From positions 64,001 through 128,000 of IMG/VR virus record IMGVR_UViG_3300048592_000962: a DNA stretch of 64,000 nt. One strand, 5' to 3'. The DNA comes from a virus. Each line of letters opens with the position of its first letter. Within the stretch, counting starts at the first letter, position 1. The notes under the pieces are model-generated. The model saw only the letters and a list, made by a program, of their open reading frames with translations, made no database searches and was not told the origin of the DNA. Both the position numbers and the translations under genes were made by a program. Positions 1-64,000 of the stretch are shown piece by piece.

Positions 1-1
1 G

Positions 2-529
2 GAGTCGCAGCGCACGAACGCGCAGAACGTGACGGGTCCCGTCGCGTCGCTCGCGGGCGTGACGACCGACCGCATCCAGCGCGTCCACAAGCTCTACCAC
101 CAGGCGGAGAACCAGCTCTTCTGGCAGTTCATCGCCGGTGACAAGCCGCAGCTGACGACCTTCACCGCCTACACCCCGGCGGCCGGTGGTCTCGACGGCT
201 TCTTCGCGGACACGCGCCTGCCGCGTGCGAACAACGGCGTTCCGACCAGCGCGGCGCTCATGCGTCTCGCGCGTCCGATCCTCGTCCCGCCGCGTCAGGG
301 CTTCCAGGTCGTGGCGATCGCCTCGCCCATCGGCCAGGCGCAGGGTGCGTCCATCATCGACCAGCTGAACGGCGCGGTCCCGAACAACGACCCGTGGGGC
401 GCCGCCTCGACGGGTGGCACCGTGACGGGCACCGTCGGCACCGACGGTCTCACGACCACGGGCAAGGACGACATCGAGAAGGACATCAAGTACCTGATCG
501 ATGGCATCCACTCGCGCGACGTGCTCTGA
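2..529 (+). CDS. C-terminal part of putative major capsid protein (jelly-roll-like); 5' end lies outside the window
   Basis: Frame is open from the window edge. Extreme GC3 codon bias and a strong terminator immediately downstream suggest a very highly expressed gene. Beta-strand pattern NNGVP..LARPILVPPRQGFQVV..IKYLIDGIHSRDV. The fold is inferred. Confidence 0.55.
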   Translation, partial: ESQRTNAQNVTGPVASLAGVTTDRIQRVHKLYHQAENQLFWQFIAGDKPQLTTFTAYTPAAGGLDGFFADTRLPRANNGVPTSAALMRLARPILVPPRQGFQVVAIASPIGQAQGASIIDQLNGAVPNNDPWGAASTGGTVTGTVGTDGLTTTGKDDIEKDIKYLIDGIHSRDVL

Positions 530-556
530 GAGAGCGCGGTCGTAGCCGCAACGCCT

Positions 557-593
557 AGGCCCGCACTCCGAAAGGGGTGCGGGCTTCTGCTTT
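557..593 (+). terminator. Rho-independent terminator
   Basis: 13-bp stem AGGCCCGCACTCC / GGGGTGCGGGCTT with GAAA loop, followed by CTGCTTT. Confidence 0.85.
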
Positions 594-1863
594 CCGTCGC
601 AGGCTCTTGACGACCTTCCCGAATCGATGTAGCACCAGTCTGGTGCGCGACGCTGCGGCTGCTTGTCTATTGGGAGCGATTTACGGCGACGGAAGCCTCG
701 AAGACCGAACGTCTTCGGTCAAGGTTGCGGTGAGCGCTGACATTAGAAAGCGACCCGCATGGTCCGGTCACATCATCGCCCTGTTTGAGCGCGTTCTCGG
801 AGAGCCGCCTCTTCAATCGCGCCGCACTGCAACTCCTCATTTTGTCGAGCATTACCTTCACTTGCCGGCGGAACGGGTGTGGGACACGTTTGGTGTCACC
901 AGCAAGTATGTGCCGGGTTATCCTCCGCGGCTCGAAGATGGCACCTCGAACCCTGATTCGCGTAAGCGTACGCCGCCGGAATGGGTCGAGATGTATGCAG
1001 GTAGATTCGCGCTTGGTCTTGTCGAGACGGACGGCTGGTTTCTTCCGCGCAGGGACAGGCGTTGCGATTCTTCTCGCTACGAGTTTGGGTTTGCGCAGAA
1101 GGACGAGATGTTAGCGTTGTGGATGTGGACACGTCTGGTTTCGATTGGTGTTCATGCGGGTTTTGGGTGGGGTCGAGGTAGCGGGACGTGGTGGACGCGA
1201 GTGAGTCGACAGGATCAGCTCAGCGTCGTCGCTGACTGGCTCGGCTCGCCATGTGCCAAGTGGGATGAGATATCACAGTTCGTAAACCCCGGCGTGTCTC
1301 CCGAGGCGCCTGACTTTGTAGCGGACCAGTGGCGCCTACTTCGAGCGCGGGAGCTGTTTGAGCGCAACAGAGTGCACGAAGAGCGGCCTGGTGAATACGA
1401 GTCGCCTTCGCGCGCTGGTGTCGGGTCATATATGCGTCGCGCAGATGCTGTTTTGACGTACGGCGAGGCGCGTTCGATTGTTCTTTCCATGCGCCATAGG
1501 CCGCGAACGCGCCTAGAATACTTGCGCGTTGCTTCCGACCATGGATTGCCGACACAGCCGGAGAAGCAGTGGCCGGAGGAGTGGTTGAGATACGGCGGTT
1601 ATCCAGGTTTTCTTGACCCGGAGTTCGTCCGCATCGAACCGCACTGGGTGTCAGCAGAGGCCGCTCGTCGCACTCTCGGCATCGGGCACTCCGTCTGGAA
1701 GAGACTTGTTGCAGACCTAAAGCCTGCCGGATCAGTCGCACACAAGATGTTCTACGACCCTTCCGTTCTCGGTGACCACCTTTTGTCCGTTGCGGACTCT
1801 AGGATGCGCCGAGCGGACGCTGTGCGGCTAGCGTCGCAGATCGGAAGTCTCTGTGCGACGTAA
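577..1863 (+). CDS. LAGLIDADG homing-endonuclease-like protein with C-terminal extension (start uncertain)
   Basis: Two LAGLIDADG-type motifs, LLGAIYGDGS and ALGLVETDGWF, followed by FAQKD; weaker codon bias than flanking genes. Confidence 0.7.
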   Translation: MRASAFRRRLLTTFPNRCSTSLVRDAAAACLLGAIYGDGSLEDRTSSVKVAVSADIRKRPAWSGHIIALFERVLGEPPLQSRRTATPHFVEHYLHLPAERVWDTFGVTSKYVPGYPPRLEDGTSNPDSRKRTPPEWVEMYAGRFALGLVETDGWFLPRRDRRCDSSRYEFGFAQKDEMLALWMWTRLVSIGVHAGFGWGRGSGTWWTRVSRQDQLSVVADWLGSPCAKWDEISQFVNPGVSPEAPDFVADQWRLLRARELFERNRVHEERPGEYESPSRAGVGSYMRRADAVLTYGEARSIVLSMRHRPRTRLEYLRVASDHGLPTQPEKQWPEEWLRYGGYPGFLDPEFVRIEPHWVSAEAARRTLGIGHSVWKRLVADLKPAGSVAHKMFYDPSVLGDHLLSVADSRMRRADAVRLASQIGSLCAT

Positions 1864-3070
1864 GTTGTACATCGACAGCGATGTGCTGTCCGAGGCGCGC
1901 AATCGAGTATCCGCGACGTTCGACGAGTTTGAGAAAGTCTACGTCTCGTTCTCAGGAGGCAAAGACTCAACAGTCATGCTCGACATCGTAGCCACGGAGG
2001 CGAGGCTCCGCGGAAGGCGCTTCGGACTACTGTTTGTCGATCTTGAGGCACAGTACACGGCAACCATTGCTTTCGCAGAGTCACGCTTTGCTGCGTACGC
2101 AGACGTTGCGGACCCATTCTGGGTGGCCCTTCCACTGTCGCTCAGAAATGCCGTGAGCGTGCTGGAACACAAGTGGACGTGCTGGGACCATAGGGCGAAA
2201 GACAGGTGGGTCCGAAATCCACCGCATTTCGCAATCACAGACGAATCGCATTACGACTGGTTTCGACACGGCATGGAGTTCGAGGATTTCATCGTCGAGT
2301 GGGCTAAATGGTACTCAGGTCGGTGCTTTACGGCCTGCCTTGTCGGAATACGCACTGACGAGTCTATCAACAGGTTTCGAACCATCATGTCGGACACCAA
2401 AGGCACTCACGGCGGTAAGCCGTGGTCGACACAAGTGCCCGGCACGAACGTGTACAACGTGTATCCGATATACGATTGGAGTACGGCAGACATCTGGACC
2501 TATCACGCAAAGATGCGAGTTCCGTACAACCCTGTATACGACATGATGCATGCGGCAGGCTTGTCGCCGTCTCAGATGAGGATTTGTCAGCCATATGGAG
2601 ACGATCAGCGCAGGGGCCTGTGGCTGTATCACGTACTTGAGCCGGACACATGGACGCGCGTAGTGGCCAGGGTGGCTGGAGCAAACTTTGGCGCAGAATC
2701 GTCCCGTGCCCGCGGGAACATCAATGGTGTGGGGCGCGTCCAACTTCCAGAGGGCCATACCTGGCAGAGTTACGCGACGATGTTGGTGGAGAGCATGCCG
2801 CCGCACATGGCAGAGCACTACCGAACAAAGATCGGCGTATTTCTGAGGTGGTATGCCGATAAAGGCGGGTACGCCGACGGCATTCCGGATGAGGCTGACA
2901 GGACCGACGAGGCAGAGAAGAGAGCGCCATCTTGGAGAAGGGTCTGCAAGGCCATTCTTAGGAACGACTACTGGTGCAAGTCGTTGGGGTTTTCGCAGCA
3001 CAAGTCGGGCGCCTACGAGTCATACCTGCAACGCATGAGGGATCGGAGAATGCAATGGGCGACATCGTAG
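1853..3070 (+). CDS. PAPS-reductase-family protein, IbrA/YbdN-like (DUF3440)
   Basis: VYVSFSGGKDS PP-loop, LVGIRTDES, YPIYDW, MRICQPYGDDQR, PSWRR.CK.IL.ND.WC..L.F. Confidence 0.9.
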   Translation: MRRKLYIDSDVLSEARNRVSATFDEFEKVYVSFSGGKDSTVMLDIVATEARLRGRRFGLLFVDLEAQYTATIAFAESRFAAYADVADPFWVALPLSLRNAVSVLEHKWTCWDHRAKDRWVRNPPHFAITDESHYDWFRHGMEFEDFIVEWAKWYSGRCFTACLVGIRTDESINRFRTIMSDTKGTHGGKPWSTQVPGTNVYNVYPIYDWSTADIWTYHAKMRVPYNPVYDMMHAAGLSPSQMRICQPYGDDQRRGLWLYHVLEPDTWTRVVARVAGANFGAESSRARGNINGVGRVQLPEGHTWQSYATMLVESMPPHMAEHYRTKIGVFLRWYADKGGYADGIPDEADRTDEAEKRAPSWRRVCKAILRNDYWCKSLGFSQHKSGAYESYLQRMRDRRMQWATS

Positions 3071-3690
3071 CTCGGGCACGCAAGTTGTTTGCTGAACTTG
3101 ACGCGATGGATCTCGATGAGCGCGTGGAGTCGATCAACGCGATTCGTGAGGCGCTTGCGGAGAGGTCGCCATTTGCGAGCCACCCGGTTGACCTTGTCCG
3201 ATGGGTCCGAGCGACCGATGTGGTTGCGAACAGCTACAACCCGAACACCGTGGCGCCACCAGAGATGGAGCTTCTGCGTTTGTCGATCGAGTCCGATGGT
3301 TACACGCAGCCTGTCGTCGCGAACAGAGAGGCGACCGGTTACGAGGTGGTTGACGGGTTTCACCGGTCGAAGGTTGGCAAGGAGTCCGTCTCTGTAAAGC
3401 AGGCGACGCTGGGGTACTTGCCGGTCGTTCAGATCCGTGCGTCGAGGGGAGGCGTACACGATCGGATGGCCGCAACCATTCGGCATAACAGGGCCAGGGG
3501 CAAGCACGGTGTCACGGAGATGTCAGCCATCGTGCTGGACCTGACGAGGCGAGGCTGGTCGTCGGCCAAGGTGGCGAAAGAGCTTGGGATGGATCCGGAC
3601 GAGGTTCTTCGGCTCAAACAGATTACTGGCTTGGCAGAGCTTTTTGCGGACAGGGAGTTCTCGAAGGCATGGATTCCTTCGGATGAGTAG
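3055..3690 (+). CDS. ParB-like N-terminal domain protein, IbrB/YbdM-like
   Basis: HPVD.V.WV, ANSYNPN.VAPPEM.LL..SI..DGYTQP, VVDGFHR, TIRHNRARGKH; ATG 3055 has a GGAG RBS. Confidence 0.9.
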   Translation: MGDIVARARKLFAELDAMDLDERVESINAIREALAERSPFASHPVDLVRWVRATDVVANSYNPNTVAPPEMELLRLSIESDGYTQPVVANREATGYEVVDGFHRSKVGKESVSVKQATLGYLPVVQIRASRGGVHDRMAATIRHNRARGKHGVTEMSAIVLDLTRRGWSSAKVAKELGMDPDEVLRLKQITGLAELFADREFSKAWIPSDE

Positions 3691-3698
3691 CGTGCGCG

Positions 3699-3729
3699 CT
3701 TGACCCTGAGATCGCCTCCGTCGTACGAT
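3699..3729 (+). promoter_or_regulatory. sigma70-like promoter for the 3813 gene
   Basis: TTGACC-N18-TACGAT. Confidence 0.6.
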
Positions 3730-3812
3730 TGGGGTCACCAAATCGTGTGTGGGTGAGCCGGGACTGAAGCGGGCGATGAGTTCGCGGAGGCGAGGCTCCT
3801 CTGGAGGCGAAG

Positions 3813-4736
3813 ATGAACGACGATCCGCAGTTGGCCGCCTACCTTCGTAGGATGGGTGAGCAGCACGAGAGAATGCAGGCGCAGATCGCTGCGCTATCGA
3901 AGCGTACGGGCGCGCTGCTCTCGAAGTCCGAAGAAGACCGGATGGAGATGTCTCGTCTCCAGAAGGCGCTGAAGAAGGCCAGCGATCGCATTCGCTACGT
4001 CGAGGACATCCCCGGCAAGCGCGTGCCGTACTTCATGAACTTCGAGATCAACATTCCGGGACCGACGTCCCCGTCGTTGAATCTCGCCGGTCAGCGGCTC
4101 AGCGACACCAAGCAGGTGTCGATGGATGGCCCGTTCGTGTGCACGTCCTATCAGGCGTCGTTCCTGATGAAGACCTACTCGATCGGTCCGTACGGCGACG
4201 AGGAGTCGGGGCGTCCGAACGATCCTCCGGCGGGCACGGAGGTCACCACGCCGCTCTCCGGTCGCCTGCGACCGGTGGCGAGTACGTCCGATCCGTTCGC
4301 GGGCGCCTACATCGGCCCGCGCGTCGGTCCGGTCAGCATCGCGGGTGCGCAGACGGCGCAGACGTTGCGTCCGGGCGTGATCGACTTCTTGTTCGAGATC
4401 GCGGACGAGGGCGTGGACCGGCTTCGGCAGAACCAGGTCCCGACGCCGTCGAGGTACCTGTACAGCGAGTTCGATCGCCCGTACTACCTGCCCGTCAGCG
4501 ACTTCTTCGAGCGCGGCTCCTCGATCCGATTCGCCGCCACCCTCACGCGCGACCTCGGCTACGTCGAGATCAACTCCACGTTGCTCCCGAACGGGTTCGT
4601 GGAGACGAGCGTGACGCCGCCGCCCGATCCGGCCGCGACGGGTGACGTCGGCCGGCTCGTGTGCGCGGTCGGTGGTACGCTCTACTTCAGCATGGTCGGC
4701 TACAAGATCCTCCAGGCGCAGAGCCCGGCGGTCTGA
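3813..4736 (+). CDS. Putative capsid-related protein: N-terminal coiled coil plus jelly-roll-like beta domain
   Basis: GGAGG RBS; strong codon bias; DGPFVC..DFLFEIADEG..R..PYYLP..FF..GTLYFSMVGYKI beta-rich pattern. Confidence 0.5.
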   Translation: MNDDPQLAAYLRRMGEQHERMQAQIAALSKRTGALLSKSEEDRMEMSRLQKALKKASDRIRYVEDIPGKRVPYFMNFEINIPGPTSPSLNLAGQRLSDTKQVSMDGPFVCTSYQASFLMKTYSIGPYGDEESGRPNDPPAGTEVTTPLSGRLRPVASTSDPFAGAYIGPRVGPVSIAGAQTAQTLRPGVIDFLFEIADEGVDRLRQNQVPTPSRYLYSEFDRPYYLPVSDFFERGSSIRFAATLTRDLGYVEINSTLLPNGFVETSVTPPPDPAATGDVGRLVCAVGGTLYFSMVGYKILQAQSPAV

Positions 4737-4753
4737 CCGGTTGAGGTCCAGTC

Positions 4754-5437
4754 ATGTCGAGCACACCCAGGGGTAACACGAGCGCTCAGCCGGGCGCGCC
4801 GTTGCCGCAGAGTCGTCCGGGAGGCAAGGTCGATCCCGTCAGGATCGTCAACGGCTTCACCGCGACGCTCCCTGGGCGCTCGCGCCTTTTCTTCCAGCGA
4901 CAGTTCTTCGCGGACTGTCCTCGTCCGATCCAGATTTCGGGCCCGCCGGGCTTCCCTCGACAGGTGCCCATCGTCAGCTTTGAGCTGCCGAAACGCCAGT
5001 CACTCGTCATCCGTCGCGTGGACTTCAAGGCGTTCGAGAGCGGCGGCATTGGGCCCAACGACATCTCCGAGGTGCCCTACGGCCGGTCGATCGGAACACT
5101 CGCGTTCCAGTTCGCAGTCGGCAATCGCGGGCTCACCGACAGCCTCACGAACCTTCCCGTGCAGGGCATCCCGGTGCAGTACACGGTCGCGCAGGTCGGC
5201 GGCCCCGTGGCGCCCATCACGCCCTCGGGCAACGTCAAGCAGGGCACGGGCGTCGCGACGCCCGATGCGCGACAGGACATGTTCGCGGGGTACGGCATGC
5301 CCGGCGACCTCGTCACCGCCACCGCCCTCGTCCTGAGGCCACCGGACTTCGACTGCCGATTCTTCCAGGTCTACATCGAAGGCTGGCTCGCGGACGAAAA
5401 GGAGCTTCAGGCGATCATCGACATGATTTCTGGCTGA
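4754..5437 (+). CDS. Putative capsid-related beta-sandwich protein
   Basis: IVSFELPKRQSLVIRRVDF..FQVYIEGWL alternating beta pattern; follows the 3813 gene. Confidence 0.4.
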   Translation: MSSTPRGNTSAQPGAPLPQSRPGGKVDPVRIVNGFTATLPGRSRLFFQRQFFADCPRPIQISGPPGFPRQVPIVSFELPKRQSLVIRRVDFKAFESGGIGPNDISEVPYGRSIGTLAFQFAVGNRGLTDSLTNLPVQGIPVQYTVAQVGGPVAPITPSGNVKQGTGVATPDARQDMFAGYGMPGDLVTATALVLRPPDFDCRFFQVYIEGWLADEKELQAIIDMISG

Positions 5438-5557
5438 CAGCGAACGAACGCGGGGCCGGTGCCCTTGGCCCGACGAACTCGACTAAACGGGAACCTCGGG
5501 CCACTGGCGCCCAGCCCATCAGCAGCAGGGGTACCGTCCTCGCGTTCGTTCGCTGTC
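5436..5557. ncRNA. Highly structured intergenic element (long closing stem with internal hairpins)
   Basis: Perfect 17-bp inverted repeat GACAGCGAACGAACGCG (5436-5452) / CGCGTTCGTTCGCTGTC (5541-5557), continued by CGGTGCCCTTG / CAGGGGTACCG with G-U pairs; internal TGGCCCGA / TCGGGCCA stem. Confidence 0.55.
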
Positions 5558-5569
5558 TGAAGGTGATGC

Positions 5570-6433
5570 ATGAAGCGCCTGCTCTACCGCTCCGAGATTC
5601 GCCAGCGATTCGACAAGTCGACGCGCACCAGCTACCTGGTTTGCACCGACCCGAAGATCGACTTCTTCGAAGATCTGTACGGTTTGCCAGAGGGCGCGTT
5701 CTTCGCCGTGATGCACGACGAGGTGCCCTTCCCCGAAGAGGTTCAGGCCTTGGCGTCGCAGGCCGGCGTCGCGCCGCACGAACTCGTCGAGGGTCGTCAG
5801 CTTCTGCAAGCGGTGGTCGACGCGTTGCTCGCAAGCGCGATGGTGGATGCACCAATGCATCTTGCCGAGGTGGCGACGCCGGACGTCCGATGGGCGGACC
5901 ACGACCTGTACGTGCTGGAGCGCAAGCACCGCGAGGCAGTGGCGCGGGTGATGAATCTGCGTCGGGTGGTTGAGGGTCAGCTCCGGCTTCGGGCGAAGCT
6001 GGTGGGCGCGTCGGCTACGCCGGTGGTGGTTCGCGAGGAGATTCGGGAGGAGCCGGAGCCGGAGGTGAGGGAGGTGCAGATCGAGGGAGACTTCGAGACG
6101 TACGCTCCGACGGCCCGAGTCGTCGAAGAGGCCGTGGAGGCCGTGAAGTCCGCCCGCGAGGCGGAGCTACCCCAGCGGCTTCCGACAGGTGCGCGACGTC
6201 AACTGACGCGGATGCCTCCTGCGGCCTACGTGATTCGCGGCGATGTGATCGAGCCTCGGGTCGATCTTTGCGGGGCGATGGCCGACGCCCAAGCGGTCGG
6301 CCGAAAGGGGTCCGAGGCAGTTGTCGTCGATTGGGACGGCGAGTGGCCGGTCGTGGTTCGTCGGTACGGTGCCGATGGCCGCACGGTGTACAAGGTTGAA
6401 TCGGCGCTTCGCCGCCATGGAGGTGTTTTGTGA
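5570..6433 (+). CDS. Hypothetical protein
   Basis: 287-aa ORF with host-like codon usage, coupled to the next gene. Confidence 0.75.
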   Translation: MKRLLYRSEIRQRFDKSTRTSYLVCTDPKIDFFEDLYGLPEGAFFAVMHDEVPFPEEVQALASQAGVAPHELVEGRQLLQAVVDALLASAMVDAPMHLAEVATPDVRWADHDLYVLERKHREAVARVMNLRRVVEGQLRLRAKLVGASATPVVVREEIREEPEPEVREVQIEGDFETYAPTARVVEEAVEAVKSAREAELPQRLPTGARRQLTRMPPAAYVIRGDVIEPRVDLCGAMADAQAVGRKGSEAVVVDWDGEWPVVVRRYGADGRTVYKVESALRRHGGVL

Positions 6434-6660
6434 TCAGTTTCAAGAGCTACAAGAAGGAACTCGGCAGCCTCAACGATGACGAGCTTCTGGTGCTTGCCAC
6501 ATTGGTTGACGAGGTGGCGTACCAAGTCATGATCGGAGCCAGAGAAGGCGGATCTGCTGGTGCCATCGAAGCGTACCAGAATGTGTCGTTCGCTGTGCAC
6601 GACGAGGTCGGTGACTTCATCGAAAAGCGCCACGAGCGTATCGCGAAGAAGATGAAGTAG
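6430..6660 (+). CDS. Hypothetical protein
   Basis: GGAGG RBS, GTGA overlap. Confidence 0.7.
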   Translation: MISFKSYKKELGSLNDDELLVLATLVDEVAYQVMIGAREGGSAGAIEAYQNVSFAVHDEVGDFIEKRHERIAKKMK

Positions 6661-6670
6661 CAGGCCGATC

Positions 6671-7072
6671 ATGGATGTATCAGCCATACTCGACGGCCTC
6701 GCAATAGTTGGAGGCAACGTTCGGTTTTACACACATGGCAATGAACGTGTTTGCGAGATCGAAGTCGCAGGCGCGGACTACACGGGTGCATCGCCACGTT
6801 CCGAACGCGATCGGATGTACACCGAGGCGCTTCGTCGCGCCGTGAAGGACATGCTCGACAGGCTCATTCCTGCGATGAGCGCTTTCCCGGAGCAAGTGTC
6901 GCGGGCGACATTGAACGACGAGCGTCGCACTGAGATGCTACATGAACTTGCTGTCACACAGAGCGAGACGATCATTGCATGGCTCGTGGAGTACAGCGGG
7001 TACTCTGTGACGAAGGCATTCGAGTCTGCGCACGGGCACTATCTCGCCTCAACCGGATACTGGGACAGGTGA
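6671..7072 (+). CDS. Hypothetical protein
   Basis: Fills the operon gap; protein-like composition. Confidence 0.65.
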   Translation: MDVSAILDGLAIVGGNVRFYTHGNERVCEIEVAGADYTGASPRSERDRMYTEALRRAVKDMLDRLIPAMSAFPEQVSRATLNDERRTEMLHELAVTQSETIIAWLVEYSGYSVTKAFESAHGHYLASTGYWDR

Positions 7073-7076
7073 TCTC

Positions 7077-7346
7077 GTGAGCTACCACCGCGCACTTGGG
7101 ATGCCTTCTTTCACGCCGACAACCGCGTTCGCTCAGGCGGTCGATCCGTACTCGGGTAGGTTCAGCCCTCCCGGCGCGATCTACTCGCCGTACGGATGGG
7201 GTCCGGACTTCAACATCGGAATGCCATTCAACTACACGCATCACATCGGATACGAGAGGGTCCCGGCGCCGGCTCGTCGCACGCGGAAGATCGGTCCGAT
7301 GTACGACGTCCTCAGCGGCCTCGGTGGTACTCTTGCGGTACTCTGA
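7077..7346 (+). CDS. Small protein of the MSY/GLG motif group (putative virion protein)
   Basis: Starts MSYHRALG, ends SGLGGTLAVL. Confidence 0.6.
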   Translation: MSYHRALGMPSFTPTTAFAQAVDPYSGRFSPPGAIYSPYGWGPDFNIGMPFNYTHHIGYERVPAPARRTRKIGPMYDVLSGLGGTLAVL

Positions 7347-7361
7347 CGGGCGAGGTGGCTG

Positions 7362-7955
7362 GTGGCATCGCGGCGACGAAAGACGGCAAACGGTTTCGAT
7401 CTCATCGACGACATGATCGACTCGGCGGTGGGAACCGTCTTCGACCGCGTGGGCGAGGTGGTCGAGCGAACCCTGACGCAGCAGCGGGCCAACATGTCGC
7501 CCGAACAGCTGGCTGCCGAATACACGTGTGCCGCGTGCAGAAAGAGCTTCACGGTCAAGCACATCGAGATGATGCACCCGAGCAACGGCTACTGCCTGTG
7601 CAAGGGCTGCTTCAAGTTCCTGTGGAAGGCCGGCGAAGAGAAGGTTCGCGCTCTCGGAAAGAACGCTGCCCATCGAGCTGTTCAGGAGCCGCCTGCGTCT
7701 CCTGGGCCTGGACCGTCTGCCAGCGCGTCTACCGGGCCGGCGTCGGCGGGGGCGCTTCCATGGGTGGTTCTGGGTGTTTCCGAAGACGCGAGCGTCGAGG
7801 ACATCAAGAAGGCCTATCGAAAGCTCGCTGCTGTGTGGCATCCCGATCGCGTGCCTCCTGGGGCTCCGACCGAGGAGAAGCAGCGGGCTACGGAGAAGTT
7901 CCACGAGATCACTCGTGCGCGCGACGTGATGCTGAAGGTGAGGGGCATTGATTGA
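7362..7955 (+). CDS. J-domain (DnaJ-like) protein with N-terminal CxxC..CxxC zinc site
   Basis: PWVVLGV..DIKKAYRKLA..WHPDR..KFHEITRA; CAAC and CKGC. Confidence 0.85.
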   Translation: MASRRRKTANGFDLIDDMIDSAVGTVFDRVGEVVERTLTQQRANMSPEQLAAEYTCAACRKSFTVKHIEMMHPSNGYCLCKGCFKFLWKAGEEKVRALGKNAAHRAVQEPPASPGPGPSASASTGPASAGALPWVVLGVSEDASVEDIKKAYRKLAAVWHPDRVPPGAPTEEKQRATEKFHEITRARDVMLKVRGID

Positions 7956-8326
7956 ATCTCTCCCCATACCGACGAGACATCCCGTTCGGCCAGGTTCCTG
8001 ACTACAAGACCTTCGTCAGGCATTCGTGGCTATTCGTCGACGAGCATGGTCACAGAGCGGTCACGAAGCCTCCGGTGATGTTCCAGATGAGATTCTCCGC
8101 CGAAGAGGCTGTAGTCGTAAGAGACTCTCTTGATTTTCTGCGCGCCTTCATCGAGAGATCTCGCGCTGCATTGTTTGTAGACGGCGCGACGCTGATACTT
8201 CAGGTGTACGACTTGGATGCGCTCCACGCTTTGGCGATGGCGGTATCCGCGAGGCACCCTGTTTCTGAGACGCATCGAAAAGTTGCCGAGAGTTTGATCT
8301 GGGCGCTGGGATTCAGGTGGGTGTGA
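7952..8326 (+). CDS. Hypothetical protein
   Basis: Overlap-coupled between the J-domain gene and the endolysin. Confidence 0.65.
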   Translation: MNLSPYRRDIPFGQVPDYKTFVRHSWLFVDEHGHRAVTKPPVMFQMRFSAEEAVVVRDSLDFLRAFIERSRAALFVDGATLILQVYDLDALHALAMAVSARHPVSETHRKVAESLIWALGFRWV

Positions 8327-9231
8327 TGCGATACGGTGACCGTGGAATCGATGTCGAGAACCTTCAGAAGGTTCTCATCTCTCGCGGCTATGAACTGCCT
8401 CAGTTCGGCGCGGATGGGCATTTGGGCGACGAGACGTGGGATGCGCTTCAGCGCTTCAGCCGCGATTCCGCTCTCGCGTGGGCTCCGGAAGTGCCGTTCG
8501 GGACGCTGGATGTGCTGATCAAGAAGAAGCCGTCGCCTCCGGTTGTGGCGCCGTTGCCGCCGGCAGCGACGGGTGAGCCGAAGGTTCCGTTTCTCGATCT
8601 GCGACACCTTCAGAAAGACCCTCATCCCAAGTCGAAGACGCAGGGGCATCGGACGGTTCGTCGTGCCCCATCGGCTGTGAACGCCATCACGATCCATCAG
8701 ACAGCCGTGAAGTTCTCGGTGACGAAGGCGCAGGTCGCAGCAGCCGGAGGAGACCGTCAGATGGCCCTCGGCCGCCGTGCGCTCAACGTCGCATGCCACG
8801 CCATGTCGTTCCACGACGGGTTCTTCGTCGCGGCGGCGCCGTTGGATTGGTACATCTACCACGGGAATGGGTTCAACCGGTTCGCGTTGGGGCTGGAGAT
8901 CGACGGTGTTTATCCGGGGCTGAAGGGTGGAAAGACCTGGAACGGAGACCCCGCGACCGAGCTGACGGATGCGTCGGTGTTGGCGGCACGAGAGGCCTTG
9001 CGCTGGCTCACGGAGAACGGCAGGAAGGCCGGCATGCCGATCGAATGGATTGACGCTCACCGGCAGTCCTCGGCGACACGTCGTTCCGATCCGGGGGAAG
9101 CTCTGTGGGAATCGGTCGTGCTCGATTACGCGGTGCCCGTGCTCGGACTGAAGACTCGCCCGAGCTACATCGTGGGAGACGGTCGCCCTGTCCCCACCGA
9201 GTGGGATCCGAACGGCGTCGGTCGCTACTGA
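8326..9231 (+). CDS. Endolysin: peptidoglycan-binding domain plus N-acetylmuramoyl-L-alanine amidase (Amidase_2-like)
   Basis: GDRG.DV..LQ..L...GY.L..FGADG.LG.ET binding motif; ITIHQTA, ACH, YHGNG.N..GLEIDG, AHRQ, R.SDPG. Confidence 0.85.
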   Translation: MRYGDRGIDVENLQKVLISRGYELPQFGADGHLGDETWDALQRFSRDSALAWAPEVPFGTLDVLIKKKPSPPVVAPLPPAATGEPKVPFLDLRHLQKDPHPKSKTQGHRTVRRAPSAVNAITIHQTAVKFSVTKAQVAAAGGDRQMALGRRALNVACHAMSFHDGFFVAAAPLDWYIYHGNGFNRFALGLEIDGVYPGLKGGKTWNGDPATELTDASVLAAREALRWLTENGRKAGMPIEWIDAHRQSSATRRSDPGEALWESVVLDYAVPVLGLKTRPSYIVGDGRPVPTEWDPNGVGRY

Positions 9232-16391: not shown

Positions 16392-17717
16392 ATGGACGAC
16401 ATCAAGTACGACGACCGCAGCGACGACGAGCTGGCCTCGTTGGAGCAGAGCTTCAAGGCGCCTGGCGGCCCGCGAAACTACGTTGCTGCCCCGGCGCCGG
16501 GCTGGGACACCCGTGGGATCTGGCACTGCTTCGACTCCGGCTCCCGCAGCGGCTACACCGCCCACGCGGTCGGCTTGCACTGGGCGCTGAACGAGGAGCT
16601 GAAGATCCCAACGCAGCTCGTTCCGCATCGCAGCCTCGACGTCGACATCGAGCGTTTCCCTGCCGATCGCCAGGACATGCTCTTCGAGTGGCACAAGCAG
16701 GCGGTCGGCCTCCCCGAGCTACTCGTCGTCAGCTTCCCGCCCGAGACGGCGGAAGAGATGTCGGGGGTGCATGGGCGCATTGTCCCCTACTGCGCGTTCG
16801 AGGGCGACAAGGTCAGCTCGCTCTGCGCCCAGCTCTGCAACGGGCCTGCCTTCGCGGAGGTGTGGGTCGTATCTGACTTCGTTCGGAGAGCGCTCCTGAC
16901 TGGAGGCGTTGCACCGGAGCGCGTGCGCACGGTGACACCGCTGCTCTGTGGTGGCCCGTACCGCATGCCGGCATTCGATGCGATCGCGGAGGCGCGTCAG
17001 CGGCGCTCCGAACAGGGCGAGCCCTTCCGATTCGGCGTGATGGGTACCTGGCACAGCCGCAAGGGGTTTCACCAGCTGGTCCGGGCGTACTGGTCTCGCT
17101 TCTCTCGCTCGGACGAAGTGGAACTCGTCGTGCGCACGAGCAATTTCGGTCGCCGCCGCACGATCAAGGAGTTCGAGGGTTTTGTCACGGGACAGCTTCG
17201 AGAGATCGCCGAAGAGATGGGCCACAAGAACTGGCCCGATGCGCGCACCACCGCACGAATCAAGCTCCTCACGGGCACGGCGCTGACCGACGTCGAGGTT
17301 GTCGAGTGGATTTCATCGCTCGATTGCTACGTGAATCCTTCCTACGGTGAAGGGCTCGGCATCCCGCAGCACTGGGCGAAGGCCTGTGACGTTCCGATCG
17401 TGACGAGCGACTGGGGTGCCGTCGGTGATCTCTGTCTCTTCACCGGCGGAGACTTCGTGTTCGAATCGAAACTGATGCCGGTCGACCCGGAGATCCCAAA
17501 GGTCTCTCTGATGTTCGACCGTCGAACCCAGTGGGGCGGATACGAAACGGCTCAACTCGCGCACGCCATGAGCAACGCATTCGAGGCCGGACGACGCACC
17601 ACTCGACACTCGTCGGCCGACCTGGTCAGGCAGAAGTTCGGCGTCGCTGCGGCTTCAACGTCAGCGTACATCGCGTGCACCTCCGTCTCCGAGTCGCTTG
17701 CGAGGATTGCGGGATGA
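16392..17717 (+). CDS. Glycosyltransferase, GT-B fold (GT4-like)
   Basis: SGY..HA, VWVVSDF, G.W..RKG, DCYVNPSYGEGLGIP..AKAC.VPIVTS. Confidence 0.85.
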   Translation: MDDIKYDDRSDDELASLEQSFKAPGGPRNYVAAPAPGWDTRGIWHCFDSGSRSGYTAHAVGLHWALNEELKIPTQLVPHRSLDVDIERFPADRQDMLFEWHKQAVGLPELLVVSFPPETAEEMSGVHGRIVPYCAFEGDKVSSLCAQLCNGPAFAEVWVVSDFVRRALLTGGVAPERVRTVTPLLCGGPYRMPAFDAIAEARQRRSEQGEPFRFGVMGTWHSRKGFHQLVRAYWSRFSRSDEVELVVRTSNFGRRRTIKEFEGFVTGQLREIAEEMGHKNWPDARTTARIKLLTGTALTDVEVVEWISSLDCYVNPSYGEGLGIPQHWAKACDVPIVTSDWGAVGDLCLFTGGDFVFESKLMPVDPEIPKVSLMFDRRTQWGGYETAQLAHAMSNAFEAGRRTTRHSSADLVRQKFGVAAASTSAYIACTSVSESLARIAG

Positions 17718-18802
17718 GCGCAATCGTCGACATCGTGGGTCACTTCGGAACCGAGTTCTCATACGCGACTGTGGCGAGCAACGTCGCTCGCGCACTCGAA
17801 GAGCGTGGACTTCTCGGCGTGGCGTCGAATCTCGATCCCAAGTGGCACCCAAAGCACAAGTGGCTGGCAGATCAGACCATGCGAGGGCGCGGAACTCACG
17901 TCGTTCTATTCACTCCGCCGCACCACTACATCGACGCGTACTCTCAGTCGTATGGCCGAGACCGGTCTGCCATCTTCATGAGTCCAAACACCGACACCTT
18001 GTCGGACGAACACGCGCTGACGTGCAGCCAGTTCAGCTTGGTACTGTGCCCGTCCGCGTGGTGTCGGCGCGTGGTTGAGCGCGCGGTGCCGGAAGCGGAC
18101 ACGGCGGTGGTCCCTCTGGGCGTGGACGCGGAGCTGTGGTCTCAGGAGCTGTCGGACGCTCGATTCAATCGGCTTTCCGAGGGCGAGAAGCCTGTTCTGC
18201 TACATCTGAGCAGCGATCAGTTCTGGCCGGGTCGCAAGGGGACAGAGGAGCTTCTGAAGGCATGGAGCATCTCGTCGGCGCGTGATGTCGCGACGCTTCT
18301 TCTGCACGTGCCGCCCGCGCTTCTCGTACCGGCGACCTATTTGCTTCGGCACCTCGACCTGGAAGATTCCGTCGAGGTGATCTCGGGAGAGCTTCGCGGC
18401 GGCGCGTCGTCGATGCGCAACCTTTTCGGCCGGGCCGATCTGCTGGTGGCTCCCTCTCGCTGCGAAGGCTTCGGGATCATGCTCCTCTCCGCCATCTACG
18501 CCGGGCTTCCGCTGCTGTCGACGTTCAACACCGGGCACGCAGACTTCCTGGCGCAGGCACCAGGGGGTTGGTTCGGGGTTCCTACGAGGGACGCGGGCCC
18601 TCTCCCTGGTGAAACGGGACAAGCTCCGATCGTGGAGCCCGAGGCGTTGGCTGCCTCTCTGAACGTCGCGGTTGCTCAACACGCTCTGCTGCGCCTGATG
18701 TGGACGAACAGCTGGCGTGGTGACGAGGCGCTGACGTGGTCACCGCGAGCGCGCGAATGGGCCAGAGTAATCGAACGTTGGACGACGGAGGAAGCATGCT
18801 GA
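17714..18802 (+). CDS. Glycosyltransferase, GT-B fold (GT4-like)
   Basis: PSAW, VVPLGVD, RKG.EELLKAW, ADLLVAPSRCEGFGI..A..AGLP. Confidence 0.85.
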   Translation: MSAIVDIVGHFGTEFSYATVASNVARALEERGLLGVASNLDPKWHPKHKWLADQTMRGRGTHVVLFTPPHHYIDAYSQSYGRDRSAIFMSPNTDTLSDEHALTCSQFSLVLCPSAWCRRVVERAVPEADTAVVPLGVDAELWSQELSDARFNRLSEGEKPVLLHLSSDQFWPGRKGTEELLKAWSISSARDVATLLLHVPPALLVPATYLLRHLDLEDSVEVISGELRGGASSMRNLFGRADLLVAPSRCEGFGIMLLSAIYAGLPLLSTFNTGHADFLAQAPGGWFGVPTRDAGPLPGETGQAPIVEPEALAASLNVAVAQHALLRLMWTNSWRGDEALTWSPRAREWARVIERWTTEEAC

Positions 18803-19122
18803 ATATCGGTTCGATGGGAGCGGCGCTGAGAGAAATCGGAAGCGGTTTCGTGCAGGTGGTCACCCGCATGAAGGACTTCAACATGATCGAAGTCCCATCC
18901 TCGCCACAAGAGCAGACGAAAACGGTGACGATGCACCCCGTCGACCAGCTCTTCGCTTTCACAGCTGTCGGGTTTCGCGAGCTGGGCGAAACCGACGTGT
19001 GGGAGTTTCGCGTGATGGAACAGACTCCAGGAGGACCCGTGCCGTCTCTGCTCTACATGCGTGGTTCCGACATCTTCTGGGTCAAAGCTGCATCTAGGGT
19101 GCAGGTAGGCGCCGGTGGCTGA
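18796..19122 (+). CDS. Hypothetical protein
   Basis: GGAGG RBS before ATG 18796. Confidence 0.7.
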   Translation: MLNIGSMGAALREIGSGFVQVVTRMKDFNMIEVPSSPQEQTKTVTMHPVDQLFAFTAVGFRELGETDVWEFRVMEQTPGGPVPSLLYMRGSDIFWVKAASRVQVGAGG

Positions 19123-19312
19123 GGACAAGGAAACGAATTCCGTCCGCCTTTCCGCTCGCATCAAGCCGAGCGCATACGAGCGGCTGGAGAGATTTGCCTC
19201 GGCCAAGGGATGGTACCTGCCAAGCGGCAAACCGAACATCAGTCGCGCGCTGAACGAGGTTCTCGCTCAGCTCGATCGACTCATACAGCGTGCAGGGAGG
19301 AAGCAGCGATGA
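19115..19312 (+). CDS. Ribbon-helix-helix DNA-binding protein
   Basis: SVRLSARIKPSAYERLERFA..G..NISRALNEVL. Confidence 0.65.
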   Translation: MAEDKETNSVRLSARIKPSAYERLERFASAKGWYLPSGKPNISRALNEVLAQLDRLIQRAGRKQR

Positions 19313-19806
19313 CGGATGAGAAGAAGAACGACGCTTTGGTAGTCAGCACACCGGCTGCGGCACAGGCCTTGGCTCGACGAATCGCAGGAGGCGCGCCGCC
19401 GAACGAGGCTACCTTCTGGTGCATGACCTGCGGGTTCAACGGCAAGTACCCCAGGGGCATGACGCTTCAGTTCGACGACGACGAGATGGCTGGCCTCGGC
19501 GGTGATCCGTATAAGTGGGCCGACCACCAGCCCTGCCCCGAATGCGATTCGATGACTCTGGTGCCCTGGGATGCCCTCGGCGACAAGTCGTTCACCATCA
19601 AGGGCGCCGCGAAGGAATCGCGTCAGCAGGAGTACCGCGAGCAAGCGGAGGTTCAGGCGGAGGTCTTCGGGAAGAAGATCGCCGAGGTCATGGTCGGCTC
19701 CGTGCTCGACGGCGGCATGAAGGACCCGACGGACCAGACCGACGATGAACGCGAGAACTACCCAGACGCGTCCGAGGTCGACACCTCCGACCTGAAGGCG
19801 CGCTGA
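19309..19806 (+). CDS. Zinc-ribbon hypothetical protein
   Basis: CMTC and CPEC; GGAGG RBS. Confidence 0.7.
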   Translation: MTDEKKNDALVVSTPAAAQALARRIAGGAPPNEATFWCMTCGFNGKYPRGMTLQFDDDEMAGLGGDPYKWADHQPCPECDSMTLVPWDALGDKSFTIKGAAKESRQQEYREQAEVQAEVFGKKIAEVMVGSVLDGGMKDPTDQTDDERENYPDASEVDTSDLKAR

Positions 19807-19808
19807 CC

Positions 19809-20456
19809 ATGTTCGACCGATCGCGACTCGAAGAGCTGAACGCCGACCACCATCGGCGCATGGCCCAGATGCCATCTCGTGGCAGCAACGACACGAGGGA
19901 TTCCCAGTCTCGCAGCAAGCTCATCGCGGCCGTCCACGGGTGCATCTCGCGACACCGAATGGCTCTCCTGCCGGGGGAGCAGTTTCGCGTGCTCGAACTG
20001 GGGGCAGGATACGCAGGAGACCGGCCGACGCTCATCACGGAGTTCGGGGCCCACTACACTGGTATCGAGGCAGTGAAGCACGTTGCCGAGGCGGCAAGCG
20101 CGAACCTGCCGTCTGGCGAGCCGATTCTGCACATGGCGATCGAGGAGCTGCCTCCCGAGTGGGAAGGGAGGTTCCACCTCGTGTACAGCCGGCACGTGAT
20201 GGAGCACGTCCTCGACGTGGATCTCGCCCTTTCCAACATCAAGCGGGCGCTGGCTCCAAACGGGATCGTCGCGTCGGTCACTCCGCACTACTTCCCCGAT
20301 CCGGAGCCAGCTCATGTGACGCAGCTCAGGATCGAAGAGTGGCTTCACGCGTACAAGCGAGCAGGGCTGACGTCCGTGTACGCGACGATCGAGCACTTCG
20401 CGTGCGAGGAGGCGCACATTCTTGCGGTGAGAGACACGTGGGAGCTTCAGCCGTGA
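19809..20456 (+). CDS. Class I SAM-dependent methyltransferase
   Basis: VLELGAGYAG, YTGIE, FHLVYSRHVMEHV, L.PNG. Confidence 0.85.
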   Translation: MFDRSRLEELNADHHRRMAQMPSRGSNDTRDSQSRSKLIAAVHGCISRHRMALLPGEQFRVLELGAGYAGDRPTLITEFGAHYTGIEAVKHVAEAASANLPSGEPILHMAIEELPPEWEGRFHLVYSRHVMEHVLDVDLALSNIKRALAPNGIVASVTPHYFPDPEPAHVTQLRIEEWLHAYKRAGLTSVYATIEHFACEEAHILAVRDTWELQP

Positions 20457-21307
20457 TCGTTGTAACGGCGAACCAGGCGCCGACGCTCATGAACATTCTT
20501 GAGCAGTCGTCCTCATGGAAACTGCGATGGGTTCCCACTGCTGATCACGAAGGCGTCAGCGAGATGAAGCTGATGCGAGTGCCGCGATACGATCCCTCGG
20601 ACAGTCCGGTCGCGGCTTTGGTGTGTGCCCCGCATCAGATCGACATCATGAGGACGCGGTTCCCTCGCGCCAAGGTGGTGTGGGTAGCGCACAACGGCTA
20701 CGTGAGGCCAGAGAACCACATGTTCTCGCGAGTCGACGCCTGCCTGGCCTTCAGCGAGAGAGTGGCTTCGCTACATGAGGCGTCGACTGGCGTGAAGACC
20801 TACTTCATCAGCCCCTGGTACGTGCCGTTGCAGTCATGGAAATGGGCGCCGAACCTGTTCGTGACGATTCGCAGTCGGCCTTCGCATCGCATCGACGACA
20901 CGCCTTCGGTTGCGGCGTTTGCGTTGAAGGGGCTTCGTCACGTGTTGTACGGTCAAGATCAGGCCGGTGGATTCATCGACGGGGAGAAGAAGTACGGCGT
21001 ACTGTCCTCGTGCTCCGCGTACGGATCGTTTCTGCATCGCTGCGCCGGATTCGGGCTGGCTGAGCATGAGGCGATGTCTGTTGGCGCTCCGATCCTGGGC
21101 AGCTTCTGGGGCGACATGGAACGCGAGGCACGACTGTACAGCCTGGAGCACAGCATCGACCGTCTGCCGATGCTCGCGAAGATCTTGGCTGAAGACGAGA
21201 GCTTCGCGAAAATCTGCTCTCAGCAGAGCCTCGACTACATCGCCGAGCGCCGGACGAAGGAACGCATGGACCGCAGCATCACGATGTTCCTCGACGCGAT
21301 GGCTTGA
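20453..21307 (+). CDS. Divergent GT-B glycosyltransferase-like protein
   Basis: AGFGLAEHEAMSVGAPI motif; last gene of the operon. Confidence 0.6.
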   Translation: MIVVTANQAPTLMNILEQSSSWKLRWVPTADHEGVSEMKLMRVPRYDPSDSPVAALVCAPHQIDIMRTRFPRAKVVWVAHNGYVRPENHMFSRVDACLAFSERVASLHEASTGVKTYFISPWYVPLQSWKWAPNLFVTIRSRPSHRIDDTPSVAAFALKGLRHVLYGQDQAGGFIDGEKKYGVLSSCSAYGSFLHRCAGFGLAEHEAMSVGAPILGSFWGDMEREARLYSLEHSIDRLPMLAKILAEDESFAKICSQQSLDYIAERRTKERMDRSITMFLDAMA

Positions 21308-21336
21308 CGAGCTTGCTCTCTGAAGTAGAGTACAGT

Positions 21337-21437
21337 CTCTTGCCTTCGGGCAACCGATCCTTCGCGAAACTCCAAAACTCCACCCCCTCGTCTTGAAACG
21401 CCGGCCACCCTCCCCCCGTGGTCGGCGTTTCGCTTTT
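21337..21437 (+). ncRNA. Candidate small RNA
   Basis: Upstream TTGACG-N16-TAGAGT; 5' hairpin TTGCC-TTCG-GGCAA; AAACTCCA twice; 3' terminator hairpin. Confidence 0.45.
21395..21437 (+). terminator. Terminator hairpin between convergent operons
   Basis: GAAACGCCGGCCAC / GTGGTCGGCGTTTC 14-bp stem, CCTCCCCCC loop, then GCTTTT. Confidence 0.8.
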
Positions 21438-21862
21438 CAGACGCGAGCCGGCGCCGTCCACACCGCGTTCGCGGCGAACCCGATGGCCGCGCCGAATACC
21501 GCGCCGAGCAGAATGCGACCCGTGACGCCGCCCACGGCGCCGGCCGCGGCGCCGCCCAGAACTGCGGCGACAGCAGCCGTGTTGAGCCCGTCGTTGAGCC
21601 GCTGGCGCCACGCCTGCGCGAAGTCGGTGCTGCTGCACGCAGCCTCGGTCAGAGGACCGACGCCCAGGCCTCTGTACGGGTCTCGACCGTACCGCATCAC
21701 TGCTGGTGTACCTGTCGCGAAGCTCCCGTGCTCGACGTAGGGAGCCAACGGGAGCCCCGCTTCGAGGAGCGGTTGCACCGAGGGTAGGCGGCCGGTCGGC
21801 GTCGTCATGAAGCTGATCTGTCCCGGTACCCACTTCGCTTGCCCCATCCCTCCGTAGCTCAT
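21437..21862 (-). CDS. Membrane protein of the MSY/GLG group with glycine-zipper-like C-terminus
   Basis: MSYGGMGQ, YRGLGV, GxxxG-rich hydrophobic C-terminus. Confidence 0.7.
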   Translation of the reverse strand: MSYGGMGQAKWVPGQISFMTTPTGRLPSVQPLLEAGLPLAPYVEHGSFATGTPAVMRYGRDPYRGLGVGPLTEAACSSTDFAQAWRQRLNDGLNTAAVAAVLGGAAAGAVGGVTGRILLGAVFGAAIGFAANAVWTAPARV

Positions 21863-22851
21863 CGTCGCCTCCTGTTCGCGGTCAGCTTCCCAGCTTCGCA
21901 CACATCGGTCGGAACGGGGAGCCAGACGCCACGGGCGTTTCGATAGAACGCCGCTTCGCAAAGCAGTAGCTCGCCCTTCACCATGACTTCCGGGCGATCC
22001 ACCGCGTTGCGATCTCGAAGGGCCCAAGGGAAGCCCCAAATCACCTCGTCCTTGCCCCCAAAGAGACGGAGCCAGTCCGACGCGATCGTGTCCGCCTCAG
22101 AATCGATCATCAACTCTTCGGCGTAGTCGCTGCCATCCCAGTATTCGATCACAGCGTCAGGAACCAGCTTCTCGACGGCTCTGATGAAATCGGCCAAGTC
22201 ACCTTCTGGAACACGAGACCGACCGACATCTCGAAACGAACCAAGAAATCTGGCATACAGCTCGATCAGCTCTGCCGCAGCGTCCATGTCGTACTGAGTG
22301 CCGAATTCTGCGATCGCCTTGATTTGCTCGGACACCTCGTCCGCCAGCAACTGCTCGATGAGTTTCGTGGGGATCTCGTCCGACTCTTCGTCCCACTCGA
22401 TCTGCTCTACCAGTGAGTCCTCATTGACCATTGACTCAGCCGCTCGGTACTGAGGTTCTAGGTCATGCACACGAAAGGCGACCTGCTCCGCGACGTCGAG
22501 CAGGTAGCTCAGACGAAATGCGACCGCCGGGTTCTTTTGCGCAATGACCCCGTGTTCCCCGTGGAACCCCGACGTGTAGACGTTGCACGGGGTCATGAAG
22601 ATGTATTCGTCGTCTCCTGCGATCTCGTCACGCGGAAAAATGAGCCCTTGTCCGCCTCCCCACTTCTCCCTTGCCTGCGCACGAGGGAGAATCGAGGCCG
22701 CGTCGCGCATCAGATCCATCAGCGCAAACTCGCCTTCGTCGTAACCGGACACCGACGTCAGCACGTGAAAGACAAGCGGATCGTCCTCTGTGAAGGGAAT
22801 CTTCCGCGTGTCGTCGTAGGTGTACCCGACCCATTCGACGTCGCCGCTCAT
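21859..22851 (-). CDS. Acidic hypothetical protein ending LTANRRRR
   Basis: 330-aa ORF, overlap-coupled on both sides. Confidence 0.75.
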   Translation of the reverse strand: MSGDVEWVGYTYDDTRKIPFTEDDPLVFHVLTSVSGYDEGEFALMDLMRDAASILPRAQAREKWGGGQGLIFPRDEIAGDDEYIFMTPCNVYTSGFHGEHGVIAQKNPAVAFRLSYLLDVAEQVAFRVHDLEPQYRAAESMVNEDSLVEQIEWDEESDEIPTKLIEQLLADEVSEQIKAIAEFGTQYDMDAAAELIELYARFLGSFRDVGRSRVPEGDLADFIRAVEKLVPDAVIEYWDGSDYAEELMIDSEADTIASDWLRLFGGKDEVIWGFPWALRDRNAVDRPEVMVKGELLLCEAAFYRNARGVWLPVPTDVCEAGKLTANRRRR

Positions 22852-23699
22852 CGGCTTCCCTTCCTGGCCATGTCATGGAGCACGAGCATGACCTGCTCGA
22901 TCACCTGGTCGCTATCCCAGTAGTCGTCCGCGAACTCCACGGGCTCAGTTTGTGCGGGGTGCTTGAAGTGACCGAAGACCAATCTCTTTGCCGCGTCCTT
23001 CACCTGGTTGCGATACCAGCCTCTCGTTATCAGTCGCGGCGATTTTCCGTAGTTGTCCTGCTTGGCAATCAGCCACGCTTCGCTGATCCACTTGACCTCT
23101 TCCGCGCCGTGGCTCTTCACGAGGGCCCGAGCCTCTGCCTTCGACACGGGAGGCGCGTACCTGGCGTTGGACTTCAGTCCTTGCGTTCGAATCAGATACT
23201 TCACGGCGTCAGCCAGTCTCTCGAAGTCTCGCGGCTCCGCGGTGGTCCATGGGACAGCGCGGAAGAAGCTGTACCCGTCGTAGACGGTTCCGACGCCCTT
23301 GCCCTCGATCGTGACGAAGCCGCGATCGATGACCGCACGTAGCGCCCTGCCTTCCACTCGTATCTCCAGCTCGTCTGCCGGAACGAGACGCACGGTCTTG
23401 CGGCCACGTCGGCTCGATCTCTGCTTGGTCGTCCGCCTGCGCTCGTTGGCAATGAGTTCCCGAGCCGAAACCTTCTTCCCTGCGAACACGTTCCCCAGCA
23501 CGGCTCCAACGGACACGCCGACAACGAACCCGGCTGCCATCGTCAAGAGCTGGGTCTTCACGTACTCCCGCATGTCGACCGTCGGCACGGCGACCCAGCC
23601 CCGCTCTCTCTTCGGAGAAGAAAGCTCGTGCAGCAGCGTCGGCGCGACATCGGAAGGGAGGCTCGCGACGGGAGGGGCCTGTCCCAGGTGGTAGGTCAT
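22848..23699 (-). CDS. Membrane protein of the MxY/xLGQ group
   Basis: MTYHLGQ, TM AAGFVVGVSVGAVLG, LIANERRR, LKSNAR. Confidence 0.75.
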   Translation of the reverse strand: MTYHLGQAPPVASLPSDVAPTLLHELSSPKRERGWVAVPTVDMREYVKTQLLTMAAGFVVGVSVGAVLGNVFAGKKVSARELIANERRRTTKQRSSRRGRKTVRLVPADELEIRVEGRALRAVIDRGFVTIEGKGVGTVYDGYSFFRAVPWTTAEPRDFERLADAVKYLIRTQGLKSNARYAPPVSKAEARALVKSHGAEEVKWISEAWLIAKQDNYGKSPRLITRGWYRNQVKDAAKRLVFGHFKHPAQTEPVEFADDYWDSDQVIEQVMLVLHDMARKGSR

Positions 23700-23728
23700 G
23701 GCTCCGATCGTACCTCATCCCAACCCCG

Positions 23729-23763
23729 TTGCAGTCCGGGGCTCAGGCAGGCATTGTCTGACA
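23729..23763 (+). promoter_or_regulatory. Promoter with TGTCTGACA box overlapping the -10
   Basis: TTGCAG-N17-CATTGT; TGTCTGACA 23755-23763. Confidence 0.55.
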
Positions 23764-23767
23764 CACC

Positions 23768-24649
23768 ATGGACGACCGCCAGTTCGACGCCTACAGCAGC
23801 TCCGTCTCTGCACTCGCCAACCACCCGCACTACCCGGTGGGGCACGTGCTGCTCAAGAATCGTCGCCTGTTTGCCTCGATGGGCATCGAAGACCCCTTGG
23901 GACAGAAGCTCGGCAAGGGCACCTTCGGGCACGCCTTCAAGGTACCGCTACTCGGAGACAGCGTTCTGAAGCTGACCCGCGATCCGACCGAAATGCAGGC
24001 TGCCTTCCTTCTTCGTGGCAAGAAGAGCCGGCGCATCGTGCACGTGTACGACGTGTGGGCGATCCCTGGTACCTTCCACAAGGACCTACGCGGCTGGTAC
24101 CTGATCCACAGGGAATACCTGCACCCTCTGTCGAAGCGCGACAAGAATCTGATCGAGAACCTGTTCGCACTCTTCGACGACGAGAGTCTCGACCTGGTGA
24201 TCCCTCGCTCACAGAAGCAGCACGCCACGCTGGCCAAGTGGCGCGGCTACATCCGGGACATGCTCGGCGGAGAGGGTCCGGTCAGCGGAGAGGGTGAGGA
24301 CGGAGTCCTTCGGTTCGGTGCCACGCACCTGAAGAAGGAAGTGCAGCGCGCGATGATCCTGTTGATTCAGATCGGAGAGGCCGTCGAGGAGATGCGCCGT
24401 GCAGGCATCGACTGGGAAGACATCCACTCGGACAACATGTTGCGCAACGCAAAGGGTGACCTCGTGATTGGGGACATCGGGTTGGGCATGATGCAGGAGG
24501 ACTTCGAGCAACAGGTCCCCTGGCTCACCCACGAGGTGGCTACGGCGTACGTCGCTGCTAACCGCCCTCGCCCTCATCCTCCAGAACATCAGCCGGAGAC
24601 GGCAAGCGATCCTCGGCGCCAAGAGCAAGAAGCGACTCAAACGACCTGA
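23768..24649 (+). CDS. Atypical protein-kinase-like protein
   Basis: LGKGTFG.AF, VLKLT.D..E, EDIHSDNML, IGDIG. Confidence 0.85.
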   Translation: MDDRQFDAYSSSVSALANHPHYPVGHVLLKNRRLFASMGIEDPLGQKLGKGTFGHAFKVPLLGDSVLKLTRDPTEMQAAFLLRGKKSRRIVHVYDVWAIPGTFHKDLRGWYLIHREYLHPLSKRDKNLIENLFALFDDESLDLVIPRSQKQHATLAKWRGYIRDMLGGEGPVSGEGEDGVLRFGATHLKKEVQRAMILLIQIGEAVEEMRRAGIDWEDIHSDNMLRNAKGDLVIGDIGLGMMQEDFEQQVPWLTHEVATAYVAANRPRPHPPEHQPETASDPRRQEQEATQTT

Positions 24650-25475
24650 GAAACGGCATCTCGTCGTTCAGAGCCCTCTCGAAGGTCGTCCGCATCACGT
24701 GTTCCGCCATCGCTTCCGCTGACTCGTGAACGCGCCTCATGAGCTTGTCGTGAAAACTTGACCTTAGCTCATCCGCAACGTAAGTCACCATCGCTGCCTC
24801 GCCGGTCTTCTTCAAGAACCGGTCGAAACCCTTCTTGATAGCCCGGTCCACCGTATCGCTCAGCGGCTGGCCCGGAGCCATCATCGCGGCAAAAATCCCG
24901 TCGATCTTGCTTTTCAGAATGCGCGCGAGTTTCGATTTGTCGTTGAGCTTTCCCCACGTGTCCAAGCCAATCTCGCTGTCGACAACGCCGTCGATGCACT
25001 TGGACACCACCGTGCGGATGCGATCACGAATGGCACCTTCATCGAGCAGTCGGTCCCTGTTGATGTGCCTTCGGATGATCGCACGGCTCATGGCGCGCAG
25101 CCCGTCGACCAGGTCTTCTGAGACTACTTCGCTTGCTGGACGCGACGCTCCTGGACGCGAGGTTCCAATCGACCCGACAACCGCGTCGTCCACGGGTTCG
25201 TGGGTAAATGGGTCTCGACGCTTGCCGTCGACCATCTCCAGTAGGCTGCGAATGTCGCGACGCAGAATCTCGTTCGTCTCGTGGATGCGCTCGTGGTATT
25301 CGCGAACGCGAATGTCTCCGCCGCGAAGCTCCTGCTGAATACGGTAATGGCTTTCGTCGATGGACTTGAGTCTTGGCTCCAGCTGCTCCAGGAAAAGCGT
25401 CCACTGGGCCACGTATTCGCGGAACTCCGTCTCCGTCATGTCGACGGGATGCTTCTTCTTCGCGGGTCTGGTCAC
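24558..25475 (-). CDS. Hypothetical helical protein
   Basis: GTG 25475 overlaps the helicase stop. Confidence 0.65.
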   Translation of the reverse strand: MTRPAKKKHPVDMTETEFREYVAQWTLFLEQLEPRLKSIDESHYRIQQELRGGDIRVREYHERIHETNEILRRDIRSLLEMVDGKRRDPFTHEPVDDAVVGSIGTSRPGASRPASEVVSEDLVDGLRAMSRAIIRRHINRDRLLDEGAIRDRIRTVVSKCIDGVVDSEIGLDTWGKLNDKSKLARILKSKIDGIFAAMMAPGQPLSDTVDRAIKKGFDRFLKKTGEAAMVTYVADELRSSFHDKLMRRVHESAEAMAEHVMRTTFERALNDEMPFLRSFESLLALGAEDRLPSPADVLEDEGEGG

Positions 25476-27481
25476 AGCTTGAATCCCATCTGCTGGCCGA
25501 TCGGCGTCTTGTCGACCGGAGCTGGTTGCACGTACCCGGTCACGGGGACGTCTGCCTCCGTGATGAACATGGACGGCTCGCATGGCCGATCTTCTTCGCG
25601 CTTCAGCGGGTAGCTCATCCAAAGCTCGTCGCGGGCACGGGTCGCGGCGACGTAGAACACGCGACGCTCCTCGATCAGATCTGCGCGCGACGACGGGAAC
25701 AGTCCCTGCACCAGCTGAGGCAGGTAGACGACGCCCCACTCGGCCCCCTTGGCTTTGTGCACCGTCGAGACCGTCACCGCGTTGACCTTCCTCCCACGGT
25801 GCATCTTGTCGATCTTATCCAGCATCGACACCAGCTCCTGTGTCGTCTGAAACGAATCAGCGAGACCCATGAAGGTCTCCACCGTCTTCTTCGGAGACTG
25901 ATCCTCGCTCTCCTCGGCCTCCGTCTTCTTCGTGTCGAGCAGCTCCGTGCTCTCGACGATCGACCGAACAACGACCGATGCCGACTTCTTCGCTCCGATG
26001 CGGTCCCTCACCGTCTGAATGAACCGCACCCACGAACCCAGGCACATGTGCTGCCAATCCGTCAGCTGCGCATTCGACAAGGCGCGAGTCCCTGCGGCCA
26101 GGTGATCGTCGTCCGGCTGCACGCACGCGAGAACCTTCTCGGTGAGCGCCTTTCCTCCACGGAAGGTCGGGACGCTGAAGTTTGCGGCGAGGTCCTTGTC
26201 GCTGGACGTGCCGAGCGCAGCGCGCAGCATGCCAGCGATCATCCGAGCTTCCTTCGTCTCGAAGAACGACGAGCCGCTGACGAGTCGATACGGAATGTTT
26301 GCCCGAGCCAGAGCCATCTCGACCGAGCAGGTCATGAAGTTCATGCGTACGAGGACGGCCTGGTCTCGGAACTGAGCTGAGTTGGAGTCGTAGCGAGCCT
26401 GGATCGTCTCTGCGATTGCGTCCGCCTCCTCCACGGAGGTCATGAACGCGTGCGCGTGCACCACGCCGTGGACCTTGCGCTCGCAGGTCATCTCCATCGG
26501 GAGATCGTCCTCGTCGCACAACACCGAGTTGGCCGGCATGTTGCCGATGATGTTGTTGGCCACCTGGATGACCTCCAGGCAGGACCGGTAGTTGCGGTGC
26601 ATGAACACCGTCTTCGCGCCAGCCCAGATCTTGTCGAACTCCAGGATGTGTCGCGGATTCGAGCCGCGGAAGCCGTAGATCGACTGCGCAGGATCGCCGA
26701 CGACGACATAGCACCGGTGCTGGTCCGCAAGAGCCTCCGCGATGAAGGCCTGCGTCATGTTCTCGTCCTGCGCCTCGTCTTGGAGGATGTGCTTCCACCT
26801 GGCCGACCACCGCTCGCGCACGGAAGAGTTCTCGCGCAGCAGCATCGCGCTCTCGTAAAGCATGTCGTCGAAGCCGACGAAGGTCTGCAAGCCACCCATG
26901 TGAAAGATGCCTTCGTCGCGACGAATCTTCTCAGTCAGCAAGAAGACGGAAATCAAGTCGTCCGCCGAGATGCTCTCCGCATCCGGCTCCGCCGACGTCC
27001 GCAGAGCGATCTCCCTGACCTTCGGATGCTCCAGCCCGAGTCGCGACATCGCATCGTCCACGGGGACCATCTCCGACTTCACTCTGGAGGAGAACCGAGC
27101 CAGAGCCTTCTTGCGCGGCTCCAGGCCCAGGCGTCGAAACGCCTCCTGGCTCGCCTTCGTCCAGAGGAGTCCGGTGGTGTCGATGTTGCCCTGGCCGATC
27201 TCACGCTTGTAGATCTCCAGCGCCAGCGAGTGAAACGTCCTCACCGACCCGTCGACCTGGTGCGACGGCAGTCGCTTCGAGATCCTCTTGCTCATCTCGT
27301 CGCGAGCGATGCGCGAGAACGAGATCAGAAGAATCCGATCCGGACTGATGCCTCGCTTCTCCACGAGGTGCGCCACACGCTCCACGAGCGCCGTCGTCTT
27401 CCCTGCGCCGGCAACAGCACCGACGCGCAGCGGGCCGTCGCCGTGGTTGACGACTTCTTCTTGCTCCGGGTTCAAGCTCAC
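25472..27481 (-). CDS. UvrD/PcrA/Rep-family SF1 DNA helicase
   Basis: LNPEQ, AVAGAGKTT, TFHS, DEAQD, VGDPAQSIYGFRG, NYRS, TVHKAKGAEW, EERRVFYVAATRA. Confidence 0.95.
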   Translation of the reverse strand: MSLNPEQEEVVNHGDGPLRVGAVAGAGKTTALVERVAHLVEKRGISPDRILLISFSRIARDEMSKRISKRLPSHQVDGSVRTFHSLALEIYKREIGQGNIDTTGLLWTKASQEAFRRLGLEPRKKALARFSSRVKSEMVPVDDAMSRLGLEHPKVREIALRTSAEPDAESISADDLISVFLLTEKIRRDEGIFHMGGLQTFVGFDDMLYESAMLLRENSSVRERWSARWKHILQDEAQDENMTQAFIAEALADQHRCYVVVGDPAQSIYGFRGSNPRHILEFDKIWAGAKTVFMHRNYRSCLEVIQVANNIIGNMPANSVLCDEDDLPMEMTCERKVHGVVHAHAFMTSVEEADAIAETIQARYDSNSAQFRDQAVLVRMNFMTCSVEMALARANIPYRLVSGSSFFETKEARMIAGMLRAALGTSSDKDLAANFSVPTFRGGKALTEKVLACVQPDDDHLAAGTRALSNAQLTDWQHMCLGSWVRFIQTVRDRIGAKKSASVVVRSIVESTELLDTKKTEAEESEDQSPKKTVETFMGLADSFQTTQELVSMLDKIDKMHRGRKVNAVTVSTVHKAKGAEWGVVYLPQLVQGLFPSSRADLIEERRVFYVAATRARDELWMSYPLKREEDRPCEPSMFITEADVPVTGYVQPAPVDKTPIGQQMGFKL

Positions 27482-27717
27482 AGAGTCTCCTCGTACTTCA
27501 TCGCCTCAAGGCCGCGTACGGCTTCATCCACGCACTCAGTGCACACCTGGAAACGTGACCGGTCGCCCAACATGTACGCGTGATCGATGTCCGTGAGCAC
27601 GAACTCGAACACATCCAACGGGCGCCCACATAGCGCGTGCTTCTGCGGCTCACGTGGCGACCGAATGCACTTGACGTGCCCTGGTCGCTCCGGAGCCTCG
27701 GGCTGCCTCACGTTCAT
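27478..27717 (-). CDS. Small zinc-binding protein
   Basis: H..C..HALCG..CTEC. Confidence 0.65.
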   Translation of the reverse strand: MNVRQPEAPERPGHVKCIRSPREPQKHALCGRPLDVFEFVLTDIDHAYMLGDRSRFQVCTECVDEAVRGLEAMKYEETL

Positions 27718-29615
27718 GCCTCTTTCGCCCTGCTCTTCGCCTTCGCGAGCTGCTTCTTCATCTCGGCCATCTCCTCTTTCAGCTCGGTCAGCTCGCGCTC
27801 GACGTCGTCGTCCTCGAACCGCGCACGGATCTGCTCTCGGCCCCCTTCCGCGTCTTCGGCCATGGCCCCCGCCGCCGCACCCAGCTTGGCGAGCTTCATG
27901 AGGTGCTTCCGCATCTTGTTCATGCGCGGGCCGACCAGCTCTTTCGTGGACGCCGCCATCTGAAGCTTGCAGACGGTTGCGATCGCGTCCGAGTGCGGCA
28001 GAAGATTCGTGTGCTCGGCGCCCGTCTGAAGAAGCACCGCCATGAGGAACTTCGCCAACTCTTTGCCGTCCGGGCTCTGGAGAGCGACCTGCACCATGGG
28101 GGAGTCCGCGAACATCTCCTTCGCGAGATCGACGAAGATCTCACCGGCCTCGTTGGCCGCCGCCAACTTCAGACCCAAGCCAACCGCGTCCGTGATGTCC
28201 CTGCCCTGCTTCTTCAACGTCTCACTCATCTTGTTCTCCCTGTGAAAATGGGAAGTTGCGATCATCGCCGGTACGGCATCGCGGACATCCTCGTGTGACT
28301 GGAATCGCCCGGTAATCATGTTCAGACGACGAATGGTAGCGTCGACTTCAATCGTCTGCTGCGCCAACGCATTCATTGCGTTCAGCTCATCGCTGACGTC
28401 TTTGACGTGAGCCTCCACAGTCGGGATGTCCATGAAGCCGTAAGCATCAATGTCGTGGTACCTTGACGAGCGGTGCAGCAACATGATGGCGGCCTGCTCA
28501 CGTGCGATGCGTGCCAACTCGCGCAGCACGTAGCAAGCCTTTCGCGCCGCCTCCTCCGTGTTGGCAGACATGAACCCATCGAGCATGGCCGCTAGGTCCT
28601 GGTAGTCCTGCGATCTGTCGCCGAGGTGTTCTGAGCGAAAGGAGAGCGTGTCTTCCAGCAGATGATCGAGCCGTTGGTGGATTGCTCGGCGCAGATCTCT
28701 GGCTTCGCCCTGTTGCGCATGAGGCTTTACCTGATGCTCTGCGGCATGCGCTGCCATATCCGCAAGATCGGCGTACATCTTCGAATCACTGTCGCCCATC
28801 GCTGACCTTTCCTGCCTGCGCTTCTGGATCCGCTTAGCGACATCCTTGGCGACATTCTTGGCGAGTTCCATCTGTCTATCAGACGGAGGTAGCTGCGGGA
28901 TCGTCCACGTGCTCGGGGCCGCAGGCTCGTTATACCTGATGTGCAGCTCGCCCACCGATACGTGGTGGTGCCCGTGCGCTTCTGCCAGCGTGACCAGGTG
29001 CTTGAGCAAGCGGAGAACCGCGCTCTGCTCGTCCTCGTCAGCTTGGGGGAACATGCTCGACGCGAGCGGACCTCCGAGCCACTTGAGTGCTGCGTCGATG
29101 GTCGCTATGACGTCCTTGGCGCTTACGGGCTCCTCTTTGCAAATCAGCCAAAGCGCGTCGCACGCCTCGTGATACAACGAGGTCATCCCAAGAGACTGAT
29201 TCTCGCCGCGTCGAATGGCTAAAACAGACGCCAGTAGGCGCACCACGCTACCCAACTGAGCCGCGGATAGATAAACAGGCGGGGCCTTCTCCTCGCGAAT
29301 CTTGGCGATCTTGCCGTCGTACCAGTCATTGAACGTCCCGTGGTTGGCTGGCTCCACGCCGTTGCGGAAACACTGGTCGCACAGCATCGCGCGAGACACG
29401 CCGGCAACCATCCATCCAGACGGAATGTACTTGTGCGGGTATTGCGAAATCTGCTTGTTGGACTTTGCAATAGCGCCGCACCCCGTGCAGACACTATCGG
29501 CGCCATTTTCAGACGTGGGGGCGTATGGAGCCTCGAAGACGTAGCCTGGTTTCACGGCATGCCTCGGTCGTCGAGATCGATGGCCATCAGCAGGCACAGT
29601 GAGGCCATGGAGCAT
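27714..29615 (-). CDS. Composite hypothetical ORF with internal in-frame starts (28799, 28229)
   Basis: 633-aa frame; internal ATGs preceded by AGGAAAGG and AGGGAG; codon bias changes along the ORF. Confidence 0.6.
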   Translation of the reverse strand: MLHGLTVPADGHRSRRPRHAVKPGYVFEAPYAPTSENGADSVCTGCGAIAKSNKQISQYPHKYIPSGWMVAGVSRAMLCDQCFRNGVEPANHGTFNDWYDGKIAKIREEKAPPVYLSAAQLGSVVRLLASVLAIRRGENQSLGMTSLYHEACDALWLICKEEPVSAKDVIATIDAALKWLGGPLASSMFPQADEDEQSAVLRLLKHLVTLAEAHGHHHVSVGELHIRYNEPAAPSTWTIPQLPPSDRQMELAKNVAKDVAKRIQKRRQERSAMGDSDSKMYADLADMAAHAAEHQVKPHAQQGEARDLRRAIHQRLDHLLEDTLSFRSEHLGDRSQDYQDLAAMLDGFMSANTEEAARKACYVLRELARIAREQAAIMLLHRSSRYHDIDAYGFMDIPTVEAHVKDVSDELNAMNALAQQTIEVDATIRRLNMITGRFQSHEDVRDAVPAMIATSHFHRENKMSETLKKQGRDITDAVGLGLKLAAANEAGEIFVDLAKEMFADSPMVQVALQSPDGKELAKFLMAVLLQTGAEHTNLLPHSDAIATVCKLQMAASTKELVGPRMNKMRKHLMKLAKLGAAAGAMAEDAEGGREQIRARFEDDDVERELTELKEEMAEMKKQLAKAKSRAKEA

Positions 29616-29731
29616 ACTGCGCTCTCAAGCCATGAGCCGCGGAACGCTGCGGCCACGGACCAGCCCAACGAGCCTCCGAGAGCGAACAACTTGGCTCGAC
29701 GCCACATGGACGGCACGCTGACACGATAGTT

Positions 29732-29761
29732 CTTGTCTGACAAGTACATTCGACGTACCCT
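29732..29761. promoter_or_regulatory. Divergent control region with 13-bp palindrome
   Basis: CTTGTCTGACAAG 29732-29744; + strand TTGTCT-N17-TACCCT, 6 nt before ATG 29768. Confidence 0.75.
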
Positions 29762-29767
29762 CGGCGC

Positions 29768-30124
29768 ATGTCCGAAGAGCTGGAGTTTCAGTTGGGCGCA
29801 GACGTACAACAGCAGATGGCAGCGGTGGCCGAGGCGGTGAAGCTGTGGGCAGCAAGCGACTACCGTCGTGTGGAGGTCGTCGAGTCGTTTTCTGTGACGC
29901 AGACCGGGGGCCTGGTGGTTCGAAAGCCGGGGGAGGTGGTTCGGCTCACGTACGCGCTCTTCAGCTGCACGACGGGTGCGCAAGTTGGTACGATCCGCTT
30001 CGTGATCCGCGCACACCTCGACATGCAGGCCGTGTGGTGGGAAGCCAACGGCAGCGGCAACGACGTGCTGAAGGCCGCGAACGTGCCGGTGCGGAAGACA
30101 AACGAATCGGGAGCGGTGACGTGA
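29768..30124 (+). CDS. Hypothetical protein
   Basis: First gene after the promoter. Confidence 0.7.
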   Translation: MSEELEFQLGADVQQQMAAVAEAVKLWAASDYRRVEVVESFSVTQTGGLVVRKPGEVVRLTYALFSCTTGAQVGTIRFVIRAHLDMQAVWWEANGSGNDVLKAANVPVRKTNESGAVT

Positions 30125-30309
30125 GCACGATGAAGTCCGCCGACCTGCTGCACCTCCACCGGGGCGGCAACGAGACCACCTTGTGCGGCATCCCCTTGCA
30201 ACGAGCGTCGTCATCGCTTCGGCTGCTGTACTGGGAAACCAGTCAGCGGGAGGGTGTCTGCGCTACGTGCGCTCGGATCGGACACGACATGCGTCAGGTG
30301 CCGCTGTGA
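30121..30309 (+). CDS. Small zinc-binding protein
   Basis: H..TLCG..CATC; GTGA overlaps. Confidence 0.55.
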   Translation: MSTMKSADLLHLHRGGNETTLCGIPLQRASSSLRLLYWETSQREGVCATCARIGHDMRQVPL

Positions 30310-30674
30310 AGAAGGTTGGTCTGCTGTTCCATCGAAGCGGGCGTCCTCCTGTCGTTTCGCACGCGGACGTCGCCCGGACACCCTCTGCGAGGGCCCACGG
30401 GCTACGCAGCCGATCTGGACTCTCCCCCTACGAGTCGATGCTCTTCGTCTGGAATGGCTTGACCGATGATCCGTTCACGATGGTCGGCATCCCCTTCCCA
30501 CTCGACTTCGTGTTTCTGGACCGAGGCTCGCGAATCGTCGACATCCGGCATCGCGTGCCCCCTGGCACACCTCGCGTGTTCGCGAGAAGGCTGTTTCAGT
30601 ACGCGATCGAGCTGCCTGCGGGGTTCTGCGACACGCACGGCATTTCTGTTGGCGATTGGGTCTCCACCACGTAG
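30306..30674 (+). CDS. DUF192 family protein
   Basis: VARTP..RA.GL..R..L..MLFV..F.M....FPLD.VFLD..YAIELPAG....GI.VGD. Confidence 0.85.
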   Translation: MKKVGLLFHRSGRPPVVSHADVARTPSARAHGLRSRSGLSPYESMLFVWNGLTDDPFTMVGIPFPLDFVFLDRGSRIVDIRHRVPPGTPRVFARRLFQYAIELPAGFCDTHGISVGDWVSTT

Positions 30675-30725
30675 GGCGCGTGGCTGGAGTTGCGGCGGCG
30701 CACGGTGTAGCCTAACGGCAACGCC

Positions 30726-31100
30726 ATGTCGCATCCGCGCTCCCTCGGGCAGATAGCCTTCAAGCCCAGCACCGCAGCGGCGCTCGCGAGAGCCTCGTCG
30801 GCGCTGAAACCTTCGTTGCTGACCGCGCTTGCGCCTGCATACGAGACAGGGGCATCCGAGCGCACGGCCGAAGAGCAGGCGCAGCTCCAGTCTCGCTTCA
30901 ACGAGGCGGGCGCAACGATCGATGCGGCGCTTCGACAAGCGGCAGAGCAGGAGGCGGCAGAACAGGCTCGTGCACAGGCCGAGGCTGCGACGCCGTTCTA
31001 TTTGAAGAAGTACGGTCCGCTACCGCTGTGGGCTTGGGCAACGGGCGGCGTTGCGGCCATCGGGGTCGGCGCGTTCCTGCTGCGACGGAGGAGATCGTGA
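30726..31100 (+). CDS. C-terminally anchored membrane protein (xLGQ group)
   Basis: MSHPRSLGQ; YGPLPLWAW-TM-RRRRS. Confidence 0.75.
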   Translation: MSHPRSLGQIAFKPSTAAALARASSALKPSLLTALAPAYETGASERTAEEQAQLQSRFNEAGATIDAALRQAAEQEAAEQARAQAEAATPFYLKKYGPLPLWAWATGGVAAIGVGAFLLRRRRS

Positions 31101-32848
31101 GCTACTCGCTTGGCCAGGTTACACCGGTGACGGTGACGAGCGGGGTGGGGGCGCAGATCGCAGCTGCGGCTGCTCAGGTGACGCAGCAGGTCTCGAAGAA
31201 CCGCATCATCGTGCCCGCCGACTGCGCGTCGATCCGAAGCAGCGGCGACACCCTCACCTCATTCGACGCCGCCAAGGAACTCCGCGCGGGCGAGTGGTTC
31301 ATCTGGGCCATCCCGCTGTCTCAGACACTCACGCCAGCACAGGCCTCCGCGCTCACAGGCGCCTTCGAGGGCGCGTTCTTCCCATTCGCGGCACAGTACC
31401 CCGTCAACGTCACCACTCCGTGCGAGCGGGCTATTCGCGATGCGCACGCCAAGAAGTGCAACCGCGAGTCCAAGGCGACATACATCCCTCACAAACAAGA
31501 CAACGCCAAGGTCACCGTCGAAGTCCAGAAGCACAACGAGGAGTCCGCTGGCCCTGCCAAGTATTGGGTCAGCCTTCTGCATCAGTTCACTGGGCCAGGT
31601 CACGACGGAAAGAAATTCTTCGGGTCCACCTATCCTGGTTTCATTGGATACCGAAACGTCGACGGCTCTCCGATGTTCGTCGTCGCGTTCCAGATGAATC
31701 CAGATCCGAAGGTCGACCTGTACGACCAGTCCGGCGCCGTCGCGAGCGGCAACGTGGCACGAGGATCGAAGCCGGTTGTGCGCGCGCTCGTTGCGCAGAA
31801 CCTGTTTACGAACGCACTCAAGCGTGCGGCGGTTCTGTCGAACCTTCCCGGACTGCTGTTCGGAGATCGACCCATCTCGGCGCTGATGAAGCTGAACAGG
31901 GTCACTGTTGAGCTTCGGTTCAAGGGGTCGCTAAAGCAGGCCGTCCGCGCGGGGTCGATGCCGCCGAATCCGATGTCCGCGCCAGATCGGGTGCTCACGG
32001 AAGTGCGAGATCTGCCGACGGACTACCGACTCAACGCAGAGACGGTTCAAATCTTCGACTCTGCCATCGACCAGGCTGCTGCTTTTGTGAACCACGGAAT
32101 CTCGCTCTTCGCGAGTTTGATTGGCGCACTTTTCGCGCAGATCAACGTTCTGTCGAAGACGAACTCCTACGTCAAGGTCGCGTACGCGCAGGCGCAAACC
32201 GTCAACGGTCGACTCGGCGCGGGCAGTGCGGCGGTCGATTCGGCCGCGCAGGTCGATGCGCAAATGCGGGCAGCTGCAAAGGCTCAACTGGAGAACACGA
32301 ACCACTATCTCGCGCTCAGAACCGTGCAGGACCTCCGGCGCCAGCTCGCACGTCTGATCCAAGAGGTGTCCGGCGCGGATGCGTACCTGACACAGACCGT
32401 CGCTGGACTTCAGCAGCTTGCGGTGGCTGCTCGTGACTCGGACGTCTTGATCCGAAAGGGTCTCGACGAGGCCATCGCGCGAGCGCGGACCCATTCGAAG
32501 ATGCACGCGAGCGTGCGTCGGTCCATGGAGTGCGCCGCAATCCGCAAGGCCCGGCGTGAGCAGGAAACGTATCCGGAGCGCCTCGCGGTGATGGCAGAGA
32601 CGCTGGCCGCAGGAGCTGTCGCGTGGGCGGCGAAACGGCCGCAAGCCGACGCGGCGCTGGCCACGTACCGGGCACTGGATGCGTATCTGCAAGAGGTGGA
32701 GAGGCAGATCCCTCTGGCTTGGTGGGCAAAGCCGCTGGGGCCACTTCCGGTCTGGGGGTGGGGCGCAGTCGGCGTTGCCACCTTCTTCGGTGGCGCTGTG
32801 ATGGTGCGAAGGTCTCGAAAGCGGAAGCAACTTTCCGCGAAGACGTGA
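31097..32848 (+). CDS. Large C-terminally anchored membrane protein (MSY/xLGQ group), possible spike or entry protein
   Basis: MSYSLGQ; long helical C-terminal half; LGPLPVWGW-TM-RRSRKRK. Confidence 0.75.
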   Translation: MSYSLGQVTPVTVTSGVGAQIAAAAAQVTQQVSKNRIIVPADCASIRSSGDTLTSFDAAKELRAGEWFIWAIPLSQTLTPAQASALTGAFEGAFFPFAAQYPVNVTTPCERAIRDAHAKKCNRESKATYIPHKQDNAKVTVEVQKHNEESAGPAKYWVSLLHQFTGPGHDGKKFFGSTYPGFIGYRNVDGSPMFVVAFQMNPDPKVDLYDQSGAVASGNVARGSKPVVRALVAQNLFTNALKRAAVLSNLPGLLFGDRPISALMKLNRVTVELRFKGSLKQAVRAGSMPPNPMSAPDRVLTEVRDLPTDYRLNAETVQIFDSAIDQAAAFVNHGISLFASLIGALFAQINVLSKTNSYVKVAYAQAQTVNGRLGAGSAAVDSAAQVDAQMRAAAKAQLENTNHYLALRTVQDLRRQLARLIQEVSGADAYLTQTVAGLQQLAVAARDSDVLIRKGLDEAIARARTHSKMHASVRRSMECAAIRKARREQETYPERLAVMAETLAAGAVAWAAKRPQADAALATYRALDAYLQEVERQIPLAWWAKPLGPLPVWGWGAVGVATFFGGAVMVRRSRKRKQLSAKT

Positions 32849-32858
32849 GGAGAAACCC

Positions 32859-33389
32859 GTGTCGTACGCTCTCTACGGACTTGGCGCGGCTGTCGCGCCG
32901 ACACCTCGCGTTGCGCCTGGCATGCAGCGCGGCTCGTTCACCATCCGCGTGATGCATCCATCGCGGACGCCCGTGCAGCGACGACCGATCGTGGTCGAGC
33001 TGAAGAGAAACGGCGTGGTCGTCGAGAAGAAGCCCTTGCCGGCAACGGGTGGGCGAGTCGTGCTGAGCATGCCGCGCGAGCCGGGGACGTACGAGTACGC
33101 GGTGATCGAGACGACGACTCGCAAGGTTCTGACGACTGGCGCCGTCAACTTCTACGCGTCGCACCTCACGCAACACAAAGAGAAGGACGTGTTCCTCCCG
33201 ACGAACATCGCCTATACGCGCACTGACAGAAAACGTCGTCGAAAGGCGCGCAGAGAAGCGCGTCGCGACCGGCGCGACCGCAGACGAGGTGTCGGCGGGC
33301 TCGGTGATGCAAACGGACTGACGTGGCAGACTGCCGCCCTCGGAGCTGCAATCGGGTTCGGCGTCTGGTGGGCGATCAAACAGAACTGA
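32859..33389 (+). CDS. Membrane protein with beta domain and Arg-rich linker (MSY/GLG group)
   Basis: MSYALYGLGA; GGLGD; C-terminal TM. Confidence 0.75.
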   Translation: MSYALYGLGAAVAPTPRVAPGMQRGSFTIRVMHPSRTPVQRRPIVVELKRNGVVVEKKPLPATGGRVVLSMPREPGTYEYAVIETTTRKVLTTGAVNFYASHLTQHKEKDVFLPTNIAYTRTDRKRRRKARREARRDRRDRRRGVGGLGDANGLTWQTAALGAAIGFGVWWAIKQN

Positions 33390-33398
33390 GGTGACACC

Positions 33399-33779
33399 GT
33401 GAAGTCGATCGAGTTCAAGAGAGGTCGCGTTGCGATCCGAGGCCACCACAACGACAGCACCTACGTCGAGGTGAAGTGGGACGGGGACAAGTACAAGCTA
33501 CTGATTGACGCTGGATCTGGCGACAGAATCCACGTCGCTCGTGACGGAGACATTGTCTTCGTGATGAGCTACAGCGTCGGCATGGACCACATCAGCGTGA
33601 TGGAGTTCAACATGCGAAAGATCATGCTCGTCAAGGAGGCCGAAGAGGCCGTGTACGCAGGAGACGACGTGGTCTGGCTGCAATCAGCGTCCGAGGAACT
33701 CATGGACCACTTGCGCAAGCCGTGGCACGAGTACACCGATCAGAACCTACTGCGATCGCTGCTCAACCTCTACGGCTGA
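33399..33779 (+). CDS. Hypothetical protein
   Basis: GAGGTG RBS. Confidence 0.7.
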   Translation: MKSIEFKRGRVAIRGHHNDSTYVEVKWDGDKYKLLIDAGSGDRIHVARDGDIVFVMSYSVGMDHISVMEFNMRKIMLVKEAEEAVYAGDDVVWLQSASEELMDHLRKPWHEYTDQNLLRSLLNLYG

Positions 33780-34120
33780 TGGACCAAGCGCTGCACAGCG
33801 AATTCGATCGCGTCATCAACATGACGGCGCGGCAAATTCGTGCGTGGCACAGGGACCCCTTGAGCAAGACCGCGTCCTTGGCTCACATACGAGCCGAGCT
33901 GCCGCTTCTGGCGCGCATGAAGGAGACGCCCGCGTCTCGCTGGACCCCTGCGATGTGGGACAAGGCGCTGCGGGCGATCAACTTCGTGAAACGACACGAA
34001 GCGCAGATGAAGGTGCAGGGGCAGAGGTACGGCACGGGTCGCTACCACTACACGCCGAAGCGTGTCGTCGCTCTGCTCAACTGGGGTCGCATTCCTCCTG
34101 GTGTGAAGCTGGATTTCTGA
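33779..34120 (+). CDS. DUF3140-like protein
   Basis: EF..VINMT..W..S..RH.AQ..L.NWG..P pattern. Confidence 0.6.
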   Translation: MDQALHSEFDRVINMTARQIRAWHRDPLSKTASLAHIRAELPLLARMKETPASRWTPAMWDKALRAINFVKRHEAQMKVQGQRYGTGRYHYTPKRVVALLNWGRIPPGVKLDF

Positions 34121-34127
34121 GGACCGT

Positions 34128-34346
34128 ATGAGCTACTCCGGACCCGTTCAGAGTACCGACAGCATCTGCTTTCCTCGTGATGCGCTTCTTCGGATCCAGC
34201 CGCGAGCAGCCGGGCCCATGCGGACACTGATCACAACCTCCGGCCCCGCGCACGAGGTCCCCGTGCCCCTGGACCGTGGGCTCCTCGTCATCGATCCTCG
34301 ATTCGATCGCTTGCCCGTCGGACCCGGCTGGGAGCCTAGGTTCTGA
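34128..34346 (+). CDS. Small Pro-rich MSY-start protein
   Basis: GAGGA RBS; MSYSGP. Confidence 0.6.
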   Translation: MSYSGPVQSTDSICFPRDALLRIQPRAAGPMRTLITTSGPAHEVPVPLDRGLLVIDPRFDRLPVGPGWEPRF

Positions 34347-34347
34347 C

Positions 34348-35262
34348 GTGACCGACACGTACGACATCGCGAAGGAGTTCAACGGCGCCTGGTCGTCGCT
34401 GCCTCAAGGGGCAGCCATCCACGTGCTCCGGTCGCGCTACGACCGAATCCTTCGCCACGTCGAGCCGAAGATGCTGCCTCCGCTGGAGCGCCTCGAATCC
34501 GCGCTGCTCGGCACGGGCGGCATGGGCACGGTCTTCGGACTCACGCGCGCGTCGGAGCTGAGCGGATGGGTGCTCAAGCTGACGGTCGACCCTGGGGAGG
34601 CGGCCGTAGCTGCGCTCATCTGCCAGGCGCCCGAGAGAGAGATTCCAGGGCTCGTCCCCGTGCATCAGGTCCTCGACCTGGACATCGACGTGATCGACAG
34701 CGCGATGGACCCTGAGGACCCTCCTAGGTCCCGCGTGTTCGCCATCTGGCGAAGGCTCGTCGTTCCCGTCTACGACTTCACCGACAAGGTGATGGAGGAC
34801 GACTTGATGACGTACGAGCCCCTCGCCAGCGCCGCGATGGAGTACGCCGAGTACGTCAACATGAAAGCGGAGTCCGCGTGCGACGCCTTCGCTCGTACAG
34901 CGCCGACCGTCACAGAAAAGTACGTGCAAAATCCGTCGTGGATAGCACACGTTGACCGCCTACTGCGCGACGAGGCTGACGATGACGACGACTTCGGGAA
35001 GGCCGGCAACTCGCTCGCGGTGCACCTGGCGACCTACATCAGAGCGTTGCTGCAAGCGGATTCGTACGGCGTTCCTACGCTTGGAGAGCAGCTGCTGTCA
35101 TTTCTGGAGCGCTACGACATCGTGCTCTGTGACATTGCGGCGAGAAATGTTGGGCTGATGTTTCGCACAGAGAGATCGAAGCCCCAGCTTGCGATCTACG
35201 ACTTCGGCGTGCCTCGGTTCCTTACGAAAGCGCACGACCAGGTAGTCATCACTCGGGTTTGA
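34348..35262 (+). CDS. Atypical protein-kinase-like protein
   Basis: LGTGGMGTVF, VLKLT.D..E, CDIAARNVG, IYDFG. Confidence 0.85.
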   Translation: MTDTYDIAKEFNGAWSSLPQGAAIHVLRSRYDRILRHVEPKMLPPLERLESALLGTGGMGTVFGLTRASELSGWVLKLTVDPGEAAVAALICQAPEREIPGLVPVHQVLDLDIDVIDSAMDPEDPPRSRVFAIWRRLVVPVYDFTDKVMEDDLMTYEPLASAAMEYAEYVNMKAESACDAFARTAPTVTEKYVQNPSWIAHVDRLLRDEADDDDDFGKAGNSLAVHLATYIRALLQADSYGVPTLGEQLLSFLERYDIVLCDIAARNVGLMFRTERSKPQLAIYDFGVPRFLTKAHDQVVITRV

Positions 35263-35627
35263 CGTCGCGACGCATTGCGTCGACCTTCAGCCACGCTGCC
35301 CAAAGGTGGCTCAGCATCTTGCTGACGTTTGGACCCGATCCGCTGGCAAACAGCATCTTCGAGGAGAAGTCCATCACTTCTTCCTCGCGATGCATCACCT
35401 TGATGATGATCTGTGGGATCGGGCTCACCGTCGCCGCAAACAAAACTGCGGGCCCCAAATGCTCTGCCGCGCCCGTCGGACTTACTCCGATGATCGTCGC
35501 ATCCGCTCCGTTGCACTGCTTGCACGAGCAGATCACTCGCACCAGGTCGCGCGCCTCTGGAAAATCCTCCCGAACACTGCGCTCCACCTCGTCTATCGAG
35601 AAGGTGTACATCTTTCCTCCCTGCGCT

Positions 35628-36188
35628 TTAGCTGCTTGTTCGAGAACAATTGCTACCTCCACCAGACCAAATCTCGTCGGGAAGAATCGTTCGGTACCTG
35701 ACTTCCTTGTCACGTACGCATCTCGCCATCGCCTCAGAACCGTCGCGAACCCACTGCTGTCGTCCCCAGCGGCGAATCAGCGACTCCACGCGACCAATCT
35801 CTCGGGCGCTCATGCCGCTTGCCTCGGCCACCTCGTCCAGTAGATCGGCCATCGGAACTCGGCACTCAAGGTATCGTTGGGCAAAACGTCGCTCTACCAA
35901 CCATGCAGCTGCCTCCAGCCGAAACCTAAGCGACTTGGGAAGCCCGTTGAAGAACACCTCGATATCAAGCGTGGTCGTCACGAATGGGAGCGTGACTACG
36001 TGCGCAAGTTCGTGAAGAAACGGCTCCACGTGCTCGATACGAAACATCGAATCCGGTGCGGTGTCAGATTCTGCCCAAAGCTCATGGCGAACAGCGTCGG
36101 CAAACGCTTGTACTTGCAGCAGCGTGACACCGGTTTGTATGCCGGGTCTCAACGCCTCGAAAGCGAGACCGTCAACAAGTATCGTCAT
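35628..36188 (-). CDS. HExxH-motif protein (possible zinc metallopeptidase)
   Basis: FLHELAHV followed by a downstream LEAAA. Confidence 0.4.
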   Translation of the reverse strand: MTILVDGLAFEALRPGIQTGVTLLQVQAFADAVRHELWAESDTAPDSMFRIEHVEPFLHELAHVVTLPFVTTTLDIEVFFNGLPKSLRFRLEAAAWLVERRFAQRYLECRVPMADLLDEVAEASGMSAREIGRVESLIRRWGRQQWVRDGSEAMARCVRDKEVRYRTILPDEIWSGGGSNCSRTSS

Positions 36189-36870
36189 GATGGACCCACA
36201 GAGACGCGATCTTCTCAGAAACTTGTTGGATCGGATACCTTCGAACCGTACGACGTCATGCGTTCTCGTCTCATAAACTCGACAATATCATGGAGGAGAT
36301 GCTCAACGCCGAGCGGTGGGTTCCCAGGAAAAGTTGCCCACCTCCAAAACATGCCGTCCTTCTCGTGCGAGACGGCGCGAAACGTTTCGGTCTTCTTCCA
36401 CAGCAACATGCCGGTTGTACGACGCAGTAGCGCAGTCCATTTGACGTCGCCTTCCCGCTGGCGTTCGACGTATAAAATCTCGTACATCACTCGTCTTTCC
36501 AGATTGGGCGCTCCGCCGCACGCGCGATCCGACGCAAGATGGTGTGGCCTGCCCGGAGGCCGCGTCCGACGAACAACAGAGCCAAGGTCAGCACGCCGCC
36601 TGCGCCGCGACGGTAGAGCGGAATGCGTTGCCGACTTAGCCACGCGTGCCGTGCGACCGTGGAAATAAACATCGCGAACGTGAGCGCGAGCTTTGCCTCA
36701 AAGTACAGTCGCTCGGAGGGCCAAAGTACCCGCAAAGCCCACAGCGTCGACAGGTCAGGAAGCCAGCCCACGATGGTCAGCGCTGCTCGGGCCAGCAGCG
36801 ACGGAAGGTCGAGTCTTCGCTTCGGCGGCGCGGCTCCCACGCTCAGTCGACCATACGGGTCAATCATCGA

Positions 36871-37248
36871 TCAAAACCCGAAGTAGGACAGCTCGTCGAA
36901 GGTCAGCGTGAACACGTGAGCCGGATCGAGGTTGTCGACGATGAGACGAAGGTTGTCCCTCTCGTCGCGATCCTTCCTGAGCGCGTCGACTTCTCCGCGA
37001 ACCTGAGCTGCGATGCCCACGTTCATGTTGAAGTCACCTTCGCCCGACCCCGCCCGGATGGTTTCGAGATGCAGGAGCACGTCCGCTGCCGACGACATCC
37101 CTGCCTTCTCGGCTGCCGCCCGAATGCGACCCTCGCGCTCCAAGATCTTGGCGTCGACCTCTGCCAGCATGGCCTTCGCTCGCGCGATGATCATCTCACC
37201 GCTCTTCTCGAACTTCAGGCTCTCGAAACGACACCACGCCTTACGCAT
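36871..37248 (-). CDS. Hypothetical coiled-coil protein
   Basis: GGGAG RBS, strong codon bias. Confidence 0.75.
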   Translation of the reverse strand: MRKAWCRFESLKFEKSGEMIIARAKAMLAEVDAKILEREGRIRAAAEKAGMSSAADVLLHLETIRAGSGEGDFNMNVGIAAQVRGEVDALRKDRDERDNLRLIVDNLDPAHVFTLTFDELSYFGF

Positions 37249-37378
37249 TTGCTCCCTCTTTCCGCGCCCTCTTGTTGGCGCAATGGATACAGCGCCTACC
37301 GCAGGAGGCGCATTGCTCTCGGACCACGCGAGCCGATCGCCCCCATCACGATGGAGAGCGCCGTCTCGGCCACTGTCA

Positions 37379-37609
37379 TCACGAACCCAGGCCGAGGCCG
37401 CGAAGAACCGCCAACTTGACCGCCGCCTTCAAGGACGGGAGCGACTCTTCCTTCTGAAGCCTCACGAGCGCCTCGCGGACGTGGTCGGGGATCTTCAATC
37501 CCATCGTCTTCCCCTCATCCCGCCACGCCGAAAGCGCGGCCGTGAAGTCCACCGCCTTGCTCGCCTTCAGCTTCGCTTCCAGCCTCTTCTCGATCTGCCT
37601 GAGCATCAT
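37379..37609 (-). CDS. Hypothetical protein
   Basis: Directly downstream of the promoter at 37619-37647. Confidence 0.65.
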   Translation of the reverse strand: MMLRQIEKRLEAKLKASKAVDFTAALSAWRDEGKTMGLKIPDHVREALVRLQKEESLPSLKAAVKLAVLRGLGLGS

Positions 37610-37980
37610 GGTGCGTCGAACGTACCCTGCGTCAGACACCTCGTCAAGCTCAACTCCCTCCTCGACTCCAGGCAGGGGCGACTCCCCGGCTTGAACGACC
37701 GGCACACACCGGGGCGATGCTCGTAAATCGCGCAGCGAACACGCTTGCCCAAGGACCCCATGAGAGCGGTACACACAACGTAGCCGAGCCTCGTCTCCTT
37801 GGTCTTCAGCGACGAGAACCCATGGCGACGAAGAAGCATGCGGGCCGGGATCAGCTTTGCTTCGTGCGGCTCGACATCGACGTATGTATCGAGATCGTAC
37901 TCGGAGACGCAGCAGGCGCCGCACTTGACGCAGTCATCTCCGGTGACCTTGCGCGTGTCGATACCGGTTTTCTTTTCCAC
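37606..37980 (-). CDS. YkgJ / CxxCxxCC family metal-binding protein
   Basis: DCVKCGACC..C.AL..CAIYEHRPGVCRSF. Confidence 0.8.
   Translation of the reverse strand: MEKKTGIDTRKVTGDDCVKCGACCVSEYDLDTYVDVEPHEAKLIPARMLLRRHGFSSLKTKETRLGYVVCTALMGSLGKRVRCAIYEHRPGVCRSFKPGSRPCLESRRELSLTRCLTQGTFDAP
37619..37647 (-). promoter_or_regulatory. Promoter with TGTCTGACG box in the spacer
   Basis: - strand TTGACG-N17-TACGTT; box at 37630-37638. Confidence 0.7.
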
Positions 37981-38255
37981 TCAAGAACCCCTCGATGATC
38001 GCCCGCCACAGGCCGAGATGAGGGCGTCGATTCTCTGTGAACAGGCTGTCGTCGATGGCGTGCTGACACCTGACATCGCCGTTGGTCCAGTACGTCACGA
38101 TGTAAATCGTGCGATCGGCTCCGCGAGTCTCCGCTGCGTACAAAACGTTCCGCGTCCACGAGCGCTCGCCATGCCGAGCCTCGTGCTCCCAGTCGAAAGG
38201 AACGAAGTTCCACTCCCTGTACGCGCGGCGAACCTCTGCGAAGTTCGCGTGCAGA

Positions 38256-38873
38256 TCAGGACTCGGTGGGACTCTGTACATTCCGCGACGTCGTCGTGTC
38301 AGGATGGCTCCACTCGGCCGTAGTCTTCTCGCGAATCAACGGTCGCTGCGAGACCGTGTCGATCTGCTCATACGGCACATACAGCGGATGCTCCGGCGAT
38401 CCTTTCTTCGTCCAACGAAGAACGAACAGCCTCTTGCCGAGGCCGTGCGCGTCGAGCATCAGTTGAACCATCTCGTCGCGTGGGTGAACGCTCGTCGTAT
38501 ACCGGATCGTGCTTCCGTTTGCGCCCCAGGCCGCAATCGTCATCCCGCAACGACGCGCCGCGGAAACGATGGCGTTCGTGTTCTCTCGTCCAACGATGTC
38601 GACGCCGGACCTGCTGGCGGCCTTCATGGCCGACGGATCCGTCGCCCGATACGCGAACAGGTTCGTGACGAGGATGCCACCGAACGAAGCCCTGCGCGCG
38701 AAGCCCATGCACTTGCGGATCGTGGCGTCGTCGACGAGAGCGTCGGCCGTGCTGGGGTTGAGCATGATCCAGCCGAGCACGGGGAGCGCCGGATCCCAGA
38801 CGCGCGCCAGCTCGTACCGGTACAGGCCGCAATCAGAAATCGTTGCGGCGCGAACTACGACAGGGTCGGTCAC
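38256..38873 (-). CDS. DUF1643 family protein
   Basis: ISDCGLYRYEL.R.W, IMLNPSTAD..DDATIR.C, NLFAYRATDP, AAWG, G.P.HPLY. Confidence 0.9.
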   Translation of the reverse strand: MTDPVVVRAATISDCGLYRYELARVWDPALPVLGWIMLNPSTADALVDDATIRKCMGFARRASFGGILVTNLFAYRATDPSAMKAASRSGVDIVGRENTNAIVSAARRCGMTIAAWGANGSTIRYTTSVHPRDEMVQLMLDAHGLGKRLFVLRWTKKGSPEHPLYVPYEQIDTVSQRPLIREKTTAEWSHPDTTTSRNVQSPTES

Positions 38874-38952
38874 CGGCCACGCTCCCCTCGAATCCGCGAC
38901 CGACCAATCGGATAGCAGAGCAGCCCCAGCACCGCGAACAAGTACGTGTACC

Positions 38953-39213
38953 TCAACTCGAACCCTCCTCGACGACAGCCGGCTCCATCAGCCGGCGCAC
39001 GTCCTCTGGCCGCACCATCCACCGAGCACGGCTGTTGACCCACCGGCGCACCGCGGGGAGCCTGCCGCTGTCGATCCACCGTCGTACCGTGCGCGGCTTC
39101 AGGCCGAACTTCTTCGCAACCGTCGTCGTCGACACCATGTCGGGGATGGCCGCGCTCACGTTGGGCTCGACGGGATCCCATCCATGGCCGCACTTCGGGC
39201 ACTCGATCTTCAT
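38953..39213 (-). CDS. Zinc ribbon plus excisionase-like HTH protein
   Basis: CPKC; VAKKFGLKPRTVRRWIDSGRLPA. Confidence 0.75.
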   Translation of the reverse strand: MKIECPKCGHGWDPVEPNVSAAIPDMVSTTTVAKKFGLKPRTVRRWIDSGRLPAVRRWVNSRARWMVRPEDVRRLMEPAVVEEGSS

Positions 39214-39241
39214 CTGGTCAGTGTACCTCAGCGACGATCGA

Positions 39242-40123
39242 CTACTCCTCGTCCTTCACGTGCTCCGAGACGCCGTCCGCGCCCAACGAGCGCCAATCGG
39301 GCCACCGGCGCTCGCGGTTGATCTTGTGCTTCTCCAGCATCTTCAGGACGATCGCTTCGCCATCCGCTCCTGCGGAGCGCCATGCGCCATCCATCGCGAG
39401 GAAGATCACATCGACCCACTCAGTCAGGTCCGAGGGGTTAGCTTCGATCTCCTTCAGCTCCCGCCGAATGTGCTCGATCACTCCGCTGTACCGATCACCA
39501 GGGCCGAACGTCTCGCGCGACCAGTCCGCCTTGTCGTTGAAAAACGAGATGAAGCAGAACCCAGGCTGATCGTGCTCTTGAATCTCCACGACGTGCCCGA
39601 CGTAAGAAGGATCCAGGATTCCAGTCCAAACCTTCGACGCCCACGGGCGGTCCTGAATGCCCATCTTGACGGCAATGCTCCGCGTGCGGGCAAACGCGTT
39701 GCTGAACGTCATGCCGTCGAACGACCATACGAACCGAAGACCGGGCGTCTTCGTGTCCTGGTCGAGCGACGCCAAGACAGAGGGCGTGGCACGCGCGAGA
39801 CCAGATCCCTTGAACCAGCCGAACGCGTCCTCGGAAACCTCGACCTCGAACACCTTGTCCGCAGCCGTGTCAAGACCTGGGATGCAAAGATCTCGCGCAG
39901 ACTGTTTCGCGGCTTCACGCTCTTCGGGCAGAAGAAAGTTGGCCACAGATGGCGCGCACTCCGCAAAAGAGTACGAGTTGGTCATGCGCTCTGCGAAGAG
40001 CGGGCCGGGTACGCGCGCTCGCGTTTTGCTGCGCTGCATCTCCGCCGCAAGCCACGAAAGTGTGATCGGGTTGGGCGGAGTGATCGGATAGGCAAGAATG
40101 CCCACGAGCCATCGAGACCCCAT
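39242..40123 (-). CDS. Protein with C-terminal DUF550 (all-alpha NTP pyrophosphohydrolase-like) domain
   Basis: WSRETFGPG..GVIEHI..EL.EI..P.DL.EWVDVIFLA.DGAWR..N..R.WPDW. Confidence 0.8.
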   Translation of the reverse strand: MGSRWLVGILAYPITPPNPITLSWLAAEMQRSKTRARVPGPLFAERMTNSYSFAECAPSVANFLLPEEREAAKQSARDLCIPGLDTAADKVFEVEVSEDAFGWFKGSGLARATPSVLASLDQDTKTPGLRFVWSFDGMTFSNAFARTRSIAVKMGIQDRPWASKVWTGILDPSYVGHVVEIQEHDQPGFCFISFFNDKADWSRETFGPGDRYSGVIEHIRRELKEIEANPSDLTEWVDVIFLAMDGAWRSAGADGEAIVLKMLEKHKINRERRWPDWRSLGADGVSEHVKDEE

Positions 40124-40126
40124 GCG

Positions 40127-40729
40127 TCAGCTCCCCTTCCTGACGAGTGTGCACTTGTGCGCATCCTCGCTGAACTCGAAACCCGTATCGTTCGCCCGAA
40201 GCTTCAGCGACCGCATGCCGTTTGACCACTTGTGCTCCCCGATGACCGTCGCATCGCGCTGCTCGGGCCCAAGCGCGTCGCAGGAGACGATGTCGCCGAT
40301 CTCGATTGCATAGACCTGGTGCTCTTGCACATCTGCGACGCCCCAGAACTTCGGTTCGAAACCGATCTCCTTGGTCCACTGAGCGAACAGCTCCACGATG
40401 CGGTCGTCCAGGGTCTTCTCTTGCTCCTTGGTCACTTCGGAGAACATGCCGTCCACGAGGTCTCCGTATTCGTCCGCAAGATCGTCGACGATTCCTTCGA
40501 GGATGCGAAGACCCCAGCCGCGAGCGAGATTGTCGACAACAATCGGAACTTGAACCCCAGTCCACACCGTGCCCTCGACGACGTCATGCTCCTGACGCGC
40601 GTCGGCAAGTGCGTCTTCTCGGGTCTTGCACCCGTTGTCGACGAATCGCTCTTCATCGGTGGACCAAACGTAGATCACTTCGCTCATCGCTTCCTCCGTT
40701 ACAACGCGCCCCTCGCCACGAATCACCAC
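40127..40729 (-). CDS. Hypothetical acidic protein
   Basis: Coupled ORF; probable start at the internal MSEVIY, which has a GGAGG RBS. Confidence 0.65.
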   Translation of the reverse strand: MVIRGEGRVVTEEAMSEVIYVWSTDEERFVDNGCKTREDALADARQEHDVVEGTVWTGVQVPIVVDNLARGWGLRILEGIVDDLADEYGDLVDGMFSEVTKEQEKTLDDRIVELFAQWTKEIGFEPKFWGVADVQEHQVYAIEIGDIVSCDALGPEQRDATVIGEHKWSNGMRSLKLRANDTGFEFSEDAHKCTLVRKGS

Positions 40730-40996
40730 TCGCGCCCGCGAGCGCGCTCCAACGCATCCTGAAGCTCGCGAGCCGCCGCTTCCTCGCGCTGCTGCCGCTC
40801 TTCGAGGGCCACGTCGTACTCTTTCACGTCCTCCAAGTCGGCGTGCTTCCGATGGTAGTCGCGAACGACGGTCAGAAGCTCACGCTCGGCGGCCATGCGT
40901 GCGGTCGTTGCGTACGTCAGGCGCTGGGAAGCGACCAAGGCCTCGGCCGCTGCGACGGCACGACGGGCACCCCTCATCGTCCACAGAATGAAGTCC

Positions 40997-41485
40997 TCAC
41001 CACGAAACATGTTCGCTCCGCGGACGGCCGAAGGCGGAGATCATGCGGTCGCCGCGAATGAACTCGCGGATCAATCGAATCTCCCGAGCCGCCGACTCGA
41101 CCGAGTCTGACCCATGCACCGCGTTCCGCATCAGCGGCCCCTTGTGGTCCCCGAACATGCAGCGGAGCGTGTGCATCGGCGCCTTCTGCGGATCCGTTGG
41201 CCCCATCAACTCCCGCCACGACGCCACCACATTGGGGCCCGACATCACGACTGAGTAGATGATGTCCGAAGACATGAACGCCTTGAGGTCCTCGAAAAAC
41301 GGCTTGCCAGCGTGTTCCGAGTAAAAGACGTCGACCGCCACCGGCGTCCATCTGCCGGCGTGCACCGAGATGATGGTGTGCTTGGAAGCGATGATTCGCA
41401 AGATCTCGGGAGCGAACCCCGAACGAACCGCATCCGGCTTGATCAGCGCCAACGTCAGCTCTGCTTCTTCACCCATTGCCATCAC
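40997..41485 (-). CDS. ndk: Nucleoside diphosphate kinase
   Basis: TLALIKPDAV, FYSEH..KPFF, RELMGPTDP, RNAVHGSDS..SA.REI. Confidence 0.95.
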   Translation of the reverse strand: MMAMGEEAELTLALIKPDAVRSGFAPEILRIIASKHTIISVHAGRWTPVAVDVFYSEHAGKPFFEDLKAFMSSDIIYSVVMSGPNVVASWRELMGPTDPQKAPMHTLRCMFGDHKGPLMRNAVHGSDSVESAAREIRLIREFIRGDRMISAFGRPRSEHVSW

Positions 41486-41752
41486 CCTCGTCCTTCTCGA
41501 ATGGCTTTCTGAGAACGTCTTTCACGCGGGTCAAACCCACGTGCCCACAATCGAGGCACCGGTACTGCACTCGGTACTGCAAAACTCGGCGCCCACCAGT
41601 GCCGCACTGAGACTTGGTCAGAGGTTTCGTGACCCCCGTGCGCACGAGATTCGTCCCGCACGAAATGCGCCGTTGCATTTCGAAGAAATTCCGGCGGCAC
41701 TTCGAGCATCGAAGAGTCAAAGGCTGACCGGTGCCCGCATTGGTTCCAGGCA

Positions 41753-42028
41753 CTACGCGCCCGCTTTCCGTGGACGCTTCGCCAGCGTCGGTTCGTTGTA
41801 CTGAGCCACAGAGCCGACCGGAACGACTCTGACGGCAGCTTCTCGAACCACGTCAGCAGGAACGGCGATGTCCGTTCCGCGGATCCTCTCGATCCGCGCC
41901 GCCTCTTCCTCTGTATAGAGACCAGCGTCGTCGACGCGGACCGTGTATCCGCTACCCTTCGGCCTCCACCACAGAGCATCATCTCCCTGCGGCGACTCGC
42001 GACACAGGATGTAGTAGAGCTTCTTCAC
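41753..42028 (-). CDS. Conserved phage hypothetical protein
   Basis: LWWRP.G.GYT..AG.Y..EEA pattern; GGAGG RBS. Confidence 0.6.
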   Translation of the reverse strand: MKKLYYILCRESPQGDDALWWRPKGSGYTVRVDDAGLYTEEEAARIERIRGTDIAVPADVVREAAVRVVPVGSVAQYNEPTLAKRPRKAGA

Positions 42029-43972
42029 CTCGGACCACCTCCGTTCTTGCGCCACACGAGAAACGTGCTTCCCACGCCGAACAGTGCGGCATAGCCGAGC
42101 ATGATGTACTCCGGCAAGCCAAGCCACCCCGGATTGTAGATCGAGAAGGCGATGCCGAAACCGAAGGTGACTCCCATCAGCCACGCAGTGAATACGTTGC
42201 GTGCAGGATACCGATGGCCCCACCACTCTGACTGCTCTTGCTCGTCTTTGCTGTCCATGTTACCCGTGCGTCGGTTCGCCGTTGATCGAGCAATCCATGC
42301 AGTCGCACGGCGGCTGGTCGAACACCTCGTCCCACCCGAGCGCGAGCTTCACCTCAACGGTCCCGTCGACGTAGTCGAACGAATGTCTTCCGTGTCCCAC
42401 TCCTTGCGCCTTGCGTCTGTAGACTGCGGAGCGAGTGGTCCAGATCGCAGCGCCGGAGGCTGCTTTGTCCGCGACGACCTCGAACCTGCGAAGACGAGCG
42501 GTTGAGGTCACCGCTCGCCGCACAGCTTCCTGGATACCCAGCCTGTCCGAAGCTGGCGTGGGCACGAAGAATCGGACGAGCTTCACCGTCTCGATGCCGT
42601 CTGCACGCGTCCACCGAACCTGCGCGCACATGCGAACACGGTCGTCGGGCATCACCTCTTCTCCATCGCGCGGTCGAGAGCCACCTCTGCCTGGGCGAAC
42701 GCCTTGCGTCGCTCCCGAAGCCTGAGCGCCTCGCGACGAATGATGTCTACTGCCTTCGCCGAGTCATCGTCGTCCAACAGGTCGGCCAGCAGGTCGGCCT
42801 CGTGCAGCACCGCCCCCTCCTGGGACTGCACCATGCGGAACGCCTTCTGATACTGGATTGCCGCCTCGATCTGCTCCGTCGTCCGCTCGACAACCCACCC
42901 CGAATCGGACACCACCGTCCACCGCCTATCCTTCCCGCGGCCGACACCCTTGGTAACCCTTGCGTCCCCCACCTCGCCGTCGTCGTCCATCACGGCGACG
43001 ACGCTTCCAACATCGAACGCCCTCATCGAGTAGCTCCACGCCCGTGAGGGGACGTGACCACGACCCGGCTCGCCGGAACAATGTGGAAACCCCACGTGTG
43101 AAGAAGCGCAACGAGGACGTACGTGTCGTTGTGCTTGTCCGACTGAAACGTGTCCATGACCACGGCATCCATCCGAGTGGCGTCCGCGCCACCGCCCAGA
43201 ACGTCCTGATCCAGCTCGTGAGACATGTCCACGATGCAGATGTCGCCCGTGCCGGGGCGCAGCGCCGTGTTCGGCTCGCTCGGATCCGATGGACGAAGGA
43301 TGGCGTCAAGGCGAGCGGTCACGTCCACAAGCTCTCCGTGAGCCCGGAGCGCGCCTGGATCGCGATATCGCTGACTCTCTGCCGTCAACTCCTCGGCGCG
43401 CAGATGCGTAACGCCGCGCAGCGCCCCAATCTCGCGCCGCATCCTGTCCGACTCGGCGACCGCGGCATCTCGCTCGGCCTCCAAGCGTGCGCACCGCACG
43501 ATGTACTCGTCGCGAGCTTCACCCGCCTCCGCCGCGATCTTCGGATCGATCATTTCTTGTCTCCTAAACCAGAGTAATAAGGCGTGAGCGCGACGCATCT
43601 TTCAGAGCGAGCATTGCGTCTCTATCCTTCTGCAACTCCATCTTCCAATGATTGACAGCCGCGCCACGAAGCTCGAACCGGTTCGCACGACGAATCTTCA
43701 ACAGTAGACCACGAGCGAATCTAACTCGCGCCCGTGTCACAAACAGGTGATCTACCCAGGCACAATTCGAGTCATCTCCAGGCCAGCGGTGGAAATCATC
43801 CGCTTCTATGGACGCCTGGAGCACTGCGGCTTTCGACAGCTCCTGGCCAACCCGTGTTCTCCGCGCATTCTCGGCACGACGCGCCGCGCGGATTTGACGT
43901 CGCCGCTCTGCGACCTCCACCTCTTTGATCCAGATTAGGTGGCGTCCCAGCCTGGGATGCTCCCGAGGCCAT

Positions 43973-44278
43973 TCACGCCTCATCGTCATCACCGTCAACT
44001 GCGTGCTTGTTGTTCCCGACTTCTTCGTGCCAACGAAAGAACAGCTCCAGTTTCTGTTCAGAGCGCAGCATGACCGCAGCCTCGTCCAGACCATGCACGG
44101 AGATGACAAACGCGCAGGCCGCGAACACGTCTGCGATCTCCTCCTGAAGACGCCGCGGCAACGGTGGTCCCCCATCCGGATGCTCATCCGTCGTGAAGTA
44201 CGCGAGGCGCTTTCCGCAGACCTGCTGCAACTCGCCGCACTCCTCGATCAACTTCGCGAGTCCATCGGCTGCCATCAT
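43973..44278 (-). CDS. MazG-like NTP pyrophosphohydrolase
   Basis: KLIEECGELQQ..K..LQEEIADV. Confidence 0.7.
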   Translation of the reverse strand: MMAADGLAKLIEECGELQQVCGKRLAYFTTDEHPDGGPPLPRRLQEEIADVFAACAFVISVHGLDEAAVMLRSEQKLELFFRWHEEVGNNKHAVDGDDDEA

Positions 44279-44702
44279 CACGAGCCTCCCCTTCTGAACC
44301 GATCCCACCGCTTCCGACGCCACAGCGCGGCATCTTCCGCCTCTGCCCATGCTCGACGCGCCTGAACTAGCTCTGCCGTCGTCTCCTGCTGCCCTCTGCG
44401 TGCGTCGGCGATGTCTGAGGTCAGCTCCCGCTGACGTTGGCCCGCACGGAGAAGCTGGTCCGTGAGCGATCGCTGGTAGTGCCTTGCGTCACCCATGGAA
44501 GGCGCCCCCGTCGTCAGCCCAGCGGTCGAGAGCATCTCGCATCTCACGACGTTCACGAAAAAGCGCGAAGACCTCCGTGGGGTCAAGCCATCCCATCCAG
44601 AAGAGACACATCAAGGCGACGCGTCGAACCTCTTCGGGCGAACGCTTTGCGTATGGCAGCAGCATCGGCAGAGCCGGCCCAGTTACGTCGTCCGTTGCCA
44701 TC

Positions 44703-45020
44703 TCAGTCCTTCTCGCCCAGCTCGCTCACGTCCCAGTCTCCGATCAGCTTCACCGCGCCAATCTCGATGACGTCGCCTGGGATGATTCGCGACTTGATGT
44801 ACCTCACGAGGTTCACGAACGTGCCGCTGGGGGCGCCGAGATCGAGGATGAAGACGTCGTGCGGTCCCTCTGCCTCGATGACCGCATGCATGCGCGACAC
44901 ACCGGGGTACTGCAACCGAAGCTCGTTCGAGGCAAGGCTTCCGATTCTGATGGACTCTCTATCGAACGTCTCCGTTCGAATGAGATCGTCGCCCACGTAC
45001 ACCTGAAATGTGAGCTTCAT
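44703..45020 (-). CDS. Stand-alone FHA domain protein
   Basis: IRIG..VSRMHAVIE..ILDLG..GTFVN..GDVIEIG; resembles N-terminal FHA domains of myxobacterial GltG/AgmX-like proteins. Confidence 0.85.
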   Translation of the reverse strand: MKLTFQVYVGDDLIRTETFDRESIRIGSLASNELRLQYPGVSRMHAVIEAEGPHDVFILDLGAPSGTFVNLVRYIKSRIIPGDVIEIGAVKLIGDWDVSELGEKD

Positions 45021-46167
45021 TGCGATGCCAAAATCTTGTCGAGTTCGTTGAGCACCCACTGACGACTCAAGCGATCGTGCGCAGAGCTGTCCACGTGTCG
45101 GCGAAGTTCGTGCATAGCATTGAGCCGCCGAGCGTGGACGACCAGCTCTCCTGCGGCCCCAGAAGCTATCAACACTTCGGACAGCAGTGTCTGCCAGACT
45201 TCGGGGTCGCTCAGTGTTGTGCCGCGAGATTTCAGGTTGAACCCGTAATGCTTCGCGACCACCTTGCTCACCATGTCGCGGAAGGTCTCCCAGGGCTCCG
45301 GGTGAAGCTCCACGGCGCGGTCGAGCCCCATGGCTGCAACAACCTCGACCGGCAGTGAGGTCTCGTCTCTGCCGTCGGAGCGTCCGATCACCAGAAGTCC
45401 TTCGTGCTCGTTCATCTGGAACCCGCACGGGAGCGCCTCCGAAAAGCCTTTCTTCACTCGCTGCTGCATCTCGTTCACCCCTTGGAAAGGATCTCGTCGA
45501 GCCAGTTGGCCACGCTGGAGCACGGGACATCGTCGTCGGGATGGGCTTTCCGCATCGAGTCTCGCATCTCCCTCAGGTCGTGCTCGATGCGCTCCTTGCG
45601 TGCCACCATCGCAGCCCACGTCGCATGCGCGTCCGCAACAGCCTTCGATACGCCGTGCTCGCCGAGGTAGTGGCCGCCATCGCGATGGATCACCGCGAGC
45701 AGGTCGTCGCGCTCGAACTCAGCTTTGCGCAGGAGGTCGCGCAATCGCGCAAGCTCGGTCCGCAGCGCGGTAGTCTCTGGGCTTGATTCGCCAGTCAGCT
45801 CATCGCGCTCCTGATCTGAGAGCGCGGACCAGAACGGCTGGACGTTGTCCGAGACCAACTCCGCGAACTCCTCGTCACCGCGCTCTCTCGCTTGGCGCGC
45901 AACACGTTCGAGGAACAGGTACAGATCGAGACGGTGGGTCACGAAACCTTCTCCAGAGCGTACGTGCGCACGAGCTTCACGCGAGTTCCCGACGCGTAAT
46001 CTTCCGCGTCCATCGCCGCGGTGAAGCCCATGTGGATGAACCGGTTTCCGCCGGTCACCGTCGGCCGCCCGTCGCTCCCGACGCTTCTCCACACGTGTGT
46101 CCCGTCGCGACGCCGCACGCACTCGTAGATCGAATCGCTGCTGTATTGCCGCCCGAGCACCGCTGCA

Positions 46168-46848
46168 TCAGACATCATCATCCTCCTGGCTGCGCATCGT
46201 GCCCCACGGCTTCCAAACGATCGGGTCAGAAGGCCGATACAACGTCTCGTGGTACTTCGCCTGCACGTAGGTCTGGGCGTGACCCCAGCAATCGGCCTCG
46301 AACTCTTCGAGCAGGAACGGTTCCTCCAAGTCGAGGAGCGTCAGGTCTCGTAAAGCCGGGTCGTCCATGGTCTCTTTGAGCACCATTACGCTCGGGAACT
46401 TGGACCCCTTCTCGCCGTAGACGACCACGGTTCTCGTGGGGCGCGCCGGCTTATGCGTTTGTTGTTCCGACGCGCCCGTCGCGCACGCGGCGCCAGACGG
46501 AGGTGGAACGCGACTGCGAACGGCGCAGTCCTTGGCTTCAAGAAGAAGGCGAAGGCAGTGAGAGAGATCGTCCTCCATGTACAGCCACGCCGCGCGGAAC
46601 GCGTGCATCCTGTGCCTCGCCGTGTTCCACTCAGCGGCTGCCGCCGTATCGTGAAGCGGTTCGGGCCCCAGTTTTTCGACGATGCGCGTCCAACACGCCT
46701 TCGCTTCGTCCGTGAAGACCCGCTGCTCGGACAAACCCGCAATCAAGTACGCCAAGTCGGCGAACGAGGACGAAAGCTCGCGAAGATGCGGCGGCAGGTG
46801 ACTCCAGGCGAAGTAGCGGAGAATGGGCGGTGCCAAGTTGTCGCTCAT
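46168..46848 (-). CDS. Conserved phage helical-hairpin protein fused to a second domain
   Basis: ILRYFAWSHLPPHL..S..F.DLA..LRLLLEAKDCAVR. Confidence 0.6.
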   Translation of the reverse strand: MSDNLAPPILRYFAWSHLPPHLRELSSSFADLAYLIAGLSEQRVFTDEAKACWTRIVEKLGPEPLHDTAAAAEWNTARHRMHAFRAAWLYMEDDLSHCLRLLLEAKDCAVRSRVPPPSGAACATGASEQQTHKPARPTRTVVVYGEKGSKFPSVMVLKETMDDPALRDLTLLDLEEPFLLEEFEADCWGHAQTYVQAKYHETLYRPSDPIVWKPWGTMRSQEDDDV

Positions 46849-47273
46849 CTTCTGATTACCTTCTGGAGCTGCGCGAGAGCGGGCGGCGGCCCTTCTCCGG
46901 CGGGACACACGTAGAACACGGGGACGTCGCTCAAGCGGATGGCCAGAAAGCGCAGCGCCCTCGTTGTCGCCTCTTTAGCCGACCGCGCACGGATGCCAGT
47001 CACCGAAGGTTTGTCCGTGTCGGTCGCGAACCATGCTTCCCACCACCCTGCCCCGTCGAAAGCAGGCCTGTCGCCTTGCTCTTGCTGCCCCATCTCGCCG
47101 CCCCTCTTCGCAAGAAGTGCCGTCTCTCCGGCTGTCACGCCCTTGGGGCTGACGTTGCCCTCACCTCCTAAGGCGAGATCCACCGCGAGCTGCGCCCGTT
47201 TGAAGCGGACGGTCGGGCTCGCACCGCGTCTGTACCGCGAGACCACGCTAGCAGGGTCGTCGGCAGCGGTCAA

Positions 47274-47369
47274 TAGATACCTTTAGATACCTTTACGACA
47301 GGTCACATAATATCGATTATGTATTTTCTTTTTGACCCGTTGGGAATATTGACGTAGCTTGTCTCTCGT
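47274..47369. promoter_or_regulatory. AT-rich divergent control region
   Basis: TAGATACCTT twice (47274-47293); ACATAAT-N4-ATTATGT (47305-47322); + strand TTGACC-N17-TAGCTT (47332-47360). Confidence 0.7.
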
Positions 47370-48272
47370 ATGTCGACACCCAGGAAGGCCCCCAAGCCGT
47401 CGCGTGGCAGACCTCGAAAGGAGGCGGTGCCCTATGAGGCGCCCACGGCAGACGAGATGAGGCACGGGGCGTTCCTGCGCTGCGTTCAGTGTGAGAAGGA
47501 GTGGCCGCTACGCCTGGCCGTGCCGAAAGCGAGACGCTGCGCAAACTGCGCTCGGGAATCTTGGCGCTCCAAGAAGACTGACCCGGTAGAGCGCGAGCCG
47601 GCCGACTGGCCGCGCAAGCCCAAGAATGACTACGTGCCGCCAACAGCGGATGATCGCAAGCACGGCAACTTTCTGCACTGTGTCGAGTGTGAACGAGATT
47701 GGCCTCTTCAGTTTACCGTGCCCAGCCTCGATCGCTGCGTAAACTGCGCGCGAGGCTGGTGGCGTGCCCAGAAGACCGAGCGAACCGGTCATCGATGGAG
47801 CAAGTACGGACTAACGCCAACCGACGTTCTTGAAATGCTTTCCGAGCAAAGCAGCAGGTGTGCGATCTGCTCGAAAGCTATTACGGCAGAAAAATGCCAC
47901 GTTGACCACGACCATTCGACCGGAGCAATCCGCGGACTACTCTGCAAGCGGTGTAACTGCTCGATCGGGCACTTCGATGAGGACCCCGTCATCCTTCGCA
48001 TGGCCGCTACGTACATCGAGCGCCACCGCAACAAGCCATCGCCTACACGTCCTCGCGTCATGCGGACGGTGCCCAAAATCCCTTTGCGTCCAAAGAAGCC
48101 TTTCCATTTCGTGACCCGAGATGGCGAACGTATCGACCTAAAGGATCCGACCACGCGCGAGCGGCTGGCCACGGACACCGTGCTGCGACGCGAAATGGAT
48201 GCGTTCTGGGCTCACAAGTTCTCCGACAAATCCAAGAGCGGCCGGTCGCCTAACGGAGACGATGAGTCATGA
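47370..48272 (+). CDS. Endonuclease VII-like (His-Me finger) nuclease with two tandem N-terminal zinc-ribbon repeats
   Basis: KYGLT..Q..RCAIC..HVDHDH.TG.IRGLLC..CN..IG; two copies of PTAD..HG.FL.CV.CE..WPL..C.NCAR..WR. Confidence 0.85.
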   Translation: MSTPRKAPKPSRGRPRKEAVPYEAPTADEMRHGAFLRCVQCEKEWPLRLAVPKARRCANCARESWRSKKTDPVEREPADWPRKPKNDYVPPTADDRKHGNFLHCVECERDWPLQFTVPSLDRCVNCARGWWRAQKTERTGHRWSKYGLTPTDVLEMLSEQSSRCAICSKAITAEKCHVDHDHSTGAIRGLLCKRCNCSIGHFDEDPVILRMAATYIERHRNKPSPTRPRVMRTVPKIPLRPKKPFHFVTRDGERIDLKDPTTRERLATDTVLRREMDAFWAHKFSDKSKSGRSPNGDDES

Positions 48273-48781
48273 CTCATAACGAAGTGTCTTCGCTGCGTTC
48301 TCGCCTGAAGATGTCGCGCGCCCAGTTCGCGCGGCTGACGGGGGTCGACGTTCGCACCGTGTCGCGCTGGGAGTCGCCAAACGGTCCCCGGCCGACGGGC
48401 GCAGGGGCCGCCGTGATCCGTGCGATCGTCGAGGCGATCGCGCTGCGCCCCCACGTGGAGGACAAGAACCTCCTGATTGAATCGATTCGTCGCGACGTCG
48501 AAATCGGCGGACTCTCCTACCTCCTCGTCCGCCTTCTCCAAGAGCGCCGCGTCGAGCACAAGCCCCCAGAAGAACAGGTGAGAGCCCGCATACAGCAGCA
48601 GAGCCAGGAAGCTTTGGCTCGGATGATCGTTGCGCTGACGGAAAGCGGCGTGTCGATTGAGCGCAAGAAAGATGTCCCGTACTTCTTCGCGGACGGTGAG
48701 AAGATCGTGCGCCTGCTGAACAACGAGCGAACGCTCGGGCGCATCGCGGGCGGTCAGTTCGTCGCCGACCCAGAGACGTGA
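48269..48781 (+). CDS. XRE-family HTH regulator
   Basis: LRSRLKMSRAQFARLTGVDVRTVSRWE..P. Confidence 0.85.
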   Translation: MTHNEVSSLRSRLKMSRAQFARLTGVDVRTVSRWESPNGPRPTGAGAAVIRAIVEAIALRPHVEDKNLLIESIRRDVEIGGLSYLLVRLLQERRVEHKPPEEQVRARIQQQSQEALARMIVALTESGVSIERKKDVPYFFADGEKIVRLLNNERTLGRIAGGQFVADPET

Positions 48782-50651
48782 GCGGTCTCGAAGCGCCAAC
48801 GTTCGACCGGGATGACCTTGTGTGGAGACTTCTTCGACTTCTTCACGTGTCGTCCTTTCCAGAGGCTCGTTCCGCGGCGCCATCGACAAGAACCAAATGT
48901 CCAGCCGGCTCGTAGCAAAACACCGCCGAAGCAATGTCTGCGGTCCGCGCAACGATCCGGTACCTCGCCATCAAACAGGCGACAAGGCCGCCGTCACGAA
49001 GTTGACGATTTTCGAGCTGAATGCGGCTGTCCGACGGGAGCAAGTATTCGCGTGGGAACGCTCCCCCAAACAGCTCAAGCTCCGGATACAAGTCCGGAGG
49101 CTTCAACATGGATGGCCATCCGTCTCCGTAGAAAACAACAACATGGCCGTCGCCCTGCCGAGACTCGGTCGGTGGCGGCATCATGGCGTGATTCTCGTCC
49201 CACGCCCGTTGCTCCACGACAAGCGCGTGGCTTCGGAACTGCACGTGATATCCGTAGCCCTCGAACGCCTTCGCTACTTCGCGCTCGAACAGGTTCGTGA
49301 GCACGGCGGCGCGGAACATTTCTCGGGCCGGCCAATGCTCCGCGCGTAGCCCGTTGAGTCGCACTCCGTCGACCGCGTCGCGAACAATTGCGCGGGCCGC
49401 CTCGTAGGACATCCGTGTCACGGCTCGTGTCTTCCTGTCGGAGTCTTCATGACTCAGATTCGCAGTCGTCGGTCATCGCCAGATCGTCAAGTAGGTCGCG
49501 GTCTTCCTCGAAGTGCTCGATGATCATCGCGCGAGCCGCGTCCACGTCTCCGCTGTCGAGCGCAGAAAGAATCAGCTGCTCTTGGCTGTTGAGGACCGAG
49601 TGGTATTCCTCCAGCTGAGGATCGGACTCGACCGGGGGAAGCGCCGGCTGGTCCGCGAGCGTTGGCGGCTTGCTCAGCAGCTCATCGGTCTTGCGCTGCC
49701 ACGCGATGCGGGCGAAGAGCGTTGCGGCAAACGAGCCGATGCTGATCCACGCGCACGTCGCGATCACAGGCGCCGCCGATCCGTCGCGAAGCGCCAACGC
49801 AAAGACCACCGGCGGTCCGATCTGCAACGCGATAAACCACCATGCGAACCGCGTCATGGTCTGAACCCGCCTCTCCAGCATCTTGCGCAGGCAGTCACCG
49901 CAATCACTTCGCCACCTTCTTCGGCTTTTCGATCTTCGCGACAGTCGTTGTTTTGACGCGGAGTCGCGTGCCGATCTCACGACCCCCTGCGTACATGCCC
50001 GCGACCACGGGGGCGCCCGGAACCGCGTACGCGCGGGACGCACCAGGCTTTCCGACGATCGTGAACACGCGAGCCCACAAGCGGTTCTCCCCCGGAGGAT
50101 CGCCTTCTCGTGGTCCAACGACCTCGTACACCGCTTCTCCCTCGGTCCTCATACTCTCGACGGCCATCGTTCACTCCCCTTGTAGGCGCTGATGCGCGCC
50201 GGACTCGACGGACTTGCGTTTCACTCTTCGATCTCCCCGCCGCTGAGCAGCGTCTCCAACTCGTTCGCGATCTTCTGCACCTCCAGCGCATGACCCGCCA
50301 AGTCACCGCCGAGGTTAGGGACGCTGAACTTACGCAGCGACTCCGCGCGTTCGACCAGCCTCTTCTGGTACAGCGTGATGCGAGCGACGATCGGCTCGGC
50401 GCCAACATCTCTTTGCTCATGCTCTCGAAACGGCTTCCACTCGAACTCGTACTCCGGCAGCCAGTGGTCGCACACGGGACAGTGCAGATACGGCGACTTG
50501 ATGTGCTCTGAGTCGGGACCGAAGCCCTTTGTTCGATGAAAGTCTGCACGGGTGGCTCGCAGTTCTGATCTGCAACTGGTGCAGACAGCGTCGCCCACCT
50601 CTCGGGGCTGCAAGTGCCGCTCTCGCTTGACGAGGATGGTGACGGCCATGA

Positions 50652-51506
50652 CTACACCGCCACAGGCGCTGAGATCCGCGGATGCGGATCGTACCCCTCC
50701 AACCGAACATCCTCGAAGCGCATCGAGAACAAGTCCGTGGCATTCGACTCGATGACCACCAGCGGCAAGCGCCGAGGCTCACGGCCCATCTGCTCCATCG
50801 CCTGCTCCACGTGGTTGTTGTAGAGGTGCACGTCGCCGAACGAGTGGACGAACTCGCCGGGCATGAGTCCCGAGACGTGTGCGAGCATCTCGGTGAGCAG
50901 CGCGTAGCTCGCGATGTTGAAGGGCACCCCGAGGAACACGTCCGCACTCCGCTGGTAGAGATGGCAGCTGAGCTTGTCGTCCTGGACGTAGACCTGGAAC
51001 AGGGTGTGGCACGGGGGAAGCGCCACCTGGTCCGCCTCGCGAGGGTTCCAGCCGCTGACGATGAGGCGACGGCTGTTCGGATTGCGACGAATCTCTGCGA
51101 CGAGCCAGGCCAACTGGTCGAACCCGTCCTTGGCGTACGAGCCATCCTCCAGCTTCGTCGCACCGAAGTTCCTCCACTGGTGCCCGTAGACGGGGCCGAG
51201 GTCACCGGGCTCGCGGCCGAAGCGAGCGCATTGCTCCGGGGTGGCCCACTCGTCCCAGATCGAGACGCCTGCGTCTTGGAGGGGCTTCACGTGCGTCTCG
51301 CCCCGAATGAACCAGAGCAGCTCGTGGAGGATCGACTTGAAGTGCATGCGCTTCGTCGTCAGCAGCGGGAAGCCCTGCGACAGGTCGAACCGGAGCTGCG
51401 CGCCGAACAAGCTGCGGGTCCCGGTGCCCGTGCGATCGCCGCGCCGCGCCCCGCGCTCCATGATCTGCTTCACCAAGTCGAGGTACTGAGCATCCACGTG
51501 GCCCAT
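50652..51506 (-). CDS. thyA: Thymidylate synthase (frame extends upstream to 51686)
   Basis: [71 protein letters not shown]; GGAGG RBS before ATG 51506. Confidence 0.97.
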
Positions 51507-54044
51507 CTGTATTTCCTCCGCGCACTCGATCTCGATGCCAAAATGGCGACCAAGCTCCACGAGCGCCTCTTTCTTTCCCGCACGCACGCCACTGCTGAAA
51601 TCGTCGTGGTGATCCCAGTGGGCAGCGCTGATGCGCTCGTACTCTACCACGAGTCGATCGCGCAACCGCTTCTGCATCTCAAGCATGCACCCTCAGAAGG
51701 TAGTCGGGGTAGAACTGGACTCGATCTCTCTGGTCGACGTCCAGTCCACGTCACGTGTACCGTGAATCGTGAAGATGTTCTCCAGAGAGCGCCTTAGTAG
51801 GCGCTGCGCGCGCCACGAAGACGCTGCCTGCGGTTCATTCTCGTTCACAAGCGCCTCAACGCGAACGACGATCCCTCTGTCGCGCTCGTACGCAAACACT
51901 TTGCCGACAACTCGCTCTTGCCGACGCCATAGCCACCACCCGACCTGGTAGGCCATGTGTGCGCGGAAGTACCCCCCTCCGAGCCTTTCTGCCTTTAGAT
52001 GCAGCAGCTTCATCGCTTGAGCGCCCGGCGCTGATGCGCCTCCAGCGACGGGTCGATGTCGACCCAGGCGAGCTTCCAGATCGGAAGCCCCACAACCTCT
52101 GCGAGATGCCTGACGCTCGCAAGCATCCGCTCCTGCGCATGCTCGTAACTCGTCATCGAGGTGGTCATGTAAACCGCCGACTCCAGCAGGCCGTGGTCCG
52201 TCAAATCCCACGGGGGCGCGGAGAACAACCTGAAGCCAATGAACTTCAGCTCCAGCGTCTCTCTGTTCAACTCGTGCGACATGCACAGCCAACAGTGGTA
52301 GGCCCTATCCATGGCTCTCCTTCGCAGCTCGCATCACATGTCTCGTGTCGCGACCCATCCATAAACCTCACCCTGCACCACGCGCAGAGCGAGCCCCTTG
52401 CGCCTCAGCGCATTCAGAATGCGACCAGCTGGACGCGCGTATGCTGCGGCAGTACGAGGCGCCCTGCTCTTGTGTGCCCACATGGTTGCGCCGAGTTGGC
52501 CTGTGTGCTGTGGGCGGTCGCACGAAAGCAGAGACAGCATCTCACGCTCTGCCGGAGTCAGATCCGTAGTCACATGGGCTCCGTGTCGTGGAGAACCGAC
52601 ATGCGAACACGCACCGAGCTTCTGGTCGTCAGAAGCTCTGACCACTCTTCGTCGGTCGGAGAGAAGATACGCGTGATGCGCGTCTCCTGATCTCTCACCC
52701 AGACAGTCAGCTGACCGTCCGACGACCCGCCGACCAGAAACTGCACTGGATGCGCACCCACTTCCGGAGGTGGATTGAAAGACAGTGTTCGCTTCCCGCT
52801 CTTCTGCGGAAGAGCATCCGAGTCTGGCGCACCATACTTCGGAAAGCCGCCGACATGCTGTGAATAGAACCACCACGCCAAGGACTGCACAGGCATCCAC
52901 GCCAGAAACGTGTCAGCGCCAGATGTTATGAACCGCATCACCCACCATGTCGACCCGTCGACGACACAGCGGACCGTGCAGTCGATTACAGCGAATACTT
53001 CCTCGCGCCTATGGTCGTTGGTCATATCAAGTCCAGCATGTCGCGCAGAACCTCTTCGAGCCACGGGGCGACGATGTCCGTGGCTTCTTTCTGCGCGTCG
53101 TCGAGTGCGACGCTTGAAAGAGGCTTGTGAAAGATCTCCATCGGATGACACGTCATGTGCCACCCGGTGCGCCCCTGCACCGTGTGCACGGCGATGCGAA
53201 GCCCCGGCTTCGGTCCGAAGTGACGATGCGTTGCCGTAACCGACCCGTCGCGGCTGTCGTTCGACGTAACCTGCCACTCCTCGAAGCTACTACTCACGTG
53301 GCTTTCTCCGAATCTCGAAGCCGTAGCGATCGAGCGCGAGTGCGAGATCGTCAAATGACCAAGCCTTGCGCTGTCGGATGTCGGTCTTCCAGTCGATGAT
53401 GAGGTCCCAGATCTGCGACTTGTCCAACGCGCTCAGCTCTTCTTCGCTGCGCCGAAAGGACGCCGCGGTTACACCGGAGTCAGAGACGCCTGGGTGAAGC
53501 GCTGACTCCGGCGGAACCCGTCCCTCGCCCCTCTCCGCAAGCTGAGCAAAACACCGACGCTCGACGGCACGGATGCAGTTCTTGCACGTGTTCTCGGCCG
53601 AGCGAGTCTGCCCCAGAACCACCTCGAATCCCACGGGGCCTCGGGCCTGCCCGCAGAGCCCCGCACGACGTAGAGCTGCGCCAGACGCCGGCTTCGCATC
53701 GAAGGCGTGATAGCGCTTGCCGACCAGCGTCCAGACGTGATCAGCGCTCACGACTTCGGCCTCCACGTGCGCTCGGTGAATCCAATGCGATTTTGAAGAA
53801 GCTCTGCCGCCGCCTTCTTGGGCAAGTCAGACCACGGGATTGGCTGAACAACGATGGGCTTCCGAGGGCCACAGTAGCCCCCCTCCCATCCACCGCTCTG
53901 CGCGTCACGCGTGGCTCGTGCGATGGCCTCTCCGAACGTCAAAAAACAGACGTACCCCTCGGGCCTCTCACCAAACTCGACCTCGATGTACTCCACAACG
54001 AACGCGGTCGCTGAAGACGTGGTATCTACCTGGTCTGCCACCGT

Positions 54045-54878
54045 TCACCTCGCTCGCCATGTTTCGAGATCGCGACCGAGAAGCACCTCCGCCTCTCGAC
54101 GACCGAAGCCTCCACGTTCGGCGAGCCGCTCCGGCGTCTGGCTGCGACCGTACTTGGCCGCGTACGCCTCGTAGACCAGCAGGTGCTCTGCCCACGAAAT
54201 GACTCCGTGTCTGCGGCGATCCTCTGGTGCACCTTGAGGTCCGTCGCCCTGCACCGGTACGATTGCGTACAACTCCATGTCCTTCGTGAGCTTCTTGATG
54301 GCGTTCTCGTACTGCGACCTCGCGGGATAGATCTCAAGATTGTCCCCGATCCGATCGATGCATGCGCTCACAACCAGGGAAGCGCCCTCAATGTACCGGC
54401 GCGACCTAGCGACGATGTGCATGTTCGAGCGACGATCTGCCCACGACTGCGCCAACATTGCCTGAAGGCCTTCCAGGTTGTCCGTCTGGTCACAGAGCTT
54501 CACCAGACAGGCCTCGTGCGAAGCCTTCGACATCTTCTCGGCCTGCAACTTCTTCCTGGCCTCGCGCGGCCAAGAAGGATCGTCGGTCAACTCCTCCACG
54601 ATCAGCACCGTGGGCTCGCGAAAACCTTGATCAACCAGATCGCAGAACGTGTAGCCGCAGTCCTCCATGACGTCGTGGAGGTACGCCGCAGCCACCGTAT
54701 CAGGCGTTCGGTTGTACTGAAGGCTCTGGAACCCCAAGTTGTGCGCCACCGCGGAGGCGACACGGGCCACGTGCATGAAGTACGGCTCCTGATTCCCGTC
54801 CCTCTTCTGATCCTTGTGAGCCATCGCCGCAAACCACGCGGCGTGCGTGACGTAGTCAATATGACTGATGTGACTCAT
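54045..54878 (-). CDS. SpoT/Mesh1-type HD-domain hydrolase (small alarmone hydrolase-like) with C-terminal extra domain
   Basis: AH.DQKR..EPYFMHVARVA, AAYLHDVMED, LTDD, VKLCD..DNL. Confidence 0.85.
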   Translation of the reverse strand: MSHISHIDYVTHAAWFAAMAHKDQKRDGNQEPYFMHVARVASAVAHNLGFQSLQYNRTPDTVAAAYLHDVMEDCGYTFCDLVDQGFREPTVLIVEELTDDPSWPREARKKLQAEKMSKASHEACLVKLCDQTDNLEGLQAMLAQSWADRRSNMHIVARSRRYIEGASLVVSACIDRIGDNLEIYPARSQYENAIKKLTKDMELYAIVPVQGDGPQGAPEDRRRHGVISWAEHLLVYEAYAAKYGRSQTPERLAERGGFGRREAEVLLGRDLETWRAR

Positions 54879-55498
54879 CCGGAAGCCTCCGAAGCGGCAT
54901 CGGCCGCGTCCAACAGTTGTCGGGCTCGCCGACAGGCAGCCCAGGCGTACACCACGCGAGGTGCCGTGACGTAGAAGCTCGACGCCAGCTCTCCCACGTC
55001 CGACAGCCCGGCCTCTTCCAGCTTTTCGAGGAACGGCCGAAGGCTGTATTCGTCCTCTGGCAGGTCAAACTCGATTGCCTCGCGAAGCGCTGCGGCAACC
55101 TCGTGCTCCCCGTCCGCAGATATCGTCTGGGCCTGATCCTCAACAATCTCCGCTGCGACCTCCGGCGAAAACGAGCGCGCCAGACGATGGCTCTCATTCA
55201 TCCCGATCGAAGCCTTTTGAGAGATGTACCCCAAGCTCGGCTGATCCTTGCCGATCCACTGCAACTTCTCGCGCAGAGACCCCTTGCAGTAAGCGAACAC
55301 CACCGTATCCATGTCGCCAGTCAGAATCAGGTAGTCGAGAGCGCCGGAGACGATCTCCATCGCGTACTCACTGGTCCACCCGCCGTCCTTGTGGCGACGA
55401 CAGATCAGAACCGACGTGTCCGTCCTCGACCGAATCTCATGTTCCGCGAACGTCTTCATCGCATCTTCGATGAGATCTTCTTCGGTCTTCCTCGCCAT
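54875..55498 (-). CDS. Hypothetical protein
   Basis: GGAGG RBS, first gene after a promoter. Confidence 0.75.
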   Translation of the reverse strand: MARKTEEDLIEDAMKTFAEHEIRSRTDTSVLICRRHKDGGWTSEYAMEIVSGALDYLILTGDMDTVVFAYCKGSLREKLQWIGKDQPSLGYISQKASIGMNESHRLARSFSPEVAAEIVEDQAQTISADGEHEVAAALREAIEFDLPEDEYSLRPFLEKLEEAGLSDVGELASSFYVTAPRVVYAWAACRRARQLLDAADAASEASG

Positions 55499-55514
55499 CC
55501 TGCCTCCGAGCCCG

Positions 55515-55544
55515 ACCCTATCACAAGTGTCTGACGCGGCGCAA
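55515..55544 (-). promoter_or_regulatory. Promoter with TGTCTGACG box in the spacer
   Basis: - strand TTGCGC-N18-TAGGGT; box at 55528-55536. Confidence 0.6.
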
Positions 55545-58201
55545 GGTGCGTCGAACGTTATTTAGTCTCGACGTACACCGTGTCGGCTCCGATGCAATAT
55601 CCCGGCTTGATGAACCCGGCAGCGTGCAGGCTTTCCAGGGTCCGACGTGCCCCAAGAATTCGAGGTGCCTTCTTGCTGAATGGCAGACGATACCACGGTG
55701 GGGCGCTCGGGTTCGTCGCTTCGTACCGACGGATGGCGAGTGATATGTCGCCGATTCCTCCAAGTCGGCGGATGAGATCGAGCGCTTCACGCTGCGACTT
55801 GGACAGCACGCCGTAGCGCGTACTCGGTGGAGATGATTCTTGCTCCATTGCGCGTGTCCTTCTGTTCCCACACACCGCTGTCGACTTCCTCGTGTTCTCC
55901 CTTGCCGCCATCGTTTCCGTAGGACGGGAAGGTTGCAACGAACGCGTGCCCGCACGGGCCGAGCTTCGGTGGCTTGCGGTTCGAACCAAACAAGCGTACC
56001 GCGGCATCGCGGTACGCGGTGGTTTGCGGAGCGGGAGTACGGAATGTAACGCGGACGGGAACTGGAATGTCAGAGACTAAGGACCAGATCCAGACCACCC
56101 TCCAAACGCAAAACACGCCCGATGGGCCCCAGTCCACGCTACTCGGCATTGCTATCCGTCATGTCTGCACCGACTTTTGCCGTCTCCGGACCTCAGCCCG
56201 AGCCTCGCATTGCTTGCGATACTCCTCTTCGAGCATCTTGCTTGCTTCGTTCGCGTCGACGAATGCCAGCGCCTGTACCTCCTCCGGAGGATCCTCGTCG
56301 AACGCATCGAACCAAGACATCCCGCAGCAGAACTCCGGGTCGACAGACACTCCGGCGCCATGGCGGTCGAGAAGCTCTGCCATCAGGTGGGCACATCGTC
56401 CGCAATGCTTCCACGATGACCAGCTGCCGTCGTAGAGAACTTTCGTCTTGATGTAGAGTTGCCCAGGCGAGATGTCGCGCCGACATCCCGAGCAGACATG
56501 GCGTGTCTTGGCGCGAGCGATGTCACGAGACTCGACATCGTTGTAGCCATCGGCTTCTTCACACATCTGGCTTCCCCGATCCGGTGTTCTTGTCGAAGTG
56601 AGCAAGGATGAGCTTCTCAGCCTCGGGGTCGGCTCGGACCATTGCGACGACACGCAACAGCGCCGTGCGATTTCCGCGCAGCCAGGCCGGAAGAAACTCC
56701 TTCAGGAACCAAGTCGAATCCAGCAGCGCCTGCGAGATGTCACGCTGCGCCTTGCGCGCCTCCGCTTGCGCCGTCTGCATTGCTGCTCGGCGATTGAACG
56801 GATGATTCGGCTTCGGCTTGTACGTCACTCATGACCTCGCGAAGGATGACTGGAATCTGATCGCGCAGATGCTCTTCGAGCTGATCTGCGAAGTATTCGT
56901 ATTCGCTCGAACCCTCGAACCCCTTCTCGCGTAACCGCTCGTGCTGCTCCATCCACTTCGTACGAAGAGCGCCGACGCTTTCGATGAAGGCGACCAGAAC
57001 CACCTTCCACTTGTCAGACCACTTGTATGCGGCCTCTTTGGCCGCACGCTGCGCGTCCAGCTGCGCCATTCGCTTGCGCCTCGCCAGCGCTACGCGACGA
57101 AAATAGCCCTCCGCGATCACGAAGAACATCAGCGCCATGAACAAGCCGACGCCGGCCAAGCCCCACTCGTACTTCTCGCTCCCGTGTCCGAACACCAGAC
57201 CCGAGCCGAAGAAAGCGCCGTAGATGATCGGTCGAAGCATGTAGCGCTCGTCGAACTCTTGCTCGTCGATCATGACTCCCTCCACAAATCATCTTCCGCT
57301 GCTCGCAGCACAGTCCGACACGATGCGATCAACAAACCGGAAACGCCTCGGCGCCACATCGGCGACGTCGAGTTGTGGTGGTGCACAACCTGAACGAAGG
57401 CCGCTAGGCCAACAGCCAACATCGTGACCCCCGTAGCGGCTCCCGACCCGTCGGTGAATGGCCGCTCGGCCCAAACCCACCACAGCAGAAGCACGAGGGC
57501 AGCGTCCGTGAGCAGCGCGAAGACGAAGATCGCGATGCGAGCGAGGAGGGAGACTACATTCAACCTCCGCCTCGGAGGCGCCTTGCCGTGATGAACCCTT
57601 CCGTACGGATCCGCATTCTTCACGCCATCACCCATTCTTTCGGCTTACGTCCGTCGCTCATGGCCTCGACGGCCTGTCCGTTCATTCATCAAAGCCCTTT
57701 GTGACTGCGAAGCTCACGATCACAATCCACACCGTCGTCGCGACCGCCGCAATGAAAGCATCCGGATTGCTCGTGGTCGCATACACTGCGCCAGTGACGA
57801 GCATCGGTGCGGAAACGACGCCGATCAGAAACAGCCGGAACAACACCTGCGTCATCTTCATGACTTCGCCTCCGTTGCCCTCGCCGCACATACCGTGCAC
57901 GTCACCGTGCCGCGTGTCGGAGACGAGCGAGAAGAAACCCACTTGCCGCAGAGGGTCCATGCTCCCTCGACCATCTCCGCCTTGGTCGGCGGGTGCGCCT
58001 GCCGCTGCAAGGCACAAAACCTCACGTCGACTACGAACCCCCACAGCTCTGGTACCTGCGACGCATCGGGCTGCAACTCCTCGCGAGCCACGCGAAAAGA
58101 CACTCCGTCGACGCGCCGAACAACGACTGTCGGCTCCCCCACGTCCATGAGCACCAAGCCCCGGCCACCCCCCCAGGCGACCGGAGCCCCGCGCTCGAAG
58201 C

Positions 58202-58618
58202 TCACGGCAGCTCCGACAGCATCTTCGCGAGGCTACGCTTGGCCTTGCGGTAGTCGTCCATCGCCTGCGCGAGCTTGGCCGCCTGCGTCCCGAGCATCGA
58301 CTTCACGTGGTTCAGCGCCTTGTCGCGACGCTCGGCCGACAGCTTGATCTGGGCGGCGTGCTGCTGTCGCGCGGCCTCCAGCTCGGCGTCGAGACGAGCC
58401 ACGTCCTCGTCGTGCTCGCGATTGGCCTTCTCGATCTCCGCCTGGAACCGCACCTCCATCAAGCGCAGCTCCTTCATCGTCGACTGCGACTCGCCCAGGG
58501 CCCGGTGCAGTTCGTTCAACTGCCCCTTGCGGTTCTGAACCAGGGTGTGCGCCTTCTCCAGGGCGGCCTCGCCAACCTCGCGCGTCTCCGAACCCACCTC
58601 TGCCACGGTCTCGCTCAT
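58202..58618 (-). CDS. Coiled-coil protein (frame extends upstream through a Phd/YefM-like segment starting near 58777)
   Basis: GAGGAGG RBS before ATG 58618; upstream in-frame TITKREFLADPS..IRAA..VTV. Confidence 0.65.
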   Translation of the reverse strand: MSETVAEVGSETREVGEAALEKAHTLVQNRKGQLNELHRALGESQSTMKELRLMEVRFQAEIEKANREHDEDVARLDAELEAARQQHAAQIKLSAERRDKALNHVKSMLGTQAAKLAQAMDDYRKAKRSLAKMLSELP

Positions 58619-59014
58619 GCGCTCCTCCTCTTCTTGTTCGAGGCTCTCGCGTTGCCTCACAATGAACATTCTTGCCTGACCATCGTCATCGAGAACCGTC
58701 ACATGTCGAACGTGCTTCGCCGCACGAATCGCGGATGACGGATCTGCCAGAAACTCTCGCTTCGTGATCGTCGACACGCGCGGCTCAGCGAAAGGCGTCC
58801 GGCAGAAGCTCTTCCGCGTTGTCGCGTCGACCGAAAGCCGCCGACTTGAGCAGTCTGCTGGTGGTCTCCATCGCGTCGAAGAGCAAGCCGTCCGGTACGT
58901 CGAGAACGACACAGCGTTGAAGCCCGTCGGATGTCTTCCACTTGGTGGTCACCAGCCAACCGCCCTTCACCGTTCGATGGAACTTCGTTTCGACGGTGCT
59001 CGGAACGCCTTGAG

Positions 59015-59239
59015 TCATTTCGACGGTCTCCAGTGCACGCCCAGGTGCTTCTTGGGAATCGACAGCGGTTTCCCGAGACCTCGCCCGAAGGTGACGCGCG
59101 TGCCTACGTCGTACGCCGTGACGACCTCGACGCGCACGATTCGAGGGCGACGACCAACGCGAGCCTTCCCCGGCCGAAAGTTTCTGTACGGGTCCGCCTC
59201 GATGAACACGTCCCCGATCTTGACCTCCGCCGCATCCAT
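59015..59239 (-). CDS. Hypothetical small beta protein
   Basis: First gene after the leftward promoter. Confidence 0.6.
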   Translation of the reverse strand: MDAAEVKIGDVFIEADPYRNFRPGKARVGRRPRIVRVEVVTAYDVGTRVTFGRGLGKPLSIPKKHLGVHWRPSK

Positions 59240-59248
59240 AGTCCGTCG

Positions 59249-59287
59249 AAGGTACCGCTTGTCAGACAAGGCGTCAAGCGATACCAT
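59249..59287. promoter_or_regulatory. Overlapping divergent promoters sharing a 13-bp palindrome
   Basis: - strand TTGACG-N17-TACCTT; + strand TTGTCA-N17-TACCAT; CTTGTCAGACAAG 59258-59270. Confidence 0.8.
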
Positions 59288-59294
59288 GCGGCGC

Positions 59295-59792
59295 ATGAAT
59301 CTCTACGAGTTGGTCGATTCGTTCCGTGCGATCGGATCGGTGCTGGATGACCCGGAGTCGGACGAAGCGGAGATCGACAGCGCTCTCACCCTGTTCGACG
59401 ACGTCAAGGGCGAGCTGAACACCAAGGTCGACACCATCTGCCGCATCTTCCGCGGCATCGACGGCGACATCGAGAAGCTCAAGCGCGAGGAAGAGCGGCT
59501 GCGCAAACGGCGCCAGGCCCTGGAGAACCGTCGCGAACGTCTGCGCGAGTGGGTGAGGCTGACGATGGCGGTGCTCGACGTGCCGAAGATCAAGACGGAG
59601 CTGTTCACGGTTTCGCTCGTCAAGGGACGGGACAACCTCGTGGTCATCGACGAAGCTGCGGTGCCGGAGGAGTACAAGAAGACCACCGTCTCGATCCGCA
59701 AGGCCGAGATGAACGCCGACTTCCGCGCCCACGGCGTCATCCCGCCCGGCACCGAGGTCCAACCTGGTGAGCCCGAACTCAGGATCCGCTGA
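59295..59792 (+). CDS. Siphovirus Gp157-family protein
   Basis: MNLYEL..KVD.I..I..LK.EE.RL..RR..LEN..L..KIKTELFTVS..VIDE..VP.EY..G..PG. Confidence 0.85.
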   Translation: MNLYELVDSFRAIGSVLDDPESDEAEIDSALTLFDDVKGELNTKVDTICRIFRGIDGDIEKLKREEERLRKRRQALENRRERLREWVRLTMAVLDVPKIKTELFTVSLVKGRDNLVVIDEAAVPEEYKKTTVSIRKAEMNADFRAHGVIPPGTEVQPGEPELRIR

Positions 59793-60229
59793 TGCGCAAG
59801 CCGCCCCCACCGCTCAAGCGCGTTGGCTACTGGAAGTCGACGAAGGACGCTCCGAATCCGATCGCTTCGACCGCCACGGAGCTGACGCTCGCGTACCTCA
59901 GCAAGCTGAGCCCCAAGGCCGCCGAGGCGCTCGCGTCACTCGCGGTCGGCATCACCGAAGCCGACCTTCTCGACCCCCGAGCCCTGGTCGACGCCAACTG
60001 GCATCCGCTGGAGAAACAGCTCGTGCTCGCGCACCTGAAGCGCGGGAAGGTCCATCAGGCGTGGATGGGCTTCTCGAACTGCCGATTCTGCGGATGCGAG
60101 AACGGCACGCGCGACATGTCCGACGGGGTCTACGTGTGGCCCGAAGGATTCGCGCACTATCTGCTCGTGCACCACGTACGACCTCCACAGGAGTTCGTGG
60201 CACACGTGCTTCGGCAGGCGAAGCGTTAG
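59792..60229 (+). CDS. Conserved hypothetical protein
   Basis: VGYW..MGFS.CRFCG..NG..SDG.YVWPEG.AHY...H.VRPP.EF. Confidence 0.7.
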   Translation: MRKPPPPLKRVGYWKSTKDAPNPIASTATELTLAYLSKLSPKAAEALASLAVGITEADLLDPRALVDANWHPLEKQLVLAHLKRGKVHQAWMGFSNCRFCGCENGTRDMSDGVYVWPEGFAHYLLVHHVRPPQEFVAHVLRQAKR

Positions 60230-60255
60230 AACCTCTGGACACGCTTCCAGCCGGG

Positions 60256-61818
60256 TCACCTGCTCCACCGATCGCCGTCGATCATCCCGAGCGCCAGCGG
60301 ATCGAACAAGAACAGCGCGCCGCTGGAGTCGCCAGCTCTCACGTTCTCCACCGTCTCGGGGAACTGCGTAGACGAGTCGAACTCAGCGTTACTAAGCCTG
60401 GTGTTGTCGTTCATCTTCGCGACTCTAAAGTCCGTGCCGAAGAGCAATGTTCCGGTGAAATCCGTGTACTGAATGTCGGCGCCAGCGAACGACATGCCTG
60501 ACAAGTCGAGTCCCGCGAAATTTACGTTGGCCGTCTTGGTGTTGCTTAGATCTATGGACCTAAACTGGTCCGAGTCAGGCTCAAAGCCGTAGTAGTCAGA
60601 AACAAAGTCGAGCCCAGGCTGAAGGTTGAACGCCAGCCACTGCCTCTCCGGAGGCTGACCATGCTTCTTAGCCATCAAGTCGCGCTTCGTCTCTTGCTCG
60701 TGATCTTCGTACTCCGCGATGTAGAACGTCAACTGTATGACAGCGCTTGCGTCGACGATCGGTAGCGATCGAATCGTCTGAAGCGTCATCTGCGCAATCG
60801 CAAGCGTGACATCGTACACTTCCTCGTGCTCCAGCGGAGGGTCGTTCTGCTTTCCTTTCTGAAGCACGTACGAGATGAACTCCTCAGATCCGATGTCCGA
60901 GTTGCCGTGACCGTAGATCTGAATAACGAGCCCCTCTCTCTGCGTATCCAGTTTCAGCTCGCCCGTCGATCTCCTCCTGGTCATGGCGCCGCCGACCTCG
61001 ATCGTCACGTACGGCACGTCGTCGGGGTCGCGAATCGAGTAGATCACTGACTCCTCGTTCGCCACGGCTTCGCAGTAGGTGCCGACGCAGTGCGACATGG
61101 CCTTGCCCTCGTCCTTGAGAGCCTTCGGTGTCGTGAGCCGCTGCGCCGTCCATCCGGACTCGAACCTCAACACCACCTCTCCCCGCTCCACAGCTCCCTT
61201 CGCTACGAAGTCCGCCGATGCCTGCAACACCTCCTCGGCGGACATCTTCATGATGTCAACACCGTTTTTCTTCGCCCACTGAGCGATGAGGCTGAGACGT
61301 CTTGCAAGCTGATCGTACACGTGCTCGCGACGTTCCTCCGCGCGATCAACCGCGCCAACATCTGCCGAGTCGAGATTGAAGATCGCATTGGCCTGACGCG
61401 ACATCTCCCTGGCCACCCAGGGAATAAGCTTGTCTACATCGCTCTTTAGCCGCATCACGCCGCCCGCAAACCCACGGTCATCGGTCATGATGTGCAACAT
61501 GAACTTCAGTGCGACAACCAGCTCCTTCGTCGACTGAGCCTCGCGCAGCTGTGCCGCGGACAGATGCCGCTGCCTTGGTGACAGCAAAGCTGGGAAAAGA
61601 TGGCCGTCACTCGAAAATGACTTGTTCAGGACCACTTTTGCTGTTGACGCCGGAGTGCGCCACAGAAGAGAGCCTTGAAGATCTTTGTTCGGATCGTCGA
61701 TGCCAAGTGCTGGCATGACAATGCCGATCGTATCCCATACGACCCACGGCTGACGTTCCATGTACGTCTTGACTACGAAATCCAGCTTCGATAGCGGCGG
61801 GTTCTTCAGCATGATCAA
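60256..61818 (-). CDS. PcfJ-like domain protein with C-terminal pentapeptide repeats
   Basis: LKDEGKAMSHCVGTY..IYSIRD..PYVTIEV; IDLSN TKTAN VNFAG LDLSG MSFAG ADIQY TDFTG TLLFG TDFRV. Confidence 0.75.
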   Translation of the reverse strand: MIMLKNPPLSKLDFVVKTYMERQPWVVWDTIGIVMPALGIDDPNKDLQGSLLWRTPASTAKVVLNKSFSSDGHLFPALLSPRQRHLSAAQLREAQSTKELVVALKFMLHIMTDDRGFAGGVMRLKSDVDKLIPWVAREMSRQANAIFNLDSADVGAVDRAEERREHVYDQLARRLSLIAQWAKKNGVDIMKMSAEEVLQASADFVAKGAVERGEVVLRFESGWTAQRLTTPKALKDEGKAMSHCVGTYCEAVANEESVIYSIRDPDDVPYVTIEVGGAMTRRRSTGELKLDTQREGLVIQIYGHGNSDIGSEEFISYVLQKGKQNDPPLEHEEVYDVTLAIAQMTLQTIRSLPIVDASAVIQLTFYIAEYEDHEQETKRDLMAKKHGQPPERQWLAFNLQPGLDFVSDYYGFEPDSDQFRSIDLSNTKTANVNFAGLDLSGMSFAGADIQYTDFTGTLLFGTDFRVAKMNDNTRLSNAEFDSSTQFPETVENVRAGDSSGALFLFDPLALGMIDGDRWSR

Positions 61819-62327
61819 AGCTCCAGTGGCTCCACTTCGCTCAGCGGATTCGGGTCAGCCCATTCCGTTTCGACCCACTCACCGTCCTCGTCGTCGTGTT
61901 CCTCGATGTGCAAGGCAAGCTCGATGTCGACACCATCCGATGGGTCAACCCACTCCTCGCCGTTCCACAAGTAGATGCCGCTGCTGTCGATGGGCTCTCT
62001 CGTGAACCAGGCCTGAGCCAATGCGTCTCGCGTTCCCACCGTGTCTTCTTCGATAGGGAGTTCGTCTGGATAGAACTGGACGTCTTCTGTATCGATCGCG
62101 AGCACGACTGGTACGAGCAAATCTTCCAACGGATTGTCAGAGTTATGCTCGGCCAAGTCGACCATGCGCTGGTACCAGTAGCCAATGCCCTCTTCTTCCG
62201 TGAGGAAGATGCGGCCCTTGGAGTGACCGTCGTACCCGCCTCCGTAGTTGCTTCGCCCGCCCGGCTCCAAACCGCGCTTCGCGATCCCAGGGAGGTTGGC
62301 GGCGTACGTGACGTGATACAGGATCAC
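61815..62327 (-). CDS. ADP-ribosyltransferase / Tpt1-fold-like protein with acidic tail
   Basis: LYHVT..NL.GI...GL.P..IFLT..VVLAID..AWFTREPI. Confidence 0.6.
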   Translation of the reverse strand: MILYHVTYAANLPGIAKRGLEPGGRSNYGGGYDGHSKGRIFLTEEEGIGYWYQRMVDLAEHNSDNPLEDLLVPVVLAIDTEDVQFYPDELPIEEDTVGTRDALAQAWFTREPIDSSGIYLWNGEEWVDPSDGVDIELALHIEEHDDEDGEWVETEWADPNPLSEVEPLEL

Positions 62328-62328
62328 T

Positions 62329-62934
62329 TCAGACTCCGTAGTCGAGCCAGACGGCGTTGCCAGACGAGTCGAGGCCGAAGTTGCCTTCGTACGTGTCCAG
62401 GTCCACGTCCGGCTCATCTTCGAGTCGTCGAATGGTCCGCAGGCCGTCGACCAGGTGCTCTGCCCATCGCTGCTGCTCTTCGTCCAGATCGTCCCAGTCT
62501 TCGAGATCGGAGAGCCTTCGCCGACCCTCGTACCCAAACCAAACCTCGACGACCGACACAGCAGCGCGGAGCCGCTTCTTCTGCCTAGACGGCAGCACGA
62601 GGTACTCCTTGCACTTCTCGACCACCATCGCGCACGCCGTGTCGTTATCCTTGAATCTCACGCGAACGAACGATCGCACCTCGGGCCAACCCGCGACCTT
62701 CCCCTTCTTGTACAGCCTCGACGCGTAGCGACAGTCGATTTCGTTGATCGTAAACTTCACGATGTTGTCGCTGCCTGTGACGAAGAACGCGACAGACGAG
62801 TTGCCGTACGCCAGCATGCGCAGCGGTCTCTTGCCCACGAGTCGTCGAAATTCTTCGTCCTTCGAGATGACTTCGGAGAGAATCTTGCGCGCGGCTGAAA
62901 CGTCGTCGGTCGAGAGAGCGGGGTTCGGATTCAT
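62329..62934 (-). CDS. Minimal atypical protein-kinase-like protein
   Basis: LAYGNSSVAF, IVKFT, MVVEK, LDTYEGNFG, VWLDYG. Confidence 0.7.
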   Translation of the reverse strand: MNPNPALSTDDVSAARKILSEVISKDEEFRRLVGKRPLRMLAYGNSSVAFFVTGSDNIVKFTINEIDCRYASRLYKKGKVAGWPEVRSFVRVRFKDNDTACAMVVEKCKEYLVLPSRQKKRLRAAVSVVEVWFGYEGRRRLSDLEDWDDLDEEQQRWAEHLVDGLRTIRRLEDEPDVDLDTYEGNFGLDSSGNAVWLDYGV

Positions 62935-63257
62935 ACCCTGACCGTGAAGTTTGAGATAGAGCCGTTGATGGCAAACGCGCCCGACGATGTCCCGCCTCGG
63001 GCTCCGGTTGCACGAAAGGTGTAGGACGACGGAGCGAGGTCGAAGATCGAGAAGCGGCCAGCGACCGATCTCGCCACGCCCACCAGCGTCGACCCCCGAT
63101 ACACGTTCACCGTTGCATCCGTGGGACGTCCTGCTGAGTCGATGACCCGCCCCTGCGCGACAACACGCGAGCCGCGCGACAAGTCACGCGGGGCACCCTG
63201 CATGAGCAGGGATGCAAATCTTCGAGGTATGTATCGTGCCTTGAACGCGTAGCTCAT
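62931..63257 (-). CDS. MSY-start protein with carboxypeptidase-regulatory / Ig-like beta domain
   Basis: MSYAF; GRVIDSAGRP.DATVNVY..GRFSI.DLAPSSYTFRA. Confidence 0.65.
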   Translation of the reverse strand: MSYAFKARYIPRRFASLLMQGAPRDLSRGSRVVAQGRVIDSAGRPTDATVNVYRGSTLVGVARSVAGRFSIFDLAPSSYTFRATGARGGTSSGAFAINGSISNFTVRV

Positions 63258-63264
63258 GTGTTCC

Positions 63265-63999
63265 TCACAGCGGATCGTGCCAAGAGTTTGTCACCATCGC
63301 ATCTGCCCAGCCGGGCGCGTGCTCTTCGTCTTCTTCGCCGTCGCGATCGATGATGTTCCCGTCGTCACCAACTCGGCGCATATCGACCAGCGACGCTGCC
63401 TCTTCAGCAGTCATCGCTGGCGCAATGCGCTCCCGATTGCGCCGCAACGCTGGCGGAAGCTCGGGCTGCACCATCTCGCCAAGCACAACCTGAAGCGCTT
63501 CTTCCTCCGACAGGTTCGCGCCGTCCACCACAGCAGCTGCCGTGGCCACCTTGTCCGCGAGCAGTAGCGCCATCGCCGCATCCATCGTGCCCTCGCCGTC
63601 GTAGTACGTGATGGTCAGCTCGTTTTTCTGGCCGATTCGATGACAGTTGTGAACCACGGCTTGCCCAACAACAAAGCTTTCGTCTGACGCCACAGTGAGA
63701 TCGTGAACGCGCGGGAACTGTCCGCCGAACTCTTTCTTGTAGGTGGCAGCCGTAGACGTCTTTACGCTGCTTACTGGATGATACACGAATCTGTCATCCC
63801 AAACGCAAAGTGCCGGCGCCGACGATCTTGATCCGTCCGTGTACCCAACAACAATCTGCCCCTCGTTATCGCCTGACACGAACCTGAACGTGGCCGAATC
63901 CTTTGTGGCAAGAATCGCCATGTGAGCCCATGTCGCAAGAGCTGGGGATACAGTAACAACCTCAGACTGCGACTTCCTTCGGTACCCATCGCCGTCGAT
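63265..63999 (-). CDS. C-terminus of SNF2/SF2 helicase interrupted by an intein (5' part outside the window)
   Basis: Helicase motif VI CHRIGQKN directly after intein end VHDLTV..SFVV...VVHN. Confidence 0.85.
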   Translation of the reverse strand: MDGDGYRRKSQSEVVTVSPALATWAHMAILATKDSATFRFVSGDNEGQIVVGYTDGSRSSAPALCVWDDRFVYHPVSSVKTSTAATYKKEFGGQFPRVHDLTVASDESFVVGQAVVHNCHRIGQKNELTITYYDGEGTMDAAMALLLADKVATAAAVVDGANLSEEEALQVVLGEMVQPELPPALRRNRERIAPAMTAEEAASLVDMRRVGDDGNIIDRDGEEDEEHAPGWADAMVTNSWHDPL

Positions 64000-64000
64000 G
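63646..64000 (-). mobile_element. Intein (C-terminal part) with LAGLIDADG remnant
   Basis: IDGDG motif at the window edge; block F/G VHDLTVASDESFVVGQAVVHN followed by Cys+1. Confidence 0.85.

Follow-up and report, generated by a model that had tools for sequence, protein, structure and literature searches.

Candidate shell genes of a tailless, membrane-lined virus in a 160-kb viral genome

ORF1, ORF2 and ORF3 are highly conserved genes, close to one another in a large viral genome, that resemble shell genes of a tailless virus lined by a membrane; the fold could be established, by structure prediction, for ORF2 alone. Such a virus would exceed the tailless, membrane-lined bacterial viruses described so far several times in size. 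With modest confidence we favour the reading that they encode the core of the shell in a large bacterial virus that lacks a tail and stands nearer to the archaeal virus SPV1 than to P23-77 and SH1. The genes lie in a window of 64,000 nt, the whole stretch of DNA analysed, corresponding to positions 64,001-128,000 of the IMG/VR record IMGVR_UViG_3300048592_000962. The complete genome comprises 159,872 bp and 209 genes, 52 of which are common to a relative of 298 kb. An earlier note on the window had supposed a genome far larger than that of P23-77 or SH1, and this is borne out by the 160 kb found here and by the relatives' genome sizes of 62-298 kb (the 298-kb genome being 90% complete). Targeted literature searching found no published description of the lineage.

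All three open reading frames proved to be real genes on the plus strand with strong coding signatures (GC3 0.84-0.87). ORF1 (2..529) is truncated at the edge of the window, which holds the C-terminal 175 aa of this candidate shell protein. The whole gene encodes about 260 aa; it starts at contig position 63648 or, judged from its homologues, 63747 and ends at 64529 (the latter span being L004:13747-14529). Its homologues form 250 clusters with 73-100% identity and are all about 260 aa long. ORF2 (3813..4736, 307 aa) is, by its AF2 fold and its conservation, the strongest candidate for a major capsid protein; its family comprises 206 clusters (60-95% identity), and 72 representatives when clustered at 50%. 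ORF3 (4754..5437, 227 aa), the third of these conserved genes, has homologues in 34 clusters with 35-98% identity. In all nine relatives with enough sequence the three genes are adjacent and collinear, down to an ORF1 identity of 31-34%, and ORF3 is always situated directly 3' of ORF2, also in L020 and L021.

Within the window, a cassette is inserted between ORF1 and ORF2 (577..3690, plus strand). Pfam and PHROG matches identify its members as a LAGLIDADG-like ORF (577-1863), a PAPS reductase/DUF3440 protein (1853-3070) and a ParB-like protein (2974-3690). The cassette is missing from the relatives L007 and L009, where ORF1 adjoins ORF2, and its slot is occupied by other inserts in L008, L011, L012 and L013. 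The cassette is outside the capsid module. Directly 3' of ORF3 a very stable RNA hairpin is predicted on the plus strand (5436..5557; MFE -82.7 kcal/mol, z -7.3 versus shuffled sequences). No U-tract follows this hairpin, which may mark the end of the operon or stabilise the mRNA.

The three proteins had been thought to end in a common terminal strand (YLIDGIH, FSMVGYK, VYIEGWL), and ORF1 and ORF2 to share a P-rich motif (LARPILVPP, PYYLPVSDFF). Neither likeness held up. Comparison of the family profiles with each other gave probabilities below 1% (E 0.18-0.43), and the P-rich motif is the best local alignment of ORF1 with ORF2, yet at chance level. Paralogy of the three genes was rejected as undetectable (hhalign probabilities <1%). 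Profile and HMM searches found no sequence link of the trio to known capsid families; the profiles A1, A2 and A4 retrieved no capsid chain from the PDB sequences at E up to 1. One distant relative of ORF2 matched phrog_264 ('major head protein') at E 0.0014, a candidate that was dropped since a search with phrog_264 was empty in this genome and in two relatives.

The AF2 model of ORF2 (pLDDT 73) consists of a long N-terminal helix (residues 5-64) and a jelly-roll beta-sandwich (residues ~65-305). When the model was compared with 48,161 PDB representative chains using VIA-align, the best match was VP4 of SPV1 (Z 8.0-8.7, 140/178 residues). Residues 59-306 align with 6oj0_A, the top match in both VIA-align rounds, over 140 residues with an rmsd of 3.8 and a Z of 8.7, a borderline value which barely exceeds the level that, according to VIA-align, unrelated models can attain. 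Next follow SH1 (Z 7.1), P23-77 VP17 (7.0), HHIV-2 (6.9) and HCIV-1 (6.7), and further matches are PBCV-1, STIV and the poxvirus protein D13. The top matches are all capsid proteins save for one enzyme fold, the non-viral jelly roll of PHM (Z 7.2-7.4). Foldseek searches of PDB and BFVD gave no match at E 0.001 or better, so that the usable ranking comes from VIA-align only; the weak BFVD matches, with E-values that are not significant, are mostly single-jelly-roll capsids. The proposal of three jelly rolls made in the earlier note thus stands for ORF2, which has a virus-type domain whose best matches, at borderline scores, are capsid proteins of membrane-containing tailless viruses. A jelly roll is no more than a possibility for ORF1, whose AF2 model is poor (pLDDT 60) and shows a generic beta-sandwich core, and for ORF3, for which the poor Atlas model of the homologue P0243 (pLDDT 0.49) gave generic beta-sandwich matches only (TM <0.5). 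ORF3 may be a penton or minor shell protein. A complex prediction of ORF1 with the beta-domain of ORF2 scored 0.00, which counts neither for nor against their interaction.

The model of ORF1 matches generic jelly-roll-class folds with Z values of at most 5.9, among them P23-77 VP16 (Z 5.0) and the SPV1 chain 6oj0_Z (Z 4.9). Its top match, equal to its capsid-protein matches, is a baseplate-cup protein of a Klebsiella phage (Z 5.9). This match would fit a very divergent tailed phage in which HK97 capsid, portal and terminase have drifted past sequence detection and ORF1-3 are beta-sandwich proteins of the tail, the baseplate or the head decoration, a reading that we consider unlikely. Tailed phages often have jelly rolls and beta-sandwiches in their baseplates, their fibres and their cement or decoration proteins, and ORF2 also matches the tail fibre of phage 7-7-1 (Z 6.3) and a capsid-asymmetric-unit chain of cyanophage Pam1 (Z 5.8); its best matches, however, are shell proteins and not fibres. 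Among the 52 genes common to the 298-kb relative, g063 ranks first in conservation, ORF2 second and ORF1 third. Such conservation, above nearly all other genes, is unusual for tail-tip proteins, and together with the GC3 of ORF1 and ORF2, which is the highest (0.87 in ORF2), it argues against receptor-binding fibres.

The gene content of the genome bears on the same question. As in large tailed phages, tmRNA, tRNAs, MoxR-like and PAPS-reductase/ParB genes are present, and the Atlas protein clusters of the relatives carry the IMG/VR-derived label Uroviricota. Terminases, in contrast, are normally the phage genes easiest to detect, and no terminase, portal, capsid, tube, sheath or tape-measure family was found in the complete genome or in the 90%-complete 298-kb relative. 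The earlier note had recognised no HK97 capsid, portal, terminase or tail gene in the window, and Pfam and PHROG searches extend this result to all 159,872 bp. The six-frame Pfam search of the complete genome yielded no match to Terminase_6N, TerL_ATPase, Phage_portal or Phage_capsid, and among the ~70 proteins of at least 230 aa none matched a structural PHROG, terminase and portal included. For the terminase, PF03237 and PF03354 were empty in the complete genome, PF03237 also in the 62-kb and 298-kb relatives. Neither PF04860 nor a PHROG revealed a portal in the genome. PF05065 gave no HK97 capsid in the genome or the relatives, and the 298-kb relative was likewise devoid of Terminase_6N and Phage_capsid matches. 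That terminase, portal and HK97 capsid went undetected is a finding at the level of sequence, which an HK97 fold could escape, and falls short of proving their real absence. Two large proteins, the conserved and unannotated g062 of the late block (775 aa) and the P-loop protein g007 (1121 aa), leave the tailed-phage reading some room; phmmer searches of g007, g062 and g066 against the PDB sequences gave no informative match. Conserved large proteins without an assigned function are nevertheless too few to account for terminase, portal and HK97 capsid together. In g208, an M23 peptidase domain within the protein explains its PHROG labels 'tape measure' and 'minor head'.

Near the trio a single long protein is encoded, g080, two genes upstream in the late block and with counterparts in the relatives. 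It is a protamine-like protein of 904 aa with a pI of 12 and 20% Arg, a composition unlike that of a tape measure, which rules out this assignment. Also in the late block, g063 was considered as a small packaging ATPase and rejected; it has no P-loop and instead carries a Cys/His/Asp motif that makes it a cysteine protease candidate. A J-domain (DnaJ) protein (7362..7955, plus strand; Pfam DnaJ 8.7e-14) belongs to the same block and is kept downstream of the trio in L007, L008, L009, L011 and L013. An endolysin with Amidase_2 and PG_binding_1 domains follows (8317..9231, plus strand; Pfam and PHROG matches), and after it come two small proteins with two TM segments each. The endolysin implies a bacterial host with a peptidoglycan wall. 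Membrane proteins, of which the earlier note had seen many small ones, are indeed enriched in the late block (10/34 genes versus 18/175 elsewhere, Fisher p 0.006), but the greater part of this block is situated upstream of the window.

Because the assembly is circular by a 127-bp overlap, encodes an integrase, a transposase, DUF932, ParB and several helicases, and has no proven virion hallmark gene, one might think of a large plasmid or mobile element, with the trio being secreted or envelope beta-sandwich proteins. The endolysin with the two-TM proteins behind it, the protamine-like protein, the tmRNA and tRNAs and the virus-type fold of ORF2 all speak against this, no scan of the genome revealed conjugation genes, and IMG/VR classes the record as viral and complete. 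We regard a non-viral element as very improbable.

A further reading, which we hold to be distinctly unlikely, accepts a tailless virus but places ORF1-3 outside the main shell, as proteins of a vertex, a spike or a sub-capsomer; another protein, for instance g062 or g077 and perhaps with a double jelly roll, would then be the true major capsid protein. The long N-terminal helix and C-terminal jelly roll of ORF2 do resemble trimeric spike proteins, g062 is both conserved and large, and the models for ORF1 and for the ORF3 homologue are poor. In L009, moreover, a paralogue of ORF1 carries an outward-looking Ice_binding insert of ~170 aa in its variable loop; a domain set into one loop is also seen in the tower domains of capsid proteins and in this respect counts in favour of a shell role. 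The high conservation of ORF1 and ORF2, both within the top three genes, is not what one expects of spike or receptor proteins, which usually change quickly; TNF/C1q-type heads are absent from the top matches of ORF2, which are shell proteins; and the trio stays intact across a long evolutionary distance.

If ORF1-3 are shell genes, two groups of tailless viruses offer themselves for comparison. In the Helvetiavirae (P23-77 VP16/VP17; VP7/VP4 of SH1, HHIV-2 and HCIV-1) adjacent genes encode two upright single jelly rolls that enclose an internal membrane. ORF2 matches the larger of these capsid proteins (Z 6.4-7.1) and ORF1 weakly the smaller one, VP16 (Z 5.0 with the pLDDT 60 model), and the gene order, small protein then large, is common to both. 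ORF1 with its 260 aa, however, exceeds VP16 or VP7 in size, no sequence link to the Helvetiavirae was found, and their genomes measure a few tens of kb compared with 160 kb here. Their hallmark, an FtsK/HerA-type packaging ATPase, is what the earlier note had proposed to look for; a six-frame search of the complete genome with PF01580 was empty, and no protein with a Walker A motif or P-loop is encoded in the late block from g061 to g096. Without such an ATPase or late-block P-loop protein the P23-77/SH1 model fits worse than an SPV1-like model with a condensed core.

The genome of SPV1 is circular, and its particle combines two jelly-roll capsid proteins with a membrane and a nucleoprotein core (PMC8459092). 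Its DNA is condensed into the core by a basic protein inside the internal membrane, and the ICTV profile, which assigns functions to nine of its ORFs, lists no packaging ATPase among these (PMC8459092). The Portogloboviridae (SPV1 VP4 and VP10, PDB 6OJ0) are the closest structural match of ORF2, at the level of the fold only and with a borderline score; profile searches of the PDB sequences at E up to 1 found no sequence homology to VP4 or VP10. Both viruses are circular dsDNA viruses, SPV1 with more than one jelly-roll shell protein and the virus described here with more than one candidate. The basic DNA-condensing protein of SPV1 may be compared with the protamine-like g080, and here, too, the late block holds no ATPase candidate. 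The genomes here are, on the other hand, 8-15 times larger (160-298 kb versus 20 kb), ORF2 has an extra N-terminal helix of 60 residues, and the host of SPV1 is a hyperthermophilic archaeon, whereas endolysin and MAG bins point to a bacterial one here. SPV1, which carries guide-RNA-type arrays in the form of mini-CRISPR arrays, does not lyse its host, and no replication genes can be recognised in it; the virus described here has a primase, helicases, a tmRNA and genes for lysis. Salisaeta icosahedral phage 1 (SSIP-1, JN880423), a bacterial virus in culture whose circular genome measures ~44 kb, was tried as a relative and rejected: tblastn of the trio was empty at E up to 10, and none of the 30 SSIP-1 proteins tested reached 8 bits with the profile HMMs of ORF1, ORF2 and ORF3. 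In adenoviruses, Arg-rich core proteins condense the DNA within a jelly-roll shell and a cysteine protease matures the virion proteins; they differ by their double jelly-roll hexon, a packaging ATPase, the lack of a membrane and their animal hosts. By analogy, with no homology claimed, g080 and g063 would be the counterparts of the adenovirus core proteins and protease.

From the genes we infer a shell role for each protein of the trio, an internal membrane, a tailless particle and packaging without a motor. ORF2 would be the major jelly-roll capsid protein, with its N-terminal helix probably reaching towards the internal membrane, ORF1 would form part of the shell beside it, and so would the less conserved ORF3, possibly as the penton. 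Packaging would probably proceed without a terminase or an FtsK-type motor. As in SPV1, the DNA would first be condensed, here by g080, and then be enclosed by a membrane in which small proteins are anchored and by the shell of jelly rolls. The cysteine protease g063 and the J-domain protein may assist in maturation and assembly.

To our knowledge, all known bacterial viruses above ~50 kb are tailed phages, in which the DNA is pumped into a head of the HK97 fold. Among the published jelly-roll viruses with a membrane, bacterial and archaeal, those that we checked have genomes of ~10-45 kb (PMC8459092, PMC9894754). Only tentatively do we propose a widespread, undescribed bacterial lineage of 60-300 kb with a single-jelly-roll shell, a membrane, a protamine-condensed core and neither tail nor motor. 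Its hosts might be Planctomycetota and related bacteria: the myxobacterial host suggested earlier is without specific support, and four of the eight MAG bins with ORF1 relatives belong to Planctomycetota or Lentisphaerota. If the proposal is true, virus classifiers now call such genomes tailed phages by default. An SPV1-like design would then reach beyond archaeal viruses of 20 kb into bacterial virus genomes of roughly ten times that size, and a common environmental lineage of 160-300 kb would break the size limit of jelly-roll viruses. It would show that bacterial viruses have another way of building large virions, and would parallel, in bacteria, both the archaeal SPV1 and the core-plus-shell architecture found in large viruses of eukaryotes.

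The three open reading frames of the candidate shell gene trio, ORF1 (window 2-529), ORF2 (window 3813-4736) and ORF3 (window 4754-5437), are all present on the + strand as the earlier note had described, and their GC3 of 0.84-0.87 is the highest of the region. ORF1 is truncated at the window edge. Its homologues comprise about 260 aa and align to no more than 89% of the longest reading, at its C-terminal end; consequently, the true start is probably situated at contig position 63747. The homologues form 250 clusters for ORF1 (73-100% identity), 206 for ORF2 (60-95%) and 34 for ORF3 (35-98%), all labeled hypothetical and residing on contigs that reach 298 kb. By exhaustive profile search the ORF2 family was found to have 72 representatives at 50% clustering, and none of its distant members could be assigned to an annotated Pfam or PHROG family. 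When the 52 genes common with the 298-kb relative were ranked by bits per residue, ORF2 was second and ORF1 third. In each of the nine relatives with sufficient sequence, profile HMMs located the homologues of the trio side by side and in the same order; the collinear trio is kept in the relatives L020 and L021 though the identity of ORF1 is only 31-34%. The likeness among the three proteins that had been proposed was not borne out, as all pairwise hhalign probabilities were below 1%.

ORF1 and ORF2 are separated by a mobile cassette (window 577-3690) with a LAGLIDADG-like ORF, a PAPS-reductase/DUF3440 gene and a ParB-like gene. In the relatives L007 and L009 this slot is empty and ORF1 adjoins ORF2, whereas other inserts fill it in L008, L011, L012 and L013, namely a gene of 341 aa in both L011 and L013, and in L012 a gene of 297 aa together with the PAPS/ParB pair that the contig also has. 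The genes of the cassette are an insertion, and the slot is a recurrent insertion hotspot separating two highly conserved genes. The 259-kb relative L009 contains a second copy of ORF1 (L009 7304-8800) directly upstream of the canonical one, in which residues 1-200 of ORF1 (88% identical) are followed by an insert of about 170 aa and then by the ORF1 C-terminus. The insert is identified as Ice_binding by Pfam and is located at the position of the variable loop of ORF1. Capsid tower domains arise by such loop insertion, a route that is not specific to capsids. The gap 3' of ORF3 is filled by a very stable hairpin (window 5436-5557; -82.7 kcal/mol, z -7.3) without a U-tract.

In the AF2 model of ORF2 (pLDDT 73), a helix of 60 residues leads into a beta-sandwich with about eight strands. 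Foldseek returned no significant match for this model. The fold was ranked with VIA-align against 48,161 PDB representatives and, as a second look, against the top 1000 of Foldseek. In both rankings the best match was VP4, a capsid protein of the archaeal Sulfolobus polyhedral virus 1 (SPV1), with Z scores of 8.0 and 8.7 and 140 of 178 residues, followed by SH1 (7.1), P23-77 VP17 (7.0), HHIV-2 (6.9) and HCIV-1 (6.7). Lower scores were obtained for double-jelly-roll capsids (PBCV-1, STIV, poxvirus D13) and for the capsids of several small viruses. In the range of all these matches the sole nonviral fold was that of peptidylglycine monooxygenase, whose jelly roll scored Z 7.2-7.4. Since a Z score near 8 is possible without kinship, we take the match to SPV1 as a fold assignment and not as homology. 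The matches show a suggestive bias towards capsid proteins. For ORF1 the model (pLDDT 60) has a beta-sandwich core with weak and generic matches (Z at most 5.9), a phage baseplate protein scoring about equally with IBDV VP2, PRD1 P3, P23-77 VP16 and 6oj0_Z, the second SPV1 capsid chain. The Atlas model available for ORF3, that of a homologue with 84% identity, was poor. That the virus is tailless and the trio is not its main shell appears quite unlikely to us; we lean slightly towards the trio being the shell genes.

The complete IMG/VR virus record, whose bases 64,001-128,000 form the window, comprises 159,872 bp with 62% G+C, and CheckV gives a completeness of 100%. It ends in a 127-bp terminal overlap, which matches a common assembler k-mer length, and the contig was therefore read as a circular assembly. 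GC3-based frame choice yielded 209 genes covering 87% of the contig, of which only 52 have counterparts in the 298-kb relative as a whole. A tmRNA and three tRNAs are encoded (L002 2334-2684 and 12445-12520; L005 15840-15916; L006 12448-12523, numbered by stretches of the contig); the tRNAs are tRNA-Arg(TCT), tRNA-Arg(CCT) and one with a four-base anticodon (tcta). A transposase PHROG match lies at contig 24390-25340. We consider it very improbable that the record is a nonviral element.

An HK97 capsid, terminase or tail module, whose absence from the window the earlier note had reported, was sought across the complete genome and not found by Pfam or PHROG. Six-frame Pfam searches gave zero matches to Terminase_6N, TerL_ATPase, Phage_portal and Phage_capsid, and the 298-kb relative (90% complete) is likewise without Terminase_6N and Phage_capsid. 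PHROG scans of some 70 proteins with a length of at least 230 aa detected no head, packaging or tail families, with one exception, the M23 peptidase domain of g208 (contig 157489-158313, - strand; L006 17489-18313), a domain also found within some tape-measure proteins. A membrane anchor is present at the C-terminus of g208, which may act as a membrane-bound enzyme that degrades the wall. The large unknowns conserved with the 298-kb relative are g062, the membrane-anchored g066, g007, which adjoins the primase, and the GHKL ATPase g177; judged by sequence they would be too few to account for terminase, portal and HK97 capsid together. The exclusion, made by sequence, is incomplete for g062 and g007. 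A very divergent tailed phage seems unlikely to us. The FtsK/HerA-type packaging ATPase that had been named as a positive test did not turn up either: there was no FtsK_SpoIIIE match, the late block (the g061-g096 region around the trio) is without a P-loop protein, and P-loop proteins are limited to the helicases g007, g013 and g116 and a MoxR-type AAA+ protein.

The late block is enriched in membrane proteins (10/34 vs. 18/175, p 0.006), several of which have a C-terminal membrane helix and a Lys/Arg tail. Two genes upstream of ORF1, and upstream of the window, lies g080 (contig 60057-62771; L004 10057-12771), which codes for 904 aa with a pI of 12.0, an Arg content of 20% and a Ser content of 12%. 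Within the first ~600 residues there are 17-38 Arg per 100, relatives conserve the C-terminal part of ~300 residues, and similar very basic proteins are found upstream of the trio in relatives. We regard g080 as a protamine-like candidate DNA condenser. AGR codons account for 15% of the Arg codons genome-wide but for only 16 of 184 in this Arg-rich gene. The top-ranked gene for conservation, g063 (contig 47467-48066; L003 11467-12066; 199 aa), contains a transglutaminase-like Cys/His/Asp motif; its product is possibly a protease for virion maturation. Downstream of the trio lie genes for a DnaJ protein and an endolysin. The 926-aa GHKL-type ATPase g177 (HATPase_c_3; contig 135538-138318, - strand; L005 9538-12318) shows 42-45% identity in relatives and adjoins the late block both in L009 and in the 298-kb relative; that it acts in DNA compaction is speculation.

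The myxobacterial host suggested earlier received no specific support. Of the eight MAG bins with ORF1 relatives, four belong to Planctomycetota or Lentisphaerota, two to Pseudomonadota, one to 'Deltaproteobacteria' and one to Acidobacteriota. Binning of viral contigs is unreliable.

No sequence link to SPV1, the sphaerolipoviruses or Salisaeta icosahedral phage 1 (SSIP-1) was found, and the virus is therefore placed in none of these families. Targeted literature searching found no published description of such a lineage, and the tailless jelly-roll viruses checked among those published for prokaryotes are far smaller (PMC8459092, PMC9894754). The P23-77/SH1 group, to which the virus had been likened, has its own packaging ATPase; it fits less well than SPV1, since this ATPase is without a counterpart in the present genome. 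SPV1 has a circular genome and builds its capsid from the jelly-roll proteins VP4 and VP10; its particle contains an internal membrane and a nucleoprotein core, and in the ICTV profile of the virus a packaging ATPase is not among the nine ORFs with assigned function (PMC8459092). SPV1 is the closest described design to the particle proposed here: a tailless particle in which a jelly-roll shell would be laid over a membrane, and this membrane would enclose protein-condensed DNA.
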